Translations under genes and position numbers: made by a program
Notes under the pieces: model-generated
Told to the model about the DNA's origin: nothing
What the model saw: only the letters and a program-made list of their open reading frames with translations
The model's database searches: none
In this document: in pieces, positions 1 through 64,000 of the stretch
How the letters are laid out: every line of letters begins with the position of its first letter
Numbering within the stretch: the stretch's first letter is position 1
Origin: Alphaproteobacteria bacterium
GTDB lineage: Bacteria > Pseudomonadota > Alphaproteobacteria > UBA7887
Assembly: GCA_965216755.1 (NCBI GenBank)
Contig: CBDCGL010000011.1
Location: forward strand, 4,576,001-4,640,000
DNA length: 64,000 bases
Reading direction: 5' to 3'

Positions 1-230
1 TCCTACCTCACCACGAGGTCCGCAAAGCTGTAATTTGCCCGACATCGCCGGACTGATACCTGGATTAGAAGATATCGGGTTCGCCCCGCGCCGCGTGCTC
101 ACTTATCTTCATAATGATGTGTTGTGTCTGAGCGGCCGTGGTTGACGATGTAGTCAACTGACGCGCAAAAAGGCGCTGCGTGTGGTCGATCGACCGACAG
201 GGTGCCGAAATCCCGATCATTGGGGCGTGG

Positions 231-965
231 ATGTTTCAAGGCTTGATTGCATTTGGCCGAACTGTTTTTTCGTCCTTGCGCGATTTGGCGCCGATCATCG
301 CCGTTGTGGCGTTCTTTCAGATTGTGATTTTGCGCCAGCCGTTTCCAAATCCCGAACAGCTGGTCGGCGGCCTGATTCTGGTGATGCTTGGGCTGGCGTT
401 CTTTATCCGCGGGCTTGAGATTGGGTTGTTTCCGATAGGCGAGTCGGTTGCCGGTGCGTTTGCGCGCAAGGGCAGCGTGTTTTGGCTCTTGATCTTTGCT
501 TTTGCCCTTGGCTTCGGCACGACGGCCGCGGAGCCCGCGCTTATCGCGGTTGCCGACGAGGCCGCGCGCGCCGCCGCAGCCGCCGCCTTGATCGCGTCCG
601 AGCCGGATGCTTTGTTCGCCTACGCACTGGAACTGCGCATGACCGTCGCGGTCTCGGTCGGGTTTGCCCTGGTGATTGGCGTTTTGCGCATTTTGAAAGG
701 GTGGCCAATCCAATATTTCATTATCGGCGGTTATTTGGCCGTGGTTCTGATTACGTTTGCGGCACCGGAAGACATTGTTGGCATTGCTTACGATTCAGGT
801 GGCGTCACCACGTCGACCGTGACCGTGCCGCTGGTCACCGCACTAGGGGTCGGGCTGTCGACCGTCATTCGTGGTCGTAATCCGCTGATCGATGGCTTTG
901 GGTTGATCGCGTTCGCCAGCCTGGCGCCGATGATTTTTGTGCTCACATTTGGAATCGTGCGGTGA
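231..965 (+). CDS. DUF1538 family membrane protein
   Basis: Hydrophobic protein with [44 protein letters not shown] and [17 protein letters not shown] motifs; ATG at 231 preferred over the track start at 180. Confidence 0.88.
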
Positions 966-972
966 TCGCCAG

Positions 973-1758
973 ATGACCGAGACCTTTGTCGCTGTCGGTG
1001 TCGCGCTTTTGGCCACAATTCGAGATGTGGCGCCGATCGTATTGATACTTATCGGTTTTCAAGTGTTCGTGTTGCGCCGCCCAATCCCCAATTTGGGGCG
1101 CGCGATCGTCGGATTTGTCTATGTCGTGATTGGATTGGCACTGTTTCTGGTCGGGCTGGAAGAAGCGTTGTTTCCGCTCGGCAAGGCCATGGCGGAGCAA
1201 TTGACGGCACCGGAGGTGATTGGCGCTGGATCCGCCGACGATGCCGACTGGTCACGCTATGTGTTGGTTTATGCATTCGCCGCCGCCATCGGATTCTCGA
1301 CCACCGTCGCAGAGCCGGCGTTGATCGCGGTGGCCATGAAGGCCAGCGAAGTATCTGGCGGTGGCCTGCGGGCATGGAACCTGCGAATCGCGGTGGCCTG
1401 TGGTGTCGCGATTGGGGTTGCCTTTGGAACACTGCGCATTGTCAATGGCTTGCCGTTGCATTATTGCATCATCGTTGGTTATGCGATCGTCATCATTCAA
1501 ACAGCCTTTGCGCCACGCGCCATCATTCCGTTGGCCTACGACTCAGGTGGCGTGACCACGTCAACGGTGACGGTCCCGTTGGTTACGGCTTTGGGCTTGG
1601 GATTGGCGATGAATATTCCTGGGCGCAGTCCGCTGATTGATGGATTTGGATTGGTTTCGCTCGCGAGCTTGTTTCCGATGATCACGGTTATGGGCTACGC
1701 GCAAATCGCGGCATGGTGGGAGCGCCGTCAGGCGCAAAAAGCTGATGAGGTCCTTTAA
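973..1758 (+). CDS. DUF1538 family membrane protein (paralog of upstream gene)
   Basis: Same [26 protein letters not shown] and GRSPLIDGFG motifs; ATG at 973. Confidence 0.88.
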   Translation: MTETFVAVGVALLATIRDVAPIVLILIGFQVFVLRRPIPNLGRAIVGFVYVVIGLALFLVGLEEALFPLGKAMAEQLTAPEVIGAGSADDADWSRYVLVYAFAAAIGFSTTVAEPALIAVAMKASEVSGGGLRAWNLRIAVACGVAIGVAFGTLRIVNGLPLHYCIIVGYAIVIIQTAFAPRAIIPLAYDSGGVTTSTVTVPLVTALGLGLAMNIPGRSPLIDGFGLVSLASLFPMITVMGYAQIAAWWERRQAQKADEVL

Positions 1759-2109
1759 ATGAAGTTCAAACTGATCGTGGTCTTGGTCCAGGATGAACAG
1801 ACCGAGACCGTTCTCAAGACGGCGCGGGAGCAGGGGGCAACCGGCTGCACGGTGATAACGAATGCACGCGGTGAGGGCCTTCACCCTCGCAAAACGTTCC
1901 TTGGCCTGACCCTGGAGGGTCAACGCGATATGATCTTGCTGCTGGTCGAAGAGCATTTGAGCCGCGATATCTTGGAGGCTCTCGAAAAGGCCGCCGAACT
2001 CGACGAACGGCCCGGCAGCGGCATTGCTTTTCAAATCGATATCGAGGATGCGGTCGGACTGTCATCCCAGTTCCAGAGCATTGCACACGAAATAGAAGAC
2101 CAGCTATGA
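1759..2109 (+). CDS. P-II family signal transduction protein (non-canonical)
   Basis: MKFKLIV...GATGCTVITNARGEG...PGSGIAFQIDIEDAVGL; 116 aa; abuts the DUF1538 stop. Confidence 0.85.
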   Translation: MKFKLIVVLVQDEQTETVLKTAREQGATGCTVITNARGEGLHPRKTFLGLTLEGQRDMILLLVEEHLSRDILEALEKAAELDERPGSGIAFQIDIEDAVGLSSQFQSIAHEIEDQL

Positions 2110-2534
2110 GCAATACCACGCATGTACCCGTGCGCGATGTCATGACGCCGGGTCCGAAAACGATCAATGGCCTGGCCACTATTCGCGAGGCCGTGCAAAC
2201 TATGCGCGACCAAGACGTCAACTCGCTGATCATCGATCGACGTCACGAGCATGACGAATACGGCGTCGTCACGATTTCCGACATAGCGGAAAAGGTGGTC
2301 ACGCCGCGACGGTCTTATGACCGCACCAATGTCTACGAAGTGATGTCAAAACCGGTCATGACTGTGCATGGCGATATGCATATTCGCTACGCCATACGGC
2401 TCTTGTCCCGATTTGGTTTGTCGCGCGCGCTGGTTGCTGACAAGACCGGTCCGATTGGGATTATCAAACTGCGCGATATGGTCCACCGCATGGTCCTTGA
2501 TACAGCCGACGGGGGCGAAGAAAGCCAGACCTAA
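2106..2534 (+). CDS. CBS domain pair protein
   Basis: VRDVMTP...YGVVTISDI...VYEVMSKP; ATGA overlap with the P-II gene. Confidence 0.85.
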   Translation: MSNTTHVPVRDVMTPGPKTINGLATIREAVQTMRDQDVNSLIIDRRHEHDEYGVVTISDIAEKVVTPRRSYDRTNVYEVMSKPVMTVHGDMHIRYAIRLLSRFGLSRALVADKTGPIGIIKLRDMVHRMVLDTADGGEESQT

Positions 2535-2601
2535 TTAGGGCGCCGGCTCGCCGTGGTCGCGAGCCCGCACCCCGCAAAAATATTAATAGCTGGCGCAGAT
2601 T

Positions 2602-2708
2602 CTAGAGCATTTCACGCTCGCTCACGATCGTGTGTCATGCTCTATCTATCTGATATCGACCAACTTATCTTCGTTCAAACGGAATCGTTTGAACGAAGGT
2701 TGATCTAG
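2602..2708. repeat. CTAG-bounded double-hairpin intergenic repeat (CIR/Bru-RS-like)
   Basis: TAGAGCAT...ATGCTCTA hairpin plus a 13-bp perfect inverted repeat CTTCGTTCAAACG/CGTTTGAACGAAG with GAATC at the loop; related copy near 29139-29247. Confidence 0.65.
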
Positions 2709-3112
2709 TAGGTGATCACCGGGTCAATTTCCTTGGCTTGTGCGACCCATTTTTCAACTTCGCTGGCCGAAGGGTTGCGCCGGGCAAGTTTCTTTTCGCC
2801 ATTCACTTCGGCCATCTTGGCCGTTAGATTCTCAGGGTTGCGGTGACGCAGCTCCTTGACAGTATCGACGCCCGCGGCTTCCAGCAGTTCCGAGTATTCT
2901 TCACCGACCCCCGAAATGCGCATCAGGTCGGCCATGTTCGTCCATTTCAACAGGACCTTGGTGGAAAAGCCTGTTTTCTCCGCGACCGTATCGCGACCTT
3001 TCGGCGTGCAGCATTGCTGCAATAGATCGTCAGTGGTCTTGATATCAGCGGCGGCAAGTTTCTCCGTGTAAGCGGGCCCAATGCCCTCAATCTCGTCGAT
3101 CTTGTAGCCCAT
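2705..3112 (-). CDS. DUF4332 domain protein (helix-hairpin-helix)
   Basis: IDEIEGIGP...ADLMRISGVGEEYSELLEAAGVDTVKELRHRNPENL. Confidence 0.85.
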   Translation of the reverse strand: MGYKIDEIEGIGPAYTEKLAAADIKTTDDLLQQCCTPKGRDTVAEKTGFSTKVLLKWTNMADLMRISGVGEEYSELLEAAGVDTVKELRHRNPENLTAKMAEVNGEKKLARRNPSASEVEKWVAQAKEIDPVITY

Positions 3113-3296
3113 CGTACGGCACCCCGTGGTTGTTCGGTCGTTGCGCGTGCCACTATTGCCCAGCTTGCTCGTGGGGTCCAGACGCCCGCATGATCCGAAC
3201 CATCTTCTTGGTCATTCAAGGCCGGAAGTGTCACTGGATTGATCAGCGATCGGATTGGGCGATCCGTGCAGCCGCTAGCCCCGAAAAAATAAGGAG

Positions 3297-3337
3297 TTGC
3301 AATTCACTCTGAATTGCGATGAGAATGTGTCGCATTC
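3297..3337 (+). promoter_or_regulatory. Possible iron-responsive operator (Fur/RirA/Irr-like)
   Basis: TTGCAATTCACTCTGAATTGCGA inverted repeat overlapping GATGAGAATGTGTCGCATT just upstream of the porin RBS (GGAGG at 3361); resemblance only. Confidence 0.35.
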
Positions 3338-3372
3338 GCGTGACGACTGTCAGTGCTTTGGGAGGTTGCAGA

Positions 3373-4602
3373 GTGGCGCAAGAACTGAGCGGGACGATCG
3401 CGTTTTGCGCGGCGATGATGCTGGCGGTGCCGGCATCTGGGCAGGATGCGCTGCCGACCCGCGAAGAGATGTGGGCGATCATTCAACAACAGCAGGCCGA
3501 GATCGAGCGCCTGAAGGAAAGGCTGGACATCACCGACGAGAAAGTCGAAGCGGCGGGCGAGATGATCGCGGAAGCGGGCGCCTCATCCGACGGCGGCCAG
3601 CCGGGTTGGTGGGAGCGCACCAGCCTCGGCGGCTATGGCGAACTTCACTACAATGGTGGCGATGTCGACGAATTGGATTTGCATCGATTCGTGCTGTTTC
3701 TGGGGCACGAATTCAACGACCGCTTTCGCCTCGCCACCGAAATCGAAATCGAACACGCTTTGGCCGGAGATGGCGCGCCGGGCGAGGTTGAAATTGAGCA
3801 GGCATTCATCGAATACGACATCAACGCGAACTTCGTGACACGCGCGGGTGTGTTTCTTATCCCCGCTGGCATTTTGAATGAAACGCACGAACCGCCGACA
3901 TTTTTTGGCGTTGAGCGCAATCGCGTCGAGTCGGAAATCATCCCGACAACCTGGTGGGAGGCCGGTGCCGGCCTGACCGGGCGATTTGGTACTGGTCTGA
4001 GCTTCGACGTTGCAGCGACCGGTGGTCTCAACACGCCGATCACGGGCGGCAGTGCTTTCCGAATTCGTAGTGGCAGGCAAAAGGTGGCTGAATCGATCGC
4101 CAAGGATCCGGCCCTGACCGGCCGCCTGCGATGGACCGGCATTCCCGGCGTTGAACTCGGCGTGACCGGGCAATGGCAGTCGGATATCACCCAAAGCCAG
4201 TTGGGCATCTCGGCGGCTTTGGTGGAGGCCCATGCCGACATCCTGATCGATGGCTGGGGCTTGCGTGCGCTTTACGCGCGGTGGAAGTTGGAGGACGGCG
4301 CGCCAGGCACTGGCCCCGCCGCGCTCGGGCGAGACGTTCAATATGGCTGGTATGTCGAGCCGTCATATCGCTTTCCGGTGGCCTCGTGGGGCCAATTGGG
4401 CGTGTTTGCGCGCTATAGCCAGCTTGACAATTTCGCCGGCAACAGTGTTAGCACCAGGGTCAGCCAGTTCGATATTGGCGTCAATTATTGGCCGATCCCG
4501 GATATCGTTCTGAAAGCGGATTTTCAGTGGGCGAAACGACCGGCCGCGATCGCCGCTGACGACGACAATCGGTTGAACGTCGGTATCGGATGGCAATTCT
4601 GA
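3373..4602 (+). CDS. Outer-membrane porin (OprO/OprP-like, iron-operon type) with N-terminal coiled coil
   Basis: Signal peptide from GTG 3373; QQQQAEIERLK coil; GGYGELHYN, HRFVLFLGHEF, EIEIEH, NETHEPPTFFGVERN; C-terminal aromatic GWQF. Confidence 0.8.
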   Translation: MAQELSGTIAFCAAMMLAVPASGQDALPTREEMWAIIQQQQAEIERLKERLDITDEKVEAAGEMIAEAGASSDGGQPGWWERTSLGGYGELHYNGGDVDELDLHRFVLFLGHEFNDRFRLATEIEIEHALAGDGAPGEVEIEQAFIEYDINANFVTRAGVFLIPAGILNETHEPPTFFGVERNRVESEIIPTTWWEAGAGLTGRFGTGLSFDVAATGGLNTPITGGSAFRIRSGRQKVAESIAKDPALTGRLRWTGIPGVELGVTGQWQSDITQSQLGISAALVEAHADILIDGWGLRALYARWKLEDGAPGTGPAALGRDVQYGWYVEPSYRFPVASWGQLGVFARYSQLDNFAGNSVSTRVSQFDIGVNYWPIPDIVLKADFQWAKRPAAIAADDDNRLNVGIGWQF

Positions 4603-5135
4603 TGCGAGCCGTGGCGAGCCGATGGCTCTGGCTTATCTGGCTCGCCGCACTATACCTGGCGCCGGTGGCGTATGGCGAGGAGGTGTATTTAGCGCCCGAG
4701 TTGTTTCTATCGGAAAGCTTCGATGGCGACGTGCCTGACCCCGAGGTCATTTGGGTAACCAAGAGCCTTAAGGGTGATGTCGCCGACATTCGTGGTCATA
4801 GTGGCGGGCCGCGGCGCATTCGCTATTGGGCCTCTGGCCGACGGAGTGCGTGGATACTCGAAGAGATCGGCAAGGTTGAGCCAATCACCACTGGAATCGT
4901 GGTTGATAACGATGCGATTGTGCGCGTGGCGGTACTCATTTACCGGGAGAGCCGTGGATGGGAAGTGCGGCATCCGTTTTTCACCGACCAGTTTATCGGC
5001 GCGCGCCTTGTGGAAGACCGGCGTCTCGATCGACGCGTTGACGGCATTTCCGGGGCAACCTTGTCTGTTGATGCGTTGACCCGTTTGGCCCGGTTGGCAC
5101 TCTATTTGGACAGTCGGGCGAGCGAACAGAGATGA
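4602..5135 (+). CDS. Exported FMN-binding domain protein
   Basis: Signal-like N-terminus; YRESRGWEV and flavinylation-type motif VDGISGATLS. Confidence 0.85.
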   Translation: MRAVASRWLWLIWLAALYLAPVAYGEEVYLAPELFLSESFDGDVPDPEVIWVTKSLKGDVADIRGHSGGPRRIRYWASGRRSAWILEEIGKVEPITTGIVVDNDAIVRVAVLIYRESRGWEVRHPFFTDQFIGARLVEDRRLDRRVDGISGATLSVDALTRLARLALYLDSRASEQR

Positions 5136-5142
5136 GTATCCG

Positions 5143-5886
5143 ATGAGCCGTAGATCCGCGCGCTATCGGCGCGCGGTTTATGTGTGGCACCGGCGGCTTG
5201 GCCTGTGCGCGGCCGCCGTGTTGCTGGTCGTTGCAGTGACGGGTGTGATCTTGAATCACAGCGACCGACTGGGCTTGGCTACACAAACAGTCAGTTGGTC
5301 GCATCTGTTCACGGTCTACGGTATGACCGATGGCGGGCCGACCATAAGTTATCACCTTGATTCAACATGGTTAACTTGGCACGACCAGGCACTTTATATC
5401 GACGGTCGACCGTTGAGTATTCGCCTGAATGACCCAACCGGCGCCGTGGCCACGGCAGATTTTTTCGTTGTCTCGGGCGACAAAGAACTGCTCTTGTTGG
5501 ACCCCGATGGCGTTCTGATCGAAAGGATTTCGGGCGCTGGGCTACCGACTCTGCCGAGCCGCCTTGGTCTTGCCGTTGGCGGCGAGGTCGCGCTCTCCGA
5601 CGGTGGGACCACATATCTTGCCGATGCAGATCTTTTGACTTGGCGTCGTTGGCCGAATGCCGACGTCGTGTGGAGTACGTCAAAAGCTGCGCCTGACACG
5701 TTGGCGGATGCGGTTGCCAAGCATCGCTACGGCGATGGTTTGAGCTGGGAGCGCGTTTTGCTTGATTTGCACAGCGGTCGCTTGTTTGGGTCGCTGGGGC
5801 CCTATGTTGTCGATGCGGCCGGACTTGGAATCGTGATTCTTATCGTGACCGGCGCTTACAACTGGTTCGTGCGGCGCGGGCGATGA
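5143..5886 (+). CDS. PepSY-associated TM helix membrane protein
   Basis: WHRRLGL...VTGVILNH at the N-terminus; LLDLHSGRLFG...TG at the C-terminus. Confidence 0.82.
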   Translation: MSRRSARYRRAVYVWHRRLGLCAAAVLLVVAVTGVILNHSDRLGLATQTVSWSHLFTVYGMTDGGPTISYHLDSTWLTWHDQALYIDGRPLSIRLNDPTGAVATADFFVVSGDKELLLLDPDGVLIERISGAGLPTLPSRLGLAVGGEVALSDGGTTYLADADLLTWRRWPNADVVWSTSKAAPDTLADAVAKHRYGDGLSWERVLLDLHSGRLFGSLGPYVVDAAGLGIVILIVTGAYNWFVRRGR

Positions 5887-5914
5887 GCGGTGCAAGTAAA
5901 AGCGCGCTCGAAAA

Positions 5915-6225
5915 TGGTGCCGCCGGCGTGAATTGAACACGCGACCCCACCCTTCATACCACGATCACTTTCGTAACCCCGGCGATCCACTGATCACCAG
6001 GTTCGTGGCCTGGACCATCCCTTAGCCGTATCGCCCGTGTGGCGACTTAGGCTCCGCCCGTCTGGCCTCTACACCTTTCCGGCCATCTGCCGGACTTGGC
6101 TCGGGATTGCCATGGGCCGTGTGGCCGTTAGGTTTCCCCGACTTTGAGCGGTACTGTCCCACCGGTTTTCCGATGGGTGGGCAAGTGATTACCAAGGGTG
6201 TGCTCTACCCCTGAGCTACGGCGGC
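5915..6225 (-). tRNA. tRNA-Thr(GGU), split by an intron (exons 6225-6191 and 5954-5915)
   Basis: Joined exons give the 75-nt cloverleaf GCCGCCG TA GCTC AGGGGTA GAGC A CACCC TTGGT^AA GGGTG GGGTC GCGTG TTCAATT CACGC CGGCGGC ACCA, with all four stems paired. Confidence 0.95.
5955..6190 (-). ncRNA. Group I self-splicing intron (IC3, Azoarcus tRNA-Ile-like), 236 nt, no ORF
   Basis: Follows exon U and ends in G. Core: AAAGTCGGGGAAACCTAA, ATGGCAATCCCGAGCCAAG, AAGGTGTAGAGGCCAGACGG, AAGGGATGGTCC. P3 CCGCTC/GGGCGG; P7 GGCCA/TGGTC; IGS CTTGCC pairs with GGT|AAG. Confidence 0.93.
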
Positions 6226-6412
6226 ACATAAATGTTTGCGTACCCGGCGACCGCAAGAAGACGCATCGTCGAGTTAAAGGGACAGTGCCATACGCGCGGA
6301 ATCGGCGCAAGATCCACACGACGTTGGCTGCCATCACAGCGACAAAACTTGACTCAAGTGCGATGAGACGCAATGTGATTCAGGGAAGATAGATCGAACG
6401 AAGGCAAATCCA

Positions 6413-6625
6413 ATGGCCAGTGAAGTGGAGTCGATCTACAGGGTGGCGCCGGTGTCGGCGGGCGTGCGAAGAAGCGCGCGCCAACAGCGACAGGCCGAGC
6501 AATTGCGCGAGAATTTGCGGAAACGTAAGGCTCAGCAGCGGGCCCGCGCAGAGGCTGAGGCACGCAAGGCGTCGGAAAACGACGAGCCTGTAGGCGAAAA
6601 GCATTTGGCGGATATCGAGGTCTGA
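6413..6625 (+). CDS. Small basic hypothetical protein upstream of murA
   Basis: QAEQLRENLRKRKAQQRAR motif, recalled from small ORFs preceding murA in alphaproteobacteria. Confidence 0.6.
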   Translation: MASEVESIYRVAPVSAGVRRSARQQRQAEQLRENLRKRKAQQRARAEAEARKASENDEPVGEKHLADIEV

Positions 6626-6869
6626 CGGCGCCACAAAGTTTAGGTGGTACCGAATTGCCAGGTTAGGCACGGCGCAACTCTCGCACCTTATTTGTGCCGG
6701 TCGGAACCTTCGGGCCTGTCGTACACGTCTTGTGATTGGCGAATTGCTGCTCTACAACGTGGCGCTGCGCGCGCGCCGGCGCACTTTGGCCTTCGCAAAT
6801 CATCACGACAAGTCCCATTTGTAAGGCCATGTTTCCCATAATCCCCGTCACAAACTGCCAGGACTCCTA

Positions 6870-8171
6870 GTGGACCGAATTCGTATACGCGGCGGCCAGC
6901 CGTTGCAGGGCACGATCTCGATTGGTGGCGCAAAAAACGCGGCGTTGCCATTGATGGCGGCCACGTTGCTCACCGAAGATATGCTGACCCTCGATAATTT
7001 GCCGCATGTCGCGGATATCGCGACCATGACCGAACTTTTGGTCCAACTTGGCGTGTCGGTTCACATGAACGGCGGCTACGGGCGGACCGAGGATGGCAAT
7101 GGCAGTGCCGAGGGGCGCATGTTGGGCTTGAGCGCCGCCGATCTCATCAACCACACCGCCCCATATGACTTGGTTCGCAAAATGCGGGCCTCTGTATTGG
7201 TTTTGGGACCGCTGCTCACGCGGTTGCGGCGGGCGCGCGTGTCTTTGCCGGGCGGCTGTGCCATCGGACCGCGACCGGTTGACCTGCATCTCAAGGGCTT
7301 GCAGCAGATGGGTGCCGAAATCACGCTCAATGACGGCTATATCGATGCCTCCGCGCCCAGAGGCTTGACCGGTGCCCACATTGCGTTGCCGTCAGTATCG
7401 GTCGGCGCCACAGAGAATTTGATGATGGCCGCGGTCCTGGCCGACGGCGTCACAACGATCGCCAATGCCGCGCGCGAACCAGAGGTCCAAGATTTGGCCA
7501 ATTGTTTGGTCGCCATGGGCGGACAGATCACCGGGATTGGTTCCGATACCTTGGAGATCACCGGCGTGCCACGTCTGACCGGCGCGCAGTATCGTGTCTT
7601 GCCCGATCGTATCGAAACCGGGACGTACGCCATCGCCGCAGCGGTTACCAACGGCGACGTCGAGCTGCTCAATACGGATCTAGACCTGATTGATGCGGTC
7701 GCCGAGAAGCTCACCGACGCGGGAATCCGGCTGACACCCACGGCGCGCGGATTCCGGGTGCGGCGCGACCACCCGCGGATTCGCGGAATAGATTTGATCA
7801 CACAGCCATTTCCGGGTTTTCCGACCGACATGCAGGCACAAATGATGGTTTTGTTGACCGTTGCCGATGGCGCGTCGCTGATCACCGAAACAATATTCGA
7901 AAATCGCTATATGCATGTGCCGGAATTGACACGCATGGGCGCGAATATCACGGTTCACGGCGCCTCGGCGATGGTGCGGGGAACTGACAAGCTGACCGGC
8001 GCGCAAGTGATGGCGACCGATTTGCGTGCCAGCGTATCCCTGGTCTTGGCTGGCTTGGCGGCCGATGATGAAACGGTCATCAACCGGGTGTATCACTTGG
8101 ATCGCGGCTATGAGCGTGTTGAAGAAAAATTGGCCGGGTGTGGCGCCGACATCGAGAGATTGGTCGGCTAA
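6870..8171 (+). CDS. murA: UDP-N-acetylglucosamine 1-carboxyvinyltransferase
   Basis: [23 protein letters not shown] (catalytic Cys), [22 protein letters not shown]. Confidence 0.98.
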
Positions 8172-8186
8172 GCCGGAGCTGAGGTG

Positions 8187-8669
8187 ATGGCGCGCCGCCC
8201 GAAACCCGTGCGCCTGCGCGCCTGCGGCGCCGAAGATCTCACGGTCGTCGCCGCCTGTTTGCAAGATGCCTTGATGCCATTGCGAGAGATGGGATTCCGC
8301 CCGGCGGAGCAACGGTTCGTCGCGGTTTGTGATCGGTTCACCTGGGAAGACCTATCCGCCCACGGCGAGTCATTTGGTGGCGGCGCGGCGCGTTTGCATC
8401 GCGTCAAGGCCGGCTTGCGCTTTGAAGGCGTGACGCGGGCGCGCGTGTCTGGGATCGACCAACGGGAAACGCGCCAGGTTCTGGAACTGTTGACTTTGAC
8501 CCGCGAACCCGGAGCCTTGACCATGCTGTTCAGCGGCGGTGCGGCGATTCGATTGGAAGGCACGCAAATCCGGTGTTTGTTGGAGGATCTGGCGCCGGCG
8601 CGCCCAGCGCGCCAAGTCCCAACACACCCCATCGGCGATGGGCGGCGAGGCGCCACACATGACCAGTGA
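8187..8669 (+). CDS. DUF2948 family protein
   Basis: [13 protein letters not shown]...RFTWE...FSGGAAIRL...LEDL; position between murA and his genes. Confidence 0.85.
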
Positions 8670-9321
8670 AAAACGTATCGTTATCGCCGTACCAAAAGGC
8701 CGCATCCTGGGTGAGCTTGAACCGCTGATGGCCAAGGCGGGCTTGAACCTTGAGCCCGCGTTTCGCGATCCCAACGTGCGCCAGCTCAGTTTTGCGACCA
8801 ACCACCCCGAAGTCAGCGTGATCCGGGTCCGCAGCTTTGATGTTGCCACATTTGTGGCATTTGGTGCGGCCCATCTGGGTGTGGCCGGTCGTGATGTCTT
8901 GATGGAATTCGATTATCGGGAAGTTTATACACCGCTGGATTTGGGTATCGGCAGGTGCCGCATGGCGGTTGCGGAACCGGCAGAATTGGCAACCAATGAC
9001 GATCCAATGCGGTGGAGCCATGTACGTGTGGCGACAAAATATCCGGAGACGACACGGCGTCACTTTGCCGCGCGTGGTGTGCACGCCGAGTGCATCAAAC
9101 TCAGCGGTGCGATGGAACTCGCGCCAACCCTGGGTTTGTGCCGGCGCATTGTCGACTTGGTTTCGACCGGTGGCACACTCAAGGCCAATGGCTTGGTGGA
9201 AGTCGAACGTATCGCCGATATCAGCTCGCGCTTGGTGGTCAATCGGGCCGTGGCCAAAACCATGCCCGAAGAAATGAATGGTTGGGTCGAGAGATTTCGG
9301 AGCGCGATCGATGGTGCGTAG
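8659..9321 (+). CDS. hisG: ATP phosphoribosyltransferase, short form
   Basis: [49 protein letters not shown]; about 220 aa, so needs HisZ, which is not in the window. Confidence 0.95.
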
Positions 9322-10603
9322 ATTGGATGTTGCGGCGCCCGGTTTTGACGCGGCGTTTGCCGAAGTCCTGGCCGCCAAACGCGAGACCTCGGAAGATGTG
9401 GCGGCGACTGTGGCCGCCATTCTGGCGGATGTGCGGGCGCGCGGCGACGCGGCACTGATTGACTATACACGCAAGTTTGATCGGATCGATTTGGCCGAGT
9501 ATGGCGTGCAAATTAGCGCCGACGCGGTTGCTGCGGCCCGCGCGGCCTGCGATGCGGCGACATTGGCAGCGTTGGACGTGGCGGCGCAACGCATCAAGGA
9601 TTATCACCGGCGCCAATTGCCCACAGATACGATGTATACGGACGATTCTGGCAATCGTCTGGGGGCCAAATGGCGGCCGATCGGCGCCGTTGGGATGTAT
9701 GTGCCGGGTGGCAAGGCGTCGTATCCAAGCTCGGTCCTCATGAATGCGATCCCCGCGCGCGTTGCCGGGGTCAAGCGCTTGGCCATGGTCGTGCCGTCGC
9801 CCGACGGGATGATTGACCCGCTGGTCTTGGCTGCCGCGGACCTCGCCGGGATCACGGAGATCTACAGAATTGGCGGCGCGCAGGCGATTGGCGCGTTGGC
9901 TTTCGGAACCGAAAGTGTCGCCGCGGTTGACAAGATCTGTGGGCCGGGCAACGCCTACGTCGCAGCGGCCAAACGGCAAGTTTTTGGGACTGTTGGCATT
10001 GAAATGATTGCCGGACCATCAGAAATCATGGTTGTCGCTGACAATCAAAATGATCCGAGTTGGATCGCCATCGATTTGCTATCGCAGGCCGAACATGACG
10101 AGGCCGCGCAATCGATATTGGTCACGGATGATGCCGCCTTTGCTGACGCGGTCATGGCGGCGGTCGAGCAGCATCTGTTGACTTTGGACCGCGCCGCGAT
10201 TGCCAGTGCAAGTTGGCGGGATCATGGCGTCGTTATCCTGGTACCAGATCTCCATGCCGCTGCGGCACTGGTCGACCAAGTCGCGCCAGAGCATCTGGAA
10301 TTGGCCGTCGCTGACCCGGATGAGATGGTCGAAGCGGTCACCAATGCCGGCGCTATATTCATGGGGCGGTTCACGCCCGAAGCGGTTGGTGATTATGTGG
10401 CCGGCCCCAACCATGTATTGCCGACCGCTCGCAGCGCGCGCTTTGCGTCGGGCCTGTCGGTCTTAGATTTCATGAAACGTACCAGCATCGTGCAATGTAC
10501 CGCAGACGGACTTGCCGCTATCGGCGCGGCGGCGGTCACCTTGGCCACCGCCGAGGATTTGGGAGCCCACGCGCGGTCAATCGACGTACGGCTGAAGCGC
10601 TGA
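9311..10603 (+). CDS. hisD: Histidinol dehydrogenase
   Basis: [53 protein letters not shown]. Confidence 0.97.
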
Positions 10604-10718
10604 CCGCCAATGCTGGCCGCGCGCATCATGACTGATGGACAAAGCTATCGGATTGGCCATCAAAATCGGACGGTAAGCTTACGGCCCGTGTACATGCGAT
10701 GTGGCGCCGGTGTCTGAG

Positions 10719-11222
10719 ATGAGCGGTTCCGATCCCACCAAGACTGATATGTCGCGCCAGCGCATCGTCGATGTCGAGCTGGATCAGGGCAGCGTTGTGC
10801 GGTGGAGCCCGGAGATCGAGCACGAACGCAAGGTCGCCATTTACGACCTGCTGGAAGAGAACCTTTTTGAACCCGTCGCCGGCCATCTGGGGCCATTCGC
10901 TTTGCGTCTGGCGATCGAGGAAAATCGCATCATCCTCGACGTTCGTCTGGCGGACACGCTTGATTGCCTCGAACGCATCACTTTGCCGCAATCATCACTG
11001 CGGCGGATCGTGCGTGACTATTTCACCGTGTGTGAAAGCTATTACGCGGCCATCAAGAACGCCCGGCCGTCGCAAATCGAGGCATTGGACATGGCGCGAC
11101 GCGGCCTTCACAACGATGGCTCCGAGATCCTTCGCGAGCGCCTGCGCGAGAAGGTTACGATGGATTTGAACACGGCGCGCCGGTTGTTCACGTTGGTCTG
11201 TGTGCTGCATTTGCGGCCGTAG
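10719..11222 (+). CDS. UPF0262 family protein
   Basis: EHERKVAIYDLLEENLF...IEALDMARRGLHNDGS...TARRLFTLVCVLH. Confidence 0.9.
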   Translation: MSGSDPTKTDMSRQRIVDVELDQGSVVRWSPEIEHERKVAIYDLLEENLFEPVAGHLGPFALRLAIEENRIILDVRLADTLDCLERITLPQSSLRRIVRDYFTVCESYYAAIKNARPSQIEALDMARRGLHNDGSEILRERLREKVTMDLNTARRLFTLVCVLHLRP

Positions 11223-11231
11223 GACTCGCCC

Positions 11232-11672
11232 GTGGTGGCCGCAACAAGCGTCCTGTTCTGTTGTTCCCAGAATGCGATCCGCTCGCCAATGGCGGCGGCG
11301 CTGACCGGATGGATGTTTGGCCATCGCCTTTTTGTGGAATCGGTCGGGCTTCGTGCCGGGACGCCGGACCCGTTCGCCGCCGCCGTTATGGAAGAGATTG
11401 GCCTGGACATATCCGGATATGCGCCGAAGACCTTCGATGACCTTGACGAGACGTCGTTCGACTTGATCGTATCGCTATCCCCCGACGCACATCATCGGGC
11501 GATCGAGCTCACCCGTGTCGTGGCGACCGAGGTCGAGTTTTGGAACACATTCGACCCATCGCTTGTCGAGGGCAATCGTGAGTCGCGCTTGGCAGCCTAC
11601 CGCGCCGTTCGCGATGGACTGAAAGACCAAATTGCCAAACGTTTCTCACATCCCAATGCTAGTTCGCCATGA
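11232..11672 (+). CDS. Low-molecular-weight phosphatase / ArsC family protein
   Basis: VLFCCSQNAIRSPMA CX5R P-loop. Confidence 0.85.
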   Translation: MVAATSVLFCCSQNAIRSPMAAALTGWMFGHRLFVESVGLRAGTPDPFAAAVMEEIGLDISGYAPKTFDDLDETSFDLIVSLSPDAHHRAIELTRVVATEVEFWNTFDPSLVEGNRESRLAAYRAVRDGLKDQIAKRFSHPNASSP

Positions 11673-11846
11673 ATTGCGACTGCTGTGAGCGACATGTACG
11701 ACGGCAAATGGCAGCGTTTACCTTGACCATCGCGGCAAGCACGCTCATGTTTGCGCTCACCGTGTCTGAGTTTATTGGGGCCGGTGGCCACGCCACGTAG
11801 CGTCAAATGGAGACTCAATGGCCGATCGAACAGCAAAAGAGGGTTT

Positions 11847-12065
11847 ATGGCAAAGGAAGATGTCCTGGAATTTCCTGGTGTTGTAACAGAGCTCCTGCCG
11901 AACGCTATGTTTCGGGTCAAACTCGAAAACGATCATGAAATTCTCGCTCACACATCCGGTCGCATGCGCAAGAATCGCATCCGTGTTTTGGCGGGCGATA
12001 AGGTTACGGTCGAGATGACCCCGTATGACTTAACCAAGGGCCGGATTGTATTTCGACACAAGTAG
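11847..12065 (+). CDS. infA: Translation initiation factor IF-1
   Basis: [28 protein letters not shown]...[18 protein letters not shown]; 72 aa. Confidence 0.98.
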
Positions 12066-12101
12066 TCGGGATACAGTGATTCGGGTCCATGCACCCAGGC
12101 A

Positions 12102-12701
12102 ATGTGCCTGATTTTGGCATCGTCGTCGTCGCGGCGGCTCGATTTATTGCGTCAAATCGGCATTGAGCCCGATGCTGTTGAACACGCGCAGATTGATGAG
12201 GCGCAACGACCGGGCGAACGGCCTGGCGACATGGCTGTGCGTCTGGCGGACGCGAAAGCCGCAAAGATCGCGGCGCGCCGACCGGGCGCTGCGATCTTGG
12301 CAGCCGATACAGTGGTTGCGTGTGGTCGAAGAGTGCTGGCCAAGGCAGCGGATGCCGATCAGGCGCGCGCCAGCCTAAGAATCTTGTCAGGACGGCGGCA
12401 CCGCGTGCATACCGGTGTGTGCGTTGTCATGCCGGAAGGCGCGTGTCGGCGCCGATTGGTGACCACGATCGTCCGCTTTAAGCGACTGACGGACTGCGAA
12501 ATAGATGCCTATGTGGCCGCCGGGGAGTGGCGCGACAAAGCCGGCGCCTATGCCATTCAGGGGCGCGCCGGCGCCTTTGCCATCGCGATTAACGGTTCCT
12601 ATTCGAACGTCGTCGGCTTGCCGCTGTACGAAACGTTGGCATTGTTGACCGGGTGTAGCGTACTCGACACGCCGCGTTGCCGGTCGGGGGCGGCGCCGTG
12701 A
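12102..12701 (+). CDS. maf: Maf family nucleoside triphosphate pyrophosphatase
   Basis: LILASSSSRR, ADTVV, DKAGAYAIQG, NVVGLP. Confidence 0.93.
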   Translation: MCLILASSSSRRLDLLRQIGIEPDAVEHAQIDEAQRPGERPGDMAVRLADAKAAKIAARRPGAAILAADTVVACGRRVLAKAADADQARASLRILSGRRHRVHTGVCVVMPEGACRRRLVTTIVRFKRLTDCEIDAYVAAGEWRDKAGAYAIQGRAGAFAIAINGSYSNVVGLPLYETLALLTGCSVLDTPRCRSGAAP

Positions 12702-14146
12702 GTTGTCAGCTGCTGGTGAGTGTGTCGCTCGGGGAAACGCGGATCGCGTTACGTCGTGACGGACGCCTCATTGAACTGGCGGTTGAACGACCGGAGGCGA
12801 CAAGTTTGATTGGCAATGTCTACCTCGGGCGGGTGATCAAAGTGTTGCCCGGCGTCGAAGCGGCATTTGTCGATTGCGGTCTTGGGCGATCGGCGTTTTT
12901 GCCGGCGTGCGATGCGACCCCCGATGGCCTGGATTCGGATCCGCATGCGCGCATCGCCACGTGCGTGCATGAGGGCCAAACCCTGCTGGTACAAGTGATC
13001 AAGGATCCGACTGGTGACAAAGGCGCCCGCGTTAGCACGCGCATTGCCCTGCCGGGCCGCTATTTGGTTTTTGCGCCGCATGGCACCGGGGTTGCAGTTT
13101 CACGACGCATTCGCGATGAGCAGGAGCGCGCGCGTCTGGTGAGCCTGGTCGATGGCGTCAATTCAGACGACCGCGGGTTCATCGTCCGCACCGCCGGTGA
13201 GGGCGCCGTCGCCGAGGCCATTGCCCGCGACGCAACCAACATGCGGTCGGTTTGGGCAAACATTGAAAGCGCGGTACACGACCGGTCGCCGCCCTGTTGC
13301 GTGTATAACGACCTGGATCCGGTGTGTCGCTATTTGCGTGATCGGATGAACTATGACGTCGTCGAAGTTCTTATCGATGATCGCGCGACATTGGAGGCCG
13401 CGCGCGACTTTTGCCGGCAGACTATGCCGCACCTGGCCGATCGACTGAGCTTGTTTGTCGAGCCCGAGCCCCTTTTTGACGCCTTCGGCGTTGAGGATGA
13501 TATTAGCGGCGCTTTGACATCCGCCGTGCGACTGGCATGTGGCGGGACATTGGTGATCGAGGAAACCGAGGCGCTGACCGTGATCGACGTCAACACCGCG
13601 CGTTTCACAGGCGTGTCGACGCAATCCGATACTGCGCTGCGCACCAATCTGGAAGCGGCTGGCGAGATCGCACACCAGTTACGGCTGCGCAACATTGGTG
13701 GCATCGTGGTCATCGATTTCATTGGTATGCAAACGGTGGCACATCGCGAGCGCATTTTACAGGCTCTGACACATGCATTGGCGGAAGACCCCGCGCCATC
13801 GCGTGTCTATGGATTGTCGGAATTGGGGCTGGTTGAAATGACCCGAAAGCGGACACGTGATTCACTCCATCAGATCATGACCGACCATTGTGGTGCATGC
13901 GGCGGCCGCGGCCGGATCAAGAGCGCCGAGACAATTGCTGCGGAGATCGGGCGCGCCGTGACCCGCGCTGCCGCCGGCGCGCGCGGCAATGAGATCACGA
14001 TCGTTGCATCGCCGGAGATTTTCGCGTGGTTGAGCGATCGGGACGACGCTAGCTGGTGGGCGGGGGTGAAACGCGCGGCGGGCACGCGTATTGCCCTGAT
14101 GCCCGATCCGACATTCTCGCGCGAGCGGTTCGATGTCGCGACATGA
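12698..14146 (+). CDS. rng: Ribonuclease E/G family protein
   Basis: GNVYLGRV S1 domain, TEALTVIDVNT, RLRNIGGIVVIDFI, LGLVEMTRKR, CGACGGRG. Confidence 0.9.
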   Translation: MSCQLLVSVSLGETRIALRRDGRLIELAVERPEATSLIGNVYLGRVIKVLPGVEAAFVDCGLGRSAFLPACDATPDGLDSDPHARIATCVHEGQTLLVQVIKDPTGDKGARVSTRIALPGRYLVFAPHGTGVAVSRRIRDEQERARLVSLVDGVNSDDRGFIVRTAGEGAVAEAIARDATNMRSVWANIESAVHDRSPPCCVYNDLDPVCRYLRDRMNYDVVEVLIDDRATLEAARDFCRQTMPHLADRLSLFVEPEPLFDAFGVEDDISGALTSAVRLACGGTLVIEETEALTVIDVNTARFTGVSTQSDTALRTNLEAAGEIAHQLRLRNIGGIVVIDFIGMQTVAHRERILQALTHALAEDPAPSRVYGLSELGLVEMTRKRTRDSLHQIMTDHCGACGGRGRIKSAETIAAEIGRAVTRAAAGARGNEITIVASPEIFAWLSDRDDASWWAGVKRAAGTRIALMPDPTFSRERFDVAT

Positions 14147-14162
14147 GCATGGGTGGCTGGTA

Positions 14163-14366
14163 ATGAAGGACCGTACCAACGGCAGCGGCGCGGGTGGGCG
14201 CGCGCCACACCATTGTGTCGAATGCGGCCGCGCCGTGACCCCAGAATTTGCCCCATTCTGTTCGCGGCGTTGCGCGGATATCGATTTGGGCCGCTGGTTG
14301 TCCGGCAGCTATGTCATTCCAGGCCGGCCTCTTGGGCTGGGCGACGACGATGACGAAGAGACATGA
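14163..14366 (+). CDS. yacG: DNA gyrase inhibitor YacG
   Basis: CVECGR...PFCSRRCADIDLGRWL. Confidence 0.92.
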   Translation: MKDRTNGSGAGGRAPHHCVECGRAVTPEFAPFCSRRCADIDLGRWLSGSYVIPGRPLGLGDDDDEET

Positions 14367-14459
14367 CGTGGCGGATTTTTGGCCGTTCGCGCGACCGCCC
14401 CTGGACAGCGGCCGCAGGTTTCGATATTAGGACCGTCGCCTTGTGCTTCGGCGCAACGT

Positions 14460-14535
14460 GCCCAGGTAGCTCAGTTGGTAGAGCAGTGGACTGAAAATCC
14501 TCGTGTCGGTGGTTCAATTCCTCCCCTGGGCACCA
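14460..14535 (+). tRNA. tRNA-Phe(GAA)
   Basis: 76 nt GCCCAGG...CTGAAAA...CCTGGGCACCA; U-U mismatches in the anticodon and T stems. Confidence 0.95.
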
Positions 14536-15080
14536 TTTATTTCAAAGGGTTAGTTGGCGCGGTTCAGATATTCTGTCTTAATCCGCGCCGTCGCTTTGTG
14601 AACGGATCAGGGGCGTACGTCTCCGTCCAGCGTCTCAAAACCGTGACCATGGCCCTAACGGGCAAACTCGCTGGCCGGATGTCGCGTTAGGTCAAAGCCC
14701 GAAATTCTTTGTCAGCTCGGCCGGTCGCAGATCACGCATGGGATCTGCACGCTGTTGGTTGAGTGCTGTGACGCGATGATCGTGATTTCGAACTCCGACC
14801 TTGTTCCGCAAGTGGCATAACCGGCCGAGAACGTATTCGAATCCTTGCCTGCGCTTTTGCCGGACAGCCGAAAGTTTTCAGAGATAGCAACCTCCTTCAA
14901 AAGCTTGGACGGAACGAGGAGCTTGAAGAGCCGCTGAAAACGATCCGGAAATTTGAGCAAAGTCGCGATCCTCGTCACAGACCTACCCAAAGCGCCTCGG
15001 CGCAGAATCATACATCGACAAACCGCGCCACAAGGATGGCATGGCCCTGGCGGTTTGCATCGCGTCCGCCGAATGTGTTG

Positions 15081-15803
15081 CTACGGCTTTCGTTTGAACA
15101 AGAGATCTGCCTGTGTCGGACCAAAAGCATCCGTATGGGACAAGTTATAGGCGCCGCGAAGAACATAACCAAGCCGGCTAAGAAACTCTATGAGTTCGTG
15201 AGCCAATATTTGTCCAGAATATAGTTCCACAAACGATGCTTCAGTGTAAATAAATTCAATCTTCTCCAAAACACCGGTACTTCCACTTAGTACCGTGTCT
15301 TCCGCGCCTTGTACATCAATCTTGAGCAAAACGCGATCTGACGAAATACATGTACCGACAACCTGGTCCAGACGTCTCACATCCACGGTGATCGTGCGAC
15401 TCTCGCTCACATTATAAGCTTGGTTTTGGCCTGCCCCAATTTGAAGAAGTGAAGAGCTGTCCGCACGATCAGCCACGTGAAGGGTGGCTCGCCCGGACGT
15501 GTCTGCGAGGGCGAATTCGAACAGTTCTACTTTTGAAGAAGAACCCAGATTCTGCCTAAATATTTCTGCTTCGGACGGTAAAGGTTCAAAGGAATAGACT
15601 TTCGAGACGCCGACTTGAATCGCGGCCAGAGCGAATCGGCCATTGTTTGCGCCGACATCGATGACGGTGCGTGGCCGAACGAATCGAAGCATTTCGAGAT
15701 GCTCGACTGCGACAGCGGTTCTTGTCTTAAGATAGGCTTTCCGAGCATATGGAGAACGAATTAGACTTGCGATTTTCTTTATTTTACTCATCCGTAAACT
15801 CAT
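15081..15803 (-). CDS. FkbM family methyltransferase
   Basis: VIDVGANNG, SFEPLP, LLKIDVQGAE, LYSGQ, QADLLF; start placed at 15803 because the upstream part of the track ORF is IS sequence. Confidence 0.9.
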   Translation of the reverse strand: MSLRMSKIKKIASLIRSPYARKAYLKTRTAVAVEHLEMLRFVRPRTVIDVGANNGRFALAAIQVGVSKVYSFEPLPSEAEIFRQNLGSSSKVELFEFALADTSGRATLHVADRADSSSLLQIGAGQNQAYNVSESRTITVDVRRLDQVVGTCISSDRVLLKIDVQGAEDTVLSGSTGVLEKIEFIYTEASFVELYSGQILAHELIEFLSRLGYVLRGAYNLSHTDAFGPTQADLLFKRKP

Positions 15804-15862
15804 GGATATTTGTTTTGCAAAATAAAAGCGAGAGTCAGTTCTCACATCATCGGATTCCTGCG

Positions 15863-16225
15863 GGATGTCGACCCCGTTTGACCAGACACGCGGCGATGTG
15901 ACTTGGGATCCTCGGAATTCGTGCAGTGATTCCCAATTGAGAGCGGAATGTGGATGGTTGTCATTGTAATCCTCGAACCATCCGGTAATTTGTTCAAGTG
16001 CGGTTTTCGCGTGGGATTTCACTGCCCCGAATACATACGCGCTTGACGGTTTTCACAACTGCCTCGGGCGATCGCTGGCTCTTGTTCGACCGACCAAGGC
16101 CGTCCATGTGCGGTTCCTGTGATCGCTTCAATCCGTCGAAAGTCATCAGACATAAGCATACGCCTATGGCGATGCCTAAGCTTCCCTGCTTACGCCAACT
16201 GTCCGGTCCAAATGGGGCCAATTCA
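15863..16225 (-). mobile_element. Internally deleted IS3-family (IS2-group-like) remnant
   Basis: Imperfect terminal IRs TGAATTGGCCCCATTTGGACCGGACA (16225-16200) and GATGTCGACCCCGTTTGACCAGACA (15864-15888). OrfA start MSDDFRRIEAITG joined to OrfB tail EAVVKTVKR / GWFEDYNDNHPHSAL. Confidence 0.75.
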
Positions 16226-16485
16226 ACAGGATCATCAACTCTACGCTGCTGCCCGATCATCGCCCAACAGCGGGATTCGTGCTTATCGACAGAATTGCTT
16301 TAGTGTGACGGACGGATGCGCGAAATTCACCCCTGATCTGACCAAATCTTTGAAATGTCGGTTGTTCTGTTGTTGTCGGACATCGTTTTGATTTGGCGAT
16401 CTTGGTAGCCTCGAGACAGAGGTAACGGTCATGGCTTTTCGCCTGGCCTCACTTAACTCCGCCCCGCGGTCTTGCCGAAGTCTTG

Positions 16486-18078
16486 CTATTCGAGCACCAA
16501 CGTGGGCGCAAGGTTCGGGTCTCCGTGGTCGTTTGCGCCTTCGATTGAGTAGTATAGGGCTTTGCCGCTTGGTCCTTCGTCGGTCTTCTTTATGAGCCAA
16601 GTTGTTACGCCAGCCAGTACATCATCCGTCACGTCCCAAGTGACCTCACCGAGCAAACCATTTGTGTGAAGCACGGGGGGCGCTGTTGCCGGCCCAAAAT
16701 TGCCGCCATTCCATTGCAACGAACAATCCGGCTGTTGATTGGAAATTTCATCGTCTACCGCGCAATTCCACGTAACCCCCGGTCCGTTTCCACGAGTAGA
16801 TTGTGACCCTGGAACACCGGCGTTCTGACCATTGCCTTCGGTGAAGTCCTCGAGCAATGGATGCGCATCCACAGTGCGTCCGTTCGTACTCCAATTGTTG
16901 CCATTCTCGGCAATAGTGAGCGAAAGAGTTGCACCCGTCAAAGATGCCGCGTTTAGAAACGCATCTATTGCAGCACTGTCAAAGGCTACCAGCGCGCGGT
17001 TGTTGCCGCTTGCTCTCACGCGGAGCCTTGGGTTGGCGCCTTCGTTGCGATTCGAGTTGCCCTTGCGAAGAATACTGTCTTCCACCGCTGCCAATGTGGC
17101 GCTGGGGGAAAACTGAAGAGCGACCCCCTGAGTGCCGATCAAACCGGTATTGATGATCTCCTCAAGACCACTCCCATCAGTACTCAACCGATAAATCTTC
17201 GCAGCGGGCACACCCACACTCACGTAGAGTTTCTGGTCAGAAGAGTCGATTTCAAGTCCGGTCGGCTCTGGACTGATGCCTGAGATGGGAATGTTCTCAA
17301 CGTTGGTCCCGTCCAAGTTGGCACGCTGGATCTTGGGCGCAGTGGGCAGACTTTCAGTCCAATACATTTTGGCATTAGCCAAATCCAAGACGAGGTCGAT
17401 AGGCATTCCCAAACCTTGGACCAGAGGTGTCAAATTCCCTTGTGACAGTGGAACCGAAAAATCTCCGGTCATGTCAGCTCTATATATTTTCCCCGTCGAA
17501 ACCTGCTGGCCGCCAAGCTCGACCCAGTACATATTTCCAGCCTGGAGGTCGAGATCCAGCCCTAGCTCCAGACTCGTGCTTCCGATCACCAAATCCTCAA
17601 CATTGGAATTCAGGCCGTCCATGTCAGCGCGCTGAATTTTTGCAAGACCCGGCAGGTCGCGCGTGCCAGCAGTCCAATACACCTTCCTAGCAATCAGATC
17701 TAAAGCCACGCCCCTGGGATTAGCCAACCCCGTTGCAACATCTTCTACCAGAGTGCCGTCCAAGTTCGCACGACGAACGACGCCGTTTTCCTGACTTTCG
17801 AAGATTTCGTCGGCCCAGTAGATTTTGTTACCCGCCGCGTCCACGACAATTCCCCGAAGCGCCCTTTGATTTGTCGCATCCTGTGGTGTCACCAAGACTT
17901 CCCTTGAAGGTGGCGTACCGTCCGGATCAGAACGCTCAATGATGTCGGTGTGGTTGTCCGTCCAATACAACTTGATTGGATCAGCTTGCGCGGTCGCTGC
18001 GGCAACGAACGCGAACGAAACCGCAAAAAGCATCTGGAACAGCAAGCCCTTCGCCCACTTAATTTGGATTGGACGCAT
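16486..18078 (-). CDS. Secreted protein with six YWTD (LDL-receptor class B) blades plus a DNRLRE-like C-terminal domain
   Basis: GAGGGAG RBS and signal peptide ending AQA. Blades KLYWTD, KIYWAD, KVYWTA, NMYWVE, KMYWTE, KLYVSV, each followed by an R-A/S-x-x-DG-type motif. C-terminal EDSILRKGNSNRNEG...RALVAFD. Confidence 0.78.
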   Translation of the reverse strand: MRPIQIKWAKGLLFQMLFAVSFAFVAAATAQADPIKLYWTDNHTDIIERSDPDGTPPSREVLVTPQDATNQRALRGIVVDAAGNKIYWADEIFESQENGVVRRANLDGTLVEDVATGLANPRGVALDLIARKVYWTAGTRDLPGLAKIQRADMDGLNSNVEDLVIGSTSLELGLDLDLQAGNMYWVELGGQQVSTGKIYRADMTGDFSVPLSQGNLTPLVQGLGMPIDLVLDLANAKMYWTESLPTAPKIQRANLDGTNVENIPISGISPEPTGLEIDSSDQKLYVSVGVPAAKIYRLSTDGSGLEEIINTGLIGTQGVALQFSPSATLAAVEDSILRKGNSNRNEGANPRLRVRASGNNRALVAFDSAAIDAFLNAASLTGATLSLTIAENGNNWSTNGRTVDAHPLLEDFTEGNGQNAGVPGSQSTRGNGPGVTWNCAVDDEISNQQPDCSLQWNGGNFGPATAPPVLHTNGLLGEVTWDVTDDVLAGVTTWLIKKTDEGPSGKALYYSIEGANDHGDPNLAPTLVLE

Positions 18079-18537
18079 GAGAACTCCCTCCCAATCGCTG
18101 GAAACGATGTGCAAATCTTCGGCTGTGTCCTTGGCTGCACAGCTGACAATCACCGATTGGTGGAATGTGCGATCGGTTTCGAGATTTCGCACGGCGCATC
18201 GTGCGGGTGTGCGTTATTTGGTTCAGTCGCACACGAGCAACCTCGAATCCACAGCCAGGTCACCTCCGCGGCCACCAACTCAATGAAACATTGACATCCA
18301 GCGACTGCACATGCGCGGCGCTGTTGACATCGTCACCAATGAAATAGACAGCCTACGAACCAGTGAAAGCTATATCAAATAGGAATACTATTGATTGAAT
18401 TTGTCAACTAGTAGTTCTACCAGTTCGTGTATTTCGCAACGTCAAGTGTCGCACTGGCAACAGGTCTAGCGCGTGACATGGTATACCGTTATAGCATTAC
18501 TCGGCATAGGAATGAGTCGCAACTAGTCAGTCGAGCT

Positions 18538-18812
18538 GAGCCGTGAGCGAAAGTGATTGATCGTGCATTGAAGGAAGTGACGCGTCTTGATGATGGATGG
18601 CTGGCCGCGTCCCCGGGGCGAAGCGGTTGGCCATGAAAGACAACACTGTAGTTCGGCTATCCCAACCGGGAGAAGTCGAGGAACGGTTGACCGCAGTCTT
18701 GCGTGCCGGTGCGCGCAACCTTTTGTCGGAAGCAATTGATGCGAAAGTCACGGAGTGTGTGAAAGGCCGATTCGAACAGGAAAACGCACAAAAGCTGTGG
18801 TCGGCAATTTGA
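18538..18812 (+). mobile_element. IS256-family transposase 5' remnant
   Basis: MKDNTVVRLSQPGEVEERLTAVLRAGARNLLSEAIDAKV resembles the IS256 transposase N-terminus; truncated. Confidence 0.65.
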
Positions 18813-19134
18813 TCTTGGAACGGAAGGAAAGCGACGAGGTTTGGCGATGACAGGTTGCGCTTAGGGCGAGGCACGCGTGAACACGCTGCTTCCGGACACA
18901 TTTGCGCTTTGTGAAAGCCCATAGGCTGCTGGTCCAACCAGTGGTCGGGCATCGAAATGACAAAGGTCGTGGCGAGGGTCTGGGCGCGGTTCATATGACC
19001 CTCGGATTCGACCGGCACAGCAAAATCGTGGTCACTCACCATGCGGGTTTGAAAGTCAATGCCCGGCACTGGCTGGCGACCCATGTGTGTCGGGCGCGCA
19101 CTGATTCGTCGGACTTTATGCGGTAGCCTGGAAT

Positions 19135-19470
19135 TGCCCAAGATAGTTTGCCTGTATGGCAACGTTATTTCGTCTATGGCAACGACGACGTTGCCCATGC
19201 TGTCGCGACAAGTGGTTTCGGGCGACTCTTGAACGTATCGTCGACCAAGCCATTGATAATTCAGCCATGCGAACCAAGCGCCGAAAGGTTTCTATCTGGC
19301 GGCGGATGACCTGCGTTCGGCCATTGTCATTTGGGGACGCCGGCGGCGCCGGAGATCAGGGAGCGGTATAGCTGTGCGTGACCGAGTGCGATACCGTGCG
19401 TGAGATGGTCGAGACCGATTTCATCCATAGGCTTGGCGGCAACCGTGCGTGGGTTTTCGAAGATGGTTCG
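19135..19470 (+). pseudogene. Degraded C-terminal part of an NAD-dependent sugar epimerase/dehydratase
   Basis: Frame-broken motifs RYFVYGNDDVAHAVA...LLNVSS and GLAATVRGF resemble RDFVYVDDVA...NVGS...GLxxTVxWF. Confidence 0.4.
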
Positions 19471-19496
19471 AGGCAGGCCAATGACCGCTGCGCAAT

Positions 19497-20120
19497 ATGG
19501 AATCGGACGTGGCACTAAAGCCGGTAATCACCTTGTCGGAGCAAGGATTGCGGCAGGCCTCGAGCCAACTTATCGCCCAAATGGAAATCGCTGGCTTTTG
19601 CCCCGAGGCGATCGTTGGCATCGCCACCGGTGGTGTTCGGGTCGTGGCGGCGATACCGGGTGTCGAGCGTTTCGATGTGGTGAGCTGTCGGCTGTCGCGT
19701 CCGGAAACCGAGTGGAAGAAAAGGCTGCGACTCAGTTTTGTGCTTCGCTTCCTGCCGTATCGCGTGACTGACCTGATGCGCGTTGTTGAGGATCGTTTGA
19801 CCTATCGCCGACGACGCGCATTCCTGGCCGCGACTTCGCAAGTTGATCTGGCACTGGAGAAAGAATTCGACCGCATTGCCACAGAAGTTGCCCGGTCGAG
19901 CCGGCGGCGGGTGGCAATAATTGATGACGCCGTTGACAGCGGGGTGACTCTTGCCCTGGTCTACCACGGACTTCGCAATAGGCTTGGTCCCAACGTGGAC
20001 CTGCGCACCGCGGTCATAACCAAGACGCGATCGCAAACAGCCCTTGAACCAGATTTCCAACTCTATGACATGACTCTGTGCCGCTTTCCATGGTCATTCG
20101 ACTACAAAGCTTCCGCATGA
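19497..20120 (+). CDS. Type I phosphoribosyltransferase family protein
   Basis: IVGIATGG and PRPP-binding motif VAIIDDAVDSGVTL; C-terminal FPWS. Confidence 0.82.
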   Translation: MESDVALKPVITLSEQGLRQASSQLIAQMEIAGFCPEAIVGIATGGVRVVAAIPGVERFDVVSCRLSRPETEWKKRLRLSFVLRFLPYRVTDLMRVVEDRLTYRRRRAFLAATSQVDLALEKEFDRIATEVARSSRRRVAIIDDAVDSGVTLALVYHGLRNRLGPNVDLRTAVITKTRSQTALEPDFQLYDMTLCRFPWSFDYKASA

Positions 20121-21046
20121 CCAGCACAGGTTCTAGAGCCGTCCTTTTCGTCGACTTGGACGGAACTTTGGTGTTGGACAACTCTTTTCATTTGTTTCTT
20201 CGGGCGATTGCCGAGCTTGGTACGGTACGCTTGCGGCTTGTGCTTTTTTGCGCGCTGGGGCTTCGACTGGTCGGGCGGTTTTCCGGAGGCCACGAAGGGC
20301 TTAAGCGGCGCGTGCTTGTCGCATTTTCGATTGCCCCAGAGTCTTGCCGATCGGCAATCATCGACCGGACTCTCGACCTGCTGGAACATGTGCGGTCCCG
20401 CCCGATTATGTCGCGCATCGTCGCATGGCAGGCCGCTGGGGGGCGTGTGGTGCTTGCGACGGCGGCACCTGATTGGTACGCCGTGCCTTTTGCTCGAATC
20501 GTGGGAATTGGCGACTGCATCGCGACGGCAGGCGTGCCGGCGCGGGGTTGGCACGAGTTGCTGGCGGCGGCCAAAGCGGCGGCTTGCTCAGACTGGCTCG
20601 TGCACAATGGCTTTGGCCCCGGGACTCGGGTCGGCGTATTGACGGACCATACCGATGATCTCGACCTGTTGCGGATTTCGGGCGAAGCGACTGTCCAAGC
20701 AAATCCGGCGTGCTTCGCGCGAATCACCCAGGCGCTTGCAGGCAAGGGGCCGCGGCTCGAGCATATCGATCCGGTTTCGTCGCAGGAAGGCGGCGGCAGC
20801 TGGCTTTGGTTTGATGATAGGCCGGTCGGACCTCTCGATCCCTGGGAAGTACGAACGATCCTAACGAAACACCGCTATGCACTCATCTATGGTCGCGAAG
20901 GCCGCTGGCGCCGCATCCGTCGCGGTCGAGACATCGGCATAGGCGTTCCGCGTGTCGATTGTCCCATTGTGCCCGATACACATACACGCCTTTTGATCAG
21001 CGCGAAGCGTCGTATCGTAAGGGACTGGATCGGCCTCTTTCATTGA
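20117..21046 (+). CDS. HAD-superfamily (IB-like) hydrolase with C-terminal extension
   Basis: LFVDLDGTL motif I, VLATAA motif II, TDHTDDL motif IV; ATGA overlap. Confidence 0.8.
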   Translation: MTSTGSRAVLFVDLDGTLVLDNSFHLFLRAIAELGTVRLRLVLFCALGLRLVGRFSGGHEGLKRRVLVAFSIAPESCRSAIIDRTLDLLEHVRSRPIMSRIVAWQAAGGRVVLATAAPDWYAVPFARIVGIGDCIATAGVPARGWHELLAAAKAAACSDWLVHNGFGPGTRVGVLTDHTDDLDLLRISGEATVQANPACFARITQALAGKGPRLEHIDPVSSQEGGGSWLWFDDRPVGPLDPWEVRTILTKHRYALIYGREGRWRRIRRGRDIGIGVPRVDCPIVPDTHTRLLISAKRRIVRDWIGLFH

Positions 21047-21092
21047 GGCGCGCATCGAAAGGAACGATCCTAACAATTGCCGATGTTGAACA

Positions 21093-22073
21093 ATGACCGA
21101 ATTCGTAGTGATCGCCGATTACCGAACAGATCCAGCTGAGGGCATGCAAGCGATCTCCAAGGCTCTGGTTGACGGTTTGCGATGCGCGGCGCACAGCGTA
21201 GAGGTTGTGAAGCCGGCGTCGCTGCCCCGGCGGCTTCTGGGCCTAGTGCTGCGGCGTCCCAAGCGAGTCGTGTTTACTCACGGCCCTGGCAAGGGGGGCG
21301 TGATTGCGTCCGTGATCTTGCGGAATCTGACGGGGGCACGAATCATTTGGGTCGCGACCCGGCCAGAAGTTGATGGATTGCCGCGAATACTGCGCGGGTG
21401 GCAAAGCGCGCATGTGGTTGTTTGCAACCGCGTGCGCAAAGATCTGCAAGCTGTGGCCCCTGGAGCGGTATTTCGACGCCAATTCATCGGTATCGATCCG
21501 GGACGGCTACACTCTAGCGCCGGACAGGCGCCGGATTGGGCAAAATTGCGCGCAATCGGACGCCCCATCGCGCTTCATGTGGGGCACTTGCGTCGTAACC
21601 GGGGGCTCGACCTGCTGGTCGAAGCCAAAAAGCGGCTCGGGGACCGTATCGAAATTGTTGTGCAGGCAAGCCCGACCTTCGCTCCCAACGCAGGGCTGGT
21701 TGAAGAACTGAAGAATGCCGGTCTTCACGTCCATTGCGACTATGTACGTGACTTGGCTGGCCTCTACGCCGCGGCGGATCTCTACCTGTTCCCGGTGCGG
21801 CCTGACGAAGCGGGAGCTGTCGAGCTTCCTTTGTCAGCGATTGAGGCCGTCGCCTGTCGTCTTCCTGTGCTCTCTACCGCTTATGGGGCCCTGCCCGATG
21901 CGCTCGCCGAAGTGGCTGGGGTGCGCTTCGCATCGCCTGACGCCTTTGCGGCTTCGCTAGAGGCGATGCTTGACGAGCCCGGCGCTCTGTCGGTCCGGCC
22001 ACTGGGGCTGCCAAAAGCGCTGCACGCTGACCGGATCACGAATGCAGTGATTCAGGCGGCGGAGCTGAATTGA
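21093..22073 (+). CDS. Glycosyltransferase family 4
   Basis: LHVGHLRRNRG, YAAADLYLFP, ELPLSAIEAVAC. Confidence 0.85.
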   Translation: MTEFVVIADYRTDPAEGMQAISKALVDGLRCAAHSVEVVKPASLPRRLLGLVLRRPKRVVFTHGPGKGGVIASVILRNLTGARIIWVATRPEVDGLPRILRGWQSAHVVVCNRVRKDLQAVAPGAVFRRQFIGIDPGRLHSSAGQAPDWAKLRAIGRPIALHVGHLRRNRGLDLLVEAKKRLGDRIEIVVQASPTFAPNAGLVEELKNAGLHVHCDYVRDLAGLYAAADLYLFPVRPDEAGAVELPLSAIEAVACRLPVLSTAYGALPDALAEVAGVRFASPDAFAASLEAMLDEPGALSVRPLGLPKALHADRITNAVIQAAELN

Positions 22074-23959
22074 TGCGACAGCTCATTTGCATTATCGGCA
22101 CCGATGGCAGCGGCAAGACCTCGTTGAGCGACGAAGCTGCGCGGCGCATGAACGACGGCGGCCAGAATGTCGCCCATGTCTGGCTGGGTGCCGAAAGTTA
22201 TTTGATGGCCCCGGCGCGAAAACTTCTGAAAGTCGTTTGGAAGCGACGCAGCAAGAAGCTGGCGACGTCCGGCGATACTTCGAAGGCACAAAAGACGGAC
22301 TACCAAGTCGAGCTTGAATCCAAGAACGCACTCGCACAGCGATATCGCTGGGGCATCCGATTCTATCTCATACTTGCGTCTGTCGACTACCAGTTGCAGT
22401 TGTGGCTGAAATTATTGTGCAACCGAAGTCGAGACACGATCATCGCAGATCGGTACGTGTTCGATGTTGCCGTCAACATTGGCTTAACTCTGGGTTGGTC
22501 GCCGGAACAAGTCATCCAGTTTGTGCAACGACAGCTTAGGCGTCTGCCGTTGCCGGGCGTAAGGCTTTTCTTGCGCGTGGAGCCTGAAGTCTCGGCGTCG
22601 CGCAAGGATGATATTCCGAGCATCGAGTATTTGCGCCTTCGCCTCGTATATTATGAAGCGCTAGCAAGGGCCTTTGGTTTTATCCAACGTGACGGTACGT
22701 TGCCGATCTCGCAGAATGCAGATTGGCTGATACAGCATGCTTCGGCTGAGTTGGCCCGACCACACGTCCACTATGTCCACGCCAACAACGAGGACGTTGG
22801 CGGCGCGGACAAAGTGCTTGCTCTAATGGCCAGGCATATGCGCGATCATGAACGTGAGGCGGGTGCCGGATATCGTGTTTCGGTCAGCCTTCGTTTGCCA
22901 ACGCCCATCTTGGAAACACATGCCTCGGCAGGGATCCCGGTGATTCTAGCGCCTTTTGTTCGCCCTCAATTCAGCGGCGGGGCGGGGGGACTCGTTGTAT
23001 TCGTGTTTCGAGCTCCCCTCACGCTGTGGTATTTTCTGCGCTTGTTCGGTCGTCAGCGTCCCGACATTGTTCATGTGAACGATTTGTATGATTTCCTGCC
23101 GGCGCTGGCGGCGCGAATGCGCAGCATTCCAGTCGTTTACCATATTCGGATGATACAGACGAAGCCAGCGGTCCAAAAAATAATGTCCGCGCTTGTCGGG
23201 CGTTTGTCGGCAGTCTCGGTCTCTGTGTCCGAGGCGGTGCGGACGCATTATTTCCCTGTTTCGGTGCCGGGGCGCTGCGACCAAGTGATTCACGATCTTG
23301 GTAACGCGATCCTCACAACTGACCAAGGCGATGTTACGCTATGCGGTCGGCGACCCGAAGGTATCCCCATCGGCGGAAGGCTTGTTGTGATGGTGGGGCG
23401 CATCGAGGAATGGAAAGGCCAGCACGTATTTGTCGAGGCTGTCCGCCAATTGCCGAATCATCTGCGCGCGCGGAATGTTTTCTGTCTGGTCGGTGGCGGG
23501 GTTCCTGGCAAGGACGCGTACTTGTCCCGTGTTACGGGGGAGGCACGTGCTCTTGGCATCCATTGCCTCGGCAGCCGTGACGACGTGCCTGCGATTCTGC
23601 GCGCGGCCGATATCTCGGTTCATGCGTCCACATCTCCAGACCCATTTCCGGGAGTGGTGATCGAAAGCATGCTCGCTGGGGCTGCAATCATCGCGGCGGA
23701 CGCGGGCGGTGTGCAGGAGATGATCGACCCCGGCCTGTTCGGCCTGTTGGTTGCACCTGGGGATGCAGTTGCGCTGTCTGCGGCGCTGTGTGATTCGCTG
23801 GAGGCCGTCGTTCCGCCGCGCATCGCCCACGCCGCGGTTGCCCGGCGTAAGGCACTTTCGTTGGTGGATTCTGTTGCGGTGGACAAGAAGATGGCGACCC
23901 TCTATCGGAGCCTCGTTCCCTCGCTTGCGACCACCGCGCCGACATTGGTCTGTCGCTAG
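22073..23959 (+). CDS. Fusion of thymidylate-kinase-like P-loop domain and GT4 glycosyltransferase
   Basis: N-terminal GTDGSGKTS Walker A and IIADRYVFD. C-terminal GGAD, VGRIEEWKGQ, PDPFPGVVIESM. Confidence 0.82.
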   Translation: MRQLICIIGTDGSGKTSLSDEAARRMNDGGQNVAHVWLGAESYLMAPARKLLKVVWKRRSKKLATSGDTSKAQKTDYQVELESKNALAQRYRWGIRFYLILASVDYQLQLWLKLLCNRSRDTIIADRYVFDVAVNIGLTLGWSPEQVIQFVQRQLRRLPLPGVRLFLRVEPEVSASRKDDIPSIEYLRLRLVYYEALARAFGFIQRDGTLPISQNADWLIQHASAELARPHVHYVHANNEDVGGADKVLALMARHMRDHEREAGAGYRVSVSLRLPTPILETHASAGIPVILAPFVRPQFSGGAGGLVVFVFRAPLTLWYFLRLFGRQRPDIVHVNDLYDFLPALAARMRSIPVVYHIRMIQTKPAVQKIMSALVGRLSAVSVSVSEAVRTHYFPVSVPGRCDQVIHDLGNAILTTDQGDVTLCGRRPEGIPIGGRLVVMVGRIEEWKGQHVFVEAVRQLPNHLRARNVFCLVGGGVPGKDAYLSRVTGEARALGIHCLGSRDDVPAILRAADISVHASTSPDPFPGVVIESMLAGAAIIAADAGGVQEMIDPGLFGLLVAPGDAVALSAALCDSLEAVVPPRIAHAAVARRKALSLVDSVAVDKKMATLYRSLVPSLATTAPTLVCR

Positions 23960-23979
23960 CCGAGGAGGCGAAGGCCACC

Positions 23980-25071
23980 ATGTTGTCTCAAGCGGAACAA
24001 TCCCGGGTCGTCTTCCAGACCATCGGGTGGCCGATCGGAACAGGCACTGCAACGCCTGCGACCGAGACTCTGGAACAGCTGACAGAGTTCGCCTTCAAGA
24101 ACCGCGTTGGACTTCTGTTTCTCGAAGAGTGCCTGCGCAAAGGCATTCGGCTAGGCCCCTCGGCGCAAGAACTGCATACGTCGCTCTCTCGTCGGCGCAA
24201 GGCTACGGACCGCGTGATTGCCAAGCTAACCCGAAAGCTCGACGAGATCGCCAAGGGTGAATGGGTAATATTCAAGTCAATCAAGCCCTTCGCTTCCACT
24301 CCGAACGATACCGACTGGTTTCCGTTGGAGCAGGGCCGACACAAGGCCTTATGTAATCATCTGCAACAAAACGGCGATTTCATTCTGATGGAAGTCGCCC
24401 CGCGGCAAATGACGTTGATCGAGGCCGGCGGTGCCAATGTAACCGATACGACCAAGAAGGGTGGTGTCTACTACGTTGATTGCTATGTCGCCCCTTCGAC
24501 CGACTACTTCGTTTACCTGGATCCACGCCGGCTGAAGCCCCATGTCGGTCAGACCGAAGTCGCGGGCCAGTTGGTTCCGATACTTGCGCCGCACGCGGAA
24601 TTAGCGGCGATAATGTTCCACAACATCTTTCCCGAAAAGAGTTTCTCGATCGAGAGCTACTACCTTATCAAGCGGTACCTGGACCTGATTGAGGCCGAGG
24701 GGACGCAAGACCAATTTGTCGCGGTTTCGCGAGACCAGAGAATGGAATACGCGGTCGCCTGCAACTTGGCGCTTGTCGCTGCTATCGATAGCGCGCAGTT
24801 CGGTTTTTTCGATCGCCGCGTTACAACCTTTTTGAAACTGTTTCGCCGGCCCGACTTCAAGGTGGCGCGGTTTGACCCGGAAGGCGCCTTTCCCCATGAG
24901 TTTTCGAACCAGGTCTTTTGGCGAACGTTCTTATCCAAGCAGCGCGACCGCACCTCTTTCATATCGACGCTCAATCAAGCCGCGCACATGCTCAATCCGT
25001 TCTTCTTTGCGGATGTGATGCGGGTCATCTATAAACGTTGCATTAAAGGCGGCGTCTATCGGCAGAACTAA
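23980..25071 (+). CDS. Uncharacterised nucleotidyltransferase family protein (Pol-beta superfamily)
   Basis: VIFKSIKPFASTPNDTDWF K...DxD motif and a later YYVD strand. Confidence 0.6.
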   Translation: MLSQAEQSRVVFQTIGWPIGTGTATPATETLEQLTEFAFKNRVGLLFLEECLRKGIRLGPSAQELHTSLSRRRKATDRVIAKLTRKLDEIAKGEWVIFKSIKPFASTPNDTDWFPLEQGRHKALCNHLQQNGDFILMEVAPRQMTLIEAGGANVTDTTKKGGVYYVDCYVAPSTDYFVYLDPRRLKPHVGQTEVAGQLVPILAPHAELAAIMFHNIFPEKSFSIESYYLIKRYLDLIEAEGTQDQFVAVSRDQRMEYAVACNLALVAAIDSAQFGFFDRRVTTFLKLFRRPDFKVARFDPEGAFPHEFSNQVFWRTFLSKQRDRTSFISTLNQAAHMLNPFFFADVMRVIYKRCIKGGVYRQN

Positions 25072-25078
25072 GGCAGAT

Positions 25079-25987
25079 TTGATAGCAACTGTAGATCAGC
25101 AGATTGGCCAACCGCGCGCCAATGCGCGGTTTGGCATTGTGATCCCCGTGCGGATGATGGCCGACACGCTGCGGGCAGCCATCGATTCAGTCCTCGAACA
25201 AGAGATTGAGGGCAGGCGCGTGAACACTGGAAGCCGCCGCGACGTGGATCTGATTGTTGTTGTCGATGATATCGATTCCAAGACCAGATCTGTTTTAACG
25301 TCCTACGGCGATTGTCTCCGTTGGTGCCTTGGCGACGCTAGGGGCCAGGCAGCGGCGGTGAACAAGGGGTTGACTCAGTTGGATGCTGAGATCGTCAAAT
25401 GGTTGAATGCAGATGATATTCTCTTGCCGGGCGCGCTTGAGGCCATGGACCGGACCTTTGGCCGCAATCGTGATATCGATTTTGTTTATGGGGACATTGT
25501 ATTTTTGGACAGCGAAGGTCACCGTCGCGGCGAGCATCGCGAGCCTGCCTACTCGTATTTTATATTGGTTTACGGGCACAACCTCTTCGCCGATCCCGCC
25601 TGTTTCTGGCGAAAAACGTTGCATGATCGAATCGGCATGATATCTGAGGAGACTCGGTATTCGCTCGACTACGAGTTTTGGGTCCGTATCGCGCGCGCTG
25701 GACGGCGTGTCGCGCAAGTTCGCAAGGAAATAGCGGCTTATGCGGTCACCGGGATTAATATGACCGTGGTGAACCATAAGGCGATGCGCAACGAACACTA
25801 CGACGTCTTGGCCAGGCACTCAGTTTTTTGGGGGCGTATGCCACGCGGATTGCGCAACCAAATGTTGGCAGGGTTGTTGATTCTCGCGCGGGCCTGGAAA
25901 AAACTGCGCACGACATTCGAGCGCGGTTCTTTGGAGTTCGGGACATTCAACCGCCTCATTTCAAGCGCGCGGAATGCTTCAGAATAG
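25079..25987 (+). CDS. Glycosyltransferase family 2
   Basis: IVIPV, GQAAAVNKG, WLNADD, YSLDYEFW. Confidence 0.88.
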   Translation: MIATVDQQIGQPRANARFGIVIPVRMMADTLRAAIDSVLEQEIEGRRVNTGSRRDVDLIVVVDDIDSKTRSVLTSYGDCLRWCLGDARGQAAAVNKGLTQLDAEIVKWLNADDILLPGALEAMDRTFGRNRDIDFVYGDIVFLDSEGHRRGEHREPAYSYFILVYGHNLFADPACFWRKTLHDRIGMISEETRYSLDYEFWVRIARAGRRVAQVRKEIAAYAVTGINMTVVNHKAMRNEHYDVLARHSVFWGRMPRGLRNQMLAGLLILARAWKKLRTTFERGSLEFGTFNRLISSARNASE

Positions 25988-27518
25988 GGACTCTCCGCCT
26001 CGCAATCACTTCGCTCTGTCGGCCAGGAATGTCACGCTCTCCCACGTCGCCTGGGGACTCACGGTTGCCTTTTCGGGGCGGATCGCGGCCGGCGTTGGCC
26101 CTTGGTTGCCAGTGCTGACTTGGGAACTTATTGTCCTCTTCCTCGTCCCCCTTTTCCTACCGTTACGATATCGTCTGGCCACGCTCATTTCCGTTATAGT
26201 ATTTCTTGACCAATCCCTCTGGTTTTTGCATGGGCGGATCGAGGTTGATACGATATACGAACATGCCGCGACCCTCGTTAAGCCACCTGAGATCGTGCTG
26301 TTCGCGTTATGTCTGAGGCTGGTGTCGGCCAATTGGCGGCAGAGCGGATTTCCGGCGATTATGCTGTGTATTTACGCCCTGTGGCTCTTCGTGATCCTCA
26401 TCAGTGTTGGGGTGGCACTACACCACGGAAACGGGTTTGGGGACATACTCGTCTTTTCAGAGTTTCGTGTCCTTGTTTCGTCGTTCCTGGCAGTCTTGAT
26501 CCTTTTTCAAACAGCAAGGCGTAACCTCGCGTTTGTCGTCGACTGTTTCGCAATTCTCTTAGCAATTCAATTGTTTATCAGTTTGGTTTCCTGGTCGTTG
26601 GGTCTGTCTTTGCTTTGGCAAAGTTATGCACCCAACTACGTAGGTAACTGGGCGGCTTTTTTTGGCGCCGACGAATCAGTCATGGTCGCACTTGTTGGCT
26701 TTGTTCTCGCCATTTCGCTTATGCTCGCGCCGGATGGTAGGCCGGAGTTGACGCGGCTTCCCCGTTGGTTTTGGGGGATTCTGCTTTCTATTACATTATT
26801 TGCAATTTTGGCTTCCGCGCGTCGCGGCGGTATAGCGTCGGTTACCATCGTGATCAGCTCGGTCGCGATTTTCGCATCGCTCCATACTAAATACCGCCTG
26901 GTTCTTAGTGGGGCATTCCTTGCAGCAATCTTGGCAGGGCTCGTCGTTTTTGACCCCTTCAGTTCCGTCGCCGATAACGTCATGTCTCGATTGACTGGCA
27001 AGGGCAATGTCGTTCAATCGGATACGGGGAGAGCGCTCGATAAATTGCAGGCTCGCGAATATGTGGACGATCACTTTGTGTTCGGTACGGGTCCTGGGAC
27101 AAAACTGCCGTTGCTGCGCACCCAGGCTTATGGTGTTGTGGAATCCCTTTCCATTCATCACAGCCTTCTTCACGTTTGGGTACGCTTCGGGTTGGCGGGA
27201 ATCGTACTCTACTGTGCGCTGTACGCTGTTCCAGCGACCTTTGCTTTGCGTTTGGCGACCCGACCCAGTCGGGTCGCTTCTGCGGCGTGGCACCTGCTGA
27301 TATCGGCATCCCTTGGGTATATTTTGGCTCAGTTCCTGTGGGGCCTTTACACGCCAGCCATCTATATCAATTTCCGACAGATGTCTTCCCTGATACTGGT
27401 GACCAGTTTCATTTTGGTTGCGCGTAACGCCTTTGATCGGCCGGTACGATCGGGTGCCGGCGCGATTGCTGTGCCGAGGACGTCCGTGCGCCGGACGCGC
27501 CGCGAGACATTCGAATGA
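25974..27518 (+). CDS. O-antigen ligase / Wzy polymerase family membrane protein
   Basis: Many TM helices; SARRGG, FGTGPG, HHSLLHVWVRFGLAG. Confidence 0.78.
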   Translation: MLQNRDSPPRNHFALSARNVTLSHVAWGLTVAFSGRIAAGVGPWLPVLTWELIVLFLVPLFLPLRYRLATLISVIVFLDQSLWFLHGRIEVDTIYEHAATLVKPPEIVLFALCLRLVSANWRQSGFPAIMLCIYALWLFVILISVGVALHHGNGFGDILVFSEFRVLVSSFLAVLILFQTARRNLAFVVDCFAILLAIQLFISLVSWSLGLSLLWQSYAPNYVGNWAAFFGADESVMVALVGFVLAISLMLAPDGRPELTRLPRWFWGILLSITLFAILASARRGGIASVTIVISSVAIFASLHTKYRLVLSGAFLAAILAGLVVFDPFSSVADNVMSRLTGKGNVVQSDTGRALDKLQAREYVDDHFVFGTGPGTKLPLLRTQAYGVVESLSIHHSLLHVWVRFGLAGIVLYCALYAVPATFALRLATRPSRVASAAWHLLISASLGYILAQFLWGLYTPAIYINFRQMSSLILVTSFILVARNAFDRPVRSGAGAIAVPRTSVRRTRRETFE

Positions 27519-28909
27519 TAAGAATAGCCGGGAAATTGGGTTTGACCCGAGAGTCACGACGAAACCTCTTTTCCAGCGACACAGCACTTGGTGAGATCGT
27601 CGTCGGATCGGGTCTGACATTGCTATCGCGCACAATGTTTGCGGTTATCAGTCTCATTGTTATCACTATAACAAGCCGCTTTTTTGGTCCAATCGCAGTT
27701 GGGCAGGTTGCGACCATAACAACGCTCGTAACCATGGGCGCGATTGTCGCCAGCCTCGGTACGACGAGTTCTGTGAATTACTATATGGCAAGTCAACTTG
27801 CCCGAGTTTCGACCCGCTCAGCCCGTTTAACTTATTGGCGGATTATGGGAACTTGCGCATTGGGGAGCACGTTCGCGGTATTTTCCATTCTTCTCCTCTT
27901 AGAGACCTTGAGTGACACGCTATTCGGCGGCACCGTTCAGAGCTCCCTTCTGGTGGCGGCCGCCCTCGGCATTTTTTTTAAAGTGACATTGGACATATCG
28001 ACACTGGTCGCAAGGACGCTCAATGCGATGATCGCCTTTGCGGCGTTTCAGGCCCTTCCGGCTTTCGTGAATTTGACCCTGGTCGTGTTCCTAATCCATT
28101 CAACCGCGACCGTCTCCGGCCCGGCCTTCGCATGGATCGTGTCGATAGGTCTTGTCGGTGTGGCCGGTCTTGTCTTTGTTCATATGCGGTTTCACCGGGC
28201 CACGGATGCAAGAACCGAAATTGAAATTCCGGACTACTTTGAGATCTTCAAGCGCTCATTTCCTATGTTGATCTCGACGATGGGGGCCTTCACGATTTCG
28301 GGCTCCGGAATTATCCTCATGGCCGGGTTTGCTGATCAAGCGGCAGTGGGTGTGTTTTCGGTGGCTCTCAAGCTGGCGACCACAGCGTCTTTCGTTTTGA
28401 TTTCAATTAATTCTATTACGACACCAATTTTTGCGCGTCTACATAGTATTGGCCAAATTCCGGAAATGATTTCCGTTGCGCGCAAGACGTCTATGTTGAT
28501 GTTTTGGGCGATTGCACCGATTGTTTTTGTCTTGTTCATTTTCGGCCGGCCCATGCTGGAAATTGTGTTCGGGCATGACTTTGTGGCCGCCTATCCAATC
28601 TTGCTAATCTTGCTATTGGGCCAATTAGTAAACGCTATGACCGGGCCAACAGATTTTCTGATGAACATGGCCGGGCATGAAAAAGCCCTTAGGAATATTA
28701 TACTGCCTTCCGCAGTTCTCAACGTGGTACTTGGCCTTTTCATGATCCCGCAATTCAACATGTTTGGCGCGGCGTTTGCGTATACTATATCGATGATTGT
28801 TTGGTATTTTGTATCAACTGCGTATTTAAAAAGAATTTATGGTGTATGGATTGGATATGTGCCGATTGTTCCTGTGGTTCTTGGTTACTTGCGAAAAAGT
28901 AACTGTTGA
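27515..28909 (+). CDS. Wzx-type polysaccharide flippase
   Basis: About 12-14 TM helices; VGVFSVALK, GQLVNAMTGP...LMNMAGHEK, LIPQF.MFGAA pattern. Confidence 0.88.
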   Translation: MIRIAGKLGLTRESRRNLFSSDTALGEIVVGSGLTLLSRTMFAVISLIVITITSRFFGPIAVGQVATITTLVTMGAIVASLGTTSSVNYYMASQLARVSTRSARLTYWRIMGTCALGSTFAVFSILLLLETLSDTLFGGTVQSSLLVAAALGIFFKVTLDISTLVARTLNAMIAFAAFQALPAFVNLTLVVFLIHSTATVSGPAFAWIVSIGLVGVAGLVFVHMRFHRATDARTEIEIPDYFEIFKRSFPMLISTMGAFTISGSGIILMAGFADQAAVGVFSVALKLATTASFVLISINSITTPIFARLHSIGQIPEMISVARKTSMLMFWAIAPIVFVLFIFGRPMLEIVFGHDFVAAYPILLILLLGQLVNAMTGPTDFLMNMAGHEKALRNIILPSAVLNVVLGLFMIPQFNMFGAAFAYTISMIVWYFVSTAYLKRIYGVWIGYVPIVPVVLGYLRKSNC

Positions 28910-29138
28910 CTGGACCTGAACACAGTCCTTGCGTTGTGAACAATCGCAACGCCAAGCTGCAAACAGAATCGGCTCTGTATTATCGGATACGGCTCTAGCC
29001 GTCTCAGGTAACAGGGCTCAGCTGTGCGCGGGAATGCTTGGCCGTGTTGCCGAAGATCTGACCGCCGCAAGCGGGGTTTCTGTGGGTCCCGCGCGCTCCG
29101 CGACATTAAGCGGCTTATTTCACATGTTTGGCGCAAAT

Positions 29139-29247
29139 CTGAGAGCAGTCAGTGCTCACATGCGTTCGTACGATATTCTCGAGCCGTTTGATTTTGATCA
29201 ACCCAACTTCGTTTGAACAGAGTCGTTTGAACGAAGTTAGGTTGATC
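29139..29247. repeat. Second copy of the GANTC-loop hairpin repeat
   Basis: GATCAACCCAACTTCGTT...GAGTC...AACGAAGTTAGGTTGATC hairpin; shares TCGTTTGAACGAAG and the left flank GGCGCAxAT-CTxxGAGCA with the 2602 copy. Confidence 0.6.
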
Positions 29248-29711
29248 GGCATCTGACGAAGCAATAGGACGATAGTATAAAGGCGACCTATCATAGTCGC
29301 ACTAATCACGTGTAGCATATTGGATTTGAGGCGAGGCTGACACACAAAACTCGCGATGTCGTCTGCGGCAGGTTTTGGGGACACCTGCTGGAGGCAATCA
29401 AAGAAACTTCAATATGCAACGCGATTCTGTGTTGACCGCAATTAGAAACGTTCAAGGGTACCTTGTAAGATGGGCAAATGAGGAGAGCTTTTTGCGTTGA
29501 GCCAGACAATGCAATAGGCTGTCTAGCATGGGGACGTTGCGCGACCGTTTTGGGCGGACATGTGCATGGCATTGAAGGGCGGCGTCATGCTGCGTTGGGT
29601 TCGTTTGTGCCGCTCCGCTTGGCGGATGCGCGAGGCGTTGGTCTTTTGTTTTGGGGCCGGTATTTACGTGGCAGTGACCGCGCAGCGTCGTTCATTTTAG
29701 GCAGAGCCGGT

Positions 29712-32700
29712 ATGTCAAACGGGAAAGGTATTGGCGGTCTAATCGGGTTACTGACGATACTTGGCTTGATGCTGAGGGTGCCGCAACTCGGTGACACACC
29801 ACTCGATCTTGACGAAGCGTTCAGTCATTGGATGAGTACGCATGCTGTGTCGGCGATATGGGGTAGTTTGACCCTATATGACACCGTGCAACCACTTTAT
29901 CATGTCCTGCTTAAGGGCTGGGCCGCGGTATTCGGTGAAGAACGACGCGGCCTTCGTGCTTTGTCGGTGTTGCTGGGCGGCGGGTTGATACCAATTGTCT
30001 ACGCGGTCGCTCGAAACGTTGGTGGCAAAGGCGTTGGGATCACCGCCGCAGTTTTTGTCACGATATCGCCAATTCACGTGGAGTTTAGCCAACGCGCAGA
30101 GCCACCTGTACTGTTGGTTTTGCTGGTCGGTTGTGCGCTGTTGGCTTTGATGAGGATTATGGGCGCGGCGGATCAGCGACCCGTATTTCCGGGCGGTGAC
30201 AGCGGTGCGTGGTTCGTTTTTGTCGTGTCCGCGTCATTGGCGCTCTTGACCCATCACGCGGCATTGTATTTCTGGTGGTCGTCGCTGCTTGTGATGTTGG
30301 CTTGGGCGTATCGTTGCCCTGATTCTGCCACGCGAATTCAACAAGTCTTGCTGGCCAATTTCCTTATTCTCGTGGTCTGTGCGTTGTGGCTGCCGAGCCT
30401 CATCGATGGCGCACTCGGTGTATCCGGTGCAGATGGTGAGTTTCTGATGGATGCGCGCCAGGCCGGCAAGGCCGTACATGCGATCTATGCGGGCCACACG
30501 CTGGTTGGGCCACACATCTATCGTCCGATTATCGGTATCGCTGTCGGTGTTCTTATATTTGGCGTTGCCGGTTGGGCGATCAGGCGACACGGGCGGTCGG
30601 ACCCACGGCTCTGGCTGCTGGTTGTTGTTGGAGTTTCGGCGCCAATAGCTTTGCTCAGCATTGGCCTACATGCACCGGTGATCGCCATACGTCCCCTATT
30701 CTTGACAGTTGTACCGTTGGTCTTGGTTCTGGCCATGGGCATAGACGCAATGCCGCGCCGTTTCCTGGCCTCCGTCGCGTTTATCGGCGTTGTTACGGTG
30801 AGCGCCTGGGGTGTGTTAGTTTATTTCACTGTTTACGAAAGACCCGCATGGGATCTGGCCGCCGAAACGCTGGCCGCAAAAGCCGAACCCAAGGACCTGG
30901 TTATATTCAGTGCGGCAGCAGGCATTTTGCCCGTTATGTATGCACTGAACCACGGTTCCGCAAATATTGCTTTTGAAACGGTTGACAGTGATGGATTTGT
31001 CGGCGGACTGGGATCATCCGTGACCCACGATACGGCATCGGCGCTGGGCGCCGAGATTGCGCGCCGGCATCGCGTTTGGTTGGTGCGCGCCCGTGACGAT
31101 GTTGTCGACAGTCTTGGGCTCGTGCCGTTCGAGTTTGAACGACGTGGCGCCGTTGCTGATCATATTTCGTTTCCGGGTGTCGAGTTGGTTTTGTATGAGA
31201 TCGGTTCGCAGATAAACTTTTCGCGCCGAAGTTATGAATTGGCTTCGCCGCCGACGGCCATGGCATGGGCCCCCGACGGAGCGCTTTACGTCAGTGAATT
31301 GCTTGGTCCGTTGCACCGATTAACGTTTGAAGAGTCATACGAGGTCGTGTTAGACGACGTGATCGATAGCCTCACGAAAGGTGCGCCTCGGTTGATATTG
31401 GGGCTCGCCATTGATCCGGAGTCGACGCCCCAATCCGTGATTGTATGGGTCTCGCATTCCCACGGCGACGACTATCGTGGTAAACCCAATACAGGCACGA
31501 TCTCGCGATTGTCTGGCCCTGACCTGACCGAGGTGACGCACGTTATCACGGGATTGCCCCGTTCGATGGCCAATCACGCCACCAACGCAATTCATTTTGG
31601 ACCAGATGGTCGCCTATTTATTGCACAGGGCGGCAACACGGGTGCAGGCGCGCCGAACCTTGCCGAATCAGAGTTTGAAGACTTTCCGGAGCAGTTTTTT
31701 TCCGCGGCGCTGTTGGTCGCAGACGTTAAGGATCCCAATTTCAACGGCGATTGCCTCGACAAATCCGATCCGATTCGGTCGGCGCCGTGTGATGTCGACT
31801 TGGTCGCCACCGGCATCCGCAACATGTACGACTTTGTGCATCATTCCAATGGCGCAATCTATGGCGCGGACAATGGGCTCGGGGTCATTGGTTCGTTCCC
31901 CGCCCGCGCCGCGCCACCGTGTGACGGCTTGGCGAGCGCCGAGCCGGTTGTTGACGGCGGGCAGTATCCCGGTGAACAACCTGATCTCCTCTATCGTATT
32001 GAAGATGGCGCATATTACGGTCACCCAAATCCGGCGCGTGACGAGTGCGTATTTGGAGACGGGGCTCTGCAAGGTGTTGCCCCGCTACCAAACTACGTGG
32101 GTCCAATTGCGAATTTGGGCCGGTCACGGTCATCGAACGGGGTCATTGAGTTTGGCGGGCCAGCTTTTTGCAGTGAATTGGCGGGCGATCTAATCCTTGC
32201 AAATTTTGTGACCGGTGACCTCACGCGGGTAAGGCTGGGCCGGGATGGTCTGCCGACACGTATCGGCAGTTTTCTGAAGGATTTTGACTGGCCGTTGCCG
32301 CTTGCCCAAGCAGGCGACGGCGCGGTTTTCGTTGGCGAGTTCGGTGCGTCGTTGCTAACGGTCCTGATCCCCGGAGATGGTTGCTGGCGTAACGATTATG
32401 CGGTTGTGCCAGAACGTATTGCCGATCCTGGCGGGACGATCATTGATGGGCGCATCTATGTGGTTGCGGGTAAGACACCGGCGGGGCCGCAAAGCTGGCT
32501 GCATATCTATGACATCGACTCGAATACGTGGCGACGCGGGCCGGACATGCCTGGAACGGGCGTCGAGGATGCGGCCGTGGTGGCACATCAAGGTCAGGTC
32601 TATGTATTCGGTGGCGCGCCAAAGCCGTTCAGCGGCGCGCTTGACCAGGCATCAGTGTTTGATCCGACGACCGAAACGTGGCGGTTACTCGCCTCTTTAC

Positions 32701-33278
32701 TGCGTCCGCGGTCCGGGGCGGTGGCGCAAGCGCTCAATGGCGAGATTTACGTGGTCGGTGGGATGGACCCAGAAGGCGCGTCGCTGGATACTCTCGATAT
32801 ATACGATCCTGAAAATGATTCATGGCGGCCAGGGCCGTCGATGTCGACCCGCCGCGACAATCCTGGTGCGGCCGTTGTCGAAGGCAAGCTATATGTATTT
32901 GGCGGCCGGACGCGTGAGGCTGATGGGGTGAACAGTCTGGGTGAGTTGGAATCCATTGAGATCTTTGACCCGGTGGCTGGTGCGTGGCATCCCGGTGCGC
33001 CGATGCCCACTGGGCGCCGCCGAATGGTGGTTGGCGTCGATGGCGACCGAATCCGCGTCGTCGGTGGTGAACAGCCGCCCGACGGTTCGGCCTTCGCGGC
33101 CAACGAAGAGTACGACACGACAACCGACACCTGGCGAACATTGGCGCCGTTGCCAACGCCGCGCCATGGCGCGGTCGGGGGCACGACCGACGGTGTCACT
33201 TGGGTTGTCGCCGGCTCACCGGGCCGTGGTATTTTTGCGATCGATGCTGTCGAGAGTTTTTCGCTGGATCCGCACTGA
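29712..33278 (+). CDS. GT-C (PMT/ArnT-like) membrane glycosyltransferase fused to a sugar-dehydrogenase-like beta-propeller and Kelch repeats
   Basis: LDLDEAFS and QPLYHVLL, then about 11 TM helices. Middle region HATNAIHFGPDGRLFIAQGG, ATGIRN, YYGHP. Six Kelch blades of the GRIYVVAG / GQVYVFGG / GEIYVVGG / GKLYVFGG type. Start could lie further upstream. Confidence 0.8.
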   Translation: MSNGKGIGGLIGLLTILGLMLRVPQLGDTPLDLDEAFSHWMSTHAVSAIWGSLTLYDTVQPLYHVLLKGWAAVFGEERRGLRALSVLLGGGLIPIVYAVARNVGGKGVGITAAVFVTISPIHVEFSQRAEPPVLLVLLVGCALLALMRIMGAADQRPVFPGGDSGAWFVFVVSASLALLTHHAALYFWWSSLLVMLAWAYRCPDSATRIQQVLLANFLILVVCALWLPSLIDGALGVSGADGEFLMDARQAGKAVHAIYAGHTLVGPHIYRPIIGIAVGVLIFGVAGWAIRRHGRSDPRLWLLVVVGVSAPIALLSIGLHAPVIAIRPLFLTVVPLVLVLAMGIDAMPRRFLASVAFIGVVTVSAWGVLVYFTVYERPAWDLAAETLAAKAEPKDLVIFSAAAGILPVMYALNHGSANIAFETVDSDGFVGGLGSSVTHDTASALGAEIARRHRVWLVRARDDVVDSLGLVPFEFERRGAVADHISFPGVELVLYEIGSQINFSRRSYELASPPTAMAWAPDGALYVSELLGPLHRLTFEESYEVVLDDVIDSLTKGAPRLILGLAIDPESTPQSVIVWVSHSHGDDYRGKPNTGTISRLSGPDLTEVTHVITGLPRSMANHATNAIHFGPDGRLFIAQGGNTGAGAPNLAESEFEDFPEQFFSAALLVADVKDPNFNGDCLDKSDPIRSAPCDVDLVATGIRNMYDFVHHSNGAIYGADNGLGVIGSFPARAAPPCDGLASAEPVVDGGQYPGEQPDLLYRIEDGAYYGHPNPARDECVFGDGALQGVAPLPNYVGPIANLGRSRSSNGVIEFGGPAFCSELAGDLILANFVTGDLTRVRLGRDGLPTRIGSFLKDFDWPLPLAQAGDGAVFVGEFGASLLTVLIPGDGCWRNDYAVVPERIADPGGTIIDGRIYVVAGKTPAGPQSWLHIYDIDSNTWRRGPDMPGTGVEDAAVVAHQGQVYVFGGAPKPFSGALDQASVFDPTTETWRLLASLLRPRSGAVAQALNGEIYVVGGMDPEGASLDTLDIYDPENDSWRPGPSMSTRRDNPGAAVVEGKLYVFGGRTREADGVNSLGELESIEIFDPVAGAWHPGAPMPTGRRRMVVGVDGDRIRVVGGEQPPDGSAFAANEEYDTTTDTWRTLAPLPTPRHGAVGGTTDGVTWVVAGSPGRGIFAIDAVESFSLDPH

Positions 33279-34429
33279 TGCGTATCGGTTATCTTCATGA
33301 TTTGGACAGTGGCCAGCCAACATCAGGCGGAGCCATCCACGTTCGTAATTTGGTTGGAAAATTGGTGGCGCAAGGCCATAATGTTCATACATATGATTGT
33401 GAGACAAATAGATTATGTACAGTGTATCGGAGCGACTCACAGGGCATGGACGCTCTGCTTGCGAATATTGATGTTCTATATGTGCGCATTGATGGAACGT
33501 TTATCCATCAGGAACCCCTAATCCTTTCAACAATGGAGCGGCGCGGTCCAATTCCGATGGTATGGGAAGTCAACGCACCCGCGGAGGAGGAACTGTTGCG
33601 GCACCAGCAGGAGATCTTGCGGTCGGGGCTGCGAAAAAACCTGACACAACGGTGGCGGCGACAAGCTTTGAACAAGCGTATCGCGCTTGAAAACGACACA
33701 CGGCGTCGCTTGGCGTCTTCCGTGCGGGCGGCGATTTGCATGTCAGACGCCTCAAGGGATTACGCGGTCGAAGACTTGGGGGTCGACCGTGCGATTGTCA
33801 TACCTAACGGTGGTGATCCGGAGATGTTTAGCCCAGAAAGGGCAAATCATAGCTTTTATTCGCAATTTGGAAACGCGTTTCGGGTTGTCTACGCGGGCGA
33901 CTCGAGGTGGCCTTGGCAGCCGTTCGACACGATTTCGCAAGTCGCCGAGCTGGCGCATAGCGTTCGTGCCGATGTGCAATTTATTGTCCTCGATAACGCG
34001 CCGAGCGTGACGCCGAGAATGCCAAAGAATGTCAGCGTGTACGCGCGCATTCCCTACGAGGAGGCGTCGGCCTATATCGCGGGCGCGGATTTGGCATTAT
34101 GTCTTTATCGCGATGTCGCGAAGCTCAAGCACGGCTTCCATCTTTCGCCGCTGAAATTGTTCGACTACATGGCCTCCGGTCTTCCAGTTGTGGGATCGCG
34201 TTTGGGCCAAATTGCGCAGATCATTGAGGAAGGCGAGACCGGTTGGCTCGTCGACGACGAGCCGCTCGAGATCTATCACGCCATATCCGAGGCTCAGAAG
34301 AATCCCATACGCGCCGCGTCAATGGGCGCTGCCGGTCGCGCGCGTGTCATGGCACAACATACATGGTCGCATGTTGCCGAGAAAACGGCGGCGGTTCTAG
34401 CGCGGGCCGTTGACGAGAACGGGACGTAA
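33278..34429 (+). CDS. Glycosyltransferase family 4
   Basis: GGAIHV, VIPNGGD, SPLKLFDYMASGLPVV. Confidence 0.9.
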   Translation: MRIGYLHDLDSGQPTSGGAIHVRNLVGKLVAQGHNVHTYDCETNRLCTVYRSDSQGMDALLANIDVLYVRIDGTFIHQEPLILSTMERRGPIPMVWEVNAPAEEELLRHQQEILRSGLRKNLTQRWRRQALNKRIALENDTRRRLASSVRAAICMSDASRDYAVEDLGVDRAIVIPNGGDPEMFSPERANHSFYSQFGNAFRVVYAGDSRWPWQPFDTISQVAELAHSVRADVQFIVLDNAPSVTPRMPKNVSVYARIPYEEASAYIAGADLALCLYRDVAKLKHGFHLSPLKLFDYMASGLPVVGSRLGQIAQIIEEGETGWLVDDEPLEIYHAISEAQKNPIRAASMGAAGRARVMAQHTWSHVAEKTAAVLARAVDENGT

Positions 34430-34440
34430 AGTGCGCCGGA

Positions 34441-34956
34441 TCAATGGGCATCGACCCTGGGCAAGCGCCCCTCGGTGACCATGACGCGGAGTTCGTCGCA
34501 CGGCAATTTGCCTTCGGAGAATCCGGGCACATAGGTGTCGATGTCCTTCGAGAGCGATTGATCCTCGAGCGTGCGCACGTGGACAAAGCTTTCGACAGCG
34601 GCGCGTGTTAGCTCATAGGATTTCTCGTCATCTAGGTAAGTGCGCCAGGTGACTTGGATGTGCATACGCGCGCGCTCGTCGTCGAGGTCTCTTGGAACAT
34701 CGTGAAACATGGCTTCAAACCACCTGTGACGCATTCGTCCGAAGGGCTCGCCGCGCATCTGAAGCGCATCAGACGCCGGCAACTCAAAATCCCGATGGCG
34801 CGCTTCGGTGAAACGGTAGAATCCGTTAGCGGTACAAATCGGTTCGAAAAAGACAAGGGGATGATACAAGAAGTAGTCGATGTTGCGATAGAAGGAAAAC
34901 CCCAATACGACCAGAAGCAGCACAATCGTTGTGCGTCTTGTGATTTTCGTGTTCAT
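34441..34956 (-). CDS. Array protein B3: membrane-anchored 2-Cys protein, putative immunity
   Basis: N-terminal TM helix, PLVFFEPIC, conserved tail LDDEKSYELTRAAV...GKLPCDELR; paralog of 35563 and 36669. Confidence 0.75.
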   Translation of the reverse strand: MNTKITRRTTIVLLLVVLGFSFYRNIDYFLYHPLVFFEPICTANGFYRFTEARHRDFELPASDALQMRGEPFGRMRHRWFEAMFHDVPRDLDDERARMHIQVTWRTYLDDEKSYELTRAAVESFVHVRTLEDQSLSKDIDTYVPGFSEGKLPCDELRVMVTEGRLPRVDAH

Positions 34957-35017
34957 CGGATGTCGCGGTTCGTGTGATGGCGGATGGACGAAGTCTTGGC
35001 GATCACGAGGGCAACCC

Positions 35018-35488
35018 TTATTTTGGCGGGATCTTCTCGCCGAAACGCGCCATGGCACCCATGGCGGGGCAGGAGATGAATGAATGGGGTTGGCCGCGGA
35101 GGTCGGGCAGCTGCTGATGGCAATTGTGTGGTGTTTCCCACGGCGCGCGGTCTGCCGCAAACAGAAATACATTGATGATTTCGTCTGTGTACATACCGAG
35201 ATGGTCACGACTCTGCACATAGGACCGGCGCACATGGAGTTCGCCATCTTTGCGCTTTTGCGCAAATGAAGCTCCAATACAGTGTTGAAATGTGTCGACC
35301 GCGGCGCGGTTGAACTCCGGGTGGAACGGCGGTTCCACTTTTTTTGAGCCGGCATTGCGCCAACCGTCGCAGGCCGGCGTAAACGGTGTTACGTGAAACT
35401 GTGTTCCGATGACTGCGTTGATGGTCATGGAGACGGCCAAAATGAGGGCAATGATAGCGATGGAAACGTACTCAATCCTTTTGGTCAT
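35018..35488 (-). CDS. Array protein A3: membrane-anchored 4-Cys protein, putative immunity
   Basis: TM helix then VIGTQF, PFTPAC, PFHPEFNRAAVD, KDGELHV, NVFLFAA; paralog of 36103 and 37236. Confidence 0.75.
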   Translation of the reverse strand: MTKRIEYVSIAIIALILAVSMTINAVIGTQFHVTPFTPACDGWRNAGSKKVEPPFHPEFNRAAVDTFQHCIGASFAQKRKDGELHVRRSYVQSRDHLGMYTDEIINVFLFAADRAPWETPHNCHQQLPDLRGQPHSFISCPAMGAMARFGEKIPPK

Positions 35489-35562
35489 GGGCGATCCACT
35501 GTCGGTGAGCAGAAGGTCCTCGTGTTGTCCACGGTGCAGTGCCTAAGCTGGTGTTGGCGTGT

Positions 35563-36063
35563 TCATGGCAATCGCCCCTCGGTGACCATGATGCGGAGTT
35601 CGTCGCACGGCAATTTGCCTTCGGAGAATCCGGGCACATAGGTGTCGATATCCTTCGAGAGCGATTGGTCCTCGAGCGTTCGCACATGGACAAAGCTTTC
35701 AACTGCGGCACGCGTTAGCTCGTACGACTTTTCATCATCCAGGTAAGCCCGCCAGGTGAGTTGGATTTGGTTGGTCAACCGCTTGCCGTCAAATTCTTGG
35801 GGCACATCGAATATCATGGCCTTAAACCAATCTCGGCGCATGTGTCCGAATGCCTCGCCGCGCATCTGCAACATATCAGAGGTGGGCAGTACGAACTTTC
35901 GGTGGTGGGTTTCAACGATGCGATGAAGCTTGTTGTCGTTGCAGATCGGTTCGAAGAAAACAAGCGGATGGTAATTGAAGTAGTCCATATTGCGGTAGAG
36001 CGAAAACAGCGATAAAATCGAAAGTATAACAATCGTAATATATCTTGTGATTGTCGTATTCAT
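35563..36063 (-). CDS. Array protein B2
   Basis: Same motifs as B3. Confidence 0.75.
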   Translation of the reverse strand: MNTTITRYITIVILSILSLFSLYRNMDYFNYHPLVFFEPICNDNKLHRIVETHHRKFVLPTSDMLQMRGEAFGHMRRDWFKAMIFDVPQEFDGKRLTNQIQLTWRAYLDDEKSYELTRAAVESFVHVRTLEDQSLSKDIDTYVPGFSEGKLPCDELRIMVTEGRLP

Positions 36064-36102
36064 GAAATGCCAGCCCTCTCGCTATGCTGGTGGATGGGAT
36101 AT

Positions 36103-36594
36103 TCAATAGTCCGAAAACGATCCTTTTTTCGGTGCGACCTTTTTTCCGTGTCGCGCCATGGTGCGTATCGCCCCACAGGAGATGAAGGGACCATAGTGAC
36201 CGCGAAGCTCAGGGAGTCGTGTGTTGCAGTTGTGTGGGGCTTGCCAAGGCGAACGTTCCGCCGCAAACAGAAATACATTCACGATTTCGTCTGTGTCCAT
36301 CATGCGATTATCGCGATGTCGAACGAAGGACCGCGGTAAATGCAATTCGCCATCTTTGTGTTTTTGCGCAAATGGACCATCGAAACAATGCTGGTACGTG
36401 TCAATAGCGGCGCGGTTGAATTCGGGATGAAATGGCAGCGCTATTCTTTCTGGCATTTTGCCTCCCCATTCTTCGCATCGCGGCATAAAAGGAACGGTGT
36501 GAAACTGCGTGCCAATGACAACGTTGATGGTCATGGAGACAGCCAATATGAAGGCAACAAAAACAATCGAGACGTACTGAGATTTCTTGGTCAT
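36103..36594 (-). CDS. Array protein A2
   Basis: Same motifs as A3. Confidence 0.75.
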   Translation of the reverse strand: MTKKSQYVSIVFVAFILAVSMTINVVIGTQFHTVPFMPRCEEWGGKMPERIALPFHPEFNRAAIDTYQHCFDGPFAQKHKDGELHLPRSFVRHRDNRMMDTDEIVNVFLFAAERSPWQAPHNCNTRLPELRGHYGPFISCGAIRTMARHGKKVAPKKGSFSDY

Positions 36595-36668
36595 GGGAGA
36601 TCCATCGTTGGTTGGCAGAACGTCCTCGTGTTGTCCACGGTGCAGTGCCTAAGCTGGTGTTGGCGTGT

Positions 36669-37169
36669 TCATGGCAATCGCCCCTCGGTGACCATGATGC
36701 GGAGTTTGTCGCAGGGCAACTTGCCTTCGGAGAATCCGGGCAGATAGGTGTCGATATCCTTAGAGAGCGATTGATCCTCGAGCGTTTGCACATAGACAAA
36801 GCTTCTGACAGCGGCGCGTGTTAGTTCATAGGACTTCTCATCGTCCAAAAAAATTTTCCAGGTCAACCGTATCTGCTCCGGTTGATACATGTAGATGATT
36901 CTGTAAATGGCACTCTCAAACATCGTTCTGAACCGATTTCCGCGCATATGCGCAAATGTTTCGCCGCGTTCCTGGAACGCGTCGGAAGTCGGTCGAACGA
37001 AGTTCCTATGGTGGGCGTCGGTAATCCGCTTATATCCGCTATCAGTACAGATCGGTTCAAACAAAACCAATGGCAGCTCGTTGAGATGTTGCACGTTCCG
37101 GTGGAGCGAAAATGCGAGGAAAATCGCGAGTACCATGATGCATAACGTTCTCGTGAACCGTGTACTCAT
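36669..37169 (-). CDS. Array protein B1
   Basis: Same motifs as B3. Confidence 0.75.
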   Translation of the reverse strand: MSTRFTRTLCIMVLAIFLAFSLHRNVQHLNELPLVLFEPICTDSGYKRITDAHHRNFVRPTSDAFQERGETFAHMRGNRFRTMFESAIYRIIYMYQPEQIRLTWKIFLDDEKSYELTRAAVRSFVYVQTLEDQSLSKDIDTYLPGFSEGKLPCDKLRIMVTEGRLP

Positions 37170-37235
37170 AGCGTACTATCTATAGATGTCGTTTTTTGGT
37201 GAAGCCGTTCGTCCGGAGTTTGCGGGAATGCCAAG

Positions 37236-37730
37236 CTACTGCGCGTCTAAATGTTGGCCGCGACGGACAACAGCATCTATTGCCGCGCAATAGTGGTCGC
37301 CATCCGTTCGACCTGCCACGGCGGGCGGCATACTGCTGCACTTATGCGATGAATAAGATGGTCCGCGATCGGGCGCATAGAGGAATACGTTTAGGATAAA
37401 GTTTGTTATGCGATGTCTTGCTTCAAGGTCTTTTGAATGTATGGGAACAACGTGGAGTTCACCGTCTTTGCCCATTTGGGCAAACGACCCGCCAAGGCAA
37501 TACTGGAGTGCGTCGACGGCGGCCTGATTAAACGTCGGATGAAACGGCAACTCGATATCATCTGGAACTTCACCGCGTCGCAACTCGCAATAGGGCATGA
37601 ATGGTGCCACCGGAAATTGTGTGCCGATGACGGCGTTGAACAGCATGGACCCGGCGAGAAGCACGGTCAGAACGACGATTGCGATATGTGCGGTTTTTTT
37701 CGGCACGGCTGAACTAGTCGGGTTGTTCAA
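37236..37730 (-). CDS. Array protein A1, directly downstream of the putative toxin
   Basis: Same motifs as A3, most divergent copy; start TTG 37730 or GTG 37706. Confidence 0.75.
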   Translation of the reverse strand: MNNPTSSAVPKKTAHIAIVVLTVLLAGSMLFNAVIGTQFPVAPFMPYCELRRGEVPDDIELPFHPTFNQAAVDALQYCLGGSFAQMGKDGELHVVPIHSKDLEARHRITNFILNVFLYAPDRGPSYSSHKCSSMPPAVAGRTDGDHYCAAIDAVVRRGQHLDAQ

Positions 37731-39054
37731 TCCATTGAAATTGCGGGTTGGTAAATTTGCCGTTGACTCGCTGGACCGAGCCGGTCACGCGCTCGCGCCA
37801 ACTTGATTTAATGTCGAAGGGTGCACCAAGGCCGTAGATTTGAAGCATGTTGCCCTGCTCGGCCGAAATGCCTTTATTGTCGAAATTGAAGGTGTCCTCG
37901 AATTCGAACAGGACGTCACCGTCGATATGGTAGTGCTGGCCCCGTCGTGTCACGCTGAAATCACCGCTCGACTTGAGCTTCGCGCTCTTGAAGGCGAGGT
38001 AATAGTCGCGATCGCTTATTGCCTGAAAGGGGTTGCGATAAGGGTCTCGATCCCAGTGATCGGATATGTCAATAGTGTCGCCATCGCGCAGGCTCTTGAG
38101 TTTGTTTTCAAACAACAGTTTAGTTCCCGCGGCCTTGCCGCGATCATCGTCATCACGTTTCAACTGAAAGCCGAGAACGAACCGATTCCTGTTTTTCTGA
38201 GCCGCCTCTTGGACCGGCTCGTAGGATCGAATCATTTGGGACGGTAGGGCAATGTTTCGATCTTTTCGTGGAAGCTGCGCAGCGTCCAAGAAGTGTCGGG
38301 TCAAACGGCCGAGCATGGGCATGCCGAAAGACGCGGCGGTGTCGGCAATGAAGTTGAATTGACGATGTGCAGTTCCAAGCTCGGTGTCCGGACCGTGAAG
38401 ATCCGACAGAAAGACGCCAGAGGGGGATCGATGGGGCTCCGCGGGTCCCGAATAGTGTGCCGCCGCCCGCAGCACATCGTTTAAATCATCGCCGGGCGCG
38501 TCGTTTTCACGGACATTGCGGATGCCCTGACGATTTGCAGCAACGCCGGGCGTGGGCGGGCCGTAATTGGGATTATTGTCCGCCTCCGGTAGGTTGTAGC
38601 GAACGGCATCATAGATCGTGTCGTTGCGCGACGGCTCATTGAGCGGGAAGGGCCGGAGCGGCGGTGATGGCTTCGGCGGCGCAATTTCCGGGTGCAATAT
38701 GGGCGACGGTTCAAAAAGTCCGTTGCCAACAGAACCAAACTGCGAATTGACGGGCGCCAACTGTGCCAAGGCCCGGAGTGGAAAGGGCGGCGGGCCCAAG
38801 GGCGCGGCGGCAAAGTGCGCTGTAAATGGATTTGGTGGCAGAGGCGCGGCACCGGCGACCGGCCGTGCCGGCGTGGGATTCGATAGCGGAGCGGGTTTGC
38901 GCGGCGGTCGTGCGGGATCTGGCGCGGCAGATGTTCGGTGTTCGAGTTCCGCCAATACCTCACGAATCGTCTGCTCGATTTCTTGGGAACGCGTAAGTTT
39001 CGGCTGTCTGCCATGCGGCTCTTGCTGCCGCTCGGAGATCGATCGTATAGCCAT
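37714..39054 (-). CDS. Pro-rich protein with colicin-M-like C-terminal domain (putative toxin)
   Basis: Low-complexity Pro-rich N-half; LTRHFLD...KLKSSGDFSVTRRGQHYHIDGDVLFEFEDTFNFD...GAPFDI resembles the ColM catalytic-domain layout by eye; ORF solid, function inferred. Confidence 0.55.
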   Translation of the reverse strand: MAIRSISERQQEPHGRQPKLTRSQEIEQTIREVLAELEHRTSAAPDPARPPRKPAPLSNPTPARPVAGAAPLPPNPFTAHFAAAPLGPPPFPLRALAQLAPVNSQFGSVGNGLFEPSPILHPEIAPPKPSPPLRPFPLNEPSRNDTIYDAVRYNLPEADNNPNYGPPTPGVAANRQGIRNVRENDAPGDDLNDVLRAAAHYSGPAEPHRSPSGVFLSDLHGPDTELGTAHRQFNFIADTAASFGMPMLGRLTRHFLDAAQLPRKDRNIALPSQMIRSYEPVQEAAQKNRNRFVLGFQLKRDDDDRGKAAGTKLLFENKLKSLRDGDTIDISDHWDRDPYRNPFQAISDRDYYLAFKSAKLKSSGDFSVTRRGQHYHIDGDVLFEFEDTFNFDNKGISAEQGNMLQIYGLGAPFDIKSSWRERVTGSVQRVNGKFTNPQFQWIEQPD

Positions 39055-39089
39055 GATCAGTATCCAATAAAAAAGGCATATAACAACGT

Positions 39090-39118
39090 ATTATACAATA
39101 ATTCGTAGGGCGCTGCAA
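39090..39118 (-). promoter_or_regulatory. Sigma70-type promoter for the toxin/array operon
   Basis: Minus-strand TTGCAG (39118-39113), N17, TATAAT (39095-39090) in an AT-rich patch 35 bp upstream of ATG 39054. Confidence 0.65.
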
Positions 39119-39306
39119 CTTAAAATTGAAACCGGGATAGAGCCGGTGTCTGACGCGTGCCGATCTGTCTTGGCACGTCGCCCAGAATGCCAAGAATAAT
39201 CCCCGGCGGCGGCGACGTCATGGCGAGAGTTAGGCGATATTGTGGCGGAGAGAGTGACGGGTGCGGCCGTCACATCGGCCGAATCGAACAGATCGACCAA
39301 AAAGCC

Positions 39307-42300
39307 TTAGGTGAGGGAGGCCAAAAACGCTTTTGCGGCTAATAAATCGGGTGTGTCAAAGCCTTCATCGAAAGCGGCATGGATGGGCGTGATCAGGTCG
39401 CGCGCCTGGTTTGTCTGGTCTTGTTGGTTCCACAACTGCGCGAGGGAAAGGGCGGCGCGCAGCTCTAGTGCGCGGGCACCTTGGCCTTGTGCGACCACCA
39501 GGGCATTGGCAAATCGGCTGGCGGCGGAGTCCGCGTCGGGCTTGGCAACCTGCAAGGCCGCCTCACCGGAAAGGCGGAGGAGTTCCGCTTTCCAAAAGCC
39601 TTCGCCGGTCTCTTCCATAAGCGCGAACGCCTTGTCGATTTCGGCCAACGCGTCGTCGGGGCGACCGGCGTGTAGCAGAGCTTCGGCGGCCAAGCCGCGG
39701 AAATAGGTCGCACTCATTTGCGTACCGGTCTTGAGACAAAGCTGCACCCCTTCGGTGACTTCGTCCGGGCCGCCGCGCTCGTTACCCGAGATCGTGCGCG
39801 CCCAACCGCGTACAACGGTGGCGATGCCGACATACATGGCAAGGCCAAGGTCGCGGCCGATGACCAAGGCCTCCTCGGCGCAGGCCTGTGCCGCGGCGGG
39901 GTCGCGACGAAATTGATGGACCCAACTGGCCCATACCAGGCCGTGGGCGACACTGGGCGGGTGCCCAAGCTGCCGCGCGAGGGCGATCGCCTGGTCGACG
40001 TCGGCCTTGGCGCGATCGGGCGTGCCGATCAACCAACGGGCCAGGGCGCCTTGACCCAATCCGCACACGGCCGGGTCATGCCCGCCATATCGGGCGGCTT
40101 GGCCACCATGACTGTCGCGGTCGTACAAAGGCAGTCCGGTCTCCACGTGCGAGAGGCCGCGCCGTATGTCGCCATGCCATAAAAAGGTCGTCCAGGCCGC
40201 ATGATTGGCTTGAAGCCGCAACTCGACCGCTTGGTCTTGTTCGGCAATGTCGAGAAGTTCGTTGGCGTGGCCGATGGCGTGACCACTGCCGACACCCGTT
40301 TGTTGAAACAGCCAACTGCCCCACAAGGCCGGGAATTGTTGGTGTATGTCACCCAGGCTTTGGCAAATTCCATGCGCTTTTTCGTATATGTTCTTGGCCG
40401 TCTTTGATGCCCAGCCTTCGGTCACAATCAAGGCGGGGCCCAATACCGTATAGACGGCCAGTTCCTTTTGACGCCGCGTGTCGTCGTCAGGTGTTTGCTG
40501 GAGACATTCCAATGCCTTTTGCAGGTGACCGATGGCATCCTTGTTTGCGGCGTGGCGGACAGCCAACTGGCCGGCCCTCAGCCAACAGCCTGCGGCGTGC
40601 TCCACCAAGCCTGCCGATTGGTAATGGTGCGCCAGCAGCTCCGGCCGATTTTCCTCGATATGCGGATCGATCCGCCTGAGCGCCCCGGCGACCTTTTCAT
40701 GCCAATGGCGGCGCTTGTTGCGCAGCAGGGAATCCATCGCCGCTTCGTGCACCAAGGCGTGCTTGAAACTGTAGGAGACGCGCGACCCGCCGCCGCGCTG
40801 GAAGACGAGGCCCGAACTGACCAGCGCGGTCAGCGCGTCTTGCAAGGTTACTTCGTCCATGGGCGAGACCGCGGCAAGAACCTCATAGGCGAAGTCGCGG
40901 CCAATACAGGCACCGATCTGAGCCACTTCCTTTATCGGCGCCAATTGGTCTAGCCGTGCCATCAAGCTATCGCGCAACGTGGTCGGGATTTCCAGTGTCG
41001 GCATTGTTCCGCGGACTTCATATCGGTTGCCAACGTCTTCCAGATACCCGGCTTCGAGCACCATCTTGGTCAGCTCTTCGGCGAACAAGGGAATTCCGTC
41101 CGTCCGCTCGATGATCTGGTCGAGTACGGCTTGCGGCAGCGCTTTGGCGCGCGCAACACCGGCGATCAGGGCCGCGCCCTGGCGCCGCGTCAGGCGATTG
41201 AGTGCGTGCACCGTGACGTGGCCGTAGCCGAGCCACGGCGGTTTAAATTCCGGGCGATAGGTAACGATTAGCAAAACGCGTCGGTCATGGATGTTGTCAA
41301 TAAAGGCTGAGATCGCTTCCAGCGTTGTTTCATCGATCCAATGCGCATCTTCCACTACCATCAGAACCGGTTGTCGGCCGGAGAGACCGGTCAATTGTTC
41401 GACCAACGCCTCCATCGTTCTTTCTTTTTGCTTTTGTGGGCCGCCTGCGCGCAGCGGATAGCGGTCTTGTTCGATCGACAACATGGCGGCAAAAAGCGGC
41501 GCCACGGCGGCGACGTCGCCGGTGCCTTGGCTTAGCAGGGTTTCGAGCTTGTCGAGCTGTTCGATAGCCGTGTCGTTGCGGTCGAAACCCGCCGCACGCT
41601 GCAAATGCTCGATCAAGGGATACAGGGCGGTGTTAACAAAATAAGGCGAGCATTGGTAGCGCAGCCGAATATGTGGTTCTTCGGCCACGTGTCGGCATAT
41701 GGTTTCGGTGATGCGGCTCTTGCCGATGCCCGGCTCGCCGCACAGCAAAACCACTTGTCCTTCGCCGGCTTTGGCAAGACGCCAGCGTCGCAACAGCAAG
41801 CCGGTCTCTTCCTCGCGTCCGACCAATGGCGATAGATGCTCGGCATGGGCCGCGAAGCGGCCGTCGACTTGCGCGACCCCGGTCACGTGCCACGCACGGA
41901 GCGGTTCAACAATACCCTTCAAGACATGCTCGCCGAGATTCTCGAGCTCGAAGACGCCAGCGACAAGTTGGCGCGTCGTCGGGGCAATCACGACTTGGTC
42001 CGGTTTCGCCAAACCTTGGACACGGGCGGCAACATTTGGCGTCTCGCCGACCGCGGCATTCGGCAGATCGGCCCCGCCGTCGTGCGAGGCGCCGACGACG
42101 ACCGCGCCAGTCGCGATACCGACACGAACCCGCAGCGGCTCGGGCGAATCGATTGCCTTGACAGCTTGGACAATGTCGAGCCCCGCGCGCACGGCACGCT
42201 CAGCGTCGTCTTCATGGGCGACTGGCCAACCGAAATAAGCCATAACGCCGTCGCCCAAAAACTGCGCCACATGGCCTTCGTAACGTTCGATGACTTTCGC

Positions 42301-42681
42301 GCAGGGTTGGCGATAGGCGCGCATCAAGGCGCGCAAATCCTCGGGGTCCAGACGCTCCGACAGGGCCGTCGATCCAACCAAATCACAGAACATCACCGTA
42401 AGCTGGCGACGCTCAGCACCAGGCGCAGCGTTGGGCGCCGCGCTATCGCGCGGGGTGTGTTCTTCCGCGGATTGCGAAGGTGCTTGTTCCACAAAGGAAT
42501 GTTGGATTCCGTCGCGTAGCGCCTTAAGTAATTTGCGGCGGTGGCCGAGGCTCAAACCGAGGTTGGCGAAATCCGCGTCGTTCAGTTCGGCAAGTACATC
42601 AAGGTCGACGTCATTTGATTCGAATGCGTCAGCGTATTGACCGAGCCCGATCGCTTCCAGCCAGCTGCGTATGTTTGTCAT
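39307..42681 (-). CDS. SAM + class III adenylate/guanylate cyclase + STAND ATPase + TPR protein
   Basis: WLEAIGLGQYA SAM; ERRQLTVMFCDLVGST, FLGDG, GETPNVAAR; GEPGIGKSR, VEDAHWID; ELRAALSLA. Confidence 0.92.
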   Translation of the reverse strand: MTNIRSWLEAIGLGQYADAFESNDVDLDVLAELNDADFANLGLSLGHRRKLLKALRDGIQHSFVEQAPSQSAEEHTPRDSAAPNAAPGAERRQLTVMFCDLVGSTALSERLDPEDLRALMRAYRQPCAKVIERYEGHVAQFLGDGVMAYFGWPVAHEDDAERAVRAGLDIVQAVKAIDSPEPLRVRVGIATGAVVVGASHDGGADLPNAAVGETPNVAARVQGLAKPDQVVIAPTTRQLVAGVFELENLGEHVLKGIVEPLRAWHVTGVAQVDGRFAAHAEHLSPLVGREEETGLLLRRWRLAKAGEGQVVLLCGEPGIGKSRITETICRHVAEEPHIRLRYQCSPYFVNTALYPLIEHLQRAAGFDRNDTAIEQLDKLETLLSQGTGDVAAVAPLFAAMLSIEQDRYPLRAGGPQKQKERTMEALVEQLTGLSGRQPVLMVVEDAHWIDETTLEAISAFIDNIHDRRVLLIVTYRPEFKPPWLGYGHVTVHALNRLTRRQGAALIAGVARAKALPQAVLDQIIERTDGIPLFAEELTKMVLEAGYLEDVGNRYEVRGTMPTLEIPTTLRDSLMARLDQLAPIKEVAQIGACIGRDFAYEVLAAVSPMDEVTLQDALTALVSSGLVFQRGGGSRVSYSFKHALVHEAAMDSLLRNKRRHWHEKVAGALRRIDPHIEENRPELLAHHYQSAGLVEHAAGCWLRAGQLAVRHAANKDAIGHLQKALECLQQTPDDDTRRQKELAVYTVLGPALIVTEGWASKTAKNIYEKAHGICQSLGDIHQQFPALWGSWLFQQTGVGSGHAIGHANELLDIAEQDQAVELRLQANHAAWTTFLWHGDIRRGLSHVETGLPLYDRDSHGGQAARYGGHDPAVCGLGQGALARWLIGTPDRAKADVDQAIALARQLGHPPSVAHGLVWASWVHQFRRDPAAAQACAEEALVIGRDLGLAMYVGIATVVRGWARTISGNERGGPDEVTEGVQLCLKTGTQMSATYFRGLAAEALLHAGRPDDALAEIDKAFALMEETGEGFWKAELLRLSGEAALQVAKPDADSAASRFANALVVAQGQGARALELRAALSLAQLWNQQDQTNQARDLITPIHAAFDEGFDTPDLLAAKAFLASLT

Positions 42682-42817
42682 GGGAATAGATTACACTGCC
42701 GCTGCGAATTGTGCAGCCGGCTGTCTTCTGCGACCAGCAGTGCTGCTGCCGACCGGTGGTGTTTTGCGTATGTTGCCCTATCATGGGGATGCCGAAGACA
42801 GCCCTTAGGAGCAAATC

Positions 42818-45325
42818 GTGTCAGAGCCCAACAAGACGAAGACAGCACCGTTTGAAGGCGTGCGGGTCATCAATCTGAGCGGCGCATGGGCGGGACGTAT
42901 CGCGGCCATGCTTCTGGCCGATCAGGGGGCAGACGCTATCGATATCCAGCGTCCTGACCGGAATAGACACCCGGCGGATCCGCTGATCGATCGCGGCAAA
43001 CGGGTGGTTCGTTTGAATTTCAGCCGGGATGAAGAAAAACAAAAGGCCATAGAATTGGCGAAGTCCGCAGATATCGTGATCGACAACATGCGGCCCGGTG
43101 CCGCGAAGCGATTCGGTTTGGACTATGAGAGTCTAAAACTGGCCAACGAGGCATTGGTGCATGTGGCCTTGCCGGGCTTTGCAAAGGGCGATGTCCGGCA
43201 CCAAGCGTATGCGTGGGAGGGTGCGGTCAACGCAGCCGTCGGCGTTTTTACCGACGTTGCGCCATTGGGGCCTTTGCTCGGCGGTGAGCCCATCTACACC
43301 GCAATACCCATGGCATCCGCGTATGGCGGTGTACATGGCGCCTTGGCCGCGGCGCTGGGCCTATTCCACAGAATGCGCTCCGGTCAGGGGCAGCATATCG
43401 AAGTGCCCCTTGCCGACGCGGTCCTATCCGCGATGGCGCTGTTGGCGGCAAAGATCGAAGGCCAGCCGGCGCGTTACAATTTGCCGTCAATCGACAATCC
43501 CATGATGAACGTGGCGTTTCCAATTTTTCGTGATTTGGCCGACCATTTGACGGCCAAGCACCGGGCGTTGATCGCGGGATACTTGAAAAGCTATCAGTTG
43601 CCGACATTCAATGATTTCGAATGTGCCGACGGCCGACGAATCTTCTTGAACGCCACTGACCATGTCCACCAATCGCGGGCCGCGCTCGAAGTCTTGGGAA
43701 TCTTTGACGACTTGGTCGCCGAAGGTTTGGTGATCGGCAACCCTTATGCCGAGACCGACGGCGGCAACAATCTCAACAACACCCGATCGTTGTCGCCGGC
43801 GTGGCAGAAGCGGTTGATTGAAGCTGTGGCGGAGCGGTTCAAGACGCGACCGGCGCATGAATGGGAAACCGCACTGCGTGACGCAAATGTGCCGAATACG
43901 CTGATCCAGACAACGGCAGAGTGGTTGGCTCGTGAAGAACTAAGGGCCGGCGCTGTGGTTAGCACGCTCGGCGATCCGGAGTATGGCGAGACAATTCAGG
44001 CCGGACGGTTTTTAAGTTTGGACGGTCCCGATATGGCGTCGCCGTCATTGTCGTCCAGATCATCGGTTGGCGGCGATGTCGACTGGCGCGCGGACGGTCT
44101 ATCGATCCAAACTGGGGACAAAACAAACACGTATAAGGGCATGCTGGATGGTGTACGCGTGCTTGATCTTTCGAATGTCATTGCAGGTCCGGCGGCGGGG
44201 CGCACGTTGGCCGAATTTGGCGCCGACGTTATTCGGATCGATCCGCCGGCGCCGCAAGCCGGCCCACGCATGACCAATTGGTTTGGCGTCGATGTCAACC
44301 AAGGCAAGCGCGCCATGATCTTGGATCTCAAGTCCGAACGAGGGCAAGAGATCATGACCCGACTGGTCGCCAACGCAGACGTGGTGTTGCACAATTTCCT
44401 AGACCGATCCGCCAAAACGCTCGGCATTGGCCATAATCAACTCACGGCTATCAAGCCGGACATCATTTCGTGCCAGATCAGTGCTTGGGGCGGTCCGGAC
44501 GGCGGCCCATTCAAGGATGATCCGGCATTTGACCCAGTATTGCAGGCGGCGAGCGGCATCATGGCGCGCTACGGCACCTCGCAACAGCCGGTGTTGCACG
44601 CCATCGCATCGTGTGTGGACTATATCACCGGCTTCGCGGCAACACTTGGAATCGTGCAGGCGTTGGCCGCAAGGTCAGCCGGGCGTGGCGGTGCATATGT
44701 TCGGACGGCACTTGCCATGGGCGCGCAGCTTGTGCAGTTCCCTTTTGTGATCGATCACATGGCGGTTGAACATGGCCGCGAACCGTCCGGCCAAGACGCT
44801 CGGGGCGACGGCGCGCACCAACACCTATACCGCGCCGACGATGGGTGGGTGTTTGTCGGCTGCCGCCGGCTCGACTTGGCTGCAGTTTCAGATGCACTTG
44901 GCGCGACTGCCCAAAACGCTCAGGCGATCGCTGAAAAAGCTGGAAAGCATTCAATGAAACAACTGATGTTGCTGCTGGACCGCGTTCCGGGCGCTGTGGC
45001 CATGCCGGTGGCATCGCTGCAATCAATACGCGAGTCGCACACCGTGGATGCGGACGAGACGATGCAAGTGGCGGCCACCAACGGTTCGCTACAACTGGTG
45101 CGATCGCCACATCCGTCCGGCTATCCCACGACATTGCCGGTGCCGACATGGCATCGCCCGGACAGTACCGTCGTACGTCGCTTGTTCCCGGCCCCGTGGC
45201 CCGGAGCCCATACGCGCGATATCTTGCGGGAAACTGGCTGGACATTTGCGGAGATCGACCAGATTCTGGCGGACGGCGCGGCTGCGACGGAATGGCCAAT
45301 GCTCAAACACTATTTGCCCAAATAA
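42818..45325 (+). CDS. Tandem-domain CaiB/BaiF class III CoA-transferase
   Basis: Two repeats: GVRVINLSGAWAG...ADQGAD and GVRVLDLSNVIAGP...AEFGADVIRID. Confidence 0.88.
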   Translation: MSEPNKTKTAPFEGVRVINLSGAWAGRIAAMLLADQGADAIDIQRPDRNRHPADPLIDRGKRVVRLNFSRDEEKQKAIELAKSADIVIDNMRPGAAKRFGLDYESLKLANEALVHVALPGFAKGDVRHQAYAWEGAVNAAVGVFTDVAPLGPLLGGEPIYTAIPMASAYGGVHGALAAALGLFHRMRSGQGQHIEVPLADAVLSAMALLAAKIEGQPARYNLPSIDNPMMNVAFPIFRDLADHLTAKHRALIAGYLKSYQLPTFNDFECADGRRIFLNATDHVHQSRAALEVLGIFDDLVAEGLVIGNPYAETDGGNNLNNTRSLSPAWQKRLIEAVAERFKTRPAHEWETALRDANVPNTLIQTTAEWLAREELRAGAVVSTLGDPEYGETIQAGRFLSLDGPDMASPSLSSRSSVGGDVDWRADGLSIQTGDKTNTYKGMLDGVRVLDLSNVIAGPAAGRTLAEFGADVIRIDPPAPQAGPRMTNWFGVDVNQGKRAMILDLKSERGQEIMTRLVANADVVLHNFLDRSAKTLGIGHNQLTAIKPDIISCQISAWGGPDGGPFKDDPAFDPVLQAASGIMARYGTSQQPVLHAIASCVDYITGFAATLGIVQALAARSAGRGGAYVRTALAMGAQLVQFPFVIDHMAVEHGREPSGQDARGDGAHQHLYRADDGWVFVGCRRLDLAAVSDALGATAQNAQAIAEKAGKHSMKQLMLLLDRVPGAVAMPVASLQSIRESHTVDADETMQVAATNGSLQLVRSPHPSGYPTTLPVPTWHRPDSTVVRRLFPAPWPGAHTRDILRETGWTFAEIDQILADGAAATEWPMLKHYLPK

Positions 45326-45454
45326 TCTGCTCCCGATCAGGATTTCTGGGTCGGCGAGACATCCAACATTGGATCGCCGCATTCTATATGAATCAGAGGC
45401 ACCGCATACTCTTCTGCCCCGTAGGAAAAACCCCGATACGCATTCGAGGACTTC

Positions 45455-47131
45455 ATGACGGTCAAATCCGACATCGATATTGCCCGCGACGCAACTTTGT
45501 TGCCGATTCAAGAGATTGCCGCAAAACTCGGCATTCCAGCTGATTGTTTGGTGCCCTTCGGCCACGACAAGGCGAAAATCTCCAGTGACTTTGTCCGCGA
45601 TCAATCGGAACAATCGGATGGCAAGCTGATTTTGGTGACGGCCATCAACCCGACCCCCGCCGGCGAAGGCAAAACGACCACCACCGTAGGATTGGGTGAC
45701 GCGCTCAATCGCATCGGCAAGCGAGCGGCGATCTGTCTGCGAGAGCCATCGCTAGGACCGTGTTTTGGCATGAAGGGCGGCGCAGCTGGTGGCGGGCTTG
45801 CGCAGGTTGTGCCCATGGAAGACATCAACCTCCATTTCACCGGTGATTTTCACGCCATTACCAGCGCACACAATCTGCTCAGCGCCATGATCGATAATCA
45901 TATCTATTGGGGCAATGCGGCAGGACTGGATATTCGCCGGATCACGTGGCGGCGCGTGTTGGACATGAACGATCGGGCCCTGCGCCAAATTGTCGCATCA
46001 CTTGGCGGCGTTGCGAACGGATTTCCGCGCGAAGCTGGATTTGACATTACTGTGGCATCCGAGATCATGGCGATTCTTTGTCTAGCCATGGATCTACCGG
46101 ACCTGCAGGCGAGATTGGGCGATATCATCGTAGGCTATCGCCGCGATCGTTCGCCGGTGTTTTGTCGGGATATCAAGGCCGATGGCGCTATGACAGTGTT
46201 GCTCAAACAAGCGATGCAGCCGAATTTGGTCCAGACGCTTGAAAACAACCCAGCGTTCATTCATGGCGGGCCATTCGCCAATATCGCGCATGGCTGCAAT
46301 TCCGTCATTGCCACACGCACAGCACTGAAGCTGGCCGATTATGTGGTCACGGAAGCGGGATTCGGCGCTGATTTGGGAGCCGAAAAGTTCTTCAACATCA
46401 AATGTCGTAAAGCTGGCTTGAAACCGCAAGCAGCGGTTATTGTCGCAACGGTTCGCGCACTAAAGATGAATGGCGGCGTTGGCAAGGATAATCTTGCAAA
46501 TGAGAATATTGCAGCCGTCAAGAAGGGGTGTGCAAACCTCAGACGACATATCGAGAACGTAAAGCAATTCGGGGTCCCTGCCATCGTGGCGATCAATCAT
46601 TTTTCGAACGACACCGATGCTGAAATTGTTGCAGTCACGGACAACGTCATGCGCCAAGGCGCCGAGGCTGTGGTTTGTCGGCATTGGGCACAAGGATCAG
46701 TAGGGGCCGAGGAATTGGCACGAAAAGTGGTTGATCTGATCGACGGCCGTGGTGCGCAGTTTGCCCCCCTTTATGACGACGATCTGCCGTTGTTCAAAAA
46801 AGTCGAAGCGATTGCGAAACGCGTCTATAGAGCGGATGAAGTGCTGGCCGATCGGAAAATCCGTGACCAATTGCGTCAGTGGGAAGAACGCGGTTTCGGG
46901 CGCTTGCCCATCTGTATCGCCAAGACACAATATTCGTTTTCCACGGATCCGAATTTGCGAGGCGCACCGAACGGCCATTCAGTGCCGATCCGCGAGGTTC
47001 GGCTCGCGGCGGGGGCTGGATTTGTTGTCGTCATTTGTGGTGATATCATGACCATGCCCGGATTACCGCGAGTTCCATCGGCCGAGGCGATATACATTGA
47101 CGATGCGGGCGAGGTCCAAGGGCTTTTTTAG
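45455..47131 (+). CDS. fhs: Formate--tetrahydrofolate ligase
   Basis: [59 protein letters not shown]. Confidence 0.98.
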
Positions 47132-47212
47132 CATGGCACTAAGTTTCAAGTGCCGGCGCGCCGATCGACTTGAAGGTCGTGCGCAGACTGCATTGGCGGA
47201 GCCGGAGATAAC

Positions 47213-47989
47213 TCAGAATCTGTGAATGAGCAATCCACCGTCTGCCTGAATGCTTTGGCCGGTGGCAAAGGCAAGTTGACCGGTGGCGAGTGCGGCGGCG
47301 ACAGAACCCATGTCGCGCGGTTGTCCGAGATGGGGCACGATCGTTAGTCCTTCCTTTGCGCGCTTGATGTACATATCGCGCGCCGGCGCCGACATGTCTG
47401 TTTCGATCAGACCAGGTTGGATTTCGTAAGAACCGATTCCCTCCGCGCCAAGGCGCACCGCGAACAACTTAGCTATCATCGACATGGCAGCTTTGGATAC
47501 ACAATATTCCCCTCGGTTGATCGAAGCGGCCTGTGCGTTTACCGATGACACAGTAATAATGCAGTGGTGCACTTGAGGCTCACGTTGGCGGCCGAGAACC
47601 CGCTTGGAGAATGCTTGGCTCAAGAAGAACGCGCCACGGGCGTTGATGGCCTGGCAACGATCATAGCTTTCCGGTAAAACATCGAGAAGATCGCCTCGGC
47701 TAAGCACCGAAACACCAGCATTGTTGACCAGTGTCGTCATGGGGCCAAGAGCAGCTTCCGTTGTGTCCAGCATAGACTTATGGCACTCGATGTCCGACAC
47801 GTCGCCGACGACCGCTACGGCCTTGACGCCAAGGGCCTCAACGTCCGCCATCGTTGTGCGCATCTGGTCGCCGTCTTGCCGCGCATTGACGCCAATGCAA
47901 AAACCTTGATTTGCCAAGGCAAGGGCGATGCCCCGACCAATGCCGCGGCTTGAGCCCGTGACCAAGGCGACATGTTGTGCGTCGCTCAT
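47213..47989 (-). CDS. Short-chain dehydrogenase/reductase
   Basis: TGSSRGIG, NNAG, YCVSK, PGLIET. Confidence 0.9.
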   Translation of the reverse strand: MSDAQHVALVTGSSRGIGRGIALALANQGFCIGVNARQDGDQMRTTMADVEALGVKAVAVVGDVSDIECHKSMLDTTEAALGPMTTLVNNAGVSVLSRGDLLDVLPESYDRCQAINARGAFFLSQAFSKRVLGRQREPQVHHCIITVSSVNAQAASINRGEYCVSKAAMSMIAKLFAVRLGAEGIGSYEIQPGLIETDMSAPARDMYIKRAKEGLTIVPHLGQPRDMGSVAAALATGQLAFATGQSIQADGGLLIHRF

Positions 47990-49149
47990 AGATTTGATGC
48001 TCCATTCTTGATCAAGTCGCGCGCGATGATGACACGCTGAATTTGATTTGTCCCTTCGTAGATCTGCGTAATCTTAGCGTCACGATAGAGCCGCTCGACC
48101 TCAAAGCCTTGAATGTAGCCGGATCCACCAAAAATCTGTACTGCGTTCGCCGTGTGAGTCACGGCGATATCGCCCGCGAAGCATTTTGCCATTGAACACG
48201 CAGCTGTCGCAGGTTCTTCGTTGTCTAGCATAATAGCGGCGCGGTGGACCATGGCGCGGGCAGCGGTCACATCTTTCGCCATGTCCGCCAACATCCATTG
48301 AATCCCCTGGTTGTCGACGATCAACCGATCAAACTGCTTGCGCGTTTGGGCGTATTCCAAAGCGGCTTCCAATCCGGCTTGCGTGATGCCAACCGCCAAG
48401 GCACCAATGCCGACGCGACCTTTTTCAAGCACGCTCATCATAATGTGAAAACCGCGGCCCTCCGGCCCAAGCAATGCGGCTTCGGGCAAATCGACGTTGT
48501 CGAAAGAGAGTGCGCCGACTTGGCTGGCGCGTTGACCCATCTTGCGTTCCTTGGGGCCACGCATCACGCCGCGCGCATTGAGGTCGACAATGAAGATGCT
48601 CATGCCACGGTGGCCAGCTTCAGGATCAGTGCGACAAAGGACGAAGCCGAGATCCGCCACCGGCGCATTGTGGATCCAAAGCTTGTTGCCGTTGAGGCGC
48701 CAGCCGTTCTCGGTTCGCAGCGCCGTCGATCTGATCCCGGACACGTCGGAACCCGCGTCGGCCTCGGTTATGCAATAAGCGACCCGTGACTCGGCCCGAA
48801 GTATTCTGCCCAGGAATTTTGCGCGCTGTTCATCGGTACCGTAGCGGGTGAGCAATGTGCCAATCAGTTCAATCAGGCCGCATTGGTCTGCGACCGAGGC
48901 GTAACCCCGGGCAAGCTCCTCCATGACTATCACGTAGGCATAACAGTCCAAACCGACGCCGCCATGCGACTCTGGCACTGTGATACCGAACAATCCGAGA
49001 TCCGCCATTTTGGCATATAGCTCACTCGGGAACCGCTCCTCGCAGTCGAGTGTTTCGGCCAACGGCCGGATGTCGTCATTGGCAAAGCGCCGGGCCGTGT
49101 CTCGAACGTGTCGGTAAGTTTCGTCGTCAAGTCTTGGAATGGGAAGCAT
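47986..49149 (-). CDS. Acyl-CoA dehydrogenase
   Basis: CITEADAGSD, RKQF, QIFGGSGY, RDAKITQIYEGTNQIQR. Confidence 0.93.
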   Translation of the reverse strand: MLPIPRLDDETYRHVRDTARRFANDDIRPLAETLDCEERFPSELYAKMADLGLFGITVPESHGGVGLDCYAYVIVMEELARGYASVADQCGLIELIGTLLTRYGTDEQRAKFLGRILRAESRVAYCITEADAGSDVSGIRSTALRTENGWRLNGNKLWIHNAPVADLGFVLCRTDPEAGHRGMSIFIVDLNARGVMRGPKERKMGQRASQVGALSFDNVDLPEAALLGPEGRGFHIMMSVLEKGRVGIGALAVGITQAGLEAALEYAQTRKQFDRLIVDNQGIQWMLADMAKDVTAARAMVHRAAIMLDNEEPATAACSMAKCFAGDIAVTHTANAVQIFGGSGYIQGFEVERLYRDAKITQIYEGTNQIQRVIIARDLIKNGASNL

Positions 49150-49317
49150 AGGAACTGCTCACGTTGGAACGATGCGCGCTGTCCGCTGCATCTTCAAGGT
49201 TCAGGGTATTTTCTAATGAAGTAACTATATGGTTACATATAGCATGGGATCGCGTTGATCAAGTAAGAAAATGCCATGGCTATTTGTCAGCTGACCAGGG
49301 CGGTGCGCCACGGTGGT

Positions 49318-49992
49318 TCACATCTTACGTACTAGGCGGCGAATCGTTGTCAGGTTGAATTCCAGTCGCTCCGCCAGTGCGGTTTCTGTCATAAACTCCC
49401 GCCCGTATATGACCGATCCAGTAAAGCGATTAGTGAGATAATAATATCCTATTGCGGCGATTGTGATGGCTAACTGCGTCGGGTCTATGCCTTTTCGGAA
49501 TACGCCCTTTTTTACACCTTTGTCCAAGATCTGCTCGATTAGTTCGCCAAACGGCCGATGGATGTTGCGAATTTCTGTCGATTTCTTAATGTGGCGTGCG
49601 CGATGCAGGTTCTCGCTGTTGACCAATGTCAAAAATTCGGGATTTTGGAGATAGTAATTCCAGGTAAACTCGATCAATTGGTCAAGCGCGGGCTCGGGCT
49701 CGAGCTGCTGCAGATTAAGAGCGCGTTCGGCGGCGCGAATGTTGGCGTAGGCATCCTCCAAAACGGCAGCAAAAAGCGCTTCTTTGCTACCAAAGTAATG
49801 ATAGATCATCCGTTTGTTGGCCCTTGCCGAGGCCGCGATCTGGTCAACACGCGCCCCGCCCAATCCATGCTTGGCGAATTCCTTCTTGGCTGCGATCAAG
49901 ATACGGCGTTGCGTTGCTTCGGCGTCGCGGACACGGGGCGCCGTCATTGGCTTGGTTGAGCGCTGTGAGGTCGCTCCCGTCGCTTGTGCCAT
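49318..49992 (-). CDS. TetR family regulator (NicS/RutR-like)
   Basis: GARVDQIA...KRMIYHYFGSKEALF HTH; NSENLH; GAGGAG RBS before ATG 49992. Confidence 0.9.
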   Translation of the reverse strand: MAQATGATSQRSTKPMTAPRVRDAEATQRRILIAAKKEFAKHGLGGARVDQIAASARANKRMIYHYFGSKEALFAAVLEDAYANIRAAERALNLQQLEPEPALDQLIEFTWNYYLQNPEFLTLVNSENLHRARHIKKSTEIRNIHRPFGELIEQILDKGVKKGVFRKGIDPTQLAITIAAIGYYYLTNRFTGSVIYGREFMTETALAERLEFNLTTIRRLVRKM

Positions 49993-50255
49993 GTCGGCAG
50001 TCTCCTCTGCATAGCCAAGGTTTGCGGGGAACTTGGTTATAGGTGGCCGCGTGTTTGATGCCAAGGCACCTTAACCGGTCAGGCGCCCCACGGTCTGCCA
50101 CGAAGAACCAAGCATGCGAACAACTCTGTCGGTCGCAATTGCCATCTGGCGCACTTATGATGGGTGGGAGCGAACCGAATTGGCGGCTGAAATAGGTGTA
50201 AGTTGCCGTCGTGCTCGTGTTGCGTTTCGAGACTTGCGACAAAGGAGGTGGCGTC

Positions 50256-50981
50256 GTGAACCATAGTCCGCAGAATCAGGATGAGGTGGTGCGTCTTCAG
50301 CGACTGCAGAGTGCGCTGCAGGAGGCGTTTGCCGAGGCTTCACGGATTTATCAGGCGCGTGGATTTCAGCGCCGGATCGGATTCGGGAAAAGGCCCGCTT
50401 TGATCAATGTCGACCTGGCGAATGCTTGGACGCGACCGGGCAATCCATTCACTTGCGACAATATCGATGAACAGATTATTCCCGGTGTACAGCAGTTACT
50501 TGCGGCGTGCAGGGACAAGGGACATGCGGTCGTCCATGTGACAACGAATTATCAGGTCACCGACCGGTCCGATCCACATACCGACATGGGTTTGTGGCAC
50601 TGCAAGATTCCGGTGGAGGTGGTTGATGCCAAGGATGAGGAATTGTGGGCGATCGACTCGCGAATCGCGCCCATAGACGGTGAGCAGGTGTTGATCAAGA
50701 AGCGGGCGAGCGCGTTTCACGGAACCTATCTGGCAGGCTATTTGCGCGCCGCCAACATCGATACGATTCTTGTAACTGGTGTGACCGCTTGCGCTTGTGT
50801 GCGCCAAACCGTGTGTGATGGACTGGCGGAGGGTTTCCGCACAATTGTGGTTCGCGAATGTATCGGTGACAGGGTGCCTGGCGCTGTGGAATGGAACCTG
50901 TTCGACATCGACGCCAAGTTTGGCGATGTTGTCGGACTCGAAGAGTGCTTGTCCTATTTGCGCGCGATCCGGGCAGCCTAA
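50256..50981 (+). CDS. Isochorismatase-family cysteine hydrolase (N-carbamoylsarcosine amidase / maleamate amidase-like)
   Basis: IGFGKRPALINVD, KKRASAFHGT, GVTACACVRQT, LFDIDAKFGDVV; AAGGAGG RBS. Confidence 0.88.
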   Translation: MNHSPQNQDEVVRLQRLQSALQEAFAEASRIYQARGFQRRIGFGKRPALINVDLANAWTRPGNPFTCDNIDEQIIPGVQQLLAACRDKGHAVVHVTTNYQVTDRSDPHTDMGLWHCKIPVEVVDAKDEELWAIDSRIAPIDGEQVLIKKRASAFHGTYLAGYLRAANIDTILVTGVTACACVRQTVCDGLAEGFRTIVVRECIGDRVPGAVEWNLFDIDAKFGDVVGLEECLSYLRAIRAA

Positions 50982-51035
50982 CATCACCACGCCTGGCGCG
51001 GATCGGCTGGTCGCGACGGGTGTGCGGAAATTCGC

Positions 51036-51509
51036 GTGACCAAGCGATATCGCATACGGGCTTTCGCGCCGTCGGATCTTGACAAGGCCATGCGCCTGTT
51101 TCGTGAGACTGTTCTCGCGGTGAACGCGCGTGACTATTCGCCGGCGGCCTTAGCGGTGTGGGCGCCGCCGGATCTCGATCGGGCGGTATGGGGCGCGCGC
51201 ATGGCCCGTCATGAAACATGGGTCGCGGACGATGTGGGCGACGTCGTTGGCTTTGCCGAATTGGCGCCACCGGATATGTTGCACATGTTGTACGTTCATA
51301 AATGTCGCCTAGGGCAGGGGATTGGGACGGCTTTGCTCAGCCAATCGGAGGCGACAGCGCGCCGACTTGGCGCGAGTTCGGTTCGGGTCGTGGCCAGCAC
51401 GACTGCGCGACCGTTTTTCGCCAAGCTTGGTTTTACGATGCAGGGGCAGCAAAATATTGAACGCGCGGGCGTATCGCTTTTAACTTATCGCATGCAGAAG
51501 CTTTTGTAA
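51036..51509 (+). CDS. GNAT acetyltransferase (YafP-like)
   Basis: RDYSPAALAVWA, LYVH...GQGIGTAL, ARPFFAKLGF. Confidence 0.85.
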   Translation: MTKRYRIRAFAPSDLDKAMRLFRETVLAVNARDYSPAALAVWAPPDLDRAVWGARMARHETWVADDVGDVVGFAELAPPDMLHMLYVHKCRLGQGIGTALLSQSEATARRLGASSVRVVASTTARPFFAKLGFTMQGQQNIERAGVSLLTYRMQKLL

Positions 51510-51671
51510 GTTTTTGAAGTCGTGGCGACAGCGGGTTATTGGGTCGGAGCCATGTGCCGGGTCCGGTGAATCCGCTCTTTCGCAACATTGTTGTAGTGTC
51601 GCAACATCTCACGTGCGAATTGGTCACAAACCCACTGTTCACGTTCGACACGCGTCATCTAGACTGTGACT

Positions 51672-51786
51672 CTGTTCTGGAGCTTGTGTAGACTCTAAAT
51701 AGGTGCGCCACCCCACCCGTCCGGCGTACCTAACTCGGTCAAACTGCCGTCGCGCCACATTGCCCCGGCGCGACGGTTTTTCTTTT
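51672..51786 (+). ncRNA. Candidate small RNA with C-rich loop and intrinsic terminator
   Basis: TAGACT -10-like box at 51660; hairpin TAGGTGCGCC-ACCCCACCCGTCC-GGCGTACCTA at 51700-51732; terminator follows; 5' end inferred. Confidence 0.5.
51746..51786 (+). terminator. Rho-independent terminator
   Basis: GCCGTCGCGCC / GGCGCGACGGT stem followed by TTTTCTTTT. Confidence 0.8.
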
Positions 51787-51882
51787 GCGCGGATTATCCG
51801 GGCCAGTTGGATGAACAACCAGTGACAAAAATGAGTCAAAACGGGTGGGGATCCTTATGGTTGTGATGGTCAGCGCTCCATA

Positions 51883-53565
51883 TCACTGCGAGGTTGTGGA
51901 GTTGGCGACGTAGCCGTTTTCAATGTCAAAACGGACCGCCTGTGGATTGCGATCCTGCGGCGATCCGAACCCACCGCCTCCTGACGTTTCCAACCGCAAG
52001 ACATCGCCTCTTTGTAGTTCCAAGTCGCGCTCTTTCGCGTCGAGCACCTGTTCTTTGCCATTGCGTTGCAATGTGAGTCGGCCGGTCGCGCCGGGCTCGC
52101 CGCCAGCCAGTCCATAGGGCGCAAAGCGAAATCTTTCAAAACTGGAATTGAAACGGCCCACGGGTGCATCCAACCGCCATTCTCTTACCAGGCCAAGGCC
52201 TCCTCTATATTGCCCCTGACCGCCCGATCCGACCCGCAAGCCGTAGGTCGTAAAGGTGATCGGGTAAGAGCTTTCGATGATCTCGATGGGCGCGTTTGCC
52301 AAATTGTGAAATCCAGCCGACAAGGCATTGGGGCCGTCATAGGTTGGTGCTGCACCCCATCCACCAACTTCGATCTCGAAATAAACCTGGCGGCGTCCGT
52401 CCGCCAACACCGGCTCGATCGTGTAAACGTAGCTGACGCCGTAGTACGCGGCGGGAATTCGTTGCGGCAGCGCCTGCGACATTGCGCCGAGGACTGTGTT
52501 GACGATGCGATGACCGACCGCCATGCGGTTCGCTACAGACGCCGGATGATTGGCGTTGACAACAGAACCCGCTGGGGCATGGACAGTGATCGGGCGATAA
52601 CATCCGGCATTGGGCGGAATATCACCGCCGGTGGCCGACATGATCGCGTAATAGACGGCGGACTTCGACATGTTCAACGTACAATTGACCGGGCCGCGGA
52701 CCTGTGCCGCCGAACCGGATAAGTCAACGGAAATGGTATCGGTGTCGATCGTCACCGCAGCGCTAATGCGAATCGGTTCGTCGACAATACCGTCGCCATC
52801 AACGAAGTCTTCAAACGTAAAGGTGCCATCGGGCATGGCTGATATGGCGCGCCGCATGGCCAGCTCAGATTGCAACTGAATCTGGTTCGTCGCCGCGCTG
52901 ACGATTGCAGGCCCAAATTTGTCGACGAGACGGCCAATCCCCGCGGCACCGATGTCAAGTGCGGCGATTTGCGCAATGATATCTGCCGCGACCATCTCCG
53001 GTTCACGCACGTTGAGCGCGATTATCTCGATCAGGGCGGCGTTTCTTTTGCCGCGTTCGACGATCTTGATCGCGGGTATGCGCAAACCTTCGCGAAAAAT
53101 CTCGGTGGCGCCGGGATCGTAACTACCGGGCGCGCCGCCGCCCATGTCAATGTGGTGGCAGAGGGTACCCGCGATTGCAATGCGCTGGTCGCCAGCGAAT
53201 ACGGGCTTGAAAGCGATAATATCGGGCAGGTGTTGACCGCCGCTGTGATAAGGGTCGTTGGTTACGATGACATCTCCGGGCTGCCACGCGTCGACAGGAA
53301 TATGCCGATCAATAATTGTCTCAAGGCATGTCGACATCGAGTTGAGGTGCACTGGAATGCGCGACGACTGTGCCACATTGTTGCCATCCGCGTCGAAAAC
53401 AGCGGTCGAATAGTCAAGGATCTCGCGAACCGACGGCGAACGGCTGGTCCGAGCAATGGCGACGCTCATCTCCTCGGCCGCGGCGACCAACGCGTTGCGG
53501 ATCACTTCAAGTCGAATTGGGTCGATGGCCCCGTGGCCGTCCTTTTGTTCCTGTTCAGTCATCAT
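51883..53565 (-). CDS. Hydantoinase B / oxoprolinase family subunit
   Basis: IDPIRLEVI, DYSTA, NDPY...HLPD, HHIDMGG, GQYRGGLG, SGGGGFG. Confidence 0.92.
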   Translation of the reverse strand: MMTEQEQKDGHGAIDPIRLEVIRNALVAAAEEMSVAIARTSRSPSVREILDYSTAVFDADGNNVAQSSRIPVHLNSMSTCLETIIDRHIPVDAWQPGDVIVTNDPYHSGGQHLPDIIAFKPVFAGDQRIAIAGTLCHHIDMGGGAPGSYDPGATEIFREGLRIPAIKIVERGKRNAALIEIIALNVREPEMVAADIIAQIAALDIGAAGIGRLVDKFGPAIVSAATNQIQLQSELAMRRAISAMPDGTFTFEDFVDGDGIVDEPIRISAAVTIDTDTISVDLSGSAAQVRGPVNCTLNMSKSAVYYAIMSATGGDIPPNAGCYRPITVHAPAGSVVNANHPASVANRMAVGHRIVNTVLGAMSQALPQRIPAAYYGVSYVYTIEPVLADGRRQVYFEIEVGGWGAAPTYDGPNALSAGFHNLANAPIEIIESSYPITFTTYGLRVGSGGQGQYRGGLGLVREWRLDAPVGRFNSSFERFRFAPYGLAGGEPGATGRLTLQRNGKEQVLDAKERDLELQRGDVLRLETSGGGGFGSPQDRNPQAVRFDIENGYVANSTTSQ

Positions 53566-55616
53566 GCACCGATTTTTCTGAGACGAAGATGGCCGCCAAG
53601 GTCCGGTTCGAGTCGCCATGCCGGGGGCACGAAGTGGGTCGCGAACGGCTCTTCGATGATGGCTGGTCCCACAACGGGCGCGATAATCGCGTCCCGTTCG
53701 TAAATGGGCAGATCGCGCCAGTCACCACCAACATAGACAGACCGCCTGCCGACAGACACCGGCGAGTCACCCTTTGATTCCGGGGCGCCACGTGGTTTCG
53801 GGAGTTGCCCGATGGCGCGCAGCCGTATTGTGACGACCTCAACCGGGTCTTGCGGGTGGGCGTGGGCGTAACGCATTTGATGCAGCTCATGGAATCGCGA
53901 AACGGCTGCGCGGAGCATCGCTTCATCGGGGACGTTCCGGCCCCAAGGAACCAGCAATTCGTAAGCTTGACCGCGATAACGCATGTCCGCACTGAACTGC
54001 CATTCGCGATTTGCCGGCGCAACCCCGTCTGCATCGAGCATAGATTCACCTTGCAGAAGAAGCGCGCTCGCAATATCACGAATTGGGCCGAGCTCCGAAG
54101 TGGTGGCAGTGACGAGGCGCGTCTGCGCGAGGTCATGGGCAATATCACTGGCCAAAAAACCACCGGCGGAAAGCGTGGCCGGGTCGCGTGGCAAGATAAT
54201 AGTATCGATACCCAACTCCTCGGCGATATCGGCGGCGTGCAGTCCGCAGGCACCGCCAAACGAGACGAACGCGAAATCCTCGGGATCAAGACCTTTCTCG
54301 AACAGGCTCAGGCGCACCGCCGCGGCCATGTTCGACGTGGCAATCGCGAGCATTCCCTCGGCGGCACTTTCCACAGTCATTTCGAGGGGCCCTGCGAGGC
54401 GAGTCGCAATGGCACGGTGAGCTAGTTGACGATCCAAAGGCATGGCGCCATCCAGAAACGCCGCGCCGTCGATGCGTTCCAGCACGACGTTGGCGTCCGT
54501 GATTGTCGGTTCCGTGCCGCCGGTGCCGTAGCAAGCGGGCCCTGGCTTGGCGCCGGCGCTTTGTGGACCGACACGAACGCGGTCGCTGTCATCGATCCAT
54601 CCAATCGAGCCACCGCCCGCGCCGATCGTGCGGATTTCGACCATTGGCAAGCGAACGGGATGGCCGGCAACAATGCCATCGGTGACGACAGCCAGATTGC
54701 CGTCGTGGACCACGGAAATATCAAAACTGGTGCCACCCATGTCGCCGGCCACGAGATTCGGCGCGCCCAAAACTTGAGATAGTCGGTGCGCGGCGAGGGC
54801 GCCACCACAGGGCCCGGAAACGAGCAAACGCGCCGGCAGTGTCGCGGCCTTTTCAGGTGTGCTGACGCCGCCATTCGATTGCACGACGTAGAGCGGGCTT
54901 CCGATCCCGTCATCATCAAGGCGCCGACGCAATCGCCCGAGATAATCTCGCACCGTGGGCATCAACAGGGCGTTTAGGACCGTCGTCGAGGTACGTTCGA
55001 ACTCGCGAATCTCCGGGCTCAGCTCCGTCGAAATCGAGATAGCTAGATCTGGATACCGCCGCGCAAGCCAATCTCGGACGAACTGCTCATGCCGGGGATT
55101 CGCGAAAGCATTGAGCAGACATACGGCGATGGTCCGAATGCCGGCGGTTGCAATCGCATTACCGATTTTGGCAAGTGATGTTTCATTCAATGGCAATGTA
55201 ATGGTGCCGTTCGCGGCCACGCGCTCGTCCAGCCCAAACCGATGTTTGCGCGGCACCAAGAGGGGGCGCGATTCGGGCGCGAGACCGTACACGTCGCGTC
55301 GCGCGTGGCGACCAATCTCGAGCACATCTTCGAAGCCAGAAGTCGTAATCAGCGCCCCTGACGCAAGCTTGTTTTGAATGACGGCATTGGTCGCAATGGT
55401 TGTCCCATGAATGACAAATGACAACTGTGAGGTGGCAAAGCCCAAACGCCTTTTGGCCTGATCCAACGCATCGATCAAACCGCGCGACGGATCGTCGGGG
55501 GTGGTTGACGCCTTGAACGACCAAGTCTCGCCGCTCGACTCATGGAGAATTTGGAGATCCGTGAATGTGCCGCCGATATCGGCTGCGACACGGTAGGTGA
55601 TATCCGATGTTGTCAT
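53562..55616 (-). CDS. Hydantoinase A / oxoprolinase family subunit (ATP-binding)
   Basis: DIGGTFTD, HGTTIATN, DMGGTSFD, IGAGGGSI, GPQSAGAKPGPACYG. Confidence 0.93.
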   Translation of the reverse strand: MTTSDITYRVAADIGGTFTDLQILHESSGETWSFKASTTPDDPSRGLIDALDQAKRRLGFATSQLSFVIHGTTIATNAVIQNKLASGALITTSGFEDVLEIGRHARRDVYGLAPESRPLLVPRKHRFGLDERVAANGTITLPLNETSLAKIGNAIATAGIRTIAVCLLNAFANPRHEQFVRDWLARRYPDLAISISTELSPEIREFERTSTTVLNALLMPTVRDYLGRLRRRLDDDGIGSPLYVVQSNGGVSTPEKAATLPARLLVSGPCGGALAAHRLSQVLGAPNLVAGDMGGTSFDISVVHDGNLAVVTDGIVAGHPVRLPMVEIRTIGAGGGSIGWIDDSDRVRVGPQSAGAKPGPACYGTGGTEPTITDANVVLERIDGAAFLDGAMPLDRQLAHRAIATRLAGPLEMTVESAAEGMLAIATSNMAAAVRLSLFEKGLDPEDFAFVSFGGACGLHAADIAEELGIDTIILPRDPATLSAGGFLASDIAHDLAQTRLVTATTSELGPIRDIASALLLQGESMLDADGVAPANREWQFSADMRYRGQAYELLVPWGRNVPDEAMLRAAVSRFHELHQMRYAHAHPQDPVEVVTIRLRAIGQLPKPRGAPESKGDSPVSVGRRSVYVGGDWRDLPIYERDAIIAPVVGPAIIEEPFATHFVPPAWRLEPDLGGHLRLRKIGA

Positions 55617-55634
55617 TACGTTTTACAAAGCATG

Positions 55635-56276
55635 CTAAGCGATTGCAGTGGCAGCAATCGGCGTTTTCGTGCGCAGTGACGCAACAACCGAGTCGCAAGA
55701 TGACACCGTGCCAAAATGCGTTGCGATGTCGTAAAGCGACGACAGCTGTTCCCGCGGACCGGTGGCCGCCACACAATCCTCAGGCACGACAACTTGATAG
55801 CCGTGAAAAAACGCATCGTGGACCGTCGCGCGAACGCAGATGTTCGTGACGACCCCACAAATGACCAGCTGGTCGACCATCATGTCCCTCAAAGTGAGAT
55901 CGAGGTCGGTGTTAAAGAAGCCCGAAAATCGTCGTTTCTTGACCACCAAATCCGCCGACTGGGGCGTCAACTCTTCGACAATCTCGGCGCCCCAGGTCCC
56001 TTCGATACAATGCGGTGTGCGCTTCAGGAACTCACGGTCTTGGCGGAGGGTTGGCCTATGACTGTCGACCAAAAAGACGATCGGCGCGCCGACGGTCCGC
56101 GCAGCCAAAAGAAGACACTGTTGCGGCGGATACAGCCGCGCGCAATCTGGAAGCACCATTTTGCCACCGTCTTTGCAGAAATCGTTCAGCATATCAACAA
56201 CCAAGACAGCGGTTCGCTTTGGATCGAGCGTGACTAGGTCTTGGTGCCGATGGGCCGAGAAACTGTCGTTGTTCAT
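55635..56276 (-). CDS. Isochorismatase-family cysteine hydrolase
   Basis: VVDMLNDF, HCIEGTWG, KRRFSGFFNTDL, TNICVRAT. Confidence 0.9.
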   Translation of the reverse strand: MNNDSFSAHRHQDLVTLDPKRTAVLVVDMLNDFCKDGGKMVLPDCARLYPPQQCLLLAARTVGAPIVFLVDSHRPTLRQDREFLKRTPHCIEGTWGAEIVEELTPQSADLVVKKRRFSGFFNTDLDLTLRDMMVDQLVICGVVTNICVRATVHDAFFHGYQVVVPEDCVAATGPREQLSSLYDIATHFGTVSSCDSVVASLRTKTPIAATAIA

Positions 56277-56511
56277 GGCAGCATCGATCCTTTTGTCGCG
56301 AAACTAACTGGCGCAATCCACGTCAAGAAAAGCACCTTATTTGAGCAATATGCGGCCGGTTGGTCCATGTTCATGGCAAGTCGGGCTGTCCGTTGACTCG
56401 GTCGCAGGGGCACTCTAACGTTCACCGGTTGCCGCAGCATAGCAGTGTTCCCACATGTGAAGCGCCGCGCATTGCGTTGCGCGAAAAGCAGAGCGATTTC
56501 AGGAGGCAGGC

Positions 56512-57753
56512 ATGCCAATCACGCGAAGAGATTTCCTAGGTTCGACGGCCGCCTGTGCCGGGTTGGTTGCCGGTGCATCTTATCTGCCACGCATGAGTTT
56601 GGCGCAAGACACAATTACTATCGCGCAAATTCACGACCAGTCGGGCGGGCTCGATATCTACGGCAATCCGATGGTTGAAACATTCAACTTGGCGGTCGAC
56701 GAGATTAACGAGGCAGGCGGCTTGCTTGGGCGCATGGTGGCGCCAATCAACTATGACCCGCAGTCGAACATGCAGCTATATGCACAATACGCGCAAGAAG
56801 CGGCGTTAAGTGATGAGGCGGTTGTTGTTCATGGCGGCATCACCAGTGCATCGCGTGAGGTCATTCGGCCGGTTTTGAAACGATTTGACACATTGTATTT
56901 CTATAACACCCTTTACGAGGGTGGCGTCTGCGATCGCAACACATTCTGCATGGGTACAACGCCAGCCCAAACGCTTGAAAAAATGGTCCCGTATGTCATG
57001 GATCGGTATGGCAAATCCATGTACATCGTGGCGGCGGACTACAATTACGGCCAGATCACCGCGAAGTGGGTCACCAAATACTGCCGAGATCACGGCGGCG
57101 AGGTCGTGGGCGCCGAGTTCTTCCCGCTCGACGTGACCGACTTCGCATCGTCGATCAACAAAATCCAGGCCGCCAAACCCGATCTTGTTATGTCGGTCCT
57201 GGTCGGTGGCGCGCACATCTCATTTTATCGTCAGTGGTTCGCGGCGGGGATGAAGAGTGAGATTCCAATCGCGTCGACGACTTTCGGCGCCGGCAATGAA
57301 CACATCATCTTGTCGGAGGAGGAGGGCAACGGAATCATCTACGCCTGTGGGTATTTTCAGGAACTGGATACGCCGGAGAGCCGCGCCTATGTCGAGCGTT
57401 TTGCGGCGAAGTACGGTGCCGAACATTCCTATCTGACGGAATTGCCGACCGCGACCTATGAGGGCGTGAAGATCTGGGCGAAAGCTGTCGAGAATGCCGG
57501 TTCGCTGGATCGAATGAAGGTCATCGAAGCACTGGAAGACAATTTGAGCATAGCGGGGCCGACCGGGACCGTTACGATCGATCCCAAAACCCATCACACT
57601 CAACGGACCGCGCTGATCGCGGAGTGTCAAGACAAAGGATTCAGCCTGTTGGAGGCGTTTCCGGATCGGCCGCCCGCCGACACCGCCGCCGTTTGTGATC
57701 TCGGTAGCAATCCAAACGACAACCGGCAGTACGAAATCGAAGTCGACATCTAG
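56512..57753 (+). CDS. Urea/amide-type ABC transporter substrate-binding protein (UrtA/AmiC-like), Tat signal
   Basis: TRRDFL; EINEAGGLLGR, GGITSASRE, YEGG, ADYNYG. Confidence 0.88.
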   Translation: MPITRRDFLGSTAACAGLVAGASYLPRMSLAQDTITIAQIHDQSGGLDIYGNPMVETFNLAVDEINEAGGLLGRMVAPINYDPQSNMQLYAQYAQEAALSDEAVVVHGGITSASREVIRPVLKRFDTLYFYNTLYEGGVCDRNTFCMGTTPAQTLEKMVPYVMDRYGKSMYIVAADYNYGQITAKWVTKYCRDHGGEVVGAEFFPLDVTDFASSINKIQAAKPDLVMSVLVGGAHISFYRQWFAAGMKSEIPIASTTFGAGNEHIILSEEEGNGIIYACGYFQELDTPESRAYVERFAAKYGAEHSYLTELPTATYEGVKIWAKAVENAGSLDRMKVIEALEDNLSIAGPTGTVTIDPKTHHTQRTALIAECQDKGFSLLEAFPDRPPADTAAVCDLGSNPNDNRQYEIEVDI

Positions 57754-57797
57754 GCCGCCGAAGGCGGGGTCGTTCTTGGGGGGGGGCGGAACCGCAA

Positions 57798-58664
57798 ATG
57801 GACCTGGCGCTTGTTGTCCTGATCCAAGTCATCAGCACGATTGCCAGCCTGGCGCTGATCAGCGTCGGATTGGCGGTCATATTCGGCATGATGCGGGTCA
57901 TCAATTTGGCCCACGGCGAGTTCCTGATGCTTGGTGGTTATGCAACCATCATTGCAACACGCAATGGGGTGAGTATATGGCTGGCGATGTTGGTCGTGGC
58001 GCCGGTCGTGGTCGGCGTGGTTGGCATTGTAGTCGAGCGCTTTGTCATACGATTCTTGTATGGACGCATGATCGATACCATGCTGGCAACTTGGGGGTTG
58101 AGCCTGTTTTTGATTGGGCTGGTGACAACGATTTTTGGCAACACGATTGAGGGCGTGACCGCACCACTCCCTGGCGCGTCAATCGGCACTTACAAGATCA
58201 GCCTCTACAGTTTGTTTGTTATCGGATTCACTTTGGTCCTGTTTGTGGGACTGTACATCGGCTTCCGCTTTACGCGGCTTGGGTTGATCGCGCGCGGGAC
58301 GATGCAAAACCCGGCGATGGCGTCGGCCTTGGGTGTGCGGCCGAGTCGTGTCTATGCCTCGACATTTGCAGTTGGTGCAGCGCTAAGCGGTTTGGCTGGC
58401 GGCATATTGGCGCCGGTGTCCGGTGTCGTTCCGACCATTGGAATCGCGTACATCGCGAAGGCATTTATCACCGTCATCACAGGCGGGGCTGCCGTACTGA
58501 CGGGCACCAGTTTGGCGTCGACGTTTTTCGGGACGGTGAACCAAGTCGTGACAATGCTGTGGACGCCGGTCTATGGCGAAGTGGCGCTTTTGCTGGCGGC
58601 CATCATTTTGCTGCGACTGATGCCGCAAGGCATTACCGGGCGCTTCCTCGGGCGGGGCGTTTAA
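57798..58664 (+). CDS. ABC transporter permease (LivH/UrtB-like)
   Basis: GLAVIFGMMRVINLAHGEF. Confidence 0.9.
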   Translation: MDLALVVLIQVISTIASLALISVGLAVIFGMMRVINLAHGEFLMLGGYATIIATRNGVSIWLAMLVVAPVVVGVVGIVVERFVIRFLYGRMIDTMLATWGLSLFLIGLVTTIFGNTIEGVTAPLPGASIGTYKISLYSLFVIGFTLVLFVGLYIGFRFTRLGLIARGTMQNPAMASALGVRPSRVYASTFAVGAALSGLAGGILAPVSGVVPTIGIAYIAKAFITVITGGAAVLTGTSLASTFFGTVNQVVTMLWTPVYGEVALLLAAIILLRLMPQGITGRFLGRGV

Positions 58665-59713
58665 TGGGTAATCGTCGGGGCTTACTGGCCCCGCTGCTGG
58701 TCAGCACGGGCGGCATCATAGCTGTTTTTTTGCTTCCACAGTTCGTCGGTTTGTTCACGCTTTTGCAAGTAACTGTGTACGCGGTGATGGCGATATTGGC
58801 ATTGAGCTTGGCACTCATTTGGGGATTCGCCGGTATTCTTTGCTTTGGTCAAGCAGCGTTTTTTGGTTTGGGCGCATACGGATATGCAGTCGCCGCGTTT
58901 AACGTGGTCGATACCTCAGGTGCCGTTATCGCCGGTATCGCCTTGCCGGCCGCGTTTGCCGCCGCGCTTGGATACTTCATGTTTTATGGTCGATTGAACG
59001 ATGTGTACGTTGGCGTGGTGACGCTTGTCGTTACTTTGATTTTGTTCAAGTTTATGGGGCATACCGCGGGCAGCGAGTACAAGATTGGGCAGGCGCGACT
59101 GGGCGGGTTTAATGGCATCCCTGCGGTGCCGACCGTGACGATGCCAGGCGACCCCCAGTCGATGGCCGGGCCAAGAGAGTTGTTCTACTTGACGGGGGGC
59201 GCCTTGACGGCAACCTACCTCGGCTTGTCGATTTTTCTGAACGGGCAATTTGGCCGCACCATTGTTGCGATCCGCGAAAATGAACTACGGGCGCAGCTGC
59301 TAGGATACGATGTACGCTTGCGCAAGTTGATCGTGTTTGCTGTCGGCGGCGGGATTGCAGGTTTGGCCGGGGTGTTGTTTGTGAATTGGGGTGCGTTCGT
59401 CAGCCCCGACGTCTTCAGTTTAGCGACGACTGCGAAAATCATCATCTGGGTTATCGTTGGTGGGTTGGGCACGCTTGTTGGACCCATCATCGGCGCCATC
59501 GGGTTGGAGTATGTGACCCGTCAGCTTGGCGCCGGGGCTCAAACCGTGATCAATAGCAATCTCGTCTTGGGCGCGATCTTGCTGGTGTTTGTCTTGGCGG
59601 TGCCGCGCGGTGTCGTGCCGACCGTGGCTGCAATTTGGCAGAACTGGCGTAGTGCCGCTGCGCGACGCTCGGATCCGACGGTCGAACCAAGAAAATCCAA
59701 CGATGTCACCTGA
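58664..59713 (+). CDS. ABC transporter permease (LivM/UrtC-like)
   Basis: CFGQAAFFGLGAY, AIRENE, VGGLGTLVGP. Confidence 0.9.
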   Translation: MGNRRGLLAPLLVSTGGIIAVFLLPQFVGLFTLLQVTVYAVMAILALSLALIWGFAGILCFGQAAFFGLGAYGYAVAAFNVVDTSGAVIAGIALPAAFAAALGYFMFYGRLNDVYVGVVTLVVTLILFKFMGHTAGSEYKIGQARLGGFNGIPAVPTVTMPGDPQSMAGPRELFYLTGGALTATYLGLSIFLNGQFGRTIVAIRENELRAQLLGYDVRLRKLIVFAVGGGIAGLAGVLFVNWGAFVSPDVFSLATTAKIIIWVIVGGLGTLVGPIIGAIGLEYVTRQLGAGAQTVINSNLVLGAILLVFVLAVPRGVVPTVAAIWQNWRSAAARRSDPTVEPRKSNDVT

Positions 59714-60431
59714 AATAGTGTTGGAAACGCGACGTCTTACCATGCGTTTTGGCGGTGTGGTTGCTGTTGATCAGGTGGATTTCGCGGTCCAGCGCGGCGA
59801 ACTTCGGTGCCTCATTGGACCAAATGGCGCTGGTAAGAGCACGTTGTTTAAATGCCTCACCGGTCAATTGCGCGCGTCGATGGGCCGCGTGGTCTTTTGC
59901 GGTCACGACATCACACGCGCCCAACCACATGAAATCGCGCGACTTGGCATGGGCATCAAGACCCAAGTTCCGAGCGTTTTCGATGGGCTCAGCGTGCGCG
60001 AAAATATATGGCTTGCCGCGCGACGGGGGGTCGGAAAGGCAAAGGCGCGCGAGATCAGCGCCGAGATCTTCGACGAACTGGCTTTGGCGCCGATTGCCGC
60101 GCGGATTGTTGGTGCTTTGGCGCATGGCCAACGTCAGCTTGTGGAGTTGGGTGTGGTCCTGGCCGGCCGACCAAGTTTGATTCTTCTCGATGAGCCAACC
60201 GCCGGGATGAGCCAGGACGAAGTTGCCCGGACAGCCGATCTCATCCGACGCTTGAACGAAACCACTACACTGATCGTGGTCGAACACGACATGCAATTTA
60301 TTAAGATGATCGCCAGTCACGTCACAGTTCTCCACCAGGGACGCATTCTGATCGAAGACGAGATTGATGTCGTGATGGCCGACCAAAATGTGCGTGACGT
60401 CTATCTGGGGCGTTCCGAGGCGGCGGCATGA
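59703..60431 (+). CDS. ABC transporter ATP-binding protein (LivG/UrtD-like)
   Basis: GPNGAGKS, LLDEPTAG, VEHDM. Confidence 0.92.
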   Translation: MSPEIVLETRRLTMRFGGVVAVDQVDFAVQRGELRCLIGPNGAGKSTLFKCLTGQLRASMGRVVFCGHDITRAQPHEIARLGMGIKTQVPSVFDGLSVRENIWLAARRGVGKAKAREISAEIFDELALAPIAARIVGALAHGQRQLVELGVVLAGRPSLILLDEPTAGMSQDEVARTADLIRRLNETTTLIVVEHDMQFIKMIASHVTVLHQGRILIEDEIDVVMADQNVRDVYLGRSEAAA

Positions 60432-61135
60432 GCTTGGTCGTTGCCAATTTGCGGGCGTCATATGGACGAATTCCAATCCTAGACGGCATTGACCTGGCGC
60501 TTGATGACGGTGAGGTCGTCGGCATCCTTGGCCACAATGGCATGGGGAAATCCACGTTTCTGAAGACGCTGGTCGGACTGGTGCCGGCCACCGCCGGCAA
60601 GATCAAATATGACGATCGGGAGATTACGAGATTGCCGACGCCGGCGCGGTGTCGACTCGGAATGGGCTATGTGCCGCAAGGCCGCGAAATCTTTCCGGGT
60701 TTAAGTGTAAGAGACAATCTGCGCATGGGTTGTGTGACAAGGCCCAGCGAGGAAGCCGCGGCAATTCGGGATGCATTGGACGCCTTTCCCCGTTTGGTTG
60801 AGCTTTTGGATCGAATGGGTGGTGCGCTAAGTGGTGGCGAGCAACAGATTTTGGCATTGGCACGATGTTTGTGCGCGCGGCCACGCCTGGTGCTCTTGGA
60901 CGAGCCGACCGAAGGCATTCAACCTTCGATCATCGAAGAGATCGGCGATACGCTGCGGCAGCTTGTGCGCGCGCGCAAGTTGACGCTTCTTCTGGTAGAG
61001 CAAAACCTGGAATTCATACGCGCGCTCTCGGAACGTGTGCTGATCATGCAGAAGGGCAAACTGACCCGTGAACTGTCGGCGGCTCATTTGCAGGATGCCG
61101 ACGTCGTCAGCGAATTTATTGGCATTGGGGGCTGA
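60428..61135 (+). CDS. ABC transporter ATP-binding protein (LivF/UrtE-like)
   Basis: GHNGMGKS, LSGGEQQ, DEPTEGIQP. Confidence 0.92.
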   Translation: MSLVVANLRASYGRIPILDGIDLALDDGEVVGILGHNGMGKSTFLKTLVGLVPATAGKIKYDDREITRLPTPARCRLGMGYVPQGREIFPGLSVRDNLRMGCVTRPSEEAAAIRDALDAFPRLVELLDRMGGALSGGEQQILALARCLCARPRLVLLDEPTEGIQPSIIEEIGDTLRQLVRARKLTLLLVEQNLEFIRALSERVLIMQKGKLTRELSAAHLQDADVVSEFIGIGG

Positions 61136-61217
61136 CCCTGGCCTAGACGGGATATGTTCAGCGATTGGTCGCGATAAAAAAAACGAACTTGGTCATTCTA
61201 TGAAACAGGAGGGCCCG

Positions 61218-62732
61218 ATGGCCGTAAGAGGACCGACGAAAGACCAAATCATTGCACTTGGCGCCGATCTCGGCATGTCGTTTTCGGACGCGGAGATCGC
61301 GGCGTTCGAAGCAACCTTTGCCGGCACGGTTGCCGCCTACAACGCAATCGATCAAGCGCCCGATTTTATACCGGAGGTCAAATATCCACGAACGGCTGGT
61401 CGGCGACCCGGCGCGGAAGAGAATCCGCTTAACGCGTGGTATTGGAAAACTTCGATCAAAGGCACCGACAGCGGTCCGCTTAAAGGGCGCACAGTTGTCT
61501 TGAAGGACAACGTTTGTTTGGCCGGCGTTCCTATGATGAACGGTGCCTCAACTCTGGAGGGCTATGTACCGGAATTTGATGCGACGATCGTGACCCGTCT
61601 GTTGGACGCCGGCGCTGAAATCGTCGGTAAGGCGACGTGCGAGTATTTCTGTCTGTCGGGCGGCAGCCACACAAGTGCACCGGCTCCAGTCGAAAACCCG
61701 CGTAAGAAAGGGCATATGGCCGGTGGCTCGTCGTCGGGGAGCGCCGCCCTTGTCGCCGCGGGCGAGGTCGATATGGCGATCGGCGGTGACCAAGGCGGCT
61801 CGATCCGAATTCCGTCTGCATATAGTGGCTGTGTCGGTATGAAGCCCACACACGGTTTGGTGCCCTACACTGGGATCATGCCCATCGAATCGACCATCGA
61901 TCATACCGGTCCGATTACGGCGAATGTGGCGGACAATGCCTTGCTGTTGGAAGTATTGGCCGGCAAAGATGGTCTGGATCCGCGCCAATATGACGTCCGT
62001 ACCGAAGCCTATAGCCGGATCATGGCTGAAGGCGTTGCCGGGTTGAAGATTGGTGTTCTCAAGGAAGGCTTCGGTCACGCCAACTCGGAGGCGGATGTCG
62101 ACGAGCGGGTACGGGGGGCCGCAGATGTGCTTGCGGCTGCCGGCGCCCAAGTCAGCGAAGTCTCTGTTCCGATGCACCTGATGGGCCAAGTGATTTGGAC
62201 CCCAATTGCCTTAGAGGGCCTGCAGTGGCAGATGATGCACGGCAACGGTATGGGGATGAACTGGAAGGGACTCTACAATACGGGCCTTCTAGACTATCAC
62301 GCCAACTGGCGGGACCGCGCCGATGAGCTGTCGCTGTCGCTTAAGGTGTCTATGTTGATCGGCGAATACTTCATTCGCGCCTATCGGGGCCGTTTCTACG
62401 CCAAAAGCCAAAACTTGGCACGGCAACTCACCGCTGCGTATGACCAAGCGCTGAAGAGCGTGGATATTTTGCTGATGCCGACGCTGCCCCTCAAGGCGCC
62501 AAAAATGCCGGCATCTGACGCGCCGCCCGATGAGATTCTGCAGCGCGCCTTTGAGATGTTGCCGAACACGTCACCCTTCGATGCAACAGGGCACCCTGCA
62601 ATTTCGGTGCCCTGTGCGATGAGCGACGGATTGCCGATCGGTTTGATGTTGGTCGGCCGGCATTTTGACGAGGCGACATTGTATCGTGCTGCCTTAGGCT
62701 TTGAGCAGACTGGGGATTGGACAGCGCGCTAA
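61218..62732 (+). CDS. Amidase signature family amidase
   Basis: LKDN, GGSSSGS, GGDQGGSIRIP (Ser-cisSer-Lys triad); CAGGAGGG RBS before ATG 61218. Confidence 0.93.
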   Translation: MAVRGPTKDQIIALGADLGMSFSDAEIAAFEATFAGTVAAYNAIDQAPDFIPEVKYPRTAGRRPGAEENPLNAWYWKTSIKGTDSGPLKGRTVVLKDNVCLAGVPMMNGASTLEGYVPEFDATIVTRLLDAGAEIVGKATCEYFCLSGGSHTSAPAPVENPRKKGHMAGGSSSGSAALVAAGEVDMAIGGDQGGSIRIPSAYSGCVGMKPTHGLVPYTGIMPIESTIDHTGPITANVADNALLLEVLAGKDGLDPRQYDVRTEAYSRIMAEGVAGLKIGVLKEGFGHANSEADVDERVRGAADVLAAAGAQVSEVSVPMHLMGQVIWTPIALEGLQWQMMHGNGMGMNWKGLYNTGLLDYHANWRDRADELSLSLKVSMLIGEYFIRAYRGRFYAKSQNLARQLTAAYDQALKSVDILLMPTLPLKAPKMPASDAPPDEILQRAFEMLPNTSPFDATGHPAISVPCAMSDGLPIGLMLVGRHFDEATLYRAALGFEQTGDWTAR

Positions 62733-62758
62733 GGCGAACGACCGCCGCGGGCCACCGC

Positions 62759-63913
62759 TCATAGCGCTTGCTCGTAAATCTTCAGTGCGTCGTCGACCTG
62801 GACGTCACGCGGATTGTTGATCAGCAAGCGCTGCTGCTTCATGGCGTCTTCCGCCAGCATCGGCAAGTGATTGTGGCTGATTCCGACGTCGCGAAGGCGC
62901 TTGTCGATTTTGAGGTCGTCGATCAGCATCTCGATGCTGTCGATGAACCGGGTCGTCGTCTCGGCGGCCGTGCCCGGGGTCAATCCGGGGATCGCGACAG
63001 GGGCGATTTCGGAATACAGCTCATCCGCGACCGGGGCATTAAATCGCAAGACGTGCGGCAAAACCAATGAGTTCGATAAGCCGTGCGGAACATGGAAATG
63101 ACCGCCGATGGGATAAGCGAGGGCGTGAACGGCGGCGCAGGGTGCATTGGCGAAAGACATGCCCGCTAGCATAGAGCCAAGCAGCATTTTGCCGCGCGCC
63201 TCGAGGTCTTGGCCATCGCGGCACACGGCGCGGATGTTATTGCCCAATAGCGCCAACGCTTCGCGCGCCAGTGCATCTGAAACCGGGTTTTTTCTTAGCT
63301 TCGTGGTGTACGCCTCAATCGCATGAACCATTGCGTCTATTCCGGTCGCCGCGGTGATGTGGCTCGGTAATCCCACCGTTAGCTCGGCATCGAGAACCGC
63401 CCAATCCGCATATAAGATCGGTGACACGACGCCCATCTTGACGGCCTCGCCGGTCGTCACGATGGCTATGGGCGTGACTTCCGAACCGGTGCCCGCCGTG
63501 GTCGGGACCTGGATAAGCGGCAACCGGCTGCCTTTGGCGTTCTCAACCCCGTATGCTTCGGCGATCGGTTGGTCGCTGGCGATCAGGAAGGCCACGAGCT
63601 TGGCCACATCCATGGAGCTGCCGCCGCCGAATCCGACAACGCCGTTGGCCCCGATTTCGCGCGCCAGCGCGCCGGCTTTAAGAACTGTCGCTTCCGATGG
63701 ATCCGCCTCGACTTCGGCAAACACCACAGGTTCCAACCGCGCGGCGCGCAAGCTTTCAAGGCCGGTTTCAAAGAGCCCCAATCCTTTGATACCTGGGTCT
63801 GTGATAAGCAAAACCTTGGTGGCGCCGAGCTGCGTCATCAAGGAGCCGAGCTGGCTTGTCGCCCCAATTTCAGAAAGTATTGATGGAACGGTTTGAAATT
63901 TAAACGCTTTCAT
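62759..63913 (-). CDS. Iron-containing alcohol dehydrogenase
   Basis: GGGSSMD, PTTAGTGSE, DAMVHAIE, HALAY, HVPHG. Confidence 0.93.
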   Translation of the reverse strand: MKAFKFQTVPSILSEIGATSQLGSLMTQLGATKVLLITDPGIKGLGLFETGLESLRAARLEPVVFAEVEADPSEATVLKAGALAREIGANGVVGFGGGSSMDVAKLVAFLIASDQPIAEAYGVENAKGSRLPLIQVPTTAGTGSEVTPIAIVTTGEAVKMGVVSPILYADWAVLDAELTVGLPSHITAATGIDAMVHAIEAYTTKLRKNPVSDALAREALALLGNNIRAVCRDGQDLEARGKMLLGSMLAGMSFANAPCAAVHALAYPIGGHFHVPHGLSNSLVLPHVLRFNAPVADELYSEIAPVAIPGLTPGTAAETTTRFIDSIEMLIDDLKIDKRLRDVGISHNHLPMLAEDAMKQQRLLINNPRDVQVDDALKIYEQAL

Positions 63914-64000
63914 TTCTCATCCTCGTGCCGCGGTTCGCTGGCTAGAAGTACATTATCGGTGCGCGAGAATAACTGCATGCGTCTACCTGTGCCACCATGC

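Follow-up and report, generated by a model that had tools for sequence, protein, structure and literature searches.

The window, as we call the whole 64-kb stretch of DNA that was analysed, harbors a tRNA-Thr(GGU) gene on its minus strand (5915-6225) that is interrupted between U36 and A37 by an insert of 236 nt. ARAGORN, when introns are allowed, reports the gene as tRNA-Thr(ggt) c[5915,6225] and the intron as 236 nt long, in agreement with an earlier note on the same DNA that had placed an insert of this length, ending in G, directly after U36. The 5' exon closes with ...CCCUUGGU (also written ...CACCCUUGGU), the three bases at its end (6193-6191) pair with the intron in P1, and the 3' exon ends with an encoded CCA. 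The joined exons make up a regular cloverleaf, with the acceptor stem GCCGCCG/CGGCGGC, the anticodon stem CACCC/GGGUG and the loop UUGGUAA, and removal of the intron restores an anticodon loop of 7 nt, UUGGU followed by AA. As the intron and the 3' exon both begin with AA, the register is ambiguous by two positions at the level of the DNA; 36/37 is the only register that combines a U at position -1, a G as the last base of the intron and a 7-nt anticodon loop. The features of the locus are collected in Table 1, where intron nucleotide i lies at window coordinate 6191 - i.

Table 1. Features of the split tRNA-Thr(GGU) gene, its intron and the adjacent murA-like gene
Feature	Intron nt	Window coordinates	Strand	Evidence and remarks
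5' exon of tRNA-Thr(GGU), 35 nt		6191-6225	-	ARAGORN -i; acceptor strand, D arm, 5' anticodon stem, U33, G34 G35 U36
Group I intron, 236 nt		5955-6190	-	Starts AAUCACUUGCC, ends GGUAUG; without homing-endonuclease ORF
Internal guide sequence CUUGCC	6-11	6180-6185	-	Sequence
P2 hairpin	14-21/26-33	6158-6177	-	Fold; 8/8 pairs with compensatory change
P3, 5' strand	40-45 (partner 132-137)	6146-6151	-	RF00028 and R1 alignments; 100% of cells paired
J3/4, AAAG including AAA	46-49	3' of P3 5' strand	-	Invariant joint (alignment A1)
P4-P5-P5a-P6-P6a domain	50-118	6073-6141	-	RF00028 alignment, pair counts, R1 alignment
P4	50-55/85-90		-	Hand-drawn structure
P5	59-60/80-81		-	Inside CCUAAC...CAUGG
P5a	65-68/73-76		-	Hand-drawn structure
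P6	91-92/117-118		-	Hand-drawn structure
P6a	97-102/108-113		-	Hand-drawn structure
P7, 5' strand: G122, bulged A123, G124-A128 (GGCCA)	122-128 (partner 174-179)	6063-6069	-	Sequence
P3, 3' strand	132-137	6054-6059	-	RF00028 alignment, pair counts, R1 alignment
P8 hairpin, 11-nt-receptor-like motif CCUAAG...UACGG	139-166	6025-6052	-	Fold, pair counts
J8/7 UAAGGGA and P7 3' strand UGGUCC	167-173 and 174-179	6012-6024	-	AAGGGAU invariant in A1
Branched (three-way) P9: P9 stem, 10-bp P9a, P9b with GAAA cap (5969-5972)	183-232	5959-6008	-	Fold
Omega G, last base	236	5955	-	Column invariant, 22/22 (G246 of first sequence)
3' exon, 40 nt		5915-5954	-	ARAGORN -i; AAGGGUG...CCA: A37 A38, 3' anticodon stem, variable loop, T arm, acceptor strand
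murA-like gene (EPSP_synthase family)		6870-8171	+	Pfam PF00275, E 1.5e-103; divergent from tRNA, context marker

Default ARAGORN and the Rfam tRNA model at its gathering threshold both pass over the split gene, each reporting only a tRNA-Phe at 14460 in the window. The earlier expectation that standard annotation would miss this tRNA is thus borne out, and the 236 nt are, as had also been said, free of any homing-endonuclease gene. Two short open frames overlap the 5' exon and extend into the sequence upstream of the gene, one of 81 aa (6128-6373, minus strand), which is probably spurious, and one of 64 aa (6198-6392, plus strand); both could be labelled as hypothetical proteins by gene callers that take no account of the split tRNA.

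A murA-like gene adjoins tRNA-Thr(GGU) in at least 17 of 26 intronless and at least 8 of 22 intron-bearing loci, both counts being lower bounds because the flanks are short in many loci. Since this adjacency is found with and without the intron, the locus is old and the intron is an optional component of it, and the survey upholds the earlier placing of the intron at a core locus, which is conserved and lies next to a murA-like gene. The upstream neighbors (3319-5886, plus strand) encode a phosphate-selective porin O/P-like protein, an FMN_bind domain protein and a PepSY_TM protein. A PepSY homologue is found near only 2 of the 22 other intron-bearing loci.

Structure of the intron and its comparative support

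Within the internal guide sequence, C11, C10 and G9 pair with G34, G35 and U36 of the 5' exon to form P1, with a U36-G9 wobble at the splice site, and C6, U7 and U8 pair with G39, A38 and A37 of the 3' exon to form P10. In the alignment described below, P1 consists of the pairs UG, GC and GC in every one of the 22 Thr(GGU) introns, and P10 is paired in 84.8% of cells. The guide sequence had been described in these terms, GCC facing GGU and CUU facing AAG, and the other elements singled out at that time are likewise in place: P7 as GGCCA/UGGUC and the motifs CCUAAC...CAUGG (P5) and CCUAAG...UACGG (P8) in the sequence, and an extended, branched P9 with a GAAA loop in the predicted fold. In P7, G122-C179, the bulged A123 and G124-C178 are present and invariant, G124-C178 being the putative guanosine-binding pair. 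The insert folds with an energy of -104.1 kcal/mol, compared with -84.3 +/- 5.2 for shuffled sequences, and 0 of 200 shuffles are as low.

The structure from P1 to P10 was drawn by hand and its pairs were counted on an alignment, A1, in which each of 22 Thr(GGU) introns is flanked by 10 nt of either exon. Standard pairs are formed in 90.6% of 1515 cells, and sliding the 3' partners by 1-3 columns lowers this share to 33-46%; these counts include related, non-independent genomes, and the structure, having been drawn from the window's own sequence, is favored over the slid controls. Compensatory changes, on both sides of the pair, are found in 45 of 75 pairs, and none of the measures is attained in even one of 500 shuffles. 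Covariation is heavy in P2, P5a, P6a and P8. In P3, P4, P6 and P7 all cells are paired (100%), and the pairing amounts to 89% in P9b and to 65.5% in P9a, which is poorly aligned. The joints J3/4, J4/5 and J8/7 (AAGGGAU) and the omega G are invariant in A1; 18 of the 22 introns were found by a pattern fixing GGTGTAGAG.C..GACGGGC (GGUGUAGAG.C..GACGGGC), so that in the columns fixed by the pattern the invariance reflects how the introns were selected. The intron displays several features by which group I introns are recognized, namely a P3-P7 pseudoknot with P4-P6 and P8 that is supported by covariation, a U at position -1 held in the U-G wobble of a P1 formed with a guide sequence, and a terminal omega G, and it shares with the bacterial tRNA (IC3) introns the insertion into an anticodon loop.

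The P7 pair C127-G175 is replaced by U-A in 7 of the 22 Thr(GGU) introns, among which P7 takes the forms GGCCA/UGGUC (14), GACUA/UAGUC (7) and GACCA/UGGUC (1). In the 56 Leu and Arg introns P7 is always GACU plus a variable last base, mostly as GACUA/UAGUC, and because all 56 carry GACU, GGCCA is regarded as a derived form that arose within the Thr lineage.

Structures of the Azoarcus intron have led to the view that two peripheral contacts operate in IC3 introns, one between a GAAA L9 and a receptor in P5 and one between a GNRA L2 and a receptor in P8. The window intron has the GAAA loop on P9b, which is shared by 19 of the 22 Thr(GGU) introns by column, with one more misaligned, and it has both receptor-like motifs, in P5 and in P8. 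Its L2, however, is GGAAAAC, which can be viewed as an AAAA tetraloop or a GAAAA pentaloop but not as a GNRA tetraloop, whereas L2 is GNRA in the other 21 of the 22 introns (GAAA in 18; GCAA, GUAA and GUGA in one each). This departure could weaken the presumed contact between L2 and P8. It also lends something to the idea of a genuine intron that is incapable of efficient self-splicing in the cell, either because a protein cofactor is needed or because poor splicing limits the supply of tRNA-Thr(GGU). We regard that idea as unlikely, given that the joints of the core and all of the helices are intact and covarying and that the intron has the same size as, and is homologous to, the introns of tRNA-Leu(UAA) and tRNA-Arg(CCU), which reportedly self-splice in vitro; moreover, a GAAAA pentaloop can mimic the GNRA fold. 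One subclade of A1 (L047, L066, L093 and L098) has a short P8 without the CCUAAG/UAYGG receptor-like motif and a variable L2 (GCAA, GAAA, GAAA and GUAA), a hint that changes in L2 go along with changes in the P8 receptor.

Family membership, origin and distribution

The Rfam group I model RF00028 scores 21.9 bits against the window (gathering score 50; E 0.003 on 751 nt). The match covers 6054-6151, from P3 to P3', and only model positions 50-157; it is the only one in the genome at E <= 10, and at the gathering threshold there is no match in the window or in the genome. Since this score is weak, a family-specific covariance model, R1, was built from the intron cores of 51 tRNA-Leu(UAA) and 5 tRNA-Arg(CCU) genes and from no Thr intron, these 56 being left from 76 candidates after removal of 14 that failed a boundary regex and 6 that were longer than 150 nt. 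R1 matches the minus strand at 6012-6152 along its full length (model positions 1-123 of 123), with 102.6 bits and an E value of 1.4e-22, and the match is unique both in the 64-kb window and in the 5.0-Mb genome. By BLAST, the window intron is 72-76% identical to Leu(UAA) introns over about 170 nt, and by this homology it belongs with the classical IC3 tRNA introns. The check by covariance model that the earlier note had called for has thus had a divided outcome, in that RF00028 stays below its cut-off (21.9 versus 50 bits) while the model made from classical-host introns matches from end to end. The central claim of the note, a group I intron of IC3 type in tRNA-Thr(GGU) at 36/37 with a guide matched to its tRNA, is sustained by the sequence, the pair counts and R1.

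The low RF00028 score, together with the Logan contigs of one sequencing run that break inside the insert, might be taken to mean that the insert is something other than a group I intron, for instance a mobile element, an intron spliced by proteins or an error of assembly. This is scarcely credible in view of the 102.6 bits given by R1, the U at -1 and the omega G at the sole register that restores a 7-nt anticodon loop, and the homologous inserts found at the same site in many independent assemblies.

The spread of the intron is sporadic. Among 22 relatives of the same family, 0 have the Thr(GGU) intron and most show the two exons adjacent to each other; three carry related introns in tRNA-Leu(UAA), tRNA-Arg(CCU) or tRNA-Thr(CGU). 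One same-family locus (L035, G012:C89) has a related intron of 230 nt in tRNA-Thr(CGU), again at 36/37 (UUCGU before the intron, a final G, and then AA). When the class was sampled evenly (401 genomes), 36 genomes gave a BLAST match to the intron, and ARAGORN -i calls most of the hosts Leu(UAA) and Arg(CCU). Five of the 401, from 3 families, have Thr(GGU) as the host: the window's own genome, G035, G141, G296 and G411, the last of these cut by a contig end. A pattern scan of a collection of 185,579 species found at least 108 stretches in at least 80 loci, and among the 80 loci of the matches listed there are at least 18 Thr(GGU) 36/37 introns. The listed carriers include Acuticoccus mangrovi, a Devosia MAG, and MAGs labelled Hyphomicrobiaceae, Bradyrhizobiaceae, Rhodoplanes, Methylobacteriaceae and Rhodospirillales. 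Altogether, Thr(GGU) introns at 36/37 occur in at least 22 alphaproteobacterial genomes besides that of the window, and with 5 of 401 class genomes and at least 18 of the 80 listed loci the rarity of this host that the earlier note had implied is not supported. Because TTGGTA also occurs in the D loop of tRNA-Leu, 59 of the 80 listed loci are tRNA-Leu genes, of which 41 are called Leu(UAA) by ARAGORN, 15 are probable Leu(UAA) under other labels and 3 are Leu(CAA).

A tree of 118 introns unites 21 of the 22 Thr(GGU) introns in one clade (SH-aLRT 96), which lies within the Leu(UAA) introns. With the host-specific ends, which contain the guide sequence, trimmed away, 17 of the 22 remain in a supported clade, and a topology that keeps all 22 together is not rejected (p-AU 0.96). 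The placement is tentative because the branches are long, that of the window intron included. To judge from these trees, the Thr(GGU) introns seem to be a single sub-lineage within the alphaproteobacterial Leu(UAA) introns, and the pattern would fit a guide sequence that was retargeted once, with a later, sporadic spread of the intron to tRNA genes already resident. The exons of the window gene differ from the intronless tRNA-Thr(GGU) genes of same-family relatives at 0 of 35 (5') and 2 of 40 (3') positions, and from those of the nearest intron relatives at 3-4 (5') and 5-10 (3') positions. As the nearest intron relatives are only 73-74% identical to the window intron, and as the exons are closer to those of intronless kin, the evidence points to a gain of the intron alone by a resident gene, perhaps through reverse splicing or recombination, or to an old inheritance with many losses.

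Several observations concern other introns that emerged from these surveys. The Thr(CGU) intron of L035 has a very long branch in the tree and falls outside the grouping of Thr(GGU) introns. Four introns (L032, L059, L072 and L089) form one clade (SH-aLRT 99) although ARAGORN labels their hosts variously as Lys(UUU), Arg(UCG) and Asn(GUU); by the rule of U at -1 and omega G, and by their exons CUGACUU...UAAUCAG, all of them look like tRNA-Lys(UUU) introns, and this conflict means that ARAGORN labels for split tRNAs are unreliable. G141, G296 and G411, which belong to one genus, each have two split tRNA genes, one Thr(GGU) and one grouping with Leu(UAA) introns (L042/L066, L065/L047 and L038/L064), and two members of the second set are mislabelled by ARAGORN as Arg(GCG). 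Two further pattern matches, L110 in a Fimbriimonadaceae MAG and L111 on a plasmid of Bartonella sp., gave no split tRNA with ARAGORN -i in the extracted segment.

The need for splicing

The genome, which comprises 5.0 Mb in 11 contigs and is 99.8% complete, has 52 tRNA genes by ARAGORN, among them Thr(UGU) and Thr(CGU). A second or intronless Thr(GGU) gene is absent from the 11 contigs when searched with ARAGORN with introns allowed, and the question raised earlier of whether this is the only Thr(GGU) gene is answered by the same survey in the affirmative. In 825 open frames with a length of 500 codons or more, of which the last 400 codons were counted, threonine is encoded by ACC (43.0%), ACG (34.6%), ACA (14.8%) and ACU (7.6%), which makes ACC the commonest codon and gives ACC and ACU together 51% of the Thr codons in long open frames. 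Given this share and the lack of any other Thr(GGU) gene, the intron presumably must splice and its splicing would be essential to the cell. Against this need, by analogy with other four-codon boxes, a tRNA-Thr(UGU) modified with cmo5U might read ACU and some ACC. In four other intron-bearing genomes of the class sample, an intronless anticodon-arm motif is found at the level of chance; the three matches among the five genomes searched include no tRNA, the search being blind to a different anticodon stem.

The RNA sequencing runs that were screened for the locus each contained no more than 0.07 of the sampled words. Joints that skip exactly 236 nt were encountered in runs X3 and X15 and considered as spliced RNA, a possibility that was rejected because the flanks of the contigs are unlike those of the locus on both sides; they are intronless tRNA-Thr genes of other organisms. 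Run X21, the kind of which is unknown, matches the flanks exactly and may derive from the source sample, and its Logan contigs stop inside the intron.

A simple scan found no sigma-70-like promoter upstream of the gene, and a scan for terminators returned two terminator-like sites, both on the wrong strand. The missing promoter would suit a decaying pseudogene whose intron no longer splices, with ACC and ACU being read by other Thr tRNAs. This is very improbable, as the exons are identical or nearly identical to those of functional genes in relatives, the elements of the core are undamaged, the same arrangement has been kept in at least 22 other genomes, and no other GGU gene exists to serve the commonest Thr codon, ACC, at 43%.

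We favor, with a probability of about 0.9, the view that the window holds a resident tRNA-Thr(GGU) gene, the only one in the genome, with a 236-nt group I intron of the IC3 lineage that has no endonuclease gene and is spliced. The intron is almost certainly functional, and we infer that it splices in vivo and does so autocatalytically. In such a scheme, the precursor tRNA would be transcribed and the intron would fold into its core of P3-P8 and P4-P6, with the GCC of the guide pairing with the GGU anticodon to produce P1 and its U36-G9 wobble. Exogenous guanosine, bound at G124-C178 of P7, would then attack after U36. Thereafter the omega G236 would take the place of the guanosine, the CUU of the guide would align the AAG of the 3' exon in P10, and ligation of the exons would yield a tRNA of 75 nt with its encoded CCA.

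A bolder and very improbable extension holds that splicing, through its dependence on guanosine and Mg2+, acts as a physiological gate on the decoding of ACC and ACU, and that the Thr(GGU) intron lineage has been kept for this gating and is not a neutral passenger. The intron is the sole route to tRNA-Thr(GGU), which serves about half of the Thr codons, and, were such a gate to exist, the odd L2 could render it sensitive to conditions. The lineage would then represent one retargeting of a Leu(UAA)-type intron, with a derived P7 beside the G-binding site.

Comparison with known systems

The main reading, a spliced group I intron in the sole tRNA-Thr(GGU) gene, has a practical side. With default tRNA finders and Rfam gathering thresholds, the genome seemingly lacks a tRNA for its commonest Thr codon, and annotation pipelines for Alphaproteobacteria need an intron-aware step. 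The evolutionary value of the intron lies in a well-supported lineage of tRNA introns beyond the four textbook hosts, with an alignment of 22 members; the lineage apparently derived once from Leu(UAA)-type introns and spread sporadically, as the 0 of 22 same-family relatives illustrate. The understanding of the group I intron mechanism is left unchanged by the window intron. Although Thr(GGU) stands outside the four classical hosts (Leu UAA, fMet, Ile CAU and Arg CCU), these make up a historical list and not a defining property.

That list has already been greatly extended. Williams 2020 (bioRxiv 10.1101/2020.01.27.920355) mapped 5292 intron-split bacterial tRNA genes and raised the number of settings from 4 (Leu.3Ug, Arg.5Ug, fMet.2Ug and Ile2.5Ug) to 21, of which 17 are new. 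In the notation of that work the 36/37 site is '5Ug', and it is also noted there that GISSD marks the four classical bacterial tRNA introns as IC3 and that a Leu.3Cg type occurs in Proteobacteria. Three loci of our survey (L102, L108 and L139) have tRNA-Leu(CAA) introns with C at position -1 (GACUC before the intron, a final G, and AAAAU after it), which match Leu.3Cg. A bacterial Thr(GGU) group I intron is named in none of the searchable text that was found, and the list of settings of Williams 2020 lies outside that text; the available portions of Hausner 2014 (PMC3984707) and of a 2025 intron database paper (PMC11835236) mention no Thr hosts. A 'Thr.5Ug' is probably among the settings of Williams 2020, in which case the class is already catalogued. 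The arrangement described here is real but not unique, and the window intron adds to a known class of bacterial tRNA introns.

Among the individual systems, one close parallel is with the Leu(UAA) introns of Alphaproteobacteria and cyanobacteria, which share with the window intron a homologous core, a length of 200-260 nt without an ORF, a site in the anticodon loop, the GAAA loop of P9 and the receptor-like motif of P8. They differ in being placed between U34 and A35, whereas the window intron lies between U36 and A37, and the latter has a retargeted guide, GCC with GGU, and GGCCA/UGGUC in P7 in place of GACU plus a variable base. The Azoarcus tRNA-Ile(CAU) intron, which belongs to the same IC3 family, may resemble the window intron in its core. 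The 36/37 site of the window intron is shared by this Azoarcus intron and by the Arg(CCU) intron of Agrobacterium and other Alphaproteobacteria. The Arg(CCU) introns group in the same broad clade as those of Thr(GGU) but form a clade of their own (5 of 6, SH-aLRT 99), and they differ in host tRNA and in guide sequence. Finally, the window intron has the same appearance as the introns mapped in Williams 2020, a weak RF00028 match inside a split tRNA called by ARAGORN and bounded by U(-1) and an omega G.
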